From: Lama glama
Lineage: Eukaryota
DNA length: 64,000 bases
Direction of reading: 5' to 3'
Assembly (NCBI GenBank): GCA_028534125.1
Contig: CM052843.1
Location: 22,010,001-22,074,000 of the forward strand
In this document: in pieces, positions 1 to 64,000 of the stretch
Numbering within the stretch: position 1 is the stretch's first letter
Layout: every line of letters starts with the position of its first letter
Notes under the pieces: generated by a model
The model's input: the letters and a program-made list of their open reading frames with translations, nothing else
What the model was told of the DNA's origin: nothing
Database searches by the model: none
Program-made: the position numbers and the translations under genes

Positions 1-123
1 GCACAGTGACACGGACAGCTCTCCTCTCACAAAGCCCAGGGGACAAGTCCTGGTCTTTGCAGTCCGGAGGGAAACCCAGACGGAAAGGGGAGTGGCCCTG
101 GGCCGGCAGATGGGGCCTTGCCC

Positions 124-156
124 CCGCACTGTCGCCGCACTGTCCCCGCACTGTCC
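124..156. repeat. 11-bp tandem repeat x3 (ccgcactgtc(g/c))
   Basis: Read directly from the sequence. Confidence 0.85.
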
Positions 157-1256
157 CCCGGACAGAGCCCGAGCCCGGACCGATGGGTGGTGCTGCCGGG
201 ACGGCCGGGCACTGCGTGGAAGGAGGCTCCTGCTGAGCGGCTCTCTGGCCACGGCCACGGAGAAAACTGTGTCCCTCCCCCGGGCCGCAGAGGCTGCAGG
301 CAGTGTCGGCTGGAAAAGGAGGGTGGAGTGTGATTCATCCTGAGCTGAAAAGTGACTCAAAAAGGAAATTGCCTGGTGCGCGGGGATGACATGGTTCACC
401 ATGCCCGCCATGACCAGGCCTGTCTGTCAGGAGCCTCCCGTGCACACGGGGCTCCCTCGGGCCGCGCCCGCTGCCTGGTGACTCAGAGGTGTGCCCGGAG
501 GCCAGGTTGACCACCACCCAGCACAGATCGCAGGGACTCCAGGAAACCATCAGACACAGGGCAGCACGGCAGGGCGGCTGCGGTGTCAGGGGAGGGGCTC
601 AGGAACGAGGCACAGAAGGAGCCCGTGTGCCAGGAGCGCACAGAGCCTGTGTTCCCACCTGCGGCCGCAGCTCCCAAGTCACACGCGATTCACACGCAAC
701 CCCCCCCCCCTCCCGGTTCACAGGCAAACAAGGGCAGGAGCTCACTTTGCTCCAACAGCCGACGCCTTCTCTTCTCCTACCTTCCCTTTCTCTCCAAGGC
801 AAGAGGACTTTCACTCCTTAAACCTTAAAACAGCTCAGATACTCCATGAGCTGCTTTCAGTCCGAAAAAGAAGGACAAGTGTAAACTGACATAATATTGT
901 AAATCCATGAGTTACGATCAATAACTTATAAAAAGTTTTAGAATAAAAAACAAAGATTAAGGTCAAGTACATGAACTTACATGTCGGTAAGTCACAAATG
1001 GGCAAATATCCCCATTTTATACAGTTCAGTCCAACAGACTATGAGGAAGAGAAGCCACAGCTTCTCAAAAACTGCTGTTCCTCCTCAGAAGGCCTCACTG
1101 GCAGCCCGGGGGGTTAGCTTGCCGACCGGGGCCGTGACCTCTTCCTGCTGCTCCCAGGCGGCCTGGGAGGCGCTGGCGGGCGTCCCCATCCTCACCCCAC
1201 GCTCGGCATGACAAGTCGCCCTCTGGGCAAACTCACGCCACACCGGCTTCATGGGG

Positions 1257-1756
1257 NNNNNNNNNNNNNNNNNNNNNNNNNNNNNNNNNNNNNNNNNNNN
1301 NNNNNNNNNNNNNNNNNNNNNNNNNNNNNNNNNNNNNNNNNNNNNNNNNNNNNNNNNNNNNNNNNNNNNNNNNNNNNNNNNNNNNNNNNNNNNNNNNNNN
1401 NNNNNNNNNNNNNNNNNNNNNNNNNNNNNNNNNNNNNNNNNNNNNNNNNNNNNNNNNNNNNNNNNNNNNNNNNNNNNNNNNNNNNNNNNNNNNNNNNNNN
1501 NNNNNNNNNNNNNNNNNNNNNNNNNNNNNNNNNNNNNNNNNNNNNNNNNNNNNNNNNNNNNNNNNNNNNNNNNNNNNNNNNNNNNNNNNNNNNNNNNNNN
1601 NNNNNNNNNNNNNNNNNNNNNNNNNNNNNNNNNNNNNNNNNNNNNNNNNNNNNNNNNNNNNNNNNNNNNNNNNNNNNNNNNNNNNNNNNNNNNNNNNNNN
1701 NNNNNNNNNNNNNNNNNNNNNNNNNNNNNNNNNNNNNNNNNNNNNNNNNNNNNNNN
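1257..1756. other. Assembly gap (500 N)
   Basis: N run. Confidence 1.
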
Positions 1757-1899
1757 GGAGGACGTAGCAATCCCGCACGTGTGTGCACCAAACAACAGGG
1801 CTGCATCAGCGGGGGAGCAGACCCTGAACGCAGCACACCACCGACCCGCAGGATCTAGTCAGCACAGCGAGGGAGACCGTATCCTGGGCCGGAAGGCAA

Positions 1900-2760
1900 A
1901 AGCGGTGAGTGGAGCGGAAGTAAAATCATACAGAACGTCTGCTGCCCACAGTGGGACCAGACTGGAAGTCAGGAATGGGAAGGTCTCCGCAAAGCCTTGG
2001 AAACTAGCCAGTGCACCTTGAAACGTCCCGTGGGTCAGAGAGGAAGTCTCAGGAGAAACGAAGCGTCCACCGAGCTGAACGAAAATGAAAACGCCGCATA
2101 CTACGATGTGTGGGGCGTGTGTAGCGCTAAACGCTCGTGTCAGGAGAGGGGAACGTCCAAGTCGACGGCCTAAGCTTCCGCTCGAGGACCCGGAAGAGTG
2201 AACGCAAAGCGCACGGAAGGAAGGAAACGGGCAGAAGAGACAGAAGTCAGTGGAGCCGGAAGCACGGAAACGACAGAGAAAACCCGTGAGGCAAGAAGCC
2301 TTTTCTCTGGGAAGAGCAGCGAAACTGGCAAACCTCCAGCAAGACCTACAAAGAGAGGAGAAGAGAGGACACGAACTGTCCGCGAACCGGTGCCAGGAGT
2401 GAGGGGTGCTGCCACAGATCCGGCAGGTGTCAGCGTGGCAGCCGGGACCGAAATGGCCCAGTCTGCACACACCCGCTTGGCAGCCTGGATGAGTGGACCA
2501 GTTCCTTGAAAAGCACAAACTCCACGACTTACCCACTGTGACACGTGGAATCTGAACAGCCTCTGAGCTATTGAGGAAATCCAACTTGCAGCTAAAAGCA
2601 GCCCCAGAAGGCGATCTCCAGCCCAGTTAGTTTCCCGGAAGAACGCCACCAAACCATCATAGAGGAATTAACATTAACTGTGTAATTCTAGAAAATTCTA
2701 GAACTGTCTATTCTAGAAAAACAGAAGCACCAAGTCACTCCCGCCAAGTGTGAGCCACTG
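1900..2760 (+). mobile_element. Ancient L1M ORF2 remnant (endonuclease end / linker), heavily GC-shifted
   Basis: aaatcatacagaacgtctgctgcccacagtgggaccagactggaagtcagg... and tgaacgaaaatgaaaacgccgcatac...tgtgtggggcgtg follow the L1 ORF2 consensus as I recall it; purine-rich + strand; no intact ORF. Confidence 0.7.
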
Positions 2761-3918
2761 CCAGGGGCCAAGAAGACCCGGAGTCTCCCAGCGTCTGGAA
2801 GGGCCGTGCTGGGCCTCTCGAATGAGTGACACAGTCGCAGAAAGCAGAGAAAGGAGGAAATAATTAATATAGATTCTGACAAGCACACCAACGTGCGCAT
2901 GGGAAGGACACTGCGGGGGACCCAGGACCGGCAGGGGTACAATGTGAAGGACAACTCTGGGTCACAATAAACTTTAACGTGCTTTACTGCCAGACCCTCC
3001 GAGGAATTGCACATCCAGGCATCTGAACTGTTAAGACGCTGGAAGATGTTCGTGAACAACCGAGTCTGTTTTGCAGTGAACGTGCTGATTTGCATGTAAG
3101 AATAACTGAACACAGAAACATGTCTTTAATGTGCTGTGTCGCCCCAAGCCCTGGGTGTGTTATCCATTTTAAGCAAATGATTCTTCACGTGCTTTACAAA
3201 CGTAATTACAGCTGCACTAGGATGTGTGACGTGGAGCAGTCGGACTTGATGAGGTTTTGCTATAAACACGGATGAACTTCCGATGATTTGAAAAAAAAGA
3301 TGATTCCTTGCAGTGAAGCGAGGTCAAGCCTAAAACAGAATAGAAAGTGTGACAAAGCAAAGTCATCAAGGGTTCACAAGTACACAAGTGTACAAACAGG
3401 TGTTCACGTCTCAGACCTAGTCCCCACCTTGAACGTCTCCGGCAGGAAGACGTCTGCTTGACCACGCACATAGTAACACAAACTGAACCTGCCCTCGGCC
3501 AGGAAGTCGAGGCCTCTGCAGAGCAGACACGGAGCAGGACCGGGGCTCCAATCACAGCGTCTCCACGTCTGCTGGAAACACTCAGCCTTCAGGCCTGTGG
3601 AAACCACATTCTCTTTACCAAAAAGCACTGTTCACATCCATCTTCCAGAGGAAATAGCTTTCCAAGGACTGCAGGCCGATAAGAAATGGCGAGTGAAAAA
3701 TGAAGCGCCGGTGTCAGAGGACAAATGGTCCCTGGGGACGGGAGAGCCAGTGAAATTGGGACTGGAGTTCTGCCAGCAAATGCACGCCTGCCAAAAACAG
3801 CCCACGCGTGTGCAAGCATGTGCACACAGGCACACCCATGTGGCACACACAGCCACCAGGCCGTTTGGAAAGGAAACAAAGATGCTCTGAAGTCAAACTC
3901 CACCCCTGCTCCCAATGT

Positions 3919-4075
3919 TGAGCAACTTAACCTCTCTGAGCCTCAGTTTCCCCAAATGAACAGAGACGGTGACAGCCACTGCCCAGGGCTCGAGCAAGGT
4001 CGGACGGGCTGACACAGAGAAAATGCTCAGAGCCGCACCCGGCTCGGAGCAAGTCCTCGGTGGCTTGGCTTATTC
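3919..4075. mobile_element. MIR SINE remnant
   Basis: acttaacctctctgagcctcagtttccc is the MIR core; the downstream part is colinear with MIR but GC-shifted. Confidence 0.8.
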
Positions 4076-7000
4076 TTAAAAGCAAGGTGTAGATTCTTCA
4101 CTGCCACCTTTCTGGTGTCCGCCCTCCAACTCCAACTTTTACCTGTTAAAACATTCTTTCCTGATTACAAATGCTGGCAAACTCCAGTTCATCAAGCTCA
4201 AAATTCGTTCTTGGGACAAATCTTTGTCCCTAACCGACCTGTCCAGTGCCCCCAGCTGTGTTTTCAGCAGCTTGTTCAACACCAGCAATTCCACCGTAAG
4301 AGGGGGGGGCCCTCCCTTCCTGCAGGTCTCTGCCCCCGTCCCTGCCCCCGGCCTGCAGGAGTGATGCGACGATGCAGGGGACCACTCACAGCCCCAAGGC
4401 TCCTCTTGGAAAAGCACCAGCTATTTTTGAAACAAAGTACTTCCTCAGGACCGAGAAAGTCCATATTAGTCAAAGCACGGGCCAGCGTCCTTGCTCTTCC
4501 TCTGCGATCTCTTTCCTGGTTATTTTTAGTAGTTCCTTTCCCCAACCCGCCCACGAAAGTGAGGAAGCGGGGCGCGTTCCCAGGGAGACTCTGGGACTTC
4601 TGGTCCCTGCGGCTCCAGCCGGGATCCGAGGCCACAGGGCCCCCGGGAGGCTCAGGACCTGCCCGAGGCCTGCGTGGGCCCTGAGTCACGTGGCAGGCAG
4701 ACCCCAGTCTCAGGGCCAGCCCAGGGCCTGTGAGCCCTAAAACCCGGGGGCCGGTGGCGGAGCGAGCAGTGCGCTCCCGCCCGGCTCCCAGCCGCACGAC
4801 CCTGTTGTGTAACACTCGCTCCGGGACCTATTTCCCTTCATTCCTGGAGATTTCCTAACATACTTGGCCAAGACCCACCGGAGCGCGTCCTGGCAGCGCC
4901 ACTGGGGCCACAGGACTCGCTCACCAGGCCCCCCACCCAGGCCTCTGCCCTCAAGGCCTCTCCCCTGCAGTGGGGCGTCAGGAAGGCGCCCAGCACCCCT
5001 CCACGCCCCTCCCCCAGTAAGAGGGGGACACGGCCTGGGGGTGGGGTCTGAGCTCCCTCCCTCTGGGGGAGAGGTCACCCTGTGCCGGAAGCGCCAGGCC
5101 CACTGCATCCCAGAAGACCCCCAGGGGATGCAGAGCCAGGCGGAGATCACCAGCCACAGACCTGAGAGCTGAGGCTGGCTGTGGTTCCGGGCCACGGGGA
5201 CGGGTGACTTGTCCACGGACAGGGCAGCACCGCCCTGCTGCAGCTCCACGGCCCCGGCCCGCGTCCCCCCAAACCTGTGCCTCTGACCGCCTGCTCCTTA
5301 GCCCGGCAGTGCCCCCGTGTCTTCCACATGGAGCCTCCTCCCTGACCCCCCGCCCGCGTCAGTATCAGGATCCCACACGGTGCACTTGACGTGTGAGCCA
5401 TTTGCAGTGTCTCCTGCAGGTGTCGTGGGTCAGGTCCCAAGCCCCATGAGCACCCCGAGCTGGCAGAGACCTGATGACAAGCTGGTGGATTAAAACAGGT
5501 GAGGCTGTTTCTCTCATCTCCCAGGTGAGCTTTCCAGGCTGCAGGTAGCTCTGCTCCAGGACACCCTTCCGAGCCTTGGGTTCCTCCATCTGAATTCTCC
5601 GCCATCCCCTGCAGAGTCAAGTCCAGGGGCAGGAAGCCTCTCTATCCCGTCTCATGCGAGGGGAGACACGAACCCCCTCAGGGACCTTAAGTCACAGACC
5701 CCAAGGTAGCACAAACATGGCCACTCCTACCACCAGGGGAGGCTGAGGCCAGGGTCTGTCCAGCTGCACACCTGTCACCACAGGGAGGCCAAAAACGAGT
5801 CTTGGCCACCATTCCATTGAAATGGACAGATTTCCCAGGAACTGTTCTTAAGGAACTTGTATTCAGATGGCTAAGGCTGGAGCTAACAGTAAAAAGGAGA
5901 TGAGTGATGAGCACGCACCGCGCTCTGGGAGGCCCCGGGCTCTGGAGGGGGCGTGATGGATTGGCTGGTGGGACTCTTGGCCAGGCAGGGCCAGCAACTG
6001 ACACTCACATCCGGCAGGAAGTTGGGATGACCCAGCTGTGACGCCGGGGAGAGGGCAGCAGATGAGAGCAAGTCCTGGGTCCACTAGCCCTGCCTCTAAC
6101 TGGCTGGTCTGTGCACCAATCAGTTAATCACTCTGACCATCCGCTTCTTCCCCCAGAAGATCAGGAAATACTTTCAGACGCTATTGTTGAAGATGAAATA
6201 AGATAGTGAACGTGCAGCCGACCCGGGGCCAGAGGCTGCAGGAGCGCGGGCTTGACCTGGCCAGACGGAAGAGGCACCGGCCCAGCTCCGGGCATGTGGG
6301 GTCAGGGGAACCTGCGCATCTCTGAACGAGCCCGTGCCCTTCCCGGACGGCAGGCACACCCCTGACCACGTGGCGGGCACTCTGTGACCATCCTAGAGGC
6401 AATATTTGGAGTCTTTCAGTTGTTTTTGTTTCTTACCGCTGCTATAAATGTGAACGCAGACGTCACCCAGGCCGACGTCTGAGCCTCAGGGGGGAAGGAA
6501 CAGGGCACGCACCCACGCAGGTCTGTCCCAAAGACGCCCCACGAAATCAGAGGCGGCCCGGGAAGGGGGCCAGCCAGGCTCAACCCGTCGTCCACACTGC
6601 AGGAAAGCCGGGCCCTGCCCTGAGAGGGGGCGGGGATTGCTCCCAGAGCCGGCTGGACAGGACCCTCCTTCGCTGGAGCTGAGATCGCACTTTGAGGTTC
6701 TCGTTAAAGAGCAATTTTTCAGCAACGGTTAGGAGAACAACCCCAAAGGTGCTTCGAAATACATTTGTTTACGGTAAGTCCTACTCCGGAGCGGCGTGGC
6801 TTTCAGGGCAAAGCCTCCCACCAGACTCGTGCCAAGCCGAGGTCAGGGCGGGACTGGCGCTCCCGGCGTCCCGGGGGCTTTCAGGGGTCCATTCCCCTTG
6901 CACTGAGTTTCTACATCACCTGGGTCTTTGCTCTCAAAAAGGACGCAGGGAAACGAGCCATTTCTCAACCTAAGTAAGGAAGGACTTGACTGCCGACTAC

Positions 7001-7159
7001 ACGGTCATGTGGACACACAGAAGATAAAGTCATCGTGACACGTGTGTGAGAAACATCAGCGACACAAACGAGAGACTTGAAACAAAGACCTCACTTAAGA
7101 ACTTGACGCCAACTTCACGTTCATATTCCTTTCGTTAGAGGTCACCACAAGACACTGAA

Positions 7160-7290
7160 AATGAAGTGTGTGTACATGTACGCCTGAAACAGGAATGGAC
7201 ACCACGTTGTAAACTGACTGGACTTTAATAAAAAAGGAAAAACAATACAACTATAAAGTTAAAAAACAAAAAAGAGAGAGAGAGAGAGAA
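7160..7290 (+). mobile_element. Short L1 3'-terminal fragment with A-rich/(GA)n tail
   Basis: gacaccacgttgtaaactgactggactttaataaaaaa resembles the artiodactyl L1 3' terminus. Confidence 0.6.
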
Positions 7291-8775
7291 ACACTTCAGG
7301 ATCAAATTAACATCAAAGGCCCTGCAACCTGGACCAACTTTTGTTTGAAGGCAGGGTCCTCTGCCCACTGAAAGAAGACACGAGCTTCGCTCTCAGACTT
7401 AACTGGGATTCCAGGAGCCCTGGCCGGGCCCCAAGAGCCGCTTCCTGCCCAGCCTTGATCAGCCCCAAGCAGATTTAACCTGAATCCCTCTTTGGGCTGA
7501 GACTTCCGGCCTCCTCTCCCCTGGCGAGCCCCTGCTGGCCCCGCAGCCCCCCAGCCCAGCAGGGCCCTGGCTCAGCCGCGGAGCACCGCCTCCTGCAGAC
7601 AAGCCTGGTGCCTCGGGGAGCGAGCGCGGTGCTGGCCTCTCTCTCACCCACAGCAGTGGTGTTGGCCTCTGCCTCCTCTGAAACCACGATCTGTCACACT
7701 GAGTTTCATGGATTCGCAGGGCCGAACCGAACGGCTCTGCTTCAGGGGAAGGCGCAGCCATCAGCAGTTCCACCGACAGGGAGTCAGTCGGGAGGGCTTC
7801 CCACCGGCTGGCCACTCGGGGGGAAGCAGCAGAAACCGGACCGGCTTTGCCCCGCGCCCCCTCGCCTGCGGTGGAGAGGGCCAAGGGACAGCTTCAACCC
7901 GAGACGCTCGGGCTGGCCGGGGAGCCGCTCACCCCAGCCGGGGACTGACTTCACCAGGGTCCATGGATGAGGAGGAAGCGGGTGTATCTGATGCCTCCGA
8001 AGTGCTCCCTCGACAGAGCAGGTTCAAACGCGTGAAACTGGCGTCTGATTAAAGTGGAGCCTCTGTTGGCTCTGACCCCCCAAGGGGAGCGAGCTGTGCT
8101 CTTCGTCGTCAGTGTAAAACCCAGCGTGACACGTGAGAGAGAAAGGGAGGGCTCCGTGACTCACCGCGGAGGGCTCAAAACTGTAGGACACTCATTATCT
8201 ACAGACTGCAAGCAAACTCTGACACGCCAAGTGATGTCACCGCACCGAAGCACTCGCTGGAGCTCTTCATTGTTCCACTGGATGTGCCTCTCACACGGGA
8301 CGTGATGTCACCTCACAGAACACAATGTGGTTCAGGGAGGCAGATGCTCAAACACAATGGAAATGGAAAAAATAGAAAACCCGCTTCCAAAGTTTCAAGG
8401 ATGTCATTGAAAAGGACACGTGGATTTAAGGTAAACAAGCTGAAGGAAGTTCGATGGGCCTTTTGGAAACAGGGCTGAGGCGACTCCTCTCGCCAGGGAG
8501 AAAACGCTTCCTCCGCTCTGGCGGGAAGGCAGGGCAGGGGGACGCCCCCGTGGGAGGGGGCGCGGTGACTGTCCAGAGGCTTCACGCAGGATGGCATGGA
8601 ACGTCCATCTTCTGTTTGAAGTAACACCTACAGGGCACCGAGGGGCGCAAGGAGAGGCAGCTGCAGAGCCCACAGACTGGAGAGGAGCCCTCCCGCGTGG
8701 GCCGTGACCAAGACGAGCTGTCGCTGCTGCTGAAGTGACGAAGGGGAGCCTACAGCTGGCTCGCACAACCACTGT

Positions 8776-8895
8776 CACATGCGTGTCCCAGGGCTGGGAC
8801 GCTGGGAGGCGGGGACACGTGCGTGTCCCAGGGCCGGGACGCTGGGAGGCGGGGACACGTGCGTGTCCCAGGGCAGGGATGCTGGGAGGCGGGGA
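8776..8895. repeat. 40-bp minisatellite, 3 copies
   Basis: Unit cac(a/g)tgcgtgtcccagggc(t/c/a)ggga(c/t)gctgggaggcgggga starting at 8776, 8816 and 8856. Confidence 0.95.
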
Positions 8896-9149
8896 CGCAG
8901 CGGAGGGCACGGGCCCCTTCGCTTATCTGCTTTCAGAGTGCCCTGGTCAAGTGGATTTGGGGGATACATTGTCTAGTTTTAACTGAACTAGTCCTTAAAT
9001 AGAGCACAAGTAGGTTCAGGTCATTTCTTCACAGACGCCCCGACTTGAGGGTGACCCTCACACGAAGGCACAAGCCCATGAGGAAAGGATGACAGAGCAG
9101 CCCCACCTCCTCCCACCCAACCCCCCGTTCACCGTGTGACCACCTAGGC

Positions 9150-10900
9150 AGACCCACAAGAAGCTGGCGATAAAGAAATACACATTTATTAACTAGAGAG
9201 ACGAGCCGATTCATGAGATAACAAATGAATCACTGAAGAGAAAACGAGCGAAGTGTGCACCGTGATTTAAATCCAGTGACAGCACAGCCGGTGAGACAGT
9301 CAAGCATCAGTACACAAATACCAGTTACACTTTAAGTGCCATCAAAGAGCAACTGCGACCTCGAACATCACAGTTACGTTAGCGTCAAAAATACTTATGA
9401 ACACGTGTAACAAAAGATGCTCAGACGTGTAACTTAAAACCTGAACACAATGCTGAGAGACACAATGAGGACCTAACAAACGGAGAGACACACCATGTCC
9501 ACGGGTCAGAAAAGCAACCCCGCTCAGTTCTACCCCGATGGCTACACAGGAGCGATGCAGCCCCAATCAAACCTTGGCAGGAGTTTTGAAACTGACAGGT
9601 TGATTCTAAAATTCACATGAAATGAAAATGATGTCAATTAGTCAAAACAACTTTGGAAAAGAACGACATTAAAGAATTCACGCTACCTGATTTGAAGAGC
9701 CACTGTAAAGCTGCGGGAATGAGCGCAGTGTGATGTTCCGTGAGAATGGACACAGCGATCAACGGGCAGATTAGAGCCCAAGACGCAGCTCACACTACGA
9801 GGCCACTTGACAGAAACGCCAGGGCAAGTCCGCGGAAGAGGAACCGTCTGTCCTGCAGACCAGAGGCCCACGTGAGAAACAATGAGCACCGACCCTTTCC
9901 TCGCGTGTACACGAGAATTAACTGCAGGGAAGCAGAGGTCCAAATGTAAGAGATAGAACCGTAAACCATGTAAAACACACATGAAAGAAACCTTTATGGC
10001 TCTGGATCAGGCAACACATTTTTAAGCAGCACATGCAAACTATGAACTATAAAATTAAATTTTGGTGAACTGAGCTTTCTCAAAACTCAAAACTTTTGCT
10101 TTCCAAAAGCCACTAGTAAAAGCATAAAGTCACCCACTGGTATCTGGCAACAGCATTCCATCCGTAACACATAAAGAATACTTACAACCTAATATTAAGA
10201 AGACATTCGGGGGAAGGAATAGCTCAGAGGTAGAGTGCATGCCTGGCATGCACGAGGTCCTAGGTTCAATCCCCAGCGCCTCCATCAAAAACAAGTAAAT
10301 AAATAAGTAGACCCATTGACCTCCCCCCAGAAAACAAATAAACAAAGTAACATTTAAAGACCCTTTAAAAAGACATTCAGTTCGCTAGTAATAGGAACAT
10401 GCAAATTAAGACCACAGTGAGTCCCCACTCACACCCACTAATGACTGAAATCGACAAGGCTGGCTGCACCGAGTGCTGTGGGGCCCGGGGCAAACGGCTC
10501 CCTTACCCTCCACTGCTGGTTTCAACGTGGGGGCCGGCCACCCTGGGAAACAGGTCAGCCCTTCCTCATGCAGGAAAACCTGTACTCACCCAGCAGGCCC
10601 TCTCCCAGGCGGTCACGCAGGAGCAGGAGACTCGTGCCCTCACGGGCGTCACCTGAACGAGCGCAGAGCACCACGAGCAGGAGCCAAAGTCGAGACCCAG
10701 TGTGCACGTCCAAGCGTCGCCTGCACCAGCACGTCCTTCACGGAACTGCGCCACGCGGAGGATGGTCCCCCACCGGGGCACGCCCTCTTTATCACATGAT
10801 TGGGGGTGGCCGGAGCCCAGCAGCAGGACCCAGGCATAACTCAAGGGACCCACTGTAACCCTCAGCATGTGGCCAGCACTCAGAACGCTGGCTGAACGCG
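9150..10900 (+). mobile_element. Ancient L1ME-type ORF2 3' half / 3' end remnant (hosts the SINE at 10209)
   Basis: gaaactgacaggttgattctaaaattcacatgaaatg, caaaacaactttggaaaagaa, ctacctgatttgaag and catgcaaattaagaccacagtgag are recognisable L1 ORF2 segments. Boundaries approximate. Confidence 0.78.
10209..10364 (+). mobile_element. Camelid tRNA-derived SINE (Vic-1-like) with target-site duplication
   Basis: A-box TAGCTCAGAGG, B-box GGTTCAATCCC, tRNA-Ala-like body and A-rich tail. TSD ttaagaagacattc (10195-10208) / ttaaaaagacattc (10365-10378). Inserted into an older L1. Confidence 0.88.
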
Positions 10901-11913
10901 GGGACCAATGCGACAAGTGAATGACTGCCACGCGCAGGCTAATTCCTGGTTTCCTGGCATTTGTGCCATGAAGACAGTCTTCCTCCGGAACCAGAATGAA
11001 GGCAGAGCCACGTGGATGAGAACACTGCTGGCCAGATCCTTGCCACAGTTTTAACTGTGAATTGCCTTTCCTGGTTTGCCTGTGTCCAGTCCCACCAGGA
11101 CATGCTCCCCCGGACACTCCAAGTGAGCGCCACACTAGGGATGAGGTCAGGGCAGAAAGGACGTCTGCACACAGCGTCACGCTTCTCGTGTGCCCGGGGC
11201 GCCTTGGCGGCAACGTTCATCTTAATGAAAGGCCAGGAAATTCGTCATCAGGCTAATAAGTACCTGCTTTCCCCGAGAAAGATCAGCAAGATGGTAGAGC
11301 GAGGTCAGTTTCACAGGCCACTGTCCCGGGGAAGAGGGGGCGGGGGGACGCCTCACTGAGGTTCCCCACAGGTCCAGGAACTTCTGCGGGTAGAGCACAT
11401 TTGACTCATCCACCTCCTGGGGCACTGCCCTTCTATAAGCTTTTCCACTTTAAGGGAACACGGCTGGTGGGGCCCAGGCTTGTGGAGGAGGAACCCACAG
11501 GGCTCCCTGACAAGTTTCCAGTGGGTGACAAGTGGCTCCGATTTGCCTGGACATGCTAGTGAAGTGCTCCCACCCATAGGGCAGGCTCCCGAGACCAGAC
11601 ATGCCAGCAGGGCGTCCACGTAGTCTGCTAGGGAGAGGAAGGGCTCACGGCTTCTCTTCCGAACCTTGTCTTTATAACAGCACTGCAACAATCTCTATGA
11701 ACTAAGTATTTGTCACAACTCGGTCATCTAACCAGAGTCACTAGGTTTCACAGGTGAGTGTAATCTGAATACACCCCCGCATTTGTTTCCTACGATCCTG
11801 TTAGAAACACAGCACCTGTTCCTTAAAACCTAAAGATAGACTTACCCTATGATCGAGCAATCCCACTCCTGGACATATATCCAGAGGAAACTCTTAATTT
11901 GAAAAGACATATG

Positions 11914-12080
11914 NNNNNNNNNNNNNNNNNNNNNNNNNNNNNNNNNNNNNNNNNNNNNNNNNNNNNNNNNNNNNNNNNNNNNNNNNNNNNNNNNNNNNNN
12001 NNNNNNNNNNNNNNNNNNNNNNNNNNNNNNNNNNNNNNNNNNNNNNNNNNNNNNNNNNNNNNNNNNNNNNNNNNNNNNNN
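11914..12080. other. Assembly gap (167 N) inside an L1
   Basis: N run. Confidence 1.
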
Positions 12081-12371
12081 TAGAGATTACCATACTAAGT
12101 GAAGTAAGTCACACAAAGACAAATATCATATATCACTTATGTGTGGGGTTTAAAATATGATACAAAATGAATTTATTTACAAAGCAGAAAGAGGCTCACC
12201 AACATAGAAAACAAACTATGGTTACTGAGAGGGAGGGATAAATTGGGAGTTTGGGATTGGCAGATACAAACTACTACGTATAAAATAGATGAACAACGAG
12301 ATTCTTCTATACAGCACAGGAAACTATATTCAATATCTTGTAATAACCTAAATGAAAAAGAATATGAAAAG

Positions 12372-12373
<2 letters not shown>

Positions 12374-12420
<47 letters not shown>
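12374..12420. repeat. (TA)n microsatellite within the L1 3' UTR
   Basis: About 23 perfect dinucleotide units. Confidence 0.97.
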
Positions 12421-12426
<6 letters not shown>

Positions 12427-13610
12427 ATCACTATGCTATATACCAGAAACCAATACAACATTGCAAATCAACTATGATTTAATTTTTTAATCTTTTTGAA
12501 AAAGAAACAAAGCACCTGCTGGATATGAGTACATACAGGGATACCCTGTAACCATTAACTGTCGCAAACTCATAGTCACTATCCTTTCATGTTAGTTAAC
12601 AGTTCTCAGGGAATTTGCATGAGGATAACGCAGTGCCTGCCTTCACCAGGTATCCTCCACTCCACTCTTAAACAGCATCCCAGTCCTCCATCCAACAAAC
12701 AAATAAAACAAGGAAAGAAAATCGGAGACCTCATTTTGAACTGTTACTCCTGGTTGGCAGAATTTTTCTGCTTTCAGTGTAGCAAGGACAGTACATATAC
12801 TGTAAAATAATTTGTATTCAAAGGCATTTTCCCTTCTGAAGCTAAGCCAGTGACACGTTGGAGAATATTACAGGTTTTGTGCTCTGTGCTCAGCTAACCC
12901 ATGTATTGCTTAACTCAAAGAAGGTGTCCCAGCTGGTAAGAAGAGCAGCAAGTCTTTGGTTTGCAGTCACAGAGCCTGCCTTTCAAATAAGCAAAGGGTC
13001 CCTTTACTGGGGTATTTTCCAGAGCAGCAAGGTCGGGCTGCGCCCGGAGCCAGGGGCAGCTGTTAGCTTGTCTTTATTTGGGAGGCTGCCTCTTAACCAA
13101 CCTGAAAATTGCCAGGGGCTTTTCTCAGATTCCACTGACAGCCTCCACCCCCACCCACCCCCACCCACCCCCACCCACCCCCGAGAGCGAATGGGGGCAA
13201 AAAAAGATAGCTATTCCAAGTTCCTCTTGCTCTCAGTAACATCACCAAAAACTTGAAGGTATCCTGCAGCAGACTCCCTCCTGGCATCTGAGCAGAAGGA
13301 CTGACAACCTGAGAGCCAGCTCCTCGCCCTCCTGCACCCGCGGAACAGTCGTCCGGGCAACACACCTGCTCATCCCTGCAGCCCCTCGGGTTCCCAGACC
13401 TCCCTGAGGCCCCGAAGCCTCCCTGGTGTGACGCCCCCCACCGACATCCCCACACGGCACGCACACAGATTTCAGACCTTGAGGACTCACGGTGCAGTCC
13501 AGCCAAGGGGCTGTGAGCCCAAGCCAGCAGCACCTGGAGGGTCAAACCCGGACGTCACAGTCAGAGCACGGTCCGGCGCGCCTGCAGGGCTCTGCCGGCC
13601 AGACCGCGCC

Positions 13611-13797
13611 CGGCCCGGCAGCCAATCGGCGGCCGCCGAGCGTTGCCATGGCCACACCGCGTCTTCGGCGGCGCAGGGCTCGGCCCGGCAGCCAATCGGC
13701 GGCCGCCGAGACGTTGCCATGGCCACGCGGCCTGTGAGAGCCAAGCTCGCCCCAGCCCGGGAGCCAATCAGCGACCGCCCGGTGTTGCCATGGCCAC
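13611..13797 (+). promoter_or_regulatory. Three tandem CCAAT (NF-Y) + X-box (RFX) modules, ~71-bp period
   Basis: CCAAT at 13622, 13692 and 13764. GTTGCCATGGCCAC at 13642-13655, 13713-13726 and 13784-13797, each one mismatch from the RFX palindrome GTTGCCATGGCAAC. Confidence 0.85.
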
Positions 13798-13921
13798 GCC
13801 GAGAGTGAGGGACGCGCACGCGCGTGGTGGAGAACCGCAGCCGCTCCGCGCGCAGGGCTCGCAAGGGCCCCCGCAGCCACCCCCGGACACCCGCCGCGAG
13901 CCGGTGCCCTGAGCGCCCGAC

Positions 13922-13979
13922 ATGAACCGCAAGAAGCTGCAGAAGCTGACGGACTCCTTAACTAAAACTAGCAAGCACT
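13922..13979 (+). CDS. EFCAB1: EFCAB1 coding exon 1 ([19 protein letters not shown] + 1 nt)
   Basis: ATG at 13922 (gacATGa) with an in-frame TGA upstream at 13910-13912; donor GTAAGT at 13980. Confidence 0.95.
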
Positions 13980-16900
13980 GTAAGTAAGAATCAAGCGCCG
14001 GGCGGCAGAGGCTCCCTGGCCAGGTCTCCTGTCCCTCCCGGGGCGAGGGTCCCGCCTGCGGAGCCCGAGTGCGGGCCGAGCCCGTGCATGCCCAGCCCTA
14101 ACGAGAAATCTGGGGGGGAGCCCGACCGCAGCTCCTTGGGCGGCACCCACGCCCGCCCGGGGTCCCGAGGAGCGCTTCCAGGCATCCAGGCGCCCAGTTC
14201 CCCACACGCACGCACTCGCTTTGCAGACCCTCATTTAACGTGCCTCTGGGGCACAGAGGTGTGGTGTGTATGCCCAGGGGACACGCGCGGCTTTAGCCTC
14301 AGACGCAGACGGAAGACAAGGACGCAAAACCGCCGGACTCACGGAAAGTGGCACAACCAGCAGGCACCTGCTTTCTGGCTCTTCTTAGAGCAAATCAGCC
14401 CGCACAGGGCAAGTGCTGGGAACTTAGCAGGAGGCCCACGGGGGAAAGTGGGTGTCAGTGCCCACAGCCTCAGGAGGGATGAGCTGCGGGGGCACGGAGA
14501 CCTGGACCTCGGAGCGAGGAGGTTTGCTGGGAAACCAGACTGATCTGCTCCCAGCTCTAGAGCCCACTTTCCACAGTTTCCAAAGCGAAGGAAACTTGGC
14601 AGGTGGCAAGAGGCCCCTATGGAAGACGTCTGCTCTCATCTCACAAGCACTCTGAAAGGTGGCCCTAAAATTTCAGAGGTAACTTTAGAATTGTGTGCAA
14701 CTGAGAGGCAGAACTGTGCGTGGGCTGTGGATTGTGGCTTAGACCGGGAAGGGACTGTCTGACAAGCAGGTTTGTAAGGTGTGTGCTGATTGCAAAGCTA
14801 CTGGCTCCCTGAAGAAACAGAAGCCGTAATCCCAAGGCCATTGGTGCAAAACAGGAAGAACAAACATGTTTTGATGTGGTTTTAGATGTGACGGGATCTA
14901 CTCATATTTCATATCTAAAATAATGAGTGGTAGGAGATGCTTTCAGGATGGCACTGGGAATAAAAGTTCCAGTGGATATAAGCATCCTAAACTTCCAAAA
15001 AAAGTCATCCTATAATTAAGATATTATTATGATTATTATAATCTGATGAGAATTTTGTTCTGTTGTTGTTTTTCTTAAAATACTTCCATTTCTGGGAAAA
15101 GACCAGATCTCCTTAAAACATCTACCAAACTTTGAATAAACAATGCGAAACTGCTATACACAATGCTGAATTTGATTCAGTCTGTTTAGTGAGTTTACAA
15201 CATGTCGCAGACATTCCAAGAATGTATTTAGAGGTGAATGTACTTAAAGATAAGTGAAACCATGGCAATAAAACCAGTCTTGATTTTTGTTCTTACATAA
15301 AATTTTTAGTGTTTAAAAATTCATTCATAAGAACCTTGATGATTATTAGTTAAATTCTATAGAAATAGTGACAAATCATGGACATTATAATAATTTTGAG
15401 TTTCTTTAAATAGAAAACCTTTCTCCTGAAGTCAGGTTTCCTTCTAGTTGCCAGGTGATAATCCCAGCAGGGTGAAGTGGATAAATTTTGTAGAATCAGA
15501 GAAGAAGAAATTCCCTTAAGTGGAGGCCTAGTTAATCCACCACACTACAGAACAGACTCAGACCAATCCAAAAAGAGGAAAGCCAGTTCTCAAATTTCCT
15601 TAACTTCATTTAGTTTTGTATTCTTGAATTTAAGAAACATTTCAGCAAAAAATAATTTATCTTACAGAAAAAAATTACCCATCTTGGAACCTTTGGGTAA
15701 TAATTTAAGTTAATATATATTCTTTCACTTTTATTGCAGCCGAGATAGAAAAGTGGCTCATCTACCTTCCCTCAGCTAGCGTTTCACACACGTAAACAGA
15801 TTGTGTCATTCTTCGTGCAAGTTTTTCTTCCCCAGCCATTAACTTTGTTATGGAATGTTTTATGTTTTAGAATTTTGTTTAATTTTTAGAATATTTTTAT
15901 GTGGGTAGATGTACGTAACATAAAACTTACCATTTTAACTACCGTAAGTGCACACAGCCTGTGGCAGTAAGCACACGCACACTGTTGTGCAACCATCACC
16001 ACCGTCATCTCCAGAACTTTCTCATTTTCCCAAACTGAAACTCTGTCCCCAGTAAACTGTAACTGCACTTGCCCCAGCCCCTGGCCCATCATTCTACGTT
16101 CTGCCTCTGAATCTCCCCACTCCAGGTACATCATGTAAGTGCACTCATACAATGTTCGTCCTTTTGTGTCTGGCTTATTTCGCTCATAATGTCTTCACGT
16201 TCATCCATGCCATAGTGTGTGTCACAGTTTCCTTCCTTCTTGAAGCTGAATCATAATCCATTGTCTGGACAGACCACATCCTTCTCGCCCGCTCATCCAT
16301 CCATAGATACCTGGCCGCTGTGAGCGCCGGTGTACGGGTGTCAAGGCCTGTGTTGTCCATCCTGCACGGTCCATGCCTAGCGGTGGAGTCACTGGATCTC
16401 GCAGTATTTCTCTGTTTCACTTTTTTTGAGGCAGTGACATACCATTTTCTATGGCAACCACTAGCTCTTTTTAAAATGATAACCATTACATTCTTTTCTA
16501 CTATTTAATCAATTTATTTATCAATCATTTATTTTCCAAAGTTTTCAGCCTTCATCTTAAATTGTGGTCCCCAGAGCTGGAAATCGCCCTGGCCTGCAGG
16601 ATGTGGTGTGATTTCTTCGTTCCTTTGTGCTGTCTTCCGTTGTGTGCATGCAGCCTCCACCCGTTTTAAAAAATACTCAACCATAATTTTGTCGGTTTTG
16701 AAATAAAATCTTCCCCATCTTCCACCTATACCTCCTATTTAACCTCACTGTCGTGTTCTTAATGCCAGACACCAACGCTTCCACCCGCACACCTCAGACA
16801 GCGATTGGGACACAGTTAGCCCCGTGTTTATAAACACCGCCCGCCCACAGTTACATGTGTGACAAGCTCACGTGTGTGTGCACACCCTGGAGATAAAAGT

Positions 16901-19900
16901 GTCCTTCCTCCAAAGTGCTGCTGGACAGTTGCATGTTTTCACATCATCCACCATGAGAACTGGCATGGGTGCTAAAAGATGCTTAAGTCCTTCCTTATTG
17001 GAAAGTAGCTGATTCTGGTTTCCAAAACCTGGATTACGGATTCACCAAGGCTGATTGAAATGAAAACTGTTGCCTTGCTTTCATGAGCCTGGTGTTGTAT
17101 TCCCAGGGGAAGGTTAATTTGCAAGCCTCATCAATGCTTCTAATCAAAAAGTACCTTAACACCCCCTTGCTTGCTTTGACTCCTCCCTCTATGGCTTTGT
17201 CAAGCTTAGAGTCTGGACCCACAGTCACTCTGCGGGTAACTTGGCAAAGCTCTCTTCTTCTCTCCCAAGTGGGGCTGAACTTACACCTGCCTGAGGGAGG
17301 GGCTGCTGCTCCTGCCTCCATGGGGCCCTCAGGAGTGGCGTCTTCTGTTGGCCTGGGGGCCACGAAACTCAGCCCAGGACAGTCGCCTGTCGACAGCAAC
17401 ATATTTATGGCTTCAATGTTGTTTGTCTATAAAGTCTTCAAATGCAACATTTAAGCTAGAAACTAAAGATTAAAATGCATTTTGCCACGTCTTGATTTTA
17501 CTCTTTCACAGTTAATAAATTTGAAGTGAAATGTCTCATCAGTCTTTTCTATAACCTGGTGGGAGATGTAACCGAGCGGCAGGGTGTGGTCATTGGACTC
17601 GATCGCAATGCGTTTCGAAACATCCTGCATGTGACATTTGGAATGACAGATGACATGACCATGGACAGAGGTAAGAGGACAATCTTCAGATGGGCCAAAT
17701 CCAGCCATAACAGGGGAAAGTAGTTTGGGGTTTAGACATGCTCTTGGTGGGAAGCTTAACTTCTACATTCCCAGTTCCACCCAGAAATAAACCTCGGTTT
17801 ATATTCATGGGTAGGGAGATGGGGGGCGTAGGGAGGAGATGGGCATAGGGAGGAGACGGGGGCTGTAGGGAGGAGATGGGGGGCGTAGGGAGGAGATGGG
17901 GGTGTAGGGAGGGAGGTGGGGACCACTCTTTCTGTGTTTCTGTGTATTTAAGAAGAGGACAAAGCTTGGCTAACTAGGTTTCCCTTACTTTATATTAGAA
18001 ACCCTGAAATATTTCTCTTTCTACTTCATAAGTATAATAATAAAAAATTTGAAAAGGACCTGTATATTTCCTTAAATCATCAAAAGTATTTCCATAAAAA
18101 TAACATAATCTTATCTGTCACGTAATAGCATTACTCTTCTTGAGTAATAAAGACATAAAATCATATATTTTATGTTAATATATCAACGTATTTAATATAC
18201 CAGTATGTTCATATGTGAGCTGTTGGATCAATATGCTTAGACATTCAGAATTTACTTGTTCCCACAAAATGTCAAGGGACTCTTCCCAAAGCTTCAGTGA
18301 AAGTTCCCAGTGTTTCGACATCTCAGTGTCCTCCGTGGTCAGATGAGGGCACGGGGCCACGCGGCCCTGTGGTCCTGCCTGAAAGGTGGGCAGCACCAAA
18401 GCAGACGCATCACTGAGAACAGAAGCCCAGCACGCGTGTCCTGCCTGCTTCTCTCTCCGCAGTTTTCCGAGGTTTTGACAAAGACAACGACGGCTGTGTG
18501 AGTGTAACGGAGTGGGTGTGTGGACTATCAGTGTTTCTTCGAGGGACTCTGGAAGAAAAAATGAAATGTAAGCCTTCACGTTGCCCTCTCGGCTTGTTCA
18601 CGAGGTCCCTAAGGAGTCTAGCCCGGCGCCCTCCGGCCCAGCTGGGACGGTGGGCTTGTCTGCTGTCTGGTGGTTTGAATTCCCAGCAGCCTCTTTTATG
18701 GAGTGAATTCAAGTCAATGATAAGGATTGAAAAAAAAAATGAGAAAGAGGAAAATCAGGAGATTCCGAGGAGGAATCCGTGCCAAGCAAGACCGCGCAGG
18801 CTGACCACATATGCACACTTGCGTATGAAGGTGGGGAGCGCCTTACATACCTCATCACTGGAGTCGGAACCACAAAGGGAGAGAACATGGGTGCAAGTGT
18901 TCCCACTCTCAGTTAACTCCTCATTCACTCCAGGGGGCTCCGTTTCAGTCAGTTTCCCAAGATTTTCAAGATGAAATGTTAACTTGTCGGTGTTCCCGGC
19001 ACGCTCCCCGCAGCTGAGAGTGAAGAAGGTTGTTCTAAGATTGTCGAGTAGAGTCGACAAGTAGGCCTGCAGCCCTTTTTACAGAAACCGGGTTGCACGG
19101 AGGCCTTTGGCCTGAGAAGGACATTAACACTAGAGCCCTGGGCTCTGACCACTTGATTAGAGTGAGTGTCCCCTTGCTGACAGTAGCAAATTCTTGTTGG
19201 TTATTTTTTTTTTCAAGATTGCTTTGAAGTGTTTGATCTGAACGGCGATGGATTCATCTCAAAGGAGGAGATGTTCCACATGTTGAAGAACAGCCTTCTC
19301 AAGCAGCCGTCCGAAGAAGACCCTGACGAAGGAGTTAAAGATTTGGTCGAAATAACACTCAAGAAAATGGTAAATATGGGCAAGCTAGGCCACATAGGGG
19401 AGAGAAGTAAGAATTCAAATCACAGTGCCCACGTTTCCCACGTAGTGAAGTAATGCTCTTAGAGCGTGCTCTTTTGTTACGTAAAAGTTCTCTTCGACGT
19501 CAGTATCTGCCAGCTTTCCCCTGCTGATACTTGAACTGGAGGAGCAGTAGGTATTGGTGGTGGTGTCAGCATGTTAACTGATGCATGGCTGGCCCCCCAG
19601 GACCGCGACCACGACGGGAAGCTGTCCGTCGCAGACTACGAACAAGCCGTCAGAGAAGAGACTCTCCTACTGGAAGCATTTGGACCATGTCTGCCTGACC
19701 CAAAGGTGACAGTACTGCTTTCGCTGAACAGTGACCAAAATATACCGTAGGGCCAGCAGCCCAGGGCTTCCTGGTTTGGGGGGTGATCAGGTGAACCACA
19801 TTCCCCTCAGAAAATGGCTTCAGAAGAGAGAAAGCCCACTGAAGACAACAGCTGGTTCATGGCCTGGTACCTAGATGGATGGGTGGGTGGGTGGGGGATG

Positions 19901-20777
19901 GAAGGGTGGATGGGTGGGTGGGTGGATGGGTGGACAGATCTCGTAAGTGCCTGGTGCAGAGTTCTGGATCTCTGTCCTTCTGTCTCCTCAGGAATTTCAT
20001 CATTTACCTGCATCTTTACATTTCAACCTCTTCCCTCACTACTAAAACCTTTCTATCAGAATTTAAACAGATCTAAACCTGTCGCATCTGACAAACAAAA
20101 GAGAAGGGAGGGAGGGAAAGAACGTCCCCGAATCCCACACCTGCCCCTATTTGCTGTCCGAGGCTTTTTCACAGCCAGGCGTCTTAGAAGAATTGTCCGC
20201 ATTCGTGCCTTACACGACCACCACTTTCTCCTGTCTGCCCTTGACGCTGCTCTTGCCAAGGTCACCACGCCCGCCTAGTGAACAATCCCAAGGGTTCAGC
20301 TCTTGGGTTCTTGTCTTCCTCGCCCTCATCCCTTCCCCACCCCGAGCTCCTCGTCCAGCTTCTCCTGTCCAGGAAGCATCTGCGCTGCCCACCCCAGCCT
20401 GGCTGCGACATGGTCCTTCCTCCTGGACCCCCACTGTGTGCCCACCCTCCGGCCCGCCCTGCGGGCTCTGGCCTGTGAGCCGAGCTCAGTGGGCGGGGCT
20501 CCCGGGGCTGGACCACGTGGTCTCGCCTGCCTGAGACCCCAGAACTGCCCTGGGCCGGAGCGGAGTCACCCAGTTGCCAGCTGTGAGTGGTTCCTGACCC
20601 TCGCTCCTCCCCAGTCACTGCCGTCTCTCCAGACATTAAGGAGACACGGAGAACATTTCCTGTTGTTGTTCCCCCTTGTTGGAAGTCTGTACTAACGTGA
20701 GCACTTCTACTTCACAGAGCCAGATGGAATTTGAAGCCCAAGTATTCAAGGAGCCACACGAATTCAGCGAGATGTGA
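13922..20777 (+). CDS. EFCAB1: Calaxin / EF-hand calcium-binding domain protein 1, spliced 6-exon CDS, 212 aa
   Basis: Exons joined at GT-AG sites give [212 protein letters not shown]. Exon lengths 58+159+105+152+105+60=639 nt, phases consistent. Three EF-hand loops: [36 protein letters not shown]. Recognised as mammalian EFCAB1/CLXN from memory of the family sequence. Confidence 0.97.
15885..16460 (-). mobile_element. L1MB-like 3' end in EFCAB1 intron 1 (antisense)
   Basis: aacataaaacttaccattttaac...ttgtgcaaccatcaccacc...tccagaactttctcattttcccaaactgaaactctgt...tttgtgtctggcttatttcgct matches the reverse complement of L1MB 3' ends. Confidence 0.85.
17512..17670 (+). CDS. EFCAB1: EFCAB1 coding exon 2 (FNKFEVK...MTMDR), 159 nt, phase 1-1
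   Basis: Acceptor ttttactctttcacag, donor gtaaga; overlaps ORF-track entry 17526..17723. Confidence 0.95.
17809..17921. repeat. G-rich minisatellite (~20-23 bp, gtagggaggagatgggggc-like) in intron 2
   Basis: Five to six imperfect copies of tagggaggagatggg. Confidence 0.9.
18463..18567 (+). CDS. EFCAB1: EFCAB1 coding exon 3 ([18 protein letters not shown]...EEKMK), 105 nt, phase 1-1
   Basis: Acceptor cttctctctccgcag, donor gtaagc; encodes an EF-hand loop. Confidence 0.95.
19218..19369 (+). CDS. EFCAB1: EFCAB1 coding exon 4 ([18 protein letters not shown]...LKKM), 152 nt
   Basis: Acceptor is a poly-T tract followed by caag, donor gtaaat; canonical EF-hand; overlaps ORF-track entry 19229..19453. 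Confidence 0.96.
19601..19705 (+). CDS. EFCAB1: EFCAB1 coding exon 5 ([13 protein letters not shown]...LPDPK), 105 nt, phase 0-0
   Basis: Acceptor ggccccccag, donor gtgaca; encodes the last EF-hand loop and the [11 protein letters not shown] motif. Confidence 0.94.
19874..19934. repeat. (GGAT/GGGT)n simple repeat in intron 5
   Basis: gatggatgggtgggtgggtgggggatggaagggtggatgggtgggtgggtggatgggtgga. Confidence 0.9.
20718..20777 (+). CDS. EFCAB1: EFCAB1 terminal coding exon ([19 protein letters not shown])
   Basis: Branch point TACTAAC at 20690-20696, acceptor cttctacttcacag, stop TGA at 20775-20777. Confidence 0.93.
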   Translation, partial: SQMEFEAQVFKEPHEFSEM

Positions 20778-21890
20778 ATCCCTGAATGTCTGTGTTGTCT
20801 CAAGCGAGCGAATGAGGAGGCACATACAGACTGTGTGTCTTTCCTGCTCCGCTCAGGAGGTGACTGCGCACTCGAGGGTGGGGGACAGGGTTGACCGACA
20901 CGTAGCGCCCGGCTTTGGTTAGGATGCAAGTAAATCAGCCGAAGACAGGAAGCTCCCTGTGACACGTTGCTGGGTTGGCCGGACGGGTTACGTGCTAGAG
21001 ACGCCTTATCACCCAGACTTATCTGTTGACACACGTAACTGTCATGAAATGTTTGTATGAAGGAGATGAACAGAGAGATTACATAAGCATGAGTTATTTT
21101 CTTCATGTCAGAAAGATGCTGGGAATACATTTAAAAAATCACTGAAGCTCCTGAATTTCCTTTGGAGCAGTAAAGAGTCAAGACAACATCAGAGAGAAGG
21201 ATTCTGGCAGCGGGCCCTGGAAGGTGTTTCCACTGGGCACCGAGGGGGCTCAGGGACACGGAGCCTGCATTCGAACGACCTGTGTCCCTGCCTGAGGCCT
21301 CAGCGTGACAGCCTGGCTGCCCGCGGCCAGAATGGGCCTCCATGAACACTGTGGGTTGAAAGTACAAAGAACCCCAGACAGACCCCCACGAGGGGCAGAG
21401 GGGCAGTGGGCCTTCCTGGGCTTGATGGACAAGGCCTGGCCTCTGGGGTCACCCCAGTGACCCTCGCAGGGGGATGCAAAGCCCCCTCTCTGTTCTGTCT
21501 CCCTCTGTCTCCACCGCCAGCCCCTCTCTGTCCCCTTGGACCTGCCCCCCAGGATTCCTCTCCTGTAGCCCCTCATCCCAGGTCACAGCCCACGGTGCCC
21601 GCTGGCCAGGGACTCCTGCGGCCACCGCTCCCCCGGCCTCCTCCTGCCCAGCAGGTGTCTGTGGCCATAGAGGGAGTGTTGGGAATGCGACCTCAGTCTG
21701 GTCCTGGGCTGCGCTCTGCCTCCCGCAAAGGCTCCCGGGCAGGCTGCTGGGAGGGGACACCTCTGTCCACCAGAAGCACTCAGAGGCTGCTCCAGATATT
21801 AAGTCCCTTTTGTGATTGCATGTGCTCTGCTCTGATTAAGCAAAAACACACTGCGTGAAACAGAAAAGTAGACTGTTAAAAAGTGGACTG

Positions 21891-22083
21891 TATAGAAAAT
21901 AGACAAACAGCAAGGTCCTACTGTGCAGCTCAGGGAACCGTATTCAGCAGCCTGGGGTCACCTGTCAGGAAGAAGTGTGTGAGCAGGAACAGACATGTGT
22001 ACACACATGACCGCAGCACGCCGCCGTGCACCAGAAACCAGCCCCCTGCAACTGACCGTGCTTCAGTAAAAAAGGGGAAAAAA
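21891..22083 (+). mobile_element. Artiodactyl L1 3'-end fragment inside the putative EFCAB1 3' UTR, GC-shifted
   Basis: Colinear with 12280-12480 (aaaatagacaaacagcaaggtcctactgtgcagctcagggaaccgtattc...ccagaaacc...cttcagtaaaaaa). Confidence 0.8.
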
Positions 22084-22119
22084 GACTGCTACGAGTAAAT
22101 GGAATATGCACCTTCATGA

Positions 22120-22125
22120 AATAAA
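22120..22125 (+). terminator. Candidate EFCAB1 polyadenylation signal AATAAA
   Basis: First AATAAA I could find after the stop codon, followed by a U/GU-rich tract (ttttgctgtccaagtgtcttctt); implies a 3' UTR of about 1.35 kb. Confidence 0.55.
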
Positions 22126-22379
22126 AGCTCTTTTGCTGTCCAAGTGTCTTCTTAAAATGTTAGAGTCTTGGACTGTGACAAGATTTTTCTATCTTTTGTC
22201 GGCAACACAATATAGTTTAAATTTTTTATTGTACTTCTCTGAGTATCCATGATACAGGATCACTGAAGAGTATTTCAGAAGTTTAGGAAATTCAAAAATC
22301 AAAATTAAAATATTAATATTCTGGTGTAGACTCTTTTCAGCCTTTCTTAAGGCATTTGTAAGTATCCCCGTGGTTATGC

Positions 22380-22860
22380 ACGGAGCACACCCGTGTGTTT
22401 GAGCAAGCACGCTGGATCGCGCTCTGTCGGCTGCTTTTTGTGTCCCACTGTCTCAGGAGCACTGTCCTGGGCGGGCAGACACTCGTCCGGCACCGCTTCC
22501 CCGTCGCACACACTTGCTTGTTCCCACATTTTGCTGTTACGAGTAATGCCCCAAATAAACTCTCTTTGTAGGTAAATCTCTCCACGTGCTCACTTACTGG
22601 GGGTAATTTTGCAAAAGTCAGAATGTCGGGTGAAAGGCCTGCATGATTTTGTGATTTCCAGCATATGTTAGCAGGCACCATCCAGGAGGGCCTGCCAGGC
22701 CCACGCGTGAGAAGTGCGGGTGCGCGACCTTCGAGCTCCTCTGCCAAGTCTGTGCACCGTGGGTGACCAGGATTTTAATTTATCATGTAAAGAATTCCGT
22801 ACTTTTATATACCTGTACCTAACCTTTTTATTGCAGGCTGAGTAAAAACGGACTTCCACG
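22380..22860 (-). mobile_element. Old L1ME-like remnant (antisense)
   Basis: ttgttcccacattttgctgttacgagtaatgcc...gcaaaagtcagaatgtcgggtgaaagg...cccacgcgtgagaagtgc resemble the reverse complement of the L1 ORF2 end/3' UTR. Confidence 0.6.
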
Positions 22861-25214
22861 TGAATAATCCTGTTTTATTACTTGACTATTTCTAAAACTA
22901 AAAAAGCCTTCCAAAAAGTCTAAATAATTTTGTTGAAACTGAAGATGCTGTCCGCCCTGGACGAAGAACCTGGGGCTTCCCATCCAGTGCAGGGCTCGCC
23001 CCCGACCCCGTTCCTCCCCGTGATCTGTCCCAGTCGCTCTGTTCTGCTCTTCTCATTTCACTGCTGGAGCAACTCACAAATGATCTCAACACTGAGACTT
23101 CGCTCAGCTTAACAGCGGGGCGTCCGAAGGCAGCAGGTCCCTTTGAGGATGCATCCATCCCGTCTTGCTCTGCACCTCCCTTCCCGGGCGCAGCCAGTCC
23201 CTGCCGTTGGGCCCCGGGGTCAGGACCGCAGGGGAGCAGCCAGCGTCTGGAGGGTTGAACAGAGCCTCCCCCAGCTGGCTCCTCAGAGCGTGGCGTCCCT
23301 CCTCCCGCACTCGGGGGGCCCTCCGGGCAGGCTGCGCGCCCTCACAAGCAGCATGGAAAGACTCTGTTTGGGAAACAAGTACTTTTTTTTTAACTGCAGG
23401 ATTTGAAAACCACCACTGAAAACTGGTAGTCCTGCATTCTTCACCTGCAAACATCTCTGGTGCAAGACTGCACTTGTAAGAAGCCGAGCCTGCAACTGCT
23501 TGTACCGTAAAATCACCCCGAGCATCCACAGGTCCCCGCTGGAGCTGAGCCACTGGTTACCAGCGTCCAGGCCAGTCCCTCTGCCCTCGCCGGGCCGGGC
23601 CGGAGGGCTCTGCCACGCGGCCACCACTGCCACGGCCTGGATCCACCGCGACCCCCCCACACCCCAACACGGTTGTGTCATTTTTAATGAGAGAGATTGT
23701 AGAGGGAATTCCAGTCAAATCTGCTTAAAACCCCAAAGACAGCCGTGTCGAGACGCCTGCTCTGAGCCGCCCCTCGGAGCGCCCGTCTGCCCGACGCGCC
23801 TCGTCAGCTACGTTCGCCTCCCCGCGGAACCGTCCCCGGTCCCCCACGGCCGCCGGGGCTGCGGGCCGGCTCTCGCCGGGTGTGGCCGAGACAGGGTGAG
23901 GACTCACGAGGAGCTGCCGCAGGAGCGACACAGTGAAACACACCTTCCCCCCAGACCCCGTTCACGACGACAGGCAGCTGACGGCTCCCAGCGCCCTGGT
24001 CCTGACGTGTGGCTTTCCGTGCCCCCCCCCGCCTCCCAACACACCGTCAGGAAAACACTCCTCCCCCGAGACTCACAGCCTCCCCGGCAGCCACCCCGCC
24101 CTGTTACGTGGCCCGGCCGGCCCCGCAGAGCGCCGCGCTGGAAGGCGTCAGGTGACTCCGTGCCCTCAGCCTGTGCCCCGTCCCCTGTCCCGTCTCCAGG
24201 GGCTCGGTGTGGACGGGGGACACAGCGGCTCAGAGCCCAGGGCAGTGAGCCGGCGACGGAGAGGTGCACCAGGTGGGCCGAGAATCTACCGGTTTCCTCT
24301 GCAAGTGGCTTTCTAAGCTGAATCACTGCCTCCCGCCAGGGCGGTGAGCCCAGGGCCGGCTACAAGATTACTTCAAACCACGTGATCGAGGCTTCCTTAA
24401 ATCCTTCAGGATCGGAACAGTCAGAGAGCAAAACAACCCCTGTGACCTCAACTGCACGGCGCAAGAAGTCCAGGGAGCGCTCCGTCCAGGTTTCACGTAA
24501 ACGCAGCTTCAGGCCCACGCACCCCAGGCTGCTCCATGGTTCACCCGCACGTGTGGAGGGGACCCCGGCTCCCTGCAGGGCTCTTCGCGTCTGAAACCCC
24601 TTGGAATTTTCTTTCTTTAGTTGTAGTTCCCAGTTTGCACGTAAAGGTGTCCGTGTTCAGTCCCAAGAGGAGCCTGGACACTAGGCTGGGGCCTCGCCTG
24701 GTCACGCGGCCGGACTGTGGCTCCGAGGCCAGCGCGTGAGGAGAGGTGGGGCCGCGGCCGGCTGTCGGGGGAGCAGAAGTCCTCCTGGGAAAGGAGAGGG
24801 CTGGACTCCTCCAACAGGGGACACGGAAGGAGCCTCTGGGCCATCCTGGGCAGCACCTGGAAGTCCTCCCCCTGGAGAAGCAGAAGGTGCCGAGGCAGGT
24901 GGCCACGCGGTCCAGCAGCAAACACAAGAGCTTGGTGACGACGTGCCTCTTGCCAGATGCCAGGACCCAGCCCGAGGACCTCAGCGAGTGGAGGCGGGTT
25001 TGCGGCCAGGCCCCGACCACATCCCCCGACCTCATCCCTGACCTCACCAGTCACTGGACTTTGAAAGTCTGACGTAAATGAAACATGGTTTGTAGACCGG
25101 GGGGGGGGTTGGGGGGCTGTAGTTACAACAAGACCGCAGGATCCGGGCGGCTCCAGGCAAAGTCGGACCTGGGGCCACCCTATTCACACGCTATAAATTA
25201 CTCCAGAAGTGACA

Positions 25215-25320
25215 CCGCATGTAAAATGGGGAAATGCCTGCTCTCTACCCCATCACATGGGGTTTTTGGAACAACAGAATGAGATAAGCCTGAGACAGCA
25301 TCTTGTAAACTGTGAAGTAT
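25215..25320. mobile_element. MIR/MIR3 remnant
   Basis: tgtaaaatgggga...atcacatggggttttt...aatgagataa...ttgtaaactgtgaagt. Confidence 0.65.
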
Positions 25321-26426
25321 GATAAAAACCTGGAGGTGAAAGAGGTTTGCCTCCGACATCAGTGTCCCAGGGCCTCCTGAGTTCTCACGAGGAGCTTGTC
25401 GGTGACGAGGAAGATCGTGGCAACCAGGACTCGAAGAAATGGCCCTGGGCCCTCGCTCGTGACCAAACGTGGGCTTTGCTGAAGCCAAAGGGAGCTGAGG
25501 GATGTCTCTGGAAACAGCCTTAACAACCTGATGTATTTGCAGGCAGGACTCCCCTGAAACCAGGGCAAAACCCCGAGGGGAATTTTCACGAGTGTTGTTC
25601 TCTCAGAGTCAGTTTTTGTGACATCTCCCCCCATTAACACACACGCGCACACACACGCACTGCCCTCATCACAGACTCACAGGCGGACGCGTGCTAGTTC
25701 GTTCCCTTTAAGAGGCACACTCGAGTTCCTTGAATTTCCCTCTCGCCCAGCAAGACACCACTAATTCTGAAGCAGTCGGCACCGTCCTGCGCTCCCCACC
25801 AGCCGACCACGCTCGAGGCTCCGCGCGTTTGCTGCGCTGGCTGCGAGGTACTGGAGTGTTACCGAGAAGTTAGCGGGAAGCAGGGTCGCGGTGAAAGCAC
25901 CAAAGCCTACAAGCGGCTGGGCAAACACGGACTTGCCTGCAAGTTCTGTGAGGGTCAGCCGGCCAAATGCGGACCTTGGCCGCCTTGCTGTGCTCTTAAA
26001 TTGGATCATGTAAATTTGACCAAGTGCAAAGCAGGCCCCTTGTCTCTTTGAATTTCTAAATATGACTGGGTGCTGATTGTGACTCATGTAAACGCAGGAA
26101 AGAACACAGTGGCCCTAGGAATTAGGGTCAGTCGTCGCCTGGGAGGTGGGTGCACCTCCTGCTTGTCCAGGACCCTGAAACCTGTCCTGTTTGGGTCTGC
26201 ACACAACGGGTGGCCCCCACGTCCAGTGTCTGCAGACAGAAGTCACACTGTCCCGCCTGCAGGGAGCACACAGGCCAGGAAACTGGAGTCGCCGTGGTCT
26301 CGGGAAGAAGGAGGGGGAGGAGATGGAGGGAGAGGGAGGGGGTCCACTGAGTCAGGGGCACGGTTTTCAGCGCATGAGATGTTTAAGAAAACAGAGATAA
26401 GACTGAGTGTTAAGGGGGTGGGGGTT

Positions 26427-27085
26427 GCCCCTCTCCCTTCCCATCGCTGTAGGAAACCCTCGGGCAGAGTCCCGGCCTGGCTGCGGGGGGCAGACGCGCG
26501 CGGGCAGGGCAGGATGTGGAGCAGGCCGGGGCCTGCACGCCCGGCACCAGGTATGTGGCCCAGAGGAAGGCGCGCCCACGGCAGGTGCAGCGCAGCCAGT
26601 GCCCGCGGCCCCGGGGGAGGACCTGCAGGTGCAGTCGGGACATGTCCCGAGTCTGCAGGGCCACGCGTCTCTCTGAATAGCTGGGCGGCTGCCCTGTGCG
26701 CCCGCAGGAGCACAGCCGGGGGAGGGGGGAGGCAGAGGGTGGGTGCACTTTGGTGGGGCCCACGGTTCTGGCGGCTTCGCTGGCGCAGGCGGCATCCCCC
26801 CGGGGTGGGGTGCGGCAAGGGAGGCTGAGCCGTGCAGGGAGGGGAGGGGTGGTGGGCCCGGGCTCCGGCTCCCCCCTCCAGAGGCCGAGCTGGACATGGA
26901 GTCCGTGGCCCCTGCTCAGCCCTGGCCTCCCAGCCTTCACACTGGCGTCCTCTTCCATCCACCTTCGTCCCTCCCGGGACACGGTGGCTCCCCGAGCATC
27001 CCAGAGCCTCCAGCTGCATCTGGGTCCTGTTGGCTCATCCAGGGGCCGACAGGGGTCCAGGCCCACACCAGGCCCAGGGATCTTT
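26427..27085 (+). repeat. ~660-bp local duplication, copy 1
   Basis: Aligns end to end with 30797-31456; both contain tcgctgtaggaaaccctcgggcagagtcccggcctgg and end in ggcccagggatcttt. Confidence 0.95.
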
Positions 27086-28552
27086 GCTGAAGGACTGCTC
27101 AGCCCGTCTCGTGACCTACAGTCAGAGGCAGGTTCGCAAATAAGCAGCTGAGGCATTCAGCTGGAAACAGGAGGAGGGACTGGAGCCAGGTGACGTCTTC
27201 AAGCCCCCACACTTGGTCAAGGAGGCGCCCAGCCCTCTGGGCAGGGCTGTTAGATTGCGGAGAACGGGACGTGGGCAAGACAAGGGTGTTTCACGCTGTC
27301 GGAACCCCCCCCCCCAGGTGACAGTCGGCGCTGTGAGGGGAGGGCTCGCTGCAGGGCTGCAGGCAGGGCCAGGGAGGGAGGGAGGCTCCCGGCAGAAGTC
27401 AGTCGGGACAGGCTGGCCCGGCCTCCGAGCCCCGGAGCAGCACCGTTCAGGGCCCCAGGGTGCTGCGTCCACTGGGTGGGAGGAGGCCCGAGAGAGGGGC
27501 CTGGGCGGGGGTGGGGGGCGGGTGGGCACACCGAGCTCGTCACGGCCGACACCCTGGCCCCAGGAGCCGCGTGCGGGGGAGGCTCTTGGGTCTCTCCTCT
27601 GACGCCCGGCAGGCGAGTAGCACCTGGGCAGGTGGGCAGGGGGCCTGCATGGGGGCCAGGGTGACGGGCTCCCTCCCTCCTCGCAGGTCCTAAATTCTCA
27701 GGACCCCAGTACCTGGGGCAGCGGCTCCAACCACCTGAGCCCTGTCGGGACCTGCTGCTGCCTGAGGTGGGATGTCAGGTGACCTCGTCCCTCCAGGAGC
27801 CGTGCAGTTGTAGAGACGTGGATACGGACAATTCTGGAGCCCCAGGGGGGTGGGGGGCAGGCGCACCACAGCCCCCACCAGATGGGGCTGCCACCCCTGA
27901 GCTGCCGCGGCCCCAAGCCCCTGCTGTGCCCCCCCAGAGCTCCTGGCTGCCTCCCCAGGGTCTGCCAACGCCCTCTGGTCAGGCAGGAGCCCCTCTGCGT
28001 GCACAGCACTAGGGGGCTGCAGGGGGCGAGGTCCCCAAGACCCTGCCCACAGGGCTGGGGACTGAGCACACAGGGGTGGCAGATGGACACCCGTGGAGGG
28101 CACAGGGCACGTGCTGACCTGGCCAGGCCGGCCCCAGACTCAGCAGCGCAGACGGTTTCCACTGAGGTTTCGTGCGACCTCGGGGATGTGGCCCCCCAGG
28201 AGGTGCAGTGAGGTGGCGCTACTGGGCACCCCTCAACAGGCAGACCCCACGCTGCAGCGGCCCCTCCAGGGATGGGCGTCCCGCGGGGTCCCCGGACGAG
28301 CCATGCGGAGGGGACAGGAGGGAAACACCTTCCTGACAAAAGTCACGCTGTCGGACGGTGACACGCTCTCCTCCCTGGACGCCGGCTCTGGACACGGGGA
28401 GTCACCCTGTGGCTGAGCCCCGCTCCCTCCTCAGGATCTGTGTTCCGGGGCCACAGGTGACGTCCAGGGACGTCCTGCCCCTGCCCTCGACCTCCGACTT
28501 CGTCACTGCTGTGCGGGAGAGCGCTTGTCTCTGGTCCCGAATTAAACTGCGG

Positions 28553-28832
28553 TTGTGTGTGTGTATGTGTGTGTGTGTGCATATCGTGTATGTGTGTGTT
28601 TGTGTGCTTGTGTGTGTATGTACATAAGTGTATATGCTGTGTATGTGTATGTGTGCCTATGTGTGTGACTATGTGTGTTTGTGTATGAGTGTATATGTGT
28701 GCATGTATGTTTCCATGTGTATATGTGTGTATTTGTGTCTGTGTCCACTGTGTCTGTGTATGTACATGTGCACATGTGTGTGTAAACATATGCATGTAGG
28801 CATGTCTGTTACACACACACACGTGTGCACAT
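28553..28832. repeat. Degenerate (TG/TA)n tract ending in a short (CA)n
   Basis: About 280 bp of largely alternating purine-pyrimidine sequence; lies between the two duplication copies. Confidence 0.92.
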
Positions 28833-30796
28833 AGAAACTTACACTCACACCAGCTGTGCTTTCTCCCTCTGACCTTGGCGGCCTTGTCCTTGGCCCGGGC
28901 GACCCCTTCTGCCTGGGGACAGGCCGTCTCTCACTGTCCCCTCGCAGGAGAGGGGTGGGGCTGGGCTGTGAAGGGGAGCAGAGCTCAGCTGGGGCTCTAG
29001 GACACACGCAGCCGGATTGCGGGCCCAAGGATGTCGGGCAGAAGCGGCTCTGCTCTGGTGGGCGGAGGTGCCACCTCTGGTGGACGTGAGGGGGAAACTG
29101 AGCATGGGCCCCGGGAGCAGGGAGGGGCCCCTGCACCCCGTCCCCGGGCACAGGCTTCATGAGCCCGGGGGCAGGTGGTGACGCGCTCAGGTGTGGACTC
29201 CCCCACCCCCGCCGGTGACACAGGAGTGACAGGAAGCCGGTGCGGGCAAGCGCAGATGGGCTCTGGGGTGGAGCATCCCTGTACCAGCCCGGGGCCGTCC
29301 AGGCCCAGCCGAGACCAGAGTGTCCCCCAGGAGCCAAGCCCCCCGCCTGCCTGGAGGGAGAGTCGGAGGCCCATAGGGCCGGGAGCGTCGGCTGAGGACA
29401 CATAGCCCTGGAGCGGCCACGCTGGACGGAGCCCTGCCACAGCCATGCCGAGGCCTGGGGAGCTCCGCTCTCGCGCTGGACACCAGCCGAGCTCGGCGGG
29501 GATCAGCAACACCACACAGTCTGTGAACAAAGTCACAGGTTTGACCAGAAGGAGTGAAAACTGAGGTTTGGTTCGGTGGCGTGGAGTCTTGGAAGAACAG
29601 TGACAAAAAGAACAGGCAGGACCTTCCCCAGGCGTTAGCCTCACCTCACCCACAGCTACGGACGCTTTTTAAAGGAAGCGGTCCTCACTGCGGGAGAGAG
29701 GGTTTGTCAAGACCCAGCAAGGAAGGTCTGACAGACGGCCGCCCTGGGGGTGTGGGGCGAGGCGCTCTGCCCACACGTGCAGCCACAGACGTGGACACCT
29801 GCGTGGAGACGCCCCAGTGGTCCCCCGCCCCTACGTCCCCACACCGGCCGCGCCTGTGGGAGCCAGGCAGCCCCAGTAACGTGCAGCTGGCTGTGCCTTC
29901 CTGGCACGGTTTAACCCCTCCGAGCACACTCCTCCCCCAGGACACACGGCCTCCTGTCTGCCTCCGCCGCCTCCTGCCCAGCCAGCCCACGCTGCCCCGT
30001 CAGGTGGTCCAGCCACACACACACTCGCGAGTGGAATACGGGCCCTCTGTCCCGCCACATCCCCGACGGCCCCAGTGGCGAATCCCCTGACAGGGTCCAG
30101 CGTCCCACCGTCCCACACAAAACAGAGTCTGAAGGAAATGCAGATGCCTACAAGAAAAAATTCCAATAAAGCAAGAAGCAAGATTGCAGCCTCCCGCTGG
30201 CGGAGCAGCTCTGAGCATGTGAGGCCCTGCAGCGGTGGCCTGTGCTCCGTCACTCACAGGATGCCTTCCCGATGCTCCATGACTGAGTGACAGCTCACAG
30301 AAGCAGCTGACGGAAACCGGGAAGTCAGATACAGGCCAGCGAGGCAGACAGTGGGCGGAGCTCAGAGCAGGTTCGGGGGGCCCGGGTGGGGAGAGGGCCT
30401 GCACCCCTTGTCCCCGCACACTGCTCCCACCGTCTACGCCGCTTCTCTCACCTCCTCCTGGTCGCTCTGAGCAAATCCACCCCTGTCTCTTAGAGCTTGA
30501 AAAAACTGCTAAAATGTTCGAAGTCCTGTAGCAAACAGAACTTGGTTTTACAAAAAGCTTATGTGCTGGTTCCGATGGGAAAGGACAGCTGGCCATCTCC
30601 TCTGAAGAGTCATCTAACCTCAGAAAACCCCGCTTCCCTGATGAGCATCTCCCCTTCCAAGCTCGCTGGTGCACCCGCATTTGACCCCACGACTGTTTCT
30701 TGAGAAACCATAATAAGCAAAAGGGTTGACAAGCGACAGCCAGGTGAAGGCGAGGTCCGAGGGGGGCTGAGCAGGAGGGACAGGCAGCAGGTGGGC

Positions 30797-31456
30797 GCCC
30801 CTCTGTCTTCCTGTCGCTGTAGGAAACCCTCGGGCAGAGTCCCGGCCTGGCTGCGGGGGGCAGACGCGCGCGGGCAGGGCAGGATGTGGAGCAGGCCGGG
30901 GCCTGCACGCCCGGCACCAGGTATGTGGCCCAGAGGAAGGCGCGCCCATGGCAGGTGCAGCGCAGCCAGTGCCCGCGGCCCCGGGGGAGGATCTGCAGGT
31001 GCAGTCGGGACATGTCCCGAGTCTGCAGGGCCACGCGTCTCTCTGAATAGCTGGGCGGCTGCCCTGTGCACCCGCAGGAGCACAGCCAGGGGAGGGGGAG
31101 GCAGAGGGTGGGTGCAATTTGGTGGGGCCCACGGTTCTGGCGGCTTCGCTGGCGCAGGCAGCAGCCCCTGAGGTGGGGTACAGTGGGAAGGCTGAGCCGT
31201 GCAGAGAGGGGAGGGGAGGGGTGGTTGGCCTGGGCCCCGGCTCCCCTCTCCAGAGGCCAAGCTGGACATGGAGTCCGTGGCCCCAACTCAGCCCTGGCCT
31301 CCTGGCCTCCAACTGGCGTCCTCTTCCGTCCACCTTTGTCCCTCCCTCGGCACGGTGGCTCCCCGAGCATCCCGGAGCCTCCAGCTGCCTCCAGGTCCTG
31401 TTGGCTCATCCAGGGGCTGACAGGGGTCCAGGGCCACACTGGGCCCAGGGATCTTT
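30797..31456 (+). repeat. ~660-bp local duplication, copy 2 (direct orientation, offset ~4370 bp)
   Basis: See copy 1; the ORF track also shows the shared peptide RCRKPSGRVPAWLRGADARGQGRMWSRPG in both copies. Confidence 0.95.
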
Positions 31457-31574
31457 AGGGAGGACGGGGCTTGGGAGAGCTGTGTGGCCGGCTGGCCAGC
31501 CCCATCACCCAGCTGCTGCTCTGCTTTTAAGTTTTCTGTTTATGTGTTCAATGTTCTCCTTGCAAATCCATGGA

Positions 31575-31660
31575 CCACAGATCCCGCCTGCCTTACTCAG
31601 CCTCGTCCTCTCCGGCCTGCACTTCATAAATACTTGCTGAATGAGTCAATGGCTGAACCC
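31575..31660 (+). mobile_element. Possible L2 3' tail
   Basis: cttcataaatacttgctgaatgagtcaatg resembles the L2 terminus ctcaataaatatttgttgaatgaatgaatg. Confidence 0.45.
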
Positions 31661-34219
31661 AGGCTGTGCTGCTGGAAACCCTCTTCCAGTGCGAGTCTGT
31701 GTGCTCAGGCTAAAGCTGGTTCCTGAGAGAGCGGGCGGGCCCCCACCACGTGCTCAGCAGCAGAAGCTGAGGGTCTGGGTCAGCTCTCCAGGGTCCCGGG
31801 CAGCCCACCAGCCTACAATGTGCTGCCCACGATCGGGGGCAGGGGTCCGTGTCTTCATCCCACCCAGCATTTCTCGGCGTCAGTGGTGACCTGTTCCTTC
31901 TGGTCACCAAACAAAACTGGAAATGGCCCCTCAGAGACAAGAAGCAGGTACCCGGGGACACTGCGTGCCGGGGAAGGGTGCAGGATGAGTATGTCTCTGC
32001 CCCGAGAAGACGAGCTGATTCAGTGCGTTTACTTGAAGCCCACAGTGTAAGCTCATTACTGGGCAATATCTCCAAAATGGAACAAAAATAAATAGACTCC
32101 AGTCGGAGTGCAGAGTAAGTCTGGTTTGAGTTAAACAAAGATTATTCGGCCGAAAAGGCTGCACAAACTGCGATAATCTGGTAAGAAACCAACACTGAGG
32201 TGAGACTTAAAAATTGAACGTCAGGTGTTTTCCGATTCCTCAGATGAGACCTAGAGGTCGGTGACCGCAGGGCTCTGCCCAGACGGTGACCCGAGCCATC
32301 TGCAGGCCCCGGGCAGAGTTTTAACTCTGAGGGCTTCAGAACTCACAGGTTTTTAGCACACTGCTGGCCGCAAAATCTCAGCTTTTAAATGCAGTGAACG
32401 TGCAGCTCAACAAGGTGAGAAATTAAATGGTACAAGTTACACCGTCCAAGAAAAGGCTTCCTTTCGAAGCAGGTATCTGTCATGCTCTTAGAAATGGGCC
32501 ACGTCTGTGCTAGCGAGAAGGTTCTGGCCATCCGCTGCTTCTGAAAGGCTGCGGGGCTCCGACCAGCGTCCAGTCTCCCTTCTCGCCAGCTCTCGCCTCC
32601 ACCCGAGCCCTGCCCAGGACTCCGCTCAGCTTTGCGGTCCTTGAGCCAGCCGAGGTCACCAGGGCGGGACCGTGACTCACCTCTGGGCCTCGCCTGGAGG
32701 GCGACAATCCCCATCAGCGTGACGGCTGCGGGAAGCGTTTTCTCAGACTCGTGGGCTGCAGGGTCTCTCACCCCTAGACGCCCCAGGGTAAGTTTCCGCC
32801 CTAGAGTTCCCAAAGATGGTCCTTCCACACCCACCTCGCCGCCCTGATGTCACCTCCTCGGCAAGAGGCCGCCCACAGACCTGGCCGCCACGGGACACCC
32901 CCACCTCCAGAATCTCGGTCCCGACTGCTTGAACTCTGAGCACGGCCGCCTCCGTTTCTGCCCCTCAGCCCTCACTCCCTCCTCCGCGCCGCTCAGGCCT
33001 GCATCCCTCCTTTTCTCCCAAATTATCAGCCTGCCTTGACTCGCGGTCTTCTCTCCTCCTCAAGCTGCGGGCCCTCTTCTTGTCTGGGTTGCTCCTGTCC
33101 CCACTCCTCACACCCCAGACTCGCTTCTCCCTGGTGTCTCGGGGACCTCTCTGCCGGTCCCCAGGGGAGGACGTGGGCACACCCTCCCGTCGCCTCATCA
33201 CTGTCCTCGGCCCGTTTCAGCGCGAGTCCCCGCCAGATGTGTCTACAGAGTCGAGCTCCCCAAGGGGCCCAGGCCAGTGAGTGACCGTCAGCTCATCTCT
33301 TACATTGTGTGAAGCTTCTAGAAGCAGCCGGGGCAGCGTCTGAAAAGCCAAGGGGCCTGCGGGACAGAAAGGTGCCTGCACCCTCGGGTAGTCAGAGCAG
33401 CCCCGAGGGTCGCTAAGATCGAAAGAAAACCAGGCCCACTTGGGTCCTTCTCTACAGGCTAGAAACTGCAAGTGGGGGCCAGTCTCTTCTCCACCCGCCT
33501 CCACCCACTTCCAGCCACAGGCAGCGTGGCCCCCGCTCCTCGAAGACTTCCGTCCGCCTCAGGTTGATCTGGCTTGCCCCGCAGTGACTGTCACCACACG
33601 TGCCTGTCACAGGCTCTGCCGGGCGCACAGCACACGGCCAAGCAACAGGGTGTCCCGGGCGCCTCCCAGGTGGGATTCACGTCAGCGCCCAGTGACCCGT
33701 CCTCTGAGTCCATCCACCTTTCTGAGTTGACCAAGAGACTAGCCACCCTCGAAGGTGGACATCGAACACGATTTCCACTGCACGTCCCCCACCCTCGACT
33801 CCCACAAACACCAAAACTGAACACAAGGGCGGCCGCAGGAGTTTGCTTCTCACCCTTTGAATCCACGATGCCATCTCTGTCTGACCACCAATTCGCAGGA
33901 TTGCAGATTGAAGGGACTTGAGGGGTCGGGGCTCATGCTGCCCCAGACGTGCTCGGACTCCGGCCCCGACACGCACGCGCCGTGCAGGGCACGGGGGATC
34001 CGCGGTGCAGGTGCAGAGAGCTCACTGGCCCCTCATCTGAGGAGTCTGAACCCAAGTCACTGGGCTGCCCCTCCTCAGGGCTCTCCCACCACGTGGACAC
34101 AAAACCCACTTCCCAAAAGTGTCCACCGAGGGGCCACCAACTGAGAGCCAAACGGCCAGCAGGGCTGGTTCTGCGGCGTCTGTGCCCGACCCCAGGCACC
34201 GTGGAACTGTTATGACATG

Positions 34220-34380
34220 TGTGGCACTGCCATACTTTGCAAATCACTTTATATCTGTGTCTTCATTTGATCTTTACAACCAGCCCAGAGGTGGTGACTA
34301 ATGGTGAGCAGACTGAGGCACAGAGAGGTCGGAGCTCAGCCCGGAGTCCGCGCGGGCGGTGGCTGAGGACAAGATCACAG
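34220..34380. mobile_element. MIR remnant (opposite orientation to the copy at 3919)
   Basis: tttgcaaatcactttatatc...tcatttgatctttacaaccagccc...gactgaggcacagagagg. Confidence 0.7.
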
Positions 34381-37300
34381 CGCTGGCCCAGACGCCACAG
34401 CTTCGCGGGAGGAGCACACCACGTGCAGCCACGCAGAAGGGCTGAGGGCTGTGTGAGCACAGAGCCTCCCCGACGCGGACCCTTCCCCTGGGGGCCCCCA
34501 TCCAGGACCCAGGGAACTCGCCAGCCGAAGAGCTTCCCAAACACTGCAGGTTCTGGGATGAAAGGGGTTTTGAAATGTGTGCGTGATGATAAGTTCGTTT
34601 GTTTAATGGAGCAGTGGTGCTTCTGCCGGGCTCTGCTGCAAAGGCTTAATTATCCAAATGCCGCCATGAGTTCCCCCACAGCAGAGACAACACCAGATGA
34701 TTTAAAGATAGCATCTCCTGGCCATTTGCCTGCAGGCCCGGCCACGGGACACTTCAAAATCTACTACAGCTCCTGCCAGGCACACCCACAGTCCCGGGAC
34801 ACCAGAGCTGGGGGAGTGGAGGTGTGGGGGAGGGGCTGTGATGCAGCGGAGACCCCTCCCCCGCCGGCCCGGGGACCAGGCAGAGCCGCCAGGAGGCAAA
34901 GGGACAGGACAGACGGGGCCAAAGGAGCCTCACGTGGAGCCGGTGCCGGGAACTTGCTGCAGACCTACCAGGCTGAAAGGAAACCATTCATTTGACTGGA
35001 GAACAAGATGTACCCAGAAACCCGTCCAACCTCTTGCCGCCACCACCGGGAAAGGACGGGGCACGAGCCGGCTGGTGTGGTCCTCCCTGCTCAGACCTGA
35101 GGCCGGAGCAGGCACCAGCCTGCCCGCATTCCTCCCTCCCGCCCTGACAGCCAGGGCAGCACAAAGGGCTGCAGGCGGTTCAAAGGCTGAAAGCTGGGTG
35201 CGTGACTACTGCTCAGACGCCATGAGCTAGAAATCCCCATGGAGAGGTGATCGGGGCTGTTTTCTGTTTTCTCTCCGCATCAGCCAGAGCGAGGAGGTTT
35301 CCCGGAAGCAGGGTCTTCAAGGCTTCCGTTTCTTTGTGTCCTGTGCACACACATACGCGGGCACAGGTGCACACACGTGCACACGCACACGCCTGTCTGT
35401 CTCTTTAACAAGCAACCTGCTGGACCGGGAAGGGGCTTCCCTGCGGAAACGCGCCTCTGGACAGGTTCCCCCACCCCTCCTCCTCCATCCTGTTTCCTCT
35501 GGCTTCTCTTTCCACTTCCACCAGCACAGACAGGATATCTCCCATAAAAGTCGCAGTGAACGGTCCTCAGTCTTTCTTTAAGTGGCAAGTAGAACCTGCC
35601 CCCATCCCGAGGGAGGCACAGTCCTCCTCCACCACAGACCCCTGTGAACTGGGCTGGGACCCCCGGCTCGGTGGTGGGGGGTGTGTCCCGCAGGAGGCCC
35701 CCTGCAGCCGCGGAGAATCCCACCTGGTGAGGGTGTCCCGGCTTCAGGGCTTTGCTCTTTCTCCCGCTTGGAGACAGGGAAGGAAATCCAGGAACGTGAG
35801 GGAACTGCAGAACTCAAGGAGGCTCTGAGAGCACGTAAATCAAGCAAATAAACACACACAGTGAAAAACAAAATGAGTCAAAATACTAACAACCGACACA
35901 TCGGCTTGACTGTCAGCCCGGCCTCCGCTCCTGCCCCACCGCACAGCAGGAGCCTGGGTGTGGGGCCGCGGGGCCAGGAGCGGGGACACCGCTGCCCCAT
36001 GTGCCCAGAAGAGCTCCACCCCAGCCCCACCGGCAGCGCGGGCCCTGGTCCCCCAGCGACGGGTCTCCTCAGCATGTCCTCCGTCTGTCTCTCTGTCTCC
36101 ACGAAGGACCCAGCAGAGCAGAAGCAGGCCCTGCGGCCACGCGGGACAGGGCCTGGGTCTCCCCAGGCCTCCATGGGGACGCGGCCCCAGGCTCCGGGGG
36201 CCCAGAGCGCCGTGTGGCTGCAGCCGGACGCGGGCCCTGGACGGCGGGTGGGTGTCGCTGTGGCCTTCGTCGGAGAGGCCATCTGTGCACTCAGAGTTTG
36301 TGAAGAGGGAAGATCTCAGGTTATCGGTTCTCGTCACGATAAAGACCAGCCTGGGGAGGGGCCGCTCCCGCGGGGGCCTCCATCTGGAAGGCGCGGACCT
36401 CCCACCCCGGGGGCAGCTGGGCCAGCCTCAGCCTCAGACAGAGGACCCCATCTGCCCGGCCACACAGCTCCCGGCTCCTCCCCTGGGCCCGCAGACCCCC
36501 GGCTCCAGCTGAACTTGAGGAAGATGAGCTTGAGCCGCGAGGGCTGTTCTAGGGGAAGAATCAGCGGTTCGCGTTGGTGGGCGTGTCCCAGTGCCACCCG
36601 TGTTGTCACTGCCGCATTAGCGTGTGTTTTCTCTCACCTGTTCCGGCTCCGTCCACACCGTCTCCTTACGTTTGCCGCGTCTGTTGTTTCCCTGGGAAGG
36701 CTGTTAATTCCACGTGTGGCCGTAGTTTAAGTGCCCACACGTGCTTTTTGCTAGTCCCACTTAAAAACCACCGTTATCGAGCAAAGTCCATCGAGGGAGG
36801 CCACCGCTCCCGCTCCACGGGTGACGCCGTCAGCCGCTGTGACCCCCGGGCACCCTGGCGCCGGGCTCCGGTGCACCGTTTAGCCTGCAGTGTGTGTGCT
36901 TCGGGCTGGAGGGGAGGCTCACAGTCAGGACCCTTGCTCAGGAGTCAGACCCCAGTCCCACAAACGGGCCCCCGTCTCACCTTCCATTACAGGCACCGGG
37001 ACGTGCGTTCTCTGCACGTTCAGACCAAAGGGAGGAGCTACTGGTTTCGCAGTGGGAGGGGACTGGGAGCCTGTCTGCAGCCCGGGGACAGAGGCGTCAA
37101 GATTCTCAGTGACGGGGCTGCAGGCGGACAGTGCCGTGAACTCGTTAGCCGTGTTGATGGCGCACGTGGTGGACCTGAGGCCTCGCGGCACGGGCCATGA
37201 AGTGTGGGTACTGCGGAGCTGCTGTTCCTCGCCCTCGGGCCCCCAGGGAGGCCAGCCAGCCTGGAGAGGTCCCACCCGGTGCAACCCACGCCACTGGTGA

Positions 37301-40300
37301 AGGGACGGCCAATTCCATAAGTACAAGCAGGTCGTGCAGGGAAAAGCGGACTTACGACAGGGAGAAAGTTCCTTACTTCTCCCAAAAATGTCAGGGAGGT
37401 ATCTAATTCCCACTGTGGGCACGTGCCCAGCCGACAGGTGTGGCCAGGCGAGCCGCCGTTCCCTGTCCCTGCTCCAAGCACAGCTGGAGGGCCGTGCCCC
37501 GGGCCACTGAGAGCTCCCAAGGGCACAGCGCCCACAGCCCCAGAAGGAGTCTGTGAGGGGCCTGGCCAGGTTTATGCGGAGTCTGTGCCCCAGAGGCACG
37601 GTCCCCTGGCCTGCCCTCCAGCCGCAGTCCTGGGGGTCCACCCACTTTGTCCTAGGTGCTCACTCATTACTTATCGTCAAAACAAGTCACCCGTACGCGT
37701 GCAAACCAGCAGGGCCAGGCCTGGGGGCGTCTGCACAGGGCGCAGTCATCCTAACCGGTGGTGAGGTCGCACAGTCCGACACAGCCCTGCCGTGGGAGCG
37801 GCCGGCTGGCCCCGGAGGCACCGCTCTGGCGTTGCCAGTGACCCTCGCCTCTGTCCGCTGTGAGACAGGCGGTTCGGAGGGCAGGCCTTCTGGACTCTGT
37901 GTCTTATTCCTGTGTCAAGAGCAGCCTCAAAGGGAAGAGGCACAAGCTGGAAGAAACGGAGTCTGCACGTGCAGGCAAACTGAGATGGAAGATGTCCTCT
38001 GCAGCGTCCAGAGGGCGTGCCTCCAGGGCAAGACTGGTGTCCACTCAGACCTCCCGCCCCATCAGGGAGCGGCTAGGCCAGGAGCTCCACCTCCTGGAAC
38101 CCGGCTCTGAGCCTCCCCTTCCGGGGCAGTGAGGCTGGCTCCCAGCGTGGCCGTGCCGGTCCGTGATGTCAGCCCACACCAGGCTCCCAGAGATGCCGCA
38201 CTCCGTCTCCTCAGTCATCGCTGGTACCACGTGGTCGGGTTCCAGGCTCAGAAGGAGACTCTGCCATGAACGGCCCACTTCCCACCTTCACGGGCTGGGT
38301 GTGGACGTGGTCCGTGGAGGAGCTGTAACCATCGTGTTCTCAGGGCCTGAGAACGAGGCCACCACAGATGGCGGAGGAAGAATGAGACACAGCCGGTCCT
38401 CGAGACGCCCCAGAGCCGCTGCGCCAGCCCTCCCAGACCCGGCCTCACTTCTGGCCTTCTCTGCCATGAGACCGTGCGTTTCTTTATGGCCAGAGTTTCC
38501 TCTTACTTGCAGCTCAACAAACCTTTCCTGATTCTCGTCCTAACGCAAAGATCTTACAGATTTTAAAAGCAGAGTTCCAAGCTCACCCAAAACAGCTGTT
38601 GCGTCTTGGACGGTTTACTGGAGGCACAGGCCGCACGGAGGTCAGGGAGCAGCCTCTCTGTGACGGCTCCTCCGGCTCCGGGAGGCACAGCGGGACAGGG
38701 CCCAGGTTCCCGACAGGCTGGCAAGCGGTCCCATCTCTCACCCGTGATTGCTGGAGAGAATGTGCTTCCCCCACCCCCTTGCTTTATCTTTAACTCCATC
38801 TGAGTGCATTTTTCTAAATTAATGAAACCCCCAGTCAGAGTGGGAAACGAGACCCCCGCACTGTCCGCCGGGTGCAGATGCGCGCAGCCCCCGCCGGACG
38901 GCCTCCCCGACAGGAGCCCACCGATGAACTGGCACCAAGGCTCCACCAAGTTTAATCAGGACAGTTGATGAGGACGGCGTCACGTGGCTCATAAACTCCG
39001 ACGATTGTCTCACTCTGCTTCTAAAATGCAGCGCGGGGTTGGGGAACGTCAGGAAAGCTTCGGTACCAGAGCCCAAAAGTTCAGACCAAAACAAAAAACG
39101 TACTTTTCTTTAACGACGAAAAATACAACGTCAAGACGTATGCCAGTAAACACCCCAAGAAACACCTATTAATACAATAAAACTTTGGCGAATGCAATGA
39201 CTGCAGCGAGGGCCCATCCAGGAGAAACATTTGTAGGCTCCAGAGACACAGGAGAAGTGGGGGCGGTCTGTCCACATAAAATATGACCCCTCCAGTCCTG
39301 CCAAGGTCAGCGAGACCCGGGCAGCCGGCTCCGTCTGAAGCTGGCTTTGTGCGCTTTCTCGTTTGTGCTAGTCCCTCCCTTTCTTGTATCTCTGCCACTT
39401 CCTTTGACTTCCCTCCCATCCCCTACCTGACCCACCAGGACTCTGCCCCCAGTGCACAGTTTACGACTGTCCCGGGCTGCACACCACGCACCGAGAGAGT
39501 GGGGGGTGGGGGGACAGCGCGGCCAAGGACTCGTCCTGAATTCCTGCCTCTTAACTGGACCCCACTGTCTCTGCGTCTTCACGGCCTGACCCTCTGGTCC
39601 GGCGTCCCCTCCCCTCCTCGTCGTCCCGGATTCCCGGTTCCCTCGCAAGCTTTACAGGCTGTCATCTCTCCCTCTGCTGCACAAGGACGTTCACGGGCAG
39701 GCAACGGAGAACATGGGTTTGGCTAAAGACTAAAATCACACGCTCAGGATTGAGAACTAAAATCTGAGGCTTCCAGTGAATTAATCGGTTTTAAAATCCA
39801 CTGGCCAGTGTTAAGGGCATTGAAGGTTCAAGCCACCTCCTGATACAGCGGCCGTAGGTGCTCCCTGGGTGTGCGGCGCAGAGCACTGTGCAATGCTCAG
39901 AAATGCTGGTGCTTTTTTAAAAAACATCTTATGTAGCCATGGAAATAGGCAGAGGGTGATAAAAAGGAGATTTTTTTTAATCTTTTAATACGATGTAAAA
40001 CAGAGTCTCAAGTCAAAGGCCAGTGAGCACAGACTGGTTTCTGATTATCAAAATCCCAAAAGCAAAACCTGCAAAAGGGCAGGTCAGCGTGACGATGTGG
40101 CGCAGGGAGGCGAGGGTGTGGCTGAACCTGCGTAAACATCCTCATCACAGCTCCATTCGTCTCGTTTCCCTTCATGCATACTCTTCTGAAAAACAAAGTA
40201 TTTTCCCTGAAAACTTGCCATGCTATGAATCTCTCTTTCTCCAGAGGTCACTTATTCACACTTTGGAAAAATCCGAGTAACGTCTGTTCGAGGACTCGCT

Positions 40301-43300
40301 TTTAGAGGAGAGGAAAGTGAGGGAAGCACGAAGTAATGCTCGTCCCTAAACGCCGCCGACTCCTCAGAGTCACATCGCCAGCTGGGCAAGAAGGGCCACC
40401 GAGCCTGAGGTGAGCGTGGTCGTGTTCGACGCGGGTTTCTCTCCACACACGTTACACCCTAGATACATCGCTCCCCAGAAACAAGTCTCTGGTCGAAGAC
40501 GGCGTGCCACTTCCCCAGGCAGCGCTGCGGGCCAGCCGCGGAGTCTCGGGAAGACGTGACACCACCTCGAGCCTTGGCGGCTTCCCGGCCCCGGAGGGCT
40601 CCAGGTTCACTGACGTACGTCCCCGCACTGACCCGGCCCGCGGGGGAGGCCACAGAGACGGCAGGGCAACCTGGCGCCCGACGCCACACCTGCGTCTCTC
40701 CCACTGGCTTCTGTAAACTCAGGCTCCTTCTGGAACCTTCTAGGACCAGGAGACTGTGACCTACTGGCCACACATACAGGTCACCTGCGTTTTCTAACGT
40801 CTTCAAGGCGGGGAGTTTCTCTGCCTCGTGGCTCCAGACCAGAGGTCCCTGCCAGGCCTGTTCAGCCTGACGCCCTTCCAGCACATAATACCTGCCGACA
40901 CGCTCTTTCATTTTCCTCAAACGTTTTCAGCAGGTTTGGGCATTAATTCTGAATTCTGAGCTGTCTACACCCTCCTGATTGTAACAACCACACACTGCCC
41001 ACACAGACGGTCAGTCCATCGCTGCCGTGGGGTCTGTGCGCAGGGGTGAGGCGTCTTCCTCTGGCTGTGGGGCGTGCGCCCAGCCTGGCCCTGGGGCAGA
41101 GCCCAGGGAAGGACGGCCCAGGTTGGGGAGTGCGGGCCGGTCACGGTAGCTTCCTCGGGGGCAGGTCTCTGTCCTTGGCCGTCTGTGTTTGGGGGCCACA
41201 CGAGGTGTTACCAGTGCTCATGCCCCAGGACGGAAGGCAAGGCTTCCAGACTGAGGCGCGGGGGACGGGCTCCTCGGTCAGGAAGGGCTGGGGCAGCGAT
41301 GCCCTCCGGGGGGGAGGCAGCTCCCACAGAGGCTCCCAGTGGGACCACCGGCAGCTCCAGCAGCTTCAAGGAGCGGCAGGAGACGAGCCGGGAGGGTGAG
41401 GCAGACGCCGAGCGCTCCCTGGACGTCCTGACCCCAGTCTCTTCACACAGAAGCAGGACGTGCCGACCCCAAGACCCGGCGTCCACCCCGAACTCCTGTG
41501 TTACCCACATCCGCCCTCCTCCTTGGCGAGGGTTCCGCTTCGCTTCTTAACGGGGCGGACTTCCCTCACACAGCAGCACCATCAGCCCCGCCCAAGGCCA
41601 GTGCGCACCACCAGCTCCGTCCCCTCCGTGGCGACCTCGGCCCTGGGGCTGTAGTTCCTATGTTCGTGGAGCTTTGACTGAGACATTAAACCTAACTCGG
41701 TCCTCTTCTTCCAAAGCTGCATTAATACAGGGAAGGTTTAACAGACTGTCCAGGCAGCCGAGCCCACGAGGGTTCCCTGCAAGTGCCCCGATCGGGGACT
41801 GCTTTCCTCTGCGTTTGGGATTTTAGCAGTACTGCAGAGTCTCAGGTTTTTACGAGCACTTGAAATCTTGGATCTGACTGCGATCTGGGCTCCATGAACT
41901 CATTTCCAATGGCTGAAATGTCTACCTTCCATCTAAAATTGGGAGGTCACCAAATCGGAAGTACTGAGAGCGTGGGCATGAGGGGACAGCGAGCTGGAAA
42001 CGGCCATGAGTTACCATGGAAACTAACCAAAATGTCCCCACGTAGCCCCCTGGTCAGCAGCGCTGACGCGCCAGCAGGGCTCATGGGAAGGCGCGCCCCG
42101 CCCTCCGGCCTGGGGTGCCCGTGCGTTTGGAGACCGTGAGGCCCAGGCCTGGGTCTCAGCCCCAGACGTTTCGTCAGCCAAGGTCACGGCACCCTCCTGA
42201 GCCCGTGATCCCAGTGGACGTGCTTGTGTTGAAGTTCGTGGGGAGACTGCATTTCTCCTTCCCAGCAGGTCTAATCTGGGGCTAAAGGTGAGTGTGAAGT
42301 GAGCCCGCCCACCGCTCCCCGCTCCCCGTCCACGGTCTCTGCAGACCCCAGGCCCCAGCCCTACAACCCGGACCTGATCTCACCACCACCGACGTTTAAT
42401 AAGACGCCAGTCCCTGCGGCGTGGAGCACATGCATCAGGGGAGCGGAAGATCTGTTTTTAAAAAATCAGAGAATGTTCATCTTTCTTGGCATAAAGAATG
42501 TCTGATGTTCAATTGACTAAAAAAATTCTCAGTGTAAAATTTCATGCAGATCAGATACAATTTTCTTGTCACTGCTTTGTTTTATTTCTGGGTGTTCAAG
42601 GTCTTTTTTGCTTAGATCTTCTCCGTCGCTTCCATTCGCTGTCTTGCCCACCCGTCGCCCTAGTCCTCCGGTCTGAAGACCCCTGACACCCCCAGTGGAG
42701 TGACCAGCACCGAGCTGCAAACTGCTCTTCCATGGGGAGCATTCAGGAAACGTGGACGATGTTCTAAGAGCGTGAAGGCCTAACAGGCCTGTGAGCCCAG
42801 CATCTCTGCCCTTTTAACAAAGGTGACGAACAATCCTTTTAGACTTTACGCTGGGATTCAGTTAGGAGATTCGTCGCAGGATTGGCTGCACAGAATTTCA
42901 GAGACGCAGCGGGCGGGGCCAGCCAGGAGGAGGGAAAGCTCCTCAGCTTGTTTCCACTCGTCCACTTCTCTGCTCCCAGACCGACAGAAGGCGGGGCGGG
43001 GCCTCAGCTGCTGGCGAGATGAGGGCCTGAGCGCCCACGGTGCGTGTCCGCAGCAGGTCCCAGTCAGCGCCGAGCAAGACTAGAACCCCGAGCAGGCACC
43101 AACACCTGGGAGCAGGAAACACGGAACTTGCGTGCATGCTGTTAGAAGCTCTGCTCGCTGCGTGCGTTTAACTATGCACATAAGACCTGCATTTAACGTC
43201 TCTGGCATCTTTAAGGACGCAAGGAGGCTTCTGACCCAGAGAAAGTGAGTCATTCAGAAAAGAAGTCCTCCAGCCTGTGACCATCAAGCGGAAATGCGAC

Positions 43301-46300
43301 ACATCAGACGGCAGAGAGGAGCACACCCGTGACAGTTCTCAGCACATGTCCCCAGAGCCCCCACGCGAGACTCGGGGATCTCCCAGCCCCCCTGAGCACG
43401 TCCAGGCCCCGTGAGGAAGGAGGGCTTAGGGAGGCCAGGGCTGGAAGACGACGACGCGGTTCAAGTGCACGAGCCTCATGTGGCTGCGCTGGGCCTCCTC
43501 ACACACCCCAGGTCGCCTGCACCCCGACTGCAGCCACTGAGCAAGTCGGCACCCACAGGACACCACGGGTCCTCACCGCGAACCTCCCATGCCCACGATG
43601 TGCTGGGTGTTTGTGCAAGCTTTCTCCAAGACTGGGCCATTTTGTTATCCTTCTGTCTTCAGAACTTAATATTTGACATGAAAGTTTCTAAATGTAGGAA
43701 ATTTTATGAGGTTTTCAACTTGTGGGTGGATGACTTGTGTTATTTGAAATAGTTGTTTTGTTTTAAATTCTGTTACCCATTTTTAAGACGTGGAGGGAAA
43801 CAAGAATTCATTTTTACGGCCCTCCGGGGACAGACTCGGAGCGTCTCAGATCACATGCCACGTGCATCTGAGTGTCTCCATCCTGACCGGGCCAGTGTGG
43901 CCAGAACACGGCAGGGAAGGGGGTATCTGCCGCAGACCGTTTCCTATTTCATTGTTCACTGCCTGGGGCTGCCGCCTGGCCGCTGACAGTCGGTGGTGGG
44001 GAGAAAGCCACAGCCAGGGCACCACCTCTTCCGTCCTGGACTTGACCACAAGCCCTTACCGGGCAGGACCGGCACTGGGGGTCGTGTGGAGAGCACCACT
44101 GAGGGCGGAGGGAGCCCTGGGGTGCACTTCCTTTCTCAGTTAACAGGTACTTGGCCCTTTCCCAAATTTTGTGATTTTGTAAGAAAAGTGTGCTTTTCCA
44201 TCATCGCTAATGTAACAGTGGTGATGTCTTCAAACTGTTGAATAGTTATGCTCTCCTGGGACCCTAGGGTAAGAAAGCTGTATTTGCTCTTTTGGAAAAA
44301 ACATTGAATTGAAAATTTCCAATTCTAGTATTGGAACAGGACTCAGAAAAGCCTCATCAGGAAGACAAACAATTGAACATCTTTTGTTTTTATCTCCAAG
44401 GTGGAGCAGGTCACGGGCAGGGCTGGGTGCTCTTCCAGGACCAGCGCGGCCAAGTCTCCGGACGACGGACAGGGCCCAGAGCTGGAGCCGCGCCCGCCCA
44501 GCCGGGGCTGCACTTGCGTCTCAGGAGCTGGGGTCTCGAGCAGCTGACATGCCCCTGGGACTCGGGTGGGGCTCTGCCAGGCAGGGCGTGCCGTCCCGGG
44601 ACAGGGCCCCTTCGTTACCGAATCCCTGGCCAGTTCTCAGTTAAGTAACACACGGCTGTGTTATGTCGTAGGCCGGAGAATTATTGAAATTTAAAAGGAA
44701 ACTCTGGGAACTTGACACCCACAGTGACCCTCTGGTCAAGCACGAGGACCTGGAATCGCGTCCAGTCCCAAAGGCAGGCGTTTCTATGTGACAGAGAGGT
44801 GCCCCCCCAACAGGTGTCATCCCACCTGGAGGGAAGGGCTTGTCCACAGGCGTGTCACGGCTGGAACCATGCCCGTGGGGAACCTGCCCAGCCCACTCTC
44901 AGCGTGGCTGTTTACCAAGAAAAAATGAATTAGAAGCCATCCTTCGGGCTCCCTCCCACCACTGATGGCCAGAGGCCCTGGGACACTGCAGGATTAACGC
45001 TGGAAAAGGGGGGACGAATAATGACCAAACGAAACAGTTTAATCAGCAACTTCAACACAAGAAAAAATCGACTCAGGCATCACTTGGAACTCCGTGTGCT
45101 CCGGGCTGCTCCGCTGAGTAATGTGTGTTGTGTTTAATTTGGGAGAACATTATCATCGGCTGCAAGGAGCTGATATAAATCTGGGAGACTCAAAGATGAA
45201 ATAAAAGATTTCAAGTGTCCCTCTTGAAGAAAACTCATGAAGAATGAGCCGCAAACTTCTCAGCGCAGAACAAATTATGAAGTAAGTGGAGCGATGGTGT
45301 GTTTCCATGTGTCTGCGCCTCTTCAGTGCGGCCTGTCCAGGCTCTGCCCACAGCTAGGTCTCCTCAGGTCCCAGGCCCACAGCACTGCAGCGAAAGCCGT
45401 GCAAAGCGCAGGGGCCCGGCCAGCGCTCGGCTGCCGAGGGCTGCCACCTTCTTGCCTGTCGGCTGGTGGTTCTCACCCGTAAGTTAACAGTTAACGTGTT
45501 CTACTGGTCTGGTGCCCGTGGGTCCCTCCAGGGCTGCAGGTCCAAGAGAAGAGACAGCGGGTAGCCCTACAGGGTTGGGAGGAGGCCTGACAGGACCCCC
45601 GGGCTGCCTTGGCGTGTCCGCTTGTCTCCGAAACGAACCTGGACAGACACTTGTCGGGGACTCTGCGCTCCAGAAGGCCTCTCGCCCAATCAGGTGAGGG
45701 CGCGTTGCACTGCACTTGGTTTTCCTTTAAAACGCTTGTCGCGTGTGGCCATTCCGCCCACCCCCGGAGGGGACTTTGAACTTTACTACTGACATTTGGA
45801 GCCTCCCTGGTGGGCACGCACCACGCAGGCCACTTGGGAGAAGGGGATGTGAAATGGAAATAGAGCCTCCGGACCTCGCCACGTCCCGGGACCCACGCGG
45901 AGGCCGAGCCGTGGGAGAGGCGGCCGGACTCTGCTTCTCCCTTTCGTGGCCCTGGACTCAGCCAAGGCCGAAGGGCCGCTTTTCACAGGGACTTTCTTCC
46001 TCGGGGAGTTTGGTCCGTCCGCTGCAGCTCAGCTAAGCCCTGGTTTTGACAAAACTGAACACGAGGTCAGGGCTTGTCACCTTCCCTCGATAAGACTGAA
46101 CTCACTGGTGCAGAAGTGACGGACGTGGTGACCCTGAGCTGACACTTGTTCAAGGTCAGCACGACCCACGACTGCGGGCTGAGGAAAGGCGTTTTCCTGA
46201 CTTCAGACCCGCCCGTGACCACCAACGATGACAGCTGAGCTGGGGGACCGGCCGCTCCCCGCAGAGCATCAGGTTCGATGTGGTCTTCAACCCATCGTCA

Positions 46301-49300
46301 CTTTCTTTTTTTGATTTAAATGCCCTACAAGCTTCTTGGCACATCTTCCAGGCTCTGTTAAGCCTCCTGATCCACTGTCTTAAGAATCTTTCTTCCTCCT
46401 TCACTGTTCGGGATGTCTCTGGGGACAGCCGGCTTCTGCAGGGAAAGGGCCCATTAGTGTCTGGGGCAGGAAGGCACCAGATGCGGGTGACAGTGATGAC
46501 AGAGCAGAGGTGACTGACCCGACCAGATGCGACGGCCCTAGAAGACCCAGCCCCTCGCACAACCTGGGGGCCACGTGGGTCCCTGGGGGCCTCGGGAGCC
46601 CCTCCCCTGAGGGGGGCTGGTCCTGGAGCCCCACCGGCCCGGGTTTGCTTGTGCAGGTTCATCCCCAAAGACAGAGCGTTTGCTGGTCAGCTTCCCCGCA
46701 CGCCGCTCTCATTCAGCGAGGGGAAGCTCTCCCTCCAAGGTTGTCTGTTGGCCCAAGGTTGCTAGCCGGCTGTTTCCGGACGCCCTGCTCGTGCCCCACT
46801 GTCTCCCTGAGCCCCTGCACCAGTTTGCTCACCAGTCTTGTTTCGATGGATCATTCATTTTCTGGGTCAAAGCTAAAGCATCGCGCTCTCTCTGGGGACA
46901 CAGCCTCTTGGGGCAGCAGCCTCGCTGAGGACGGGCCGCAAAGAAGCTGGCTGTGAAAATGTTCCGCCCTCACACCTTAGTGCGTGATGCTGACTGCATT
47001 TTCCTGAACGTGCACCAGCGTCCAGTGATGTCTGGACCTCAGTCACTGGTCCTGGAGTCCCTGATGACGCTGAGCAAGCGTCACGTGCAGAGCAAGTGCC
47101 ACACCCAGTAAAGAGCTGCCCACGGGGCTGCCCATCCTGGGCCAGGGGCCCCTTCCCTGCCCCAAGGGCGCTGGGCCTGCCCTCTGGCTCCCAGGATGCC
47201 GACGGGGTGGGGGTGCGGGCCACCCGGAGGAAGGGGCTCGGGTCCCAGAAGGACATGGTTGCCGAGCCGTGGCCTGGAGTTCTCACAGCAGAGTTTTAAA
47301 CCCCTGATGGTGGGAGCTTATAATAGAAACGCTGCCAGATCTTAATTTCAGTGACGCCACTGTATTTATAAGCACCTTTTCTCCTTCCAGACACGTGTGC
47401 TCCTTGTGTGCTGCGCCGCCTTAGCTGGGTAAACGCAACAGAGGCAGCTTCTCCTTTCAGATGCTAATTGCTCCCCTCCCTCCCCAGCTGTTAGGAGAAA
47501 GCAGCCCGGGGAGGCAGGGAGGCCCTCCCGCCCCCAGTTCCGGCCTGGATGGCACCGTCTTCTTCCCCTCAGCCCTTGGGGCTGGTCCACCTGCCCATCC
47601 CTGAGAATTTTCCACAGTTATTTCTTTCAATGAGGCACCTGAGCGGTAGAGACCGGGGGTGGCAGACAACCCGTGAACCACTGGATCTGACAGGATCTGA
47701 CCGGCAGGCAGGTGCTGAGTAAACAGGGGAGAAGCTGTGCGCATCAGTGAAAGGCCGCTCAGGCTGCGACAGCTCATCTGGCCCAACAGGGGCAGGTTTC
47801 CAGGGAAACTGACTGCTCGGCAGTGATGAGGGGCGACAGGTCCCCACTCTCCTCCGCACCCTCCCAGGCTGGCCGGATGTGCAAAGGCCTGCACGCTGCG
47901 CGGGGCGGAGGCGGACAGGAAGATGCACACCGTCCTCTGGCCGGTGTCCCGGGGAGGCCGGCTCCTCCCTCTGGCTCAGGTCACGGGTCCACATCTGCAA
48001 GACGGTGCGGGGAGAGAGCCTCTCTGGGCGTGCAGCCCTCAGAGCACAGGTGCAGGGGTACCGGCGGCCTCACGGCCCAGGACTTTCCGCCAACAATGAA
48101 CCTGGCGTGGGAAGCCATACCTGGCTGCACTGCCAGCTCAGGAACTAACTCAGCTATCGTGCTCGGAGCCGTTTCTGAGCCCGCGTGCGAGGGAGCCCAG
48201 TGCAACTAAACCGAGTCCGGTCTGCACCACAGAGGGGGCCCCGAGATACTTCCGGCCCAGGGAGGGGCCGTGTCACAGGAAATGCATGGGGGGCATCCAC
48301 TTTCTGTCCCTCCTTGGGGACTGGACAACAGTGAAGGAAGGAGGGTGGGCATTCACCCATCTGCCAGGAAAACCCCAGGCCTGGCAGGCGGGTCGGCTGG
48401 GGCCTCAGAGCCAAGACCCGAGCTGGGGAGGGTTAGGGTCCGGGATCCTGCACCCAGGATCCGCGGCCCCCACGGCCAGGACACCTTCCCTCAGGCAGGA
48501 CTGTCCCTGCAGCCGGAGCCATCTAATTTAAGCCCATGTTTTGCAACTGGTCTATATTTGAGTAGTTGATTTCACATGACCCTTGAGGACAGGAAGCAAA
48601 TGCTATGATTTTAAAGAACTGTTTGGCCATCAACCCATGAAGAGTAACAGTCCTAAGACTTTTTAAGTCCAGGGAAAAAACACTCAGAAATGTGATGTTA
48701 AAAGGTTTATGTCCCTTGGCCCTGTGGTCTGCCGGCCTTCGCTGTGGAGGACGGAGGAGAGGAGCAAAGACTTCAAGCTGCCTGAGTGAACAAATAATAG
48801 AAAAACCCCACAGACTCTCTTCTCAAGAGCAAGGTGACATGATGAGCAAGCACCTCACTTCCAACTGGGACACATTCTCCCTTGGAGGAAAACAGAAAAC
48901 ACTTCGCAAACAGTCAAATCGGAAGCTAATATAATCACTGTGCTGAATGTGAGAAAAATTAAAGGAATGGAGCAAATGGTAGTTCTTTCCCATGAAAACA
49001 CTGCCGCCACCTAACCGGGCGGACCTAGGGCGCAGGGGTGCTGTGGGGGCCGCTCCCCCCGGGGGGGGCCTCTGCGTCAGGAACAACCCCATCTGGCACC
49101 CGAGACAGGCGGACCCTGAGTGACGGCGGCCCCACAGGACTATCTCGGGTGAAGGCTGCCCATTTCTAGACACCCTGACTGCAAACCCACGTTACACCAG
49201 CTCTGTCTGCACTGGAGCCAAACAAGAAACTGAGGCAATGACCCGGCCCCGCTCCAGCCCACGGAAAGCCACCCGAGGCGCCGGGGAGCGTCCCCACTGT

Positions 49301-50806
49301 CCAGTCCACAAACCACTCTTCCAGCCCCACGGCCACTCACCCAGAGAGAGACGCGGAGGCCCCTTCGGCCCTCCCGCCCAACGTGCTGACCGGCGTGGCC
49401 GCATCAAGGGTGGCCTGGAGGAGGGGCTGTGGACCCGCCAGTCCCTGAGACACACAGGGGGTCTGGGGGCCACCTCCTTCTGATCTGGGGGGGGCGGGCG
49501 AGGTGCCCTCTGAGACACAGGATTTGAATCTAAATCCTAAATGCCCCGGCCCTGCCTTTCCAAACCCATCTTGTCTTGATAGCAGGCGCTGGAACATTAG
49601 CACGGACTCTGAGCCGCACGGAGAAGCGCCGCTGACCCCACGCACAACATGTCACAACCTGGCCGTCACAGTCCAGCCTCTGCAAGACGAGCTGATTGAT
49701 ATCAGCCCTGGGAAGGACGCGTCTCCCTGCCCGAGAGGCTGGGATGGACTCACTGGAAGCGGCCACACTCTGTAACCAGCTCTGGGCATCGCTCCTCCAG
49801 CCACAGTGGGGATGCTCTCCAAGGAGCTGGGTGCAGAAAGAAAGGGCCAGAAGAGAAGCCTCTCAGACAAAGGGCGCTGGAACCCGAGCCCCCAGCCTCC
49901 GCCATCCTCCATCACACCCAAAGTTTGCCTCTAAAGCTGAATGGTTGAGGGGGGGGAGGAGGGAAAGTAACCCCTGGCCCAGGTACGTTCGTACCTCCTC
50001 CTCAGTCAGAAGGCAGCCCGTCGGAGGTCAGAGGTCGGAGGTCGGAGGTGGAAGACGTGGACTCAGGAGCCCAGCACTGAAGTCATTCTGAGTTCTAAAA
50101 ATGAGCCTCTTCTGGGTTTCAGCAGAAAACCTGTGAAGGGGTTTCGACGTACATGCATTCTGTGCGTTTCTGTCCTTCGTCGAAGAAGAAACAGCCTGGG
50201 GTCCGTGCGGTTGGCCAAGGCGGGGCTCTGGGGACCCGGGAGTGTGGAGGTGGCAGCAGTGGGGGCACCCGGGACGCCCTGTGGGAACCCCATGGGGGAG
50301 GGGCCCGGGCGGGCAGTGCTGTGCCCTGCCGGTGGCGTCCCCGACCCGAGTGGACAGTTGGCCATCGTTCTTGAAAAACCATCTTGCTTGTTGCTGGGGA
50401 CAGGGCTTGGGTGGCGAGGCCAGTGTGGGCCTGAGCCCTGCACCCTGAGCGCCACCAGCTCGGGGACGTCAGCTTCAGCACCTCTTTCCAGAAGCTGCCC
50501 CCGCGTCGGGCGGGGCGAGAGGCATCACTGGGACGCGTGTCCCGTGCTCATGTCTCCTACAGCTCCGCCCTCCCCCCCAAGAACAGCCTCAGAAGCACCT
50601 GGGCCTCACTGACGGTTGTCCCTCCCCCAGAACAAGAGCGCCGTCCAAAGTCACTGATCCCGAGCACCTGAGACGCTGTGCGTCTTCCCAGTATGCTGGT
50701 GACTGACAGTGCAACAGAGGGCCACACAGAGGGCCCGGACGGGGAGGAGGTCAAGGTCGGCCCAGATCTGGTTCTGAAAGCCGCCCTCCCCTGCCTGGAC
50801 TCGGGC

Positions 50807-51306
50807 NNNNNNNNNNNNNNNNNNNNNNNNNNNNNNNNNNNNNNNNNNNNNNNNNNNNNNNNNNNNNNNNNNNNNNNNNNNNNNNNNNNNNNNNNNNNNN
50901 NNNNNNNNNNNNNNNNNNNNNNNNNNNNNNNNNNNNNNNNNNNNNNNNNNNNNNNNNNNNNNNNNNNNNNNNNNNNNNNNNNNNNNNNNNNNNNNNNNNN
51001 NNNNNNNNNNNNNNNNNNNNNNNNNNNNNNNNNNNNNNNNNNNNNNNNNNNNNNNNNNNNNNNNNNNNNNNNNNNNNNNNNNNNNNNNNNNNNNNNNNNN
51101 NNNNNNNNNNNNNNNNNNNNNNNNNNNNNNNNNNNNNNNNNNNNNNNNNNNNNNNNNNNNNNNNNNNNNNNNNNNNNNNNNNNNNNNNNNNNNNNNNNNN
51201 NNNNNNNNNNNNNNNNNNNNNNNNNNNNNNNNNNNNNNNNNNNNNNNNNNNNNNNNNNNNNNNNNNNNNNNNNNNNNNNNNNNNNNNNNNNNNNNNNNNN
51301 NNNNNN
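50807..51306. other. Assembly gap (500 N)
   Basis: N run. Confidence 1.
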
Positions 51307-51610
51307 CAGAATGCTAGGGGTTCTAAATGTAATATTTTTAAATAAAAAAAAGAACTTTAATTTTACGTGGGATATTCCGTTTCTGAAATCACGCAGCTAA
51401 GTAAGAGCGGCGCTCCAGGAGACGGCAGGGAAACGCGGACAGGCCCCCTCCACCTCACCAAAGCCAGCAGGCACAATCACTCAGCCTCCCCTGGGCTGCC
51501 TCCCAGCCCCAGGCGGAGAGAGCGTTTCCTCCAGCAGGACGGCAGGACGGCGGCTCACACGGAGCCAGGAGGTCATGCAGCAGGTGCCACATCCCCTGAA
51601 TTTAAGAGGC

Positions 51611-51710
51611 GGGGGGGGGGGGGTAGCTCAGCGGTAGAGCACATGCCTAGTATGGACGAGGTCCTGGGTTCAAGCCCCGGTCCCTCCACTTTAAAACATT
51701 TAAAAAGAAA
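51611..51710 (+). mobile_element. Camelid tRNA-derived SINE (Vic-1-like)
   Basis: G-run then TAGCTCAGCGGTAGAGCACATGCCTAGTATGGACGAGGTCCTGGGTTCAAGCCCC and an A-rich tail. Possible TSD taagaggc (51603-51610) / taaaaggc (51711-51718). Confidence 0.85.
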
Positions 51711-51769
51711 TAAAAGGCCTGGGATTGCCCACACTGAGTGCGGGACGGCTTCTGCTCAGCAGTTCTAAG

Positions 51770-52790
51770 AGGAGAAAATGGGAAGAGAAAAAATATTTGA
51801 AGAAGTATCTGAAATTTTTCCAAATTTGATGAAAACTATAAACATACAGGTTCAAGAAGCACCACAAAACCTAAGTAATAAAAACAAAGAAACCAAACCA
51901 AGGACGCTGTCGGCAAGGCGCTCAGAATCAGCGATAACGGGGAAATCTTCAAAGCACCCAGAAAGGGGAAAAGGCGTACTGAGCAGAGGACCAAGGAGAA
52001 GCCTGGAAGCAGGACCCCGACAACGCGAGCCTGCGGCAGAGGAGCAGCATGTCTAAAACAGCGACACGGACGAAAACCGGTCAGCGGAGAACTCTTTTCA
52101 GGGGAGGGGAGGGCAGTCTTTCAAAAACACAGGCTAAATAATGACTTTTAAGACCTACAAGAGCTGAAAGAGCTCCTCGCCAGCCAGCCTGCGTGACGGG
52201 GAACGGTAAAGGCAGCTCCTGAGACACTGGTCCATCAAGGGGACACGCAGCCCCAGACGTTCACAGACCTCGTGAAAGATCCCCAGCACACACGGGCAGA
52301 GCCGGCAGAGCCGCGAGGCGACTTGTGAGGGAACGTTTCAGAAACTGGACTTCATCAACATTAAAAACGTTTTCTCTGCAAAACACGTTGTCAAGAGAAT
52401 AAAGGTCAAGCCTCACACGGCGTGTGCCTTCGAGTGGACGGGACGGGAAGGCCCGCAGCCCCCGTCCAGTCATGAGAAAGGCGTCTGACAAACCCAAGAA
52501 GAGGCACACGCTGCGAGGCACCCGGCCAGCCCTCCCCAGACTGTCGGCGCCGTCTGAGGACATCACAGACCCAGGGGCACAAAGGGGCAGGGGGACCTCG
52601 CGGGACGGGCGCTCTCGCCGGAGGGCCTCGGGCCAGAAGCTGAGGGACCTCAGCGAAGCCTGGATCCAGTGTCGGTGCTGTGACAGCGTGAACGGGGGCT
52701 GGGTGCAGAGCAGACAGGATTACGTCTGGCTTTTTCTGTGAATTTAAAGCTAAATTTTTCTAAAATAAAACATTTACGAAAAGAATAATT
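51770..52790 (+). mobile_element. Fragmented old L1: ORF1 remnant, short ORF2 piece, L1MC-like 3' end
   Basis: ORF 51778..52056 (EKIFEEVSEIFPNLMKTINIQVQEAPQ...KPR) resembles L1 ORF1p; aaactggacttcatcaacattaaaaac is ORF2-like; cagtcatgagaaaggcgtctgacaaacccaa is L1MC 3'-like; A-rich end near 52760-52790. Confidence 0.75.
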
Positions 52791-53021
52791 ACTTTTTAAA
52801 AACCAACGTTTGGCATGTTATTTACTTACTATCAATATCAACCACTTTGTATTTATTATTATTACTCAATATTGATTTATTATCCTCATTCTTAATTAAT
52901 AATGGTGAATTGAATAATGTTATTAAGCATTTATTTGTTCTGCTGTCAGCGGGTGATGTTCATTTTATCTGTGGTTGTATCCCTGCCTCTCACCTAGTAC
53001 CCAGTGAGCGGTACCTTCTCA

Positions 53022-53110
53022 AGGAAAAGGAGGGAGGGAGGAAAGGAGACGGGATGGGGGAGGGAGGGAGAGGGAGGGGAGGGAGGAGAGGGGGAGGGAG
53101 GGGGAGGGCA
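53022..53110. repeat. Polypurine (GGA/GGGA)-rich tract
   Basis: aggaaaaggagggagggaggaaaggagacgggatgggggagggaggggagaggg... Confidence 0.85.
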
Positions 53111-56100
53111 GGACCTGGGGGTGGAGCTGCGGTCTGGGGCCTGGGACAGGGACATCTCCTCCTGGTTCCGCATCTGCGGCAGCTGACGTGGGCAGAAGGA
53201 GAGGGCAGGTGAGGAGGGGAAGGAGCAGGTGTCCACACTCTCGCCGGCCTGAGTCCTCCTGGACAGGCGTCTAGAGCCCCCTGCACCGCGGGCACCAGCG
53301 CGGGGCTGCTTACATCTGCGCTCCTGAAGGTGAAGTCAAGCTGACGACGCCCAGTTCCCTGGTCACTTCAAGTGTCTGCAGCTGTGTGACCCGTGGCCCG
53401 CACACGGGACAGTGTGGGTACACAACCAGACCCTCTCAGAGAGGTCGGAGGTCCCTGTCCCTCGAGGTCAGAGTGACAAGGCTGCCCACTCGTGCGGCTC
53501 TGCCGGGCCAGACCGCCCTTCTCTGTTCAAAGGTCAGCTTGTGTCTAAACCCCCTTTTGCTTCTTCTCCCCTGAGCACACCTGAGGGCTCCCAAGTGCAA
53601 GCCTTTAGAAACGCGAGGAGGGTGAAGGTGAAGGAGCAGGCTGGCGGGGACGGAAGCAGGGCCTCGGCTGGGGCAGACTCTGCAGGAGCAACGGGAGAGG
53701 CCAGGCCTGGGGGTCAGCGGCCCGGGGCGGGGCTCTCGGCACAGACGGGAGGCCCCTCCAGTGGGAGGAGGTGACAGCGTGTGGGCCCAGAAGGATTCCG
53801 CGCCCTCGCCGCGGACAGAGGAAGAGGCTGTCAGCACCTGAGAGCCGCCTGGAGACGCTGGGCGCTGGAACCCCCGCGGCCTCAGGCCCGTCTGCGCGAT
53901 GCCCCCGGCCCGCACTGCTGCGCAGTTAAGTGCCACCCCTCCTCATCCACGAGGAAGGAAAGCAGCAGGTCTGAGAACCCGGAAGGGAGGGAGAGATTCC
54001 TGACGAGAGAAGAGGAGATGCCGTAACTCCAGGATTCAGTGCTCAGTTGTGTATCATTTTGCATCCCGTTTCCCTAGAATTTGTAATAAACATGACTTTG
54101 AGATGTAAGGTTTTTGGGGGCGAGGGTCACGAGTACACAGTTGCCATCGCAGCGTCGGAAGACGGGTGTCGCCAAAGAGGAGCTTCCTGGAAAAGTTTTC
54201 GTTTATAAAAATGCAGAGCCGTTACAGGGGTATATTTTGATGCAATGATTTCATGGCCAAGAGTCCACTCTGAGTCAGTAAAGAAAACAGAGGTGTGAAT
54301 GCATCGCTTGTTTAAGTGAAAAATATCAGAAACAGAGAGGGTTTGCAGAACGACGAGTAAACCGCACACCTGCGACATGGCGGACACGGAGCAGCGTCCA
54401 GACCCCAGCCCGGAGCTGACGCCGCCCAGCGCTCGGGCTGCACCCCTCGTGTGCGTCCACACCAGGCGCCTCCACAGCCACCGCCCCCGCATGGGGGCAC
54501 AGGACGTGGGGCGCACACTCTGCCTCCCCGCCACCCACCCCGCCCACGAACGGTGTCCAGGATGCGGGACACTTGGCCAGGGTCGCGCAGGAAGCACACA
54601 CTCGTTCACGCTCGTCCCGCAGGCAGACGTGAGACAGCCACGGATGAAGCATGTGTGTGACCAGAGTAAATGGCCCAGGGGTTAACAAGGTCCGGACTCT
54701 GAAAGTCGTGACGTGAACTGGAACTCATTTTCATGCTTCGCTTCCTAAACTTGCAATAGTCTGTGTCACTTTCACAATCAAAACAAGAAGCACAAAATTG
54801 GTACAAGAAGGAAAGGATGCTGACCCCTCATTTAACACTGGCTTTTGGACCCAAATCTCTTTGCATGTTAAAGAATTTTAAACCTTAAAGCAGAATTCAA
54901 ACATTGGTCGTTTCATTATTCACTGGATGCTTTGATTTCAGCGGGGCTTCTTACCCGTGCGTGTCTCGAAAGCCTTTCTGACCCTCTCGCCTTGCTGGAG
55001 GACGCTGTTTCCTGTCTTTGGATGCGTTTTAGCAGCAGGTAAGGAGGCCACAAGTTACTTCAAAACGGAGAATTTGCTGCTGGGATTCCTGTACATCTAC
55101 TTCTTTCTGATCAAAGGAGGTTTGTAGACTCACTTGTTACAGAACAGCTTTCTGGCTGGTCTTCCAAAATTCCCAAGCATTCTTCCCATTTAGTAATTTG
55201 GCTCCAACCCTCAGCTCTTTAAGAAGCTGTTTGTTCCTGCAAACACATTTTGGAACGTGCAAACAGTCCGGATGATAAAATTTTGCTGATAACTTGAGTC
55301 ACTAAAAGAAAAGACTTTTATAATCATCACGTAATCAATTCTCCATCAAATGCTTCCTGGGGCAGCCTTCGCACCTGAGCTGGCTGTGCCCCGGCCCTCA
55401 GCAAGGCCGCCTCCGGCCCCTCCCCCGGCTCCCACTCTGGTGGGGAGCGCGTCCACGGCGTCTCCTGGAACCTGGTGGCCTTGCCGAGAGCTCCCACGGG
55501 ACCACTCTGGGACAGGCGGCAACCACGTCCCTCCCAGCACCAGCCTGCTGCAGAGCCAACGGCGCTGGGGAAGGATGCCAGAGGCGAGCTGCTCCCTCCT
55601 CGGACAGCAAGGGTCACTCCAGCTGCACCAGTGTAGACACCTGTCCCCTCCCTCGCCCTGATCCCCCCATGAACTCAAAGTAAACATTTTCCGACCCCAT
55701 CCAGCGCCGTCTGAGAGGCGGCGAGCGGACAGGCACACGCAGGCCCACGTGCACACGAGCACGCACACACACGCAGACTCACGCCTCCTGGCGCCGCACG
55801 TGCCGAGTCGCAGGGCTGGACTCGGGCTCCCTTTACTTTGCTGAGTTCAGACTATGGAGCCGGGAGAAGGTCTGAGCCAGAGCAAACTGAGTGACTGTGC
55901 AGCGTGCTGCGAGGTGCAGGGCGGGCACATATGATGCTGCGTAACTAAGCCCGTGACAAGCAGCACAGGGGACTGGCCTGCAGATGCTGACAGAAACAGA
56001 TCTGCTTGCCTTTGAAGGTTTTCCTTAAAAGAAATATTTGGATTCCCGTATCTGAGCAGGAGGGAGGACACCTGCCATCCGTGACACGGGAGCAGATAAC

Positions 56101-59100
56101 ACCTGTCAGCCGAGGGCAGGCCACCTGCTGCCTGGCTCCGGGGTCCCGCCTGCAGCCCCCCGCCTCCCCCTCAGGCTACGGGGGGAGGGAAGGGGGAGAG
56201 AGCCCTTCTCTTCAGGTGGAGCAATCGTCACAAGATGGGCCTCCCCAGGGACAAAGAAAGTTGTCCCCCACACCTCAGGCCCCACAGTTTGGTACTTCAC
56301 AGACGTAACCGTGCACCCAGCACGCTCGCGCCCCGGATAAACACACAGCGGAAGAGCAGCGGCCCGGGTCACCGCGCCTGCCCCTCAGGATCAGCGTCCA
56401 GGCCCTGCGCCTGCAGGCGCGGGCACAAAGGACTCACTCGCGACGCGGCGGGGTCAGCTTGGCCGGGCGCCCCCGCTCCCTCCAAGGACCCCGTGCTCTT
56501 GGGGAGACCCCCTGGCTCGCAGAAACGTCCACACTGAGCAGGCCCTTCCCACATGCACCCTTTTTATATGAGTTTAAGCTTTTTAATGAATCCTGAGGTC
56601 TGAAAGAGTCAGACAGGGCTGGCGCTGGAATTGTACCCTTTGCACACATTTTTGCTGAGAAAAGCCTGAGATGAACAGGCCAGTGAGCACTCAAGTCTTC
56701 TTTTTTTTTTTTTTTGGCACTTCTGAGATGAATTTTGGATCTGCTGTTGATCACCTGAAACTAGCAAGAAATGGAGGAAGTTGAAAATGGCAGGAAATGA
56801 ACTTAGAGTCAAGACGATCGGGCGTCCCAGGGGGGACAGGAGAGGAAGGGACCGGCAGGGTTGGCTGTGGGGCGTCCTGGGGGCTGCAGCTCCCGTGGCC
56901 TCCCTCCTTGCAGGCACCCTGAGAAGCAGCCACCGCCCCCTACTAACACTTGGAAGAGGACCGTCTCAAGGCGCCCCGGCTATCGCAAGGGTATCGCCAA
57001 CATGCAAGCACTTTCTAAACGTGGCAGCGGACGCAGCAGCACACGAGCCCACGACGGAAGAAAAGCAGCTGAAGCGCAAGAGCAGAGCCTCTGTGCGGAG
57101 CCTTTGTGTAAACGTGCCCACGTCAGGCTGTTTACAGAGCAAGGGTTTTGCTTTCTGAATCACACATGTGGCGGACACCCCAGCTCTGACGGAGGGAGAA
57201 TGAGGGACGGCCAACCCCACCGTGAACACCCGTGTTGACGCGTGGCCCCAGGCCACCCGCCCGACGGGGGCGCCCCAGGGGTCACGACCCCACTGAGGCA
57301 GATGGACCACCTCCCCGGAGTCGGAGGGAAGCAGAGGGGTCGGGATACAAGTGAAACTCAGTGGCTTTGTGACTCCCCCTTGTCCTCAGGGCCTCACCTC
57401 CCTCACACACCCCCGCAGGTGCACACACCTGCCCATCCAGCCCCCGCGCTCCCGTCACAGGGTGCGTGCAGGGGCCAGGGCAGGCCTGGAGGCGCAGCAC
57501 CTGACCCCACCTCCCTCTTCTCACATCCCTGCAGAAGAGGTGCCCAGGCCCCCAGGCGCCTGGCCACGACCCGCCCAGCCTGCCCCTCCGCCCCACCGGG
57601 TCATCTCAGCCCCCCGCCCGGGAAACAGCCCCTCACAGTGAAATCTGGAGGGCTCGAGGAGCCTCCCCACGCACCGGGTGTTCTCCCCCGCGCCAGGCCT
57701 GCATTTTTCTCACTGCATCTGCAAGTCGATCCCACTGTAATGTCCGTCTTAGAAAGGACGGGGACGCGGTCAGTGTGACGTAACTTGCACAAAACCAGAC
57801 GGGTTCCTTCCTGGCACTCAGCTCCAGGCTCGAACTGCCAGGGAGCTTCTCTGTCTAAGAGCAAACCTCAGCTTCCAGAGCTGGAAGCAGCCTCGGCGGT
57901 CCTCGGGTCCACAGCCCAACCCCGGGCGGCCCCCACCTTCCTCTCCCCAGACACCCGTCCCTCCCCCTCCGGACTTGCCCCGCATCACCGCAGTCCTCTG
58001 CCCCAGGCACCTCGAGTGCGTCCGGAAACTCACAACTCCCCCGACCCCTCACCTCGGACGCGCTTCTACTGGACCCCAGCCCCGTGGACTGCCGGCACCT
58101 ACCTCCTCTCTCGAGCCTGCGCCCGGGTCACCTCGTCGCAGGACACCTCTGCTGACACACCGACCCGCGGCCCCTCCACTTCCTTCCTCCCCGCGGTTTC
58201 TGCCCCTTTGCACCACGTGCTCTTGTCAGTGCCCAGCACCTGCCATGTCGGTCTCCGCCAGGTGTCCTGGCTCCACGCTGACCCGGGAGCCACCGCTGTG
58301 AGACTGAACTGTGCCCACAGTGCCCAGAACCTTCGGGAAAAGTCCACGGTCCTCGACACACCACCCACGTGTCCCCTCACCTGCCGTCCTGCCCTGGGAC
58401 CTGCCTCCCTGCCCCACTGCTCATTGGCCTCGTGACCTGGACCTGTTCCTTCAGGGACCACTGGGCATTCTCCCCCTTGTCCACACCGCCCATCGCAGCC
58501 CTCCTTCCCGGACGGACCCCAGCTGTGAGCCAGGCGCCACACGGAGAGCTGATGTCCAGGGCTGTCCTCCCCGAGCTTGGGGCCAGAGGGGAGGAGAGGA
58601 CAGGACAGACAGGGCCAGGGACAGACGGTCAGTGAGCCCACCCTCACTTCTAGTGGCCCGGGGGCTGGGGGCGAGGGTGGGCGGGAGAAAGGGGAACTCG
58701 AGCCCGTCTCTCCTCCGCCTTGAGTGCATCTCACGCCACAAATCAAGCGAAGGCACACGTGGCATCTGAGAACTTCCAGCAGGTAGTCCTTCCTGAACTC
58801 CGGTGCCACAGCGGACCGCCACACGGGCAGTGACTCAGAATTAAATCATGTGGAAATTTAATTTTCCAAATCCGTGTCTTTTTAAAAAAGCTTCATTTCA
58901 GTTTGCACGACACACTTCTGACTGTCCTTCCGGGGAGCACGCGGCTTGCGCTTTCAGGCGTTTTGCTTTTGTCTGGTATAAGGACCGCCACATCGCCGGC
59001 CGCAGCTGCCCACACTGCTCGGGAGGCCGGACAGGCCTGACGGCGTCTGGAGGAGCGCGGCCCGTCTCCCTCCACTTCCTGCGATTCTTCTTGGGCTTCA

Positions 59101-60214
59101 GGAAGGTCAGTGCCATGACCCTCTGGTCTCTGGGGACGTCACTGGTCTTTGCAAGTGGACTTTAGGCCAGCCCTTGGCAGGACCTGGCTGTAATCTCCCT
59201 CCGCTGACGGAGCTGAGCAGCTCGTGCAGACCACACCTGCATGGAGCACACCGTCCCGGGAAAGGTGACCAGCGGGCCCTCACCCCCGCCCAGGAGGAGG
59301 AAGCGGCCCGGAAGTCACCGGGCGGGCTGCGTCCGCCCTGGGAGGGGCCTCGTGCCAGCAGTGCGAGGACTCTGAAAACCGCTCCCGGCTTTTCTTCTGG
59401 CGGGATGGGGAGCGGGGGTTGGTTTTTGTTTTGCTTTGCTTCAAGGATTTCAAGCTTCAAAACAGCACAGCCTCTGGGACAGACAGGTGGGCCGTGTGCG
59501 TGCGCGTGCCCCCGGCTTCCCGCGGACGTCCTCCCTGACATCATCGGGAAGGGATCCCTTTGGAAACCAGGACCCAAAGGAAGTGCGATCGCGAGGCCGC
59601 TAAGCTGGGCCCGCCCCCACGAGGAAGTAAGTCGCGGGCTCTGTCCAGACGGGAGTTCGGAACCATTTCCACGTGGAGTGTCCACGCTGCCTGCCCACCA
59701 GCCGCACTGCGCCAGGGCTGGACGTGCATGGCGAGGGGAGGACAGGCCCCAGAGAGCCCCCGGGTCCTTTCCGAGGGACCTGGAGTCCTACACCCTCCCT
59801 GAGCCCAAACCCGCCCTGCTGCATGGGGATCCGTCCCAGGAGTTATTCACCGCAGGACCCCAGGGGTGTGACAGTCCCGGATGGGCCCCCTCCCAAAGGA
59901 AGGTGGGGACCTCGGGGCCCAGGACGGGGGTCGGGGTGTTGAGGGGAGCCCCTTCCTGGAAGGACACGGACCCGGAGGCCACTCCCGGGTCCTCTTAAAT
60001 GGCGGTGACACGTGTGGAGGAGGGCGGCCAGGGCCGCCCCCGCGCGAGAGGGCTCACGGCTCTGCGCATCCCGTCAGCCTCCTCCCGAGGAGCCCGGGAT
60101 GGGGCGCCCCTGCAACTCCACCTCCGGACCCGGAGCGCTGGGCCAGCCCTCCCCGCAGGTCTGCGGGCCACGTCCCGGGCTCCCGGCCTGTGCTTCGCTG
60201 TGAATCTGGTTTTT

Positions 60215-60340
60215 AATCCATAATATAAGATTAAAGTTACCTGCGCTACGGAATTACTGTAAGGATTAAATGAATAATCCATATGGAAGTATTCTATGAA
60301 ACAAAAATCGTATTTTGTAAACAGTGTCATCATTACCATG
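60215..60340. mobile_element. MIR remnant
   Basis: ttactgtaaggattaaatgaataatccatatggaagt resembles the MIR core gttgtgaggattaaatgagataat. Confidence 0.6.
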
Positions 60341-63300
60341 AACCAAGTAAGGACGCAAAAGTACTCCGGCTTGGAAAAGAACAAGAAAACAGGCAGGAAT
60401 CAAGGTTGAAACAGCCCACAGCCAGCCTTCCCTCAGCACCTGAAGCCTCTTGTGCGGGCGGTGCCCAGGGCCCTGGCCGCGCCTCATTCAGCAGCACTCG
60501 CTCCCTAAAGCCAGGGCTTCTGCAGAGACCTAGCAAGGTGAGGCAACTTTCCCCGTGAGGGGCAGAGAAGCAAGGTGATTGCCCATCAGGGAATGTTCCC
60601 GAAACCTCGTGTGGGAGCCGGCCAGCCCTGCTGTCGGAGCTGCATCCGGCCCGTCTGCCACGCGCCCACCTCGGGGCTGACGAATGAGGAGGTCAGGGGA
60701 CGCCCTGTCGGAGTCGTTCCAGGTCCAAATCCAGGGACTTCCCGGAGCCACGTAAACGCTGCCACGGCGCTTGGAGCTGCGCCCCCAGCCTCCCGGGATT
60801 AAGAGCAGGGCCGCAGACGCTGCAGAGCTGGACGTCCCGCCCAGTGCCCGGGGGACACTGAAGGATCCCAGAGCCCAGAGAAATCCAGCTGACGTTTCCC
60901 AGGGAGATAAGCGAGAGCAAAGCTCCGTGCAGCCCCCGAGAGCAGGGCTGGCAGGCGCACTCCAGAGCACTCCCAATCGCTCGGAAGATAAAAACACGAC
61001 ACGCTCGGAAAGCCTGCTCAGCTTTATCAAGATGCCGACTTAAGACAAAGAGGCGACTCAGCAGCTCTGGAGAGGCCGTCGCTCTTCCTTAAACCCAAGT
61101 GGTTTTGAAGCTTTCTTTCAAGATGCTGATGGCAGGAACGACGCAGCCGTCCCGTCCTCAAAAGGCACGCTTGTCAGCAACCGGCCCACAGTTAACGTCA
61201 CCGGGCTTCCACCGCGTCAAGGCGATGGTTGCCTAATTGCAGACGTTTTGAAATGAAAACCGTCCTTCACTGCTCTGTGCTCCGCCAGCCCCCACCACCC
61301 TGCAAGCGTCCGCCCTTGGGTGTTGGGTGGACCTTTCTCAGGGCGGCGCCCGCGGGAGAAGAGAGCCTGGACCTCACACCGACCAGCCCTCTTGCAGCGG
61401 GCGTACAAACCCTCGCCACAGACGGGGGAGCCCTCGCCACTCGTCAGACAGTAACACACTCTCTTTAGAGGGTGGCCCCTTTGACAAACGTATTTCTCTG
61501 GGCTTGCATTTTGCAGAGAGAATCACTGCATGAACTTTCAAAATTCCTAAGGAGCTGACTGCTGCCCCACGGCGTGGTAAACGATGCGTGCCGGGGCACA
61601 GCGCTGCAGACCAGCGTTGTCACCGCCCAGGCCGGGCCTGGCCTCCCTGGGGAGTTACCAACAGCCCACCGCTGACTCTTGACTTTGGGACGCTCACTTA
61701 GCGCATCTAAACGGGAAAAGAGGACTGTTGACAGGATTCCCTGGAACACTGCTTCCAACGCAGGAAACACTAACAATGCTCCAACATGGGAAGACTCTGA
61801 CATGTCGCCTCGCCCTGCAGGCTCCTCGCAGGGGGTCGCGTTTCCTCCTTTCTGAATCGGAAGTCCTTCCCGTTGGCTCCTTCAAACAAAGATCCAGTGT
61901 CGCAAGGGTGCCACGACTCCGTGTGCCTTGCACGCGTGTGGACACAAACCCGGAACGTGGTGACCCACTCAGCCCAGAGACACTGACCCACCGCTGACTT
62001 TATCAAAGAAAAAACTAGCCATGTGGCTTCATTCTCCCCAACCCTGTTTGATGAACTCCCTGAGCAGCAGCCCAGAGCAGCTCACGTCAGTTTGTCAGGC
62101 TCTGAAATGCATCCAGATTACCTTAAGCAGCAACGAACGGATCTCAAATTTTGTCTCAGTTAGTTATCCGTGTGAGCCAAATACTCTGAGCTGAAACTCA
62201 ACTAGAAATTCTAACACTCAGTGAAGGTACTGGAAGGGAAAAGGTGCTAATTCAAGAAAAGTTAGAAATGAACAAAGTCTGTGGGGTTAAAGAAACGTGT
62301 GTGTGCACCTGGCAGGCGAGCTGGCTCCCGTGGGCTCAGGAGGCTTGTGTGGACGCTTGGTGGGTGCAGCCGGGCTCGAGCAGCTACGTAACTCAGCACC
62401 GACGGTGGGGCCGGGTCCTCGGGGCAGGCGGCTGCAGGCGGGCAGGCGGGGAGGCTGGACCTTGCCGGGTGGTGGTGAGAGTTGGACGTGTCCTTAGGGA
62501 CTCCCGCTCTGCCCCGGACAGAGCTGCTGGTCACGTGCACAGGTATTTACACACAGGCGTGTGCACACAGGTCACCGAGGGGCCGGAAGCAGAGGCCCCA
62601 GTGGCCACAGCACACGCAGCCCCAGGCCCCAGGCCTGAGCACATTCTCCTGCGTGGGATCCAGGTTCTCCAGAGAAATGGCTGGCTCCAGACTCAGGCGG
62701 TGCAGGGGGTGGTCCCTTTGTGGCTACACTGTGTGCAACCCACATGGACGGGGGTCCCTGTTCAAAGACGCCAGAGGACAAAGTGTGGACTTGACCTTGC
62801 TTAGCATGATCCAGGAGCCCCCAGAAACTCCCCTGGGAGAGGGGCTGAAGGCCATTCACCAGCAAGACTCCAGGTCCTTCCTGTGGACCCCGACCCGGAG
62901 GCGAGCCAAGGCACCTGCAGCCCCACAACGCCTGGACTGGTGGCCCCACCGCACCAGCGGGTCAGCGCGGGCGGGCAGCCCAGGCTGCACCCAACGGAAG
63001 GATGAGTCTGTGCAGGGTCGTCTGCTGGCTGCCCTGGTTCTCCCTGGAGACCCCGCAGCAGTTCAGACCCGCTTCCCCCGGCTCAGCGAGCCTCCCCGGG
63101 CCGGCATCTCACACCCTCTGCGTGGAGCCTCCACGGACGGGCCGTCCGGCCTGGCTCTGCTGTCCTGCGTGAGCTCAGCCTGGCCTTCCAAGAGCCCCTC
63201 CCACAGCCACCTGCCCTCCTTGTGCGTCCGCCAGGGCGCTGACGGGAACTTCAGCGTCAGCGCGGACGCGGCCTCAGTCCTGATGCCACTGCCCCCCCAC

Positions 63301-64000
63301 CAAGAATTCCTGTGTCAGGAAGCGGGACCACCGCCCACTCAGCGCACTCAGTGAAGACAATGGGGGCTTCTGGAGCCCTTCCGCTCCCTCCCCCACAACC
63401 TGGGGCACTGACCCGCCCCGCTTCCTCTCCCTGCGGGTCCCGGGGCGCCCTCTCCCCCGGCCCTGCTGCCGTCCACGGGCTCACCCTGCCCGGCCACTGA
63501 CCCTCCAAGGCTCCCCTGTGCCCCCCGGCCATCCACAGCCTCATCCCCACACCCTGCAGAGGGACCTTTGAAACCCTCACCGGGTCGCAGACTCGGGCAG
63601 TCGGCCCACGTTTCCTGACAGCACTCGGTGCCCTGGTTTCCCGAGCTCTGGGCAGCCCCAGCCTCCCCGCCTGGCCACAGGCCTGTGTCCTTCCCCGGAG
63701 CACTAGCTGGTCCCTGCCGCAGGCCCCTGGATGGCCCCGCTTTGCCTGGACCGCTCCTGCCTTTGCTCCGCCAGGCTGGGACCCCGGTGTCTCCAGGAGC
63801 CACCTCCCGGGAGCAGCCTCTCCGAGCGCCTGGCCCCTTCCACACTCCGCCCCGCACGTGGGCCTGTTGGTGCTGCCTCTGCTCTGTTACTGTCTCTCCT
63901 CCCTCATTTAAAGGATGAGATGCTTTAAAATATATATTTTAGGAAGGGAAAAGGACCTGGAAGGACTCAGTCCTGTGCGGGTTCAGCCGAGCATAAGCAG

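Follow-up and report, generated by a model that had tools for sequence, protein, structure and literature searches.

The start of the calaxin gene of the llama (CLXN, or EFCAB1) raises the question of how a pair of motifs, a CCAAT box followed by an X-box, came to stand three times in one promoter, and what the repetition does there. The window referred to throughout is the whole stretch of Lama glama DNA that was analysed, 64,000 nucleotides of contig CM052843.1. The gene has an intact reading frame of 212 codons (13922..20777) in six exons, and its product is identical to takin calaxin at 194 of 212 positions and to human calaxin at 187 of 212, which bears out the name EFCAB1 (calaxin) given to it in a preliminary description of this DNA. 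Searches with exon 2 matched PDB chains of calaxin as well as mammalian calaxins; by these PDB and homologue matches the gene encodes a cilium component, as expected for the class of RFX-dependent ciliary promoters. The RAG2 protein of the genome is identical to a record from Vicugna pacos, which points to a South American camelid. A Pfam scan of 24 of the 64 long open reading frames of the window gave a match only for a CLXN exon. Also present in the window are a G-rich 20-bp minisatellite in CLXN intron 2 (17815-17921), a 40-bp minisatellite (3 copies, 95%; 8776-8896) and, 21 kb downstream of CLXN, a near-consensus X-box palindrome with one mismatch (42010-42023).

The features of the promoter and the gene are as follows.

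13500..14399, no strand: CpG island (GC 0.59-0.76, CpG observed/expected 0.68-1.06 in 200-nt windows)
13611..13655, plus strand: core of unit 1, equal to the core of unit 2 save for a 1-nt indel (alignment)
13620..13627, plus strand: CCAAT box 1, predicted NF-Y site (CCAAT at 13622-13626; motif match)
13642..13655, no strand: X-box 1, predicted RFX site, a near-palindrome (motif match)
13656..13689, plus strand: spacer A, at background identity to spacer B and matching the flank before unit 1 at 23/35 positions
13690..13697, plus strand: CCAAT box 2, predicted NF-Y site (CCAAT at 13692-13696; motif match)
13713..13726, no strand: X-box 2, predicted RFX site (motif match)
13727..13761, plus strand: spacer B, its first 24 nt homologous at a 71-nt lag to the sequence after X-box 3
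13762..13769, plus strand: CCAAT box 3, predicted NF-Y site (CCAAT at 13764-13768; motif match)
13775..13780, minus strand: GC box, in the inner spacer of unit 3 only, which we take to be an Sp/KLF-type motif
13784..13797, no strand: X-box 3, predicted RFX site, 124 nt before the CLXN start codon
13922-13979, 17512-17670, 18463-18567, 19218-19369, 19601-19705 and 20718-20777, plus strand: coding exons of CLXN/EFCAB1, with GT-AG introns

The X-boxes are exact 14-bp copies of GTTGCCATGGCCAC, starting at 13642, 13713 and 13784 in steps of 71 and 71, and no further site with two or fewer mismatches to this sequence was found in the whole window. The consensus applied for RFX was GTNRCC-N0-3-RGYAAC, and that for NF-Y RRCCAATSR. 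All three X-boxes fit the former with 0 mismatches on the minus strand and are the only sites to do so among its 28 strand-matches in the window; the set gives 6 strand-matches, a number reached in 0 of 100 shuffles. The CCAAT boxes (AGCCAATC, starting at 13620, 13690 and 13762; CCAAT steps 70 and 72) match the NF-Y flank consensus in 3/3 cases and are predicted sites of that factor. From CCAAT start to X-box start the distance is 20, 21 and 20 nt, with gaps of 15, 16 and 15 nt between the two motifs, and Markov simulation of 20,000 regions with matching dinucleotide composition produced no CCAAT-X module at all. Both the 71-bp repetition of identical X-boxes and the offsets of the preceding CCAAT boxes, as first described, were reproduced. 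The promoter stretch is single-copy in the genome.

In mouse, the Efcab1 promoter carries peaks of RFX1 at -76, RFX2 at -149 and RFX3 at -62 (PMC7498320, Tables S1, S6, S8 and S10); the llama X-boxes lie 124-280 nt before the CLXN ATG, within the CpG island. Rfx3-/- ependymal cells lose Efcab1 expression about tenfold (logFC -3.41, P 2.2e-23), and RFX2 targets the gene in both testis and ependyma; the cited parts of that study do not list it as changed in Rfx1 or Rfx2 knockouts (PMC7498320). The same source reports that the Y-box is enriched in peaks common to RFX1-3, and proposes an X-Y partnership in ciliated cells. The earlier assignment of the X-boxes as RFX sites of a ciliary gene is strengthened by this binding and RFX3 dependence, and RFX control of CLXN is well supported by analogy with the mouse orthologue.

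We consider it probable that the three CCAAT-X modules arose by stepwise local duplications and jointly form predicted landing sites for RFX and NF-Y that switch calaxin on in ciliated cells and sperm. RFX, mainly RFX3 but also RFX1/2, would land on the modules together with NF-Y, and NF-Y would keep the region nucleosome-free and support initiation in both directions. A search of the open literature for NF-Y occupancy at the calaxin gene found none; a composite RFX-NFY motif was not found in the main passages of PMC13216069, and NFY is not mentioned in the main text of bioRxiv 085571. The open literature searched (subscription papers apart) already knows Efcab1 to be under RFX control and describes no repeated CCAAT-X cassette at the gene, though composite motifs may be listed in supplements.

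The preliminary description further proposed that tandem amplification of the module may tune calaxin dosage. This is not supported and sits poorly with heterozygous Efcab1+/- mice, whose sperm swim at 103 vs 109 µm/s in the cited passages of PMC6586612. Extra X-box copies need not add up, because a second X-box is able to repress in C. elegans (PMC3245922, in the part cited). On the preferred reading, the module copies would add robustness and not a lineage-specific dose.

An array of this kind might come from faulty assembly, but this source is ruled out by RNA contigs of two independent studies (runs X15 and X19), which bridge X-box 1, spacer A and X-box 2. Both carry a 16-nt gap in unit 1 and otherwise show the layout of the window, from X-box 1 to CCAAT box 3 or from X-box 1 to X-box 2. 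The contig of run X15, from a related species, perhaps an Old World camel, differs from the window by 5 substitutions and one indel in 160 nt; since both runs carry X-box 1, spacer A and X-box 2, the array is real and older than the split from that species. Nine other DNA datasets contain 0.87-0.95 of the promoter words, a range in which point changes are inseparable from the loss of a unit.

The repeat is not the uniform triplicated cassette of about 71 bp that had been described: the CCAAT steps are 70 and 72, and the likeness of units 1 and 2 is limited to a 45-bp core. Within that core the reported near-identity holds, with 45/45 aligned positions identical apart from the 1-nt indel. Beyond it the flanks behave differently: the 24 nt after X-box 1 match those after X-box 2 at 8/24 positions, which is background (null mean 7.7), and the 24 nt after X-box 2 match those after X-box 3 at 15/24 (P ~0.002). 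In the X15 contig, two letters of spacer B equal those 71 nt on, raising the latter count to 17/24. Because their downstream flanks still match at the 71-nt lag, we infer that an old duplication gave rise to units 2 and 3, and the identical cores of units 1 and 2 would stem from a later duplication or gene conversion. A minisatellite or VNTR with copies alike over the whole period was considered and rejected, as the array is absent among the 83 rows given by Tandem Repeats Finder for the window and spacers A and B stand at background identity.

The earlier statement that unit 3 keeps both motifs intact while its spacers have diverged also holds. Between units 2 and 3, 22/22 motif positions are identical against 9/15 in the inner spacer and ~55-65% in the outer flanks (Fisher P 0.002, with 10 upstream bases); between units 1 and 3 the counts are 22/22 and 9 of 14-15, again with ~55-65% in the outer flanks (Fisher P 0.01), and both P values are optimistic, because the motif borders were chosen partly from the observed identity. 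With that reservation, the contrast between conserved motifs and drifted spacers favours selection on at least two modules, as had been suggested. It also bears on a reading that we regard as unlikely, though less so than the others discussed below: that only the proximal unit 3 works, duplication within the GC-rich island having left units 1 and 2 behind as neutral by-products whose likeness is due to recent copying or conversion. The resemblance between these two is indeed as strong at non-motif as at motif positions (Fisher P 0.49), as in any recent copy, and half a dose looks nearly sufficient in mouse sperm (PMC6586612, in the passages cited); a period that differs in puma (77, see below) points the same way. 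Units 2 and 3, however, keep both motifs perfectly across an inner spacer and flanks that have drifted to ~60%, and the mouse RFX peak centres at 62, 76 and 149 bp upstream, noisy as such centres are, fit more than one bound site (PMC7498320, in the tables cited).

The view of other species came from predicted protein gene models that are mis-extended and read back into the promoter. Among the calaxin proteins examined, only those of puma, marmoset and naked mole-rat extend in this way; the extensions of the pig models are intron-derived and uninformative. Searches with the promoter read as protein gave 0 of 1043 candidates, and a second search 0 matches; the orthologous promoter was not recognised among the 108 loci of a metagenome scan. 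Puma model P0020 follows the llama sequence collinearly through the flank upstream of the array (106 nt from a shared anchor to CCAAT, vs 105 nt in the window), and in it a gap of 15 nt separates CCAAT from the X-box. A second CCAAT stands 77 nt on, where the model splices out; a GT lies 17 nt after it, and a second X-box is not visible. The puma spacer resembles the sequence after X-box 3, with a score reached in 8 of 300 shuffles, and is unlike both spacer A (119/300) and spacer B (132/300); everything on puma was read back from a single predicted protein. Given the second CCAAT at 77 nt and this resemblance, the repetition is probably not confined to camelids, its period is likely not fixed and the doubling in cats may be independent of that in camelids. 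A clear lineage novelty, as first supposed, is therefore not upheld. The marmoset and naked mole-rat models begin at an ATG within the equivalent of X-box 3, 51 and 44 codons upstream, which makes X-box 3 the likely ancestral copy.

The motif order recalls the X-Y modules of MHC class II promoters, whose W/S-X-X2-Y enhanceosome involves RFX5-RFXAP-RFXANK, CREB, NF-Y and CIITA. Read on the minus strand, the CLXN units share with the SXY arrangement an X-box that has ATTGG a short distance after it on the same strand; the cited parts of the literature describe W/S-X-X2-Y promoters as fixed in order and spacing (PMC7866136, PMC2677874, PMC4381081), with an XY length of 47-49 bp (PMC4381081) and a 29-bp peak for RFX5 besides other distances (PMC4889920, PMC7793273). 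The DRA promoter of the same genome (L149:365-408, on a 2.1-kb unplaced contig whose exon 1 matches HLA-DR alpha) shows the classical X-X2-Y layout. There, 28 nt separate the X half-site from ATTGG and include a GTCA half-site, whereas at CLXN the gap is 15-16 nt, and the inner spacers hold neither TGACG/CGTCA nor a GTCA half-site. The absence of an X2 box rests on this half-site, as the mismatch counts to the X2 8-mer (3 for DRA, 3-4 for CLXN) do not separate the two. CLXN differs further in its full palindromic X-box and three tandem copies, and its module is flipped relative to the coding gene, so that the MHC II order holds only for an antisense transcript (see below). From the 28-nt gap with GTCA in DRA against 15-16 nt and none at CLXN, we conclude that the cassette, though it may act in the manner of an X-Y pair, does not belong to the SXY modules; the likeness to MHC class II X-Y modules drawn in the preliminary description finds no support in its geometry.

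The fuller form of that proposal, in which camelids multiplied a helically phased MHC-II-like X-Y cassette and so gained a higher calaxin dose in sperm and motile cilia, is in our view improbable. The shared strand order, a gap that stays at 15-16 nt through all three copies and the puma module, and the importance of X-Y spacing and orientation at BTN3A and MHC promoters (PMC7753138, PMC4381081, in the passages cited) speak for it, as does the third copy, spacer A having no counterpart at that place in puma. Against it stand the gap and half-site differences from DRA, the repetition that appears in puma and the near-normal sperm speed of heterozygous mice. Successive modules are moreover 6.7-6.9 helical turns apart (71 bp being 6.8 turns), so the copies are out of phase with each other. 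Neither this nor the 77 bp in puma fits a functionally fixed 71-bp period; under the preferred reading of stepwise duplication, the period would be a leftover of the duplicated length and not a helical-phase rule, and the 15-16 nt gap would be kept by inheritance and local fit of NF-Y and RFX.

Other promoters come closer in single respects. The SX-13bp-CCAAT module of BTN3A and CD74, functionally tested there, shares with CLXN a short distance from X to NF-Y site unlike that of MHC II; its CCAAT is reversed (X then CCAAT, as at RSPH1), it has X2 and S and it serves NLRC5/CIITA, unlike CLXN (PMC7753138, in the passages cited). Promoters with several NF-Y sites in CpG islands resemble CLXN in their multiple CCAAT boxes and are often co-bound by RFX5, but their spacings are 19, 24-28, 35-37 and 43 bp, mostly without an X-box, compared with 70/72 and an X-box each at CLXN (Dolfini et al. 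2016, PMC4889920, in the parts cited). Several X-boxes per RFX target also occur in C. elegans genes, where tuning of expression was proposed; there, unlike at CLXN, the boxes have no CCAAT partner and the distal box represses (Chu et al. 2012, PMC3245922, in the part cited). The nearest class is that of the RFX1-3 motile-cilia promoters, mouse Efcab1 among them, with a consensus X-box near the start of a motile-cilia gene, Y-box enrichment in shared peaks and a minority with 2-3 close sites; the cited parts of that study describe no repeated CCAAT-X unit or fixed gap, and CLXN has three perfect X-boxes, each with its own CCAAT (Lemeille et al. 2020, PMC7498320). In the present genome, the RSPH1 promoter (L169:8913-9046) has two modules of X half-site and CCAAT, with gaps of 12 and 17 nt, at 183 and 285 nt from the ATG; the half-sites are 102 nt apart and the CCAAT orientation is opposite to that at CLXN. 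Module doubling thus recurs at CLXN and RSPH1, and the geometry does not.

The gap was also followed genome-wide. Gaps of 14-17 nt made up 10/38 (P 0.03), 9/60 (P 0.45) and 9/33 (P 0.03) matches in three overlapping pattern searches, and those of 15-16 nt alone 5/38 (P 0.12); the three CLXN copies and exact duplicates on small scaffolds had been removed, and the gap window was chosen post hoc. Any genome-wide preference for a gap of 14-17 nt is weak. Among 30 fetched pattern loci, only one besides the CLXN promoter is CpG-island-like (L003, gap 22), and of 9 genomic matches to a tandem-module pattern, 2 are the CLXN promoter, alone in having full X-boxes. The metagenome scan placed 87 of its 108 loci (L032-L139) in three dispersed repeat families; gaps in the 21 non-redundant groups (14 nt, 3; 15 nt, 8; 16 nt, 6; 17 nt, 4) do not amount to a test of gap preference. 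Those three families, with a perfect X-box palindrome 15-16 nt behind CCAAT, are probably mobile elements of animal hosts and unrelated to the window. Further patterns were noted in the llama genome: with CCAAT in the opposite orientation, 10/68 matches fall at the shortest allowed spacing (5 nt, the edge of the searched range) and may reflect a composite motif or a repeat family; L146/L147 (C31 ~14,439,300) is a CpG-poor 68-bp tandem repeat with CCAAT and X half-site 19 nt apart; and L142 (C13 ~49,674,300) has five clustered CCAAT boxes and an X half-site at a 16-nt gap.

Transcription from the promoter adds the following features, the uORFs counting only if transcribed.

13478..13580, minus strand: exon of an antisense transcript (13580 a minimum for the upper end; donor GT 13477-13476; RNA contigs of runs X15 and X19)
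11080..11263, minus strand: second antisense exon, lower end approximate (acceptor AG 11265-11264; one contig, run X19)
13648..13737, plus strand: potential uORF 1, 29 aa, from the ATG in X-box 1
13719..13808, plus strand: potential uORF 2, 29 aa, from X-box 2
13790..13912, plus strand: potential uORF 3, 40 aa, from X-box 3, in frame with CLXN, its stop 9 nt before the CLXN ATG

The X19 contig joins 13478 to 11263, with 29/30 letters at the joint matching the window, and the junction is GT-AG only if read on the minus strand. A break at the same antisense donor (13478) is also seen in the contig of run X15, which stems from a different study, and the loose end of that contig past the donor found no placement within the window. 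Because a minus-strand GT-AG splice joint leaves it, the CLXN promoter is likely bidirectional (joint seen in one RNA contig of a related species). Also noted in this region were a 216-codon open reading frame overlapping the second antisense exon (10566-11216, minus strand; no Pfam match), a CRE-like half-site CGTCA within the antisense exon, 65 nt upstream of the first CCAAT (13553-13558), and a 10-bp C-rich tandem repeat of 3.8 copies in the antisense intron, upstream of the promoter (13145-13182).

The uORFs suggest a role at the level of translation, in which the X-box ATGs give transcripts started upstream 1-3 uORFs and poor translation, so that the choice of start site sets the amount of calaxin protein; we think this has little chance of being right, and the same applies to its variant for marmoset and mole-rat, with an N-terminal extension in place of a uORF. 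All three X-box ATGs have G at -3 and +4, and the main CLXN ATG only at -3, but this context is forced by the RFX consensus. For marmoset and naked mole-rat, the gene models open with the X-box 3 ATG, although in-frame models are the only kind that a protein database can show; in the window this ATG is likewise in frame, 44 codons upstream, but stopped. RNA contigs cover 13627-13785; as they carry no strand, their source could be antisense RNA or DNA. In mouse the RFX peaks fall before the annotated start, which places the X-boxes outside most transcripts (PMC7498320, in the tables cited), and the X-box uORFs would matter only for transcripts that start upstream.

A bolder combination of these elements is doubtful, if somewhat less so than the translational or MHC-like readings: a composite NF-Y/RFX3 element of motile cilia, CCAAT-15/16-X-box, roughly a helical turn less in length than its MHC-II counterpart and free of CREB/CIITA, that was repeatedly multiplied as a unit, each copy raising transcription yet adding a uORF to transcripts begun upstream. 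If so, multiplication would have taken place at least two times at CLXN, in camelids and cats, and in another geometry at RSPH1, and a built-in limiter would link copy number, start-site choice and the level of calaxin protein.

Returning to the stepwise-duplication reading, we take the CLXN array to be a real, selected-looking multi-site RFX promoter of fairly ordinary design. Efcab1-null mice show signs of ciliary dyskinesia yet are fertile (PMC6586612, in the passages cited), and because loss of the gene gives this phenotype, the CLXN promoter is a place to seek non-coding variants. With three strong predicted sites at a kept gap of 15-16 nt, clean reporter tests of spacing and copy number are possible. 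The cassette would offer a compact natural test bed for the pairing of RFX1-3 with NF-Y in ciliated cells, in the style of RFX5 at MHC-II, as suggested for this class of promoters (PMC7498320, in the parts cited).

Follow-up and report, generated by a model that had tools for sequence, protein, structure and literature searches.

Introduction

Several described systems resemble the locus reported here. Human and chimpanzee genomes contain tracts of GC-biased gene conversion (gBGC), identified with phastBias, that are about 1 kb long, consist mostly of changes from A/T to G/C (W>S) and cluster near chromosome ends (Capra et al. 2013, PMC3744432). The camelid locus shares this direction and may share the scale and position, but its effect is summed over a much longer time, with 19% of A/T sites rewritten on average and 35% in one repeat copy (B). 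In human, W>S rates measured with repeats as neutral probes also rise toward the chromosome ends (Duret and Arndt 2008, PMC2346554); the same source cites Alu-based estimates and presents a hotspot model in which W>S changes are raised about five-fold. Its human average equilibrium GC is 0.37; the values of 0.73-0.74 obtained here come from a different method and are not directly comparable.

The gerbil runaway GC regions are likewise megabase-sized, GC-skewed mammalian domains that reach coding sequence (Pracana et al. 2020, PMC7403616). There, however, all substitution classes are raised, whereas in the camelid zone neither GC-neutral changes (A/T to T/A, C/G to G/C) nor changes from G/C to A/T (S>W) are raised and GC stays below 0.7; the zone is not a runaway region of the gerbil type. 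Episodic gBGC in rodent exons (Riffis et al. 2025, PMC12290510) offers a further parallel, in that all amino-acid changes in a conserved gene are of the W>S type. Camelids have 2n = 74 chromosomes (PMC6371769). Our literature search, outside the scope of which lay most subscription journals and supplements, where mammal-wide surveys may include camelids, found no paper on gBGC in camelid subtelomeres, and passages of PMC11161765, PMC8336415, PMC6636035, PMC7288448, PMC13751797 and PMC6371769 contain nothing on this locus or on which of the two chromosome ends it occupies.

Results

Two LINE-1 tails on either side of the calaxin gene

The window, which is the whole 64,000-nucleotide stretch analysed, corresponds to positions 22,010,001-22,074,000 of contig C28 (22,676,223 bases), 0.6 Mb from the contig end. 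It contains two copies of a repeat 3' end, A and B, 9.6 kb apart, which we take to be LINE-1 (L1). The features are as follows.

11803-11818, + strand: left target-site duplication of copy A, 15/16 bases identical
11820-11913, - strand: inverted 5' piece of copy A, matching L1 copies on the opposite strand
12081-12490, + strand: forward part of copy A, a LINE-1 3' end that includes an (AT)23 run; free of GC bias and older-type by its diagnostics
12503-12518, + strand: right target-site duplication of copy A, 15/16 bases identical
13922-20777, + strand: EFCAB1 (calaxin) gene, start to stop codon, between copies A and B
21893-22069, + strand: copy B, LINE-1 3' tail truncated at its 5' end, with about 35% of its A/T sites rewritten as G/C

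The element is dispersed and present in high copy (2303 and 8362 candidates in genome searches, roughly one copy per 10 kb), and the tails show 5' truncation, an A-rich tail and, in A but not in B, a target-site duplication. The near-intact duplication of the AT-rich copy A, recognised in the initial annotation, is well supported, with a score reached in 0 of 2000 shuffles. The inverted 5' piece lying within it presumably reflects L1 twin priming, and is itself unbiased (W>S 3/54, S>W 2/26). Behind copy B a purine tail runs to about 22085. No significant target-site duplication was found around B, 29% of shuffles reaching the best score, and a candidate chosen by eye, with a G/C-shifted right copy, was likewise not significant.

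The four L1 strings quoted in the initial annotation are all present at their places, and the homology it proposed between the two copies is borne out by blastn (E about 1e-8, 65.5% over 116 bases) and by alignment. Copies A and B differ at 68 of 176 aligned positions; 59 of these have A/T in A and G/C in B, four the reverse, and five A/T against A/T, so that the mismatches do run mostly in one direction.

To polarise these changes we gathered 44 further copies within the genome (of 58 loci, 45 had a blast match, and one of these was dropped as a duplicate) and used their majority base at 158 conserved columns. The family is AT-rich, with 26% GC in these columns. Copy B has W>S changes at 40 of 114 A/T sites and S>W changes at 2 of 40 G/C sites, with two changes between A and T; copy A has 5/116, 8/41 and two, respectively (A versus B, Fisher p=4e-5). 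The counts in B are thus far from balanced, at 40 to 2. The 40 W>S changes comprise 16 A>G, 14 T>C and 10 transversions. A separate count by quarter of the tail gives W>S changes at 4/31, 15/31, 12/28 and 10/27 sites. Nine of the 40 create CpGs, in line with the annotation's remark that several do so, although most do not. Among 91 L1 tails scored, B, which that annotation had pre-selected, has the highest shift.

A GC-rich subfamily from which B might derive was looked for by genome search and not found: among 40 of 879 candidates scored none exceeded 75% over at least 140 bases, and the short matches of 89-92% over about 60 bases lie at the least-changed 5' end of B. Its nearest neighbour is 72% identical, against a median of 88% for other copies. 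With no close relative among the candidates scored, B was altered in place. An assembly artefact is unlikely, since 80-97% of sampled words from 19000-25000 are present in 20 of the 24 sequencing runs listed (eight studies, four organism labels).

A GC shift over 1.3 Mb of C28

Because search matches are biased toward the query, we sampled repeats by position, in 10-kb stretches along C28 and at both ends and the middle of further large contigs, with dense sampling of four more ends. These later sets were restricted to copies with coverage of at least 60% (L1) or 75% (SINE) and to columns with a 70-75% majority, and duplicate unplaced contigs were removed; the majority base of decayed copies may misplace ancestral CpGs. 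In the sampled stretches of C28, GC climbs from about 0.35 to 0.55-0.60 at 22.0-22.2 Mb and the CpG ratio from about 0.2 to 0.5-0.6; both are back at background by 22.5 Mb.

The shift extends over about 1.3 Mb, from 21.0 to 22.35 Mb, which we refer to as the zone; CpG observed/expected across it is 0.5-0.7. Its 14 L1 tails carry W>S changes at 279/1491 sites, so that 19% of A/T sites are rewritten on average, and S>W changes at 34/480, giving an equilibrium GC of 0.73, with 13 of 14 copies leaning toward GC. In 19 tails from contig interiors the figures are 173/2080, 97/661 and 0.36, and three copies lean toward GC (zone versus interior, Fisher p=5e-13). A tRNA-like SINE (67 copies) behaves in the same way, with 0.74 in the zone (13/13 leaning GC) against 0.37 in interiors (3/12). 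Together with an older L1 fragment described below, several neutral families thus show the shift.

The zone spectrum (A>G 122, T>C 107, T>G 26, A>C 24) is strand-symmetric and includes both transitions and transversions, and only 56 of the 279 W>S changes make a CpG. GC-neutral changes are not raised, at 25/1971 in the zone and 69/2741 in interiors, sets that are not age-matched; they are about half as frequent in the zone (p=0.003), which suggests that the interior set is older on average. For 26 copies on C28, the W>S rate rises and the S>W rate falls with flanking GC (rho 0.66 and -0.73). W>S rates vary among interior copies as well (p=2e-5), so rate heterogeneity is by itself no proof of hotspots.

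The zone is not unique, since SINEs at other GC-rich contig ends also reach 0.70 (15/17 leaning GC), and one end sample has GC of 0.50 or more in 33 of 37 contigs, against 4 of 25 middles (rounded values). L1 tails at these other ends, sampled thinly and without age matching, lean weakly (0.50, 5/12 copies; 2/5 at the start of C23 and 2/4 at the end of C3), so that, judged by L1, the C28 zone exceeds the average end in strength. Composition peaks 0.5-0.6 Mb inside the end of C28. In the last 0.25 Mb GC and CpG are at background, and four L1 tails there (22.4-22.68 Mb) are unshifted, at 0.39. The last 10 kb of C28 showed no telomere repeat array, so "subtelomeric" here refers to the contig end.

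Shifted and spared repeats alternate within the window

Further repeats of the window were compared with their relatives:

1918-2673, strand not assigned: old A-rich interspersed repeat; strong shift in pairwise comparisons, which are not independent
10210-10328, + strand: tRNA-like SINE, 1.5 kb left of copy A; mild shift, 5 W>S and 2 S>W
15900-16310, - strand: older L1 fragment in the first intron; shifted, W>S 32/210 and S>W 9/133
51614-51714, + strand: tRNA-like SINE; shifted, 9 W>S and 1 S>W
51757-52420, strand not assigned: repeat fragments without shift, 103 versus 119 pooled pairwise differences in seven matches

For the first-intron L1 fragment, 29 reference copies give 0.090 and 0.096. 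The old repeat at 1918-2673, presumably an L1 ORF2 remnant, has GC of 0.51-0.53 against 0.28-0.39 in six homologous stretches. A genome search with 1850-2350 gave one weak match and otherwise nothing but identical pieces of short length, all on small contigs, relatives being barely found at the DNA level because the repeat is so heavily rewritten, and a PDB search with one of its frames gave no match.

The five shifted repeats (1918-2673, 10210-10328, 15900-16310, copy B and 51614-51714) are thus interleaved with unshifted ones, namely copy A with its inverted piece and 51757-52420, which is a second spared patch.

Some other elements of the window were also noted. A third L1 tail fragment at 7156-7236 is too short for counts. 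The first intron includes a 1-kb AT-rich stretch (14800-15880, 0.33) with no repeat match; together with copy A it leaves the CpG island flanked on either side by DNA that looks unshifted. A 670-base local duplication (26420-27085 and 30790-31456; 92% identical, GC 0.70-0.72) has only these two occurrences in the genome, and the differences between its copies show no strong direction.

Relative age of copies A and B

Diagnostic columns divide the L1 tails into an older-looking type (24 copies) and a newer type (49 copies). Divergence from the majority of the same type is 13.5% pooled for the older-looking type (quartiles 9.8-17.5%; copies outside the zone) and 10.1% for the newer. Copy A covers 16 diagnostic columns and is older-type at 12 of them; it diverges by 11.1% from the older-type majority, and has a best genomic match of 85% over 292 bases among 40 of 8362 candidates scored. 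Its S>W changes (9/35) exceed the decay in the rest of the zone (p=0.01 in a longer alignment), and its rates match those of its 29 nearest relatives (0.37 versus 0.38). Its GC-neutral rate in the tail is low, at 1/144. Copy B is newer-type at six of eight columns, a weak call in that five of these six states are G or C and could be mimicked by the bias. Newer-type copies in the zone are themselves shifted, for example with 20 W>S against 1 S>W changes at 21.85 Mb, so the process ran after the newer type had spread.

The initial annotation took copy A to be the younger and suggested that the pair could date the process. A recent insertion would have a close sibling and few changes, whatever their class. 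Copy A shows neither feature, and we consider it likely to be about as old as B or older, lying in a patch that the process missed. Dating by GC-neutral changes fails for want of events (two in A and two in B). Copy A is the one exception among 14 zone L1 copies, and so controls well for place but poorly for time. Because it is a local exception and shifted and unshifted repeats alternate, the A/B contrast probably reflects place, not time.

The calaxin gene and its surroundings

A Pfam scan of the 145 longest stop-to-stop frames of the window gave one match, the calaxin EF-hand. Copy A lies 1.4 kb upstream of the EFCAB1 start codon and copy B 1.1 kb downstream of the stop codon. PRKDC exons are found 0.3 Mb further out on C28; in human, PRKDC and EFCAB1 map to 8q11.1-q11.21, next to the centromere (PMC5264603).

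For exons 2-6 of calaxin the comparison was with the three mammalian chains of this protein in the PDB; the first exon was left out, one position at which the chains disagree was skipped, and ancestral codons were inferred from the residues. These chains we take to be from pig, cattle and human. Eight positions differ from the residue common to at least two chains. Seven of the replacements (I>T, Y>C, I>V, H>R, F>V, N>H and N>S) each correspond by the shortest path to one A/T-to-G/C change, D>E is ambiguous, and none needs a G/C-to-A/T change, a ratio of 7:0 for which arithmetic gives a two-sided p=0.016. Two of the seven, H>R and F>V, are located in the last EF-hand loop, at positions that are presumably not calcium-binding.

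The promoter CpG island includes, at 13610-13800, three tandem copies of a unit (77% alike) with a CCAAT box and a GTTGCCATGG motif, the latter being, we assume, the RFX X-box of ciliary genes. Downstream of the gene, an AATAAA is present at 22120, 50 bases past copy B and within an AT-rich stretch of 240 bases. The 3' untranslated region of calaxin may include copy B.

Discussion

We propose, with a probability of about 0.82, that copy B was inserted as an ordinary AT-rich LINE-1 tail and had A/T sites changed to G/C thereafter, likely by repeated gBGC in a zone of high recombination near a chromosome end. The shift is large, one-way and strand-symmetric, occurs in two repeat families over about 1.3 Mb, and is interrupted by spared patches; conversion at recombination sites is its likely cause, as established knowledge would suggest and in keeping with the published pattern. 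Meiotic breaks would be repaired from the homologue, and A/T:G/C mismatches in the heteroduplex DNA would be resolved slightly more often to G/C, so that new G/C alleles would fix faster and new A/T alleles slower. With hotspots about 1 kb wide that move, B would have lain under strong conversion over the lifetime of the repeats, and copy A, at a distance of 9.6 kb and of similar or greater age, would have escaped. The process would have been active at least in part after insertion of the newer L1 type and the SINE. Simple arithmetic puts the time-averaged, population-scaled bias, roughly, at about 1.5 across the zone and, according to the estimator used, at 2.4-4.9 in B. The locus works like a gBGC domain, and on four of the features tested (an excess of W>S changes, GC-neutral changes that are not raised, strand symmetry without restriction to CpG, and independence of function) it is one. 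Of the initial annotation's reading, a one-way, fixation-type shift that gBGC fits best is upheld, and neither of its two refuting conditions, a GC-rich subfamily and balanced counts, was borne out.

That annotation's dating model, in which one intense episode covered the whole locus and copy A was inserted afterwards, draws on the near-intact target-site duplication of A, the lack of a significant one at B, and the low GC-neutral rate of A. Loss of the duplication at B is, however, an expected outcome of heavy rewriting. The older-type diagnostics of A, its 11% divergence and S>W decay, its best match of only 85% among the candidates scored, the newer-type zone copies that are already shifted, the second unshifted patch at 51757-52420 and the weakly called type of B all speak against it, and we regard it as improbable. 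A regional mutation bias, through GC-biased mutagenic repair or through low methylation sparing CpGs, is no more probable than this. Substitution counts alone cannot separate mutation from fixation, and the CpG ratio of 0.5-0.7 across the zone would suit low methylation; but low methylation, which cuts S>W changes, does not account for a two- to four-fold rise in W>S changes, of which only one in five makes a CpG; nor are GC-neutral changes raised.

Explanations confined to copy B fare worse. Selection against AU-rich sequence might be imagined for the most shifted copy, which lies in sense orientation, possibly in the calaxin 3' untranslated region, between the stop codon and the AATAAA at 22120. 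The shift is nonetheless also present, across 1.3 Mb, in 13 SINEs and 12 further L1 tails, and the AT-rich 240 bases directly 3' of B are still at GC 0.30, leaving selection a very small chance. Smaller still is the chance that B came from a naturally GC-rich L1 subfamily or was A-to-I edited as RNA before insertion. The 89-92% matches at its 5' end and the fact that A>G is the commonest change could be read in this way; yet a subfamily source is largely refuted by the genome search, with 40 of 879 candidates scored, and by nearest-neighbour identity, and editing, which would give A>G on one strand only, is ruled out by the strand symmetry, T>C being as common as A>G alongside 10 transversions.

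The process is well known and no theory is changed; the locus is new. Tentatively, and with the odds somewhat against the full sequence of events, we suggest that the PRKDC-EFCAB1 block, pericentromeric in human, became a camelid chromosome end and then one of the genome's strongest GC-conversion domains, rewriting single repeats at a third of their A/T sites and pushing amino-acid changes in calaxin, a ciliary calcium sensor, including two in the last EF-hand loop, with the dense repeat copies forming a kilobase-scale fossil recombination map. Nearby repeat pairs gauge where conversion acted, not when. In camelids, for which a fine genetic map is lacking, past recombination can be charted from repeat copies, and where genes at their chromosome ends show amino-acid changes, the cause may be conversion, not adaptation.
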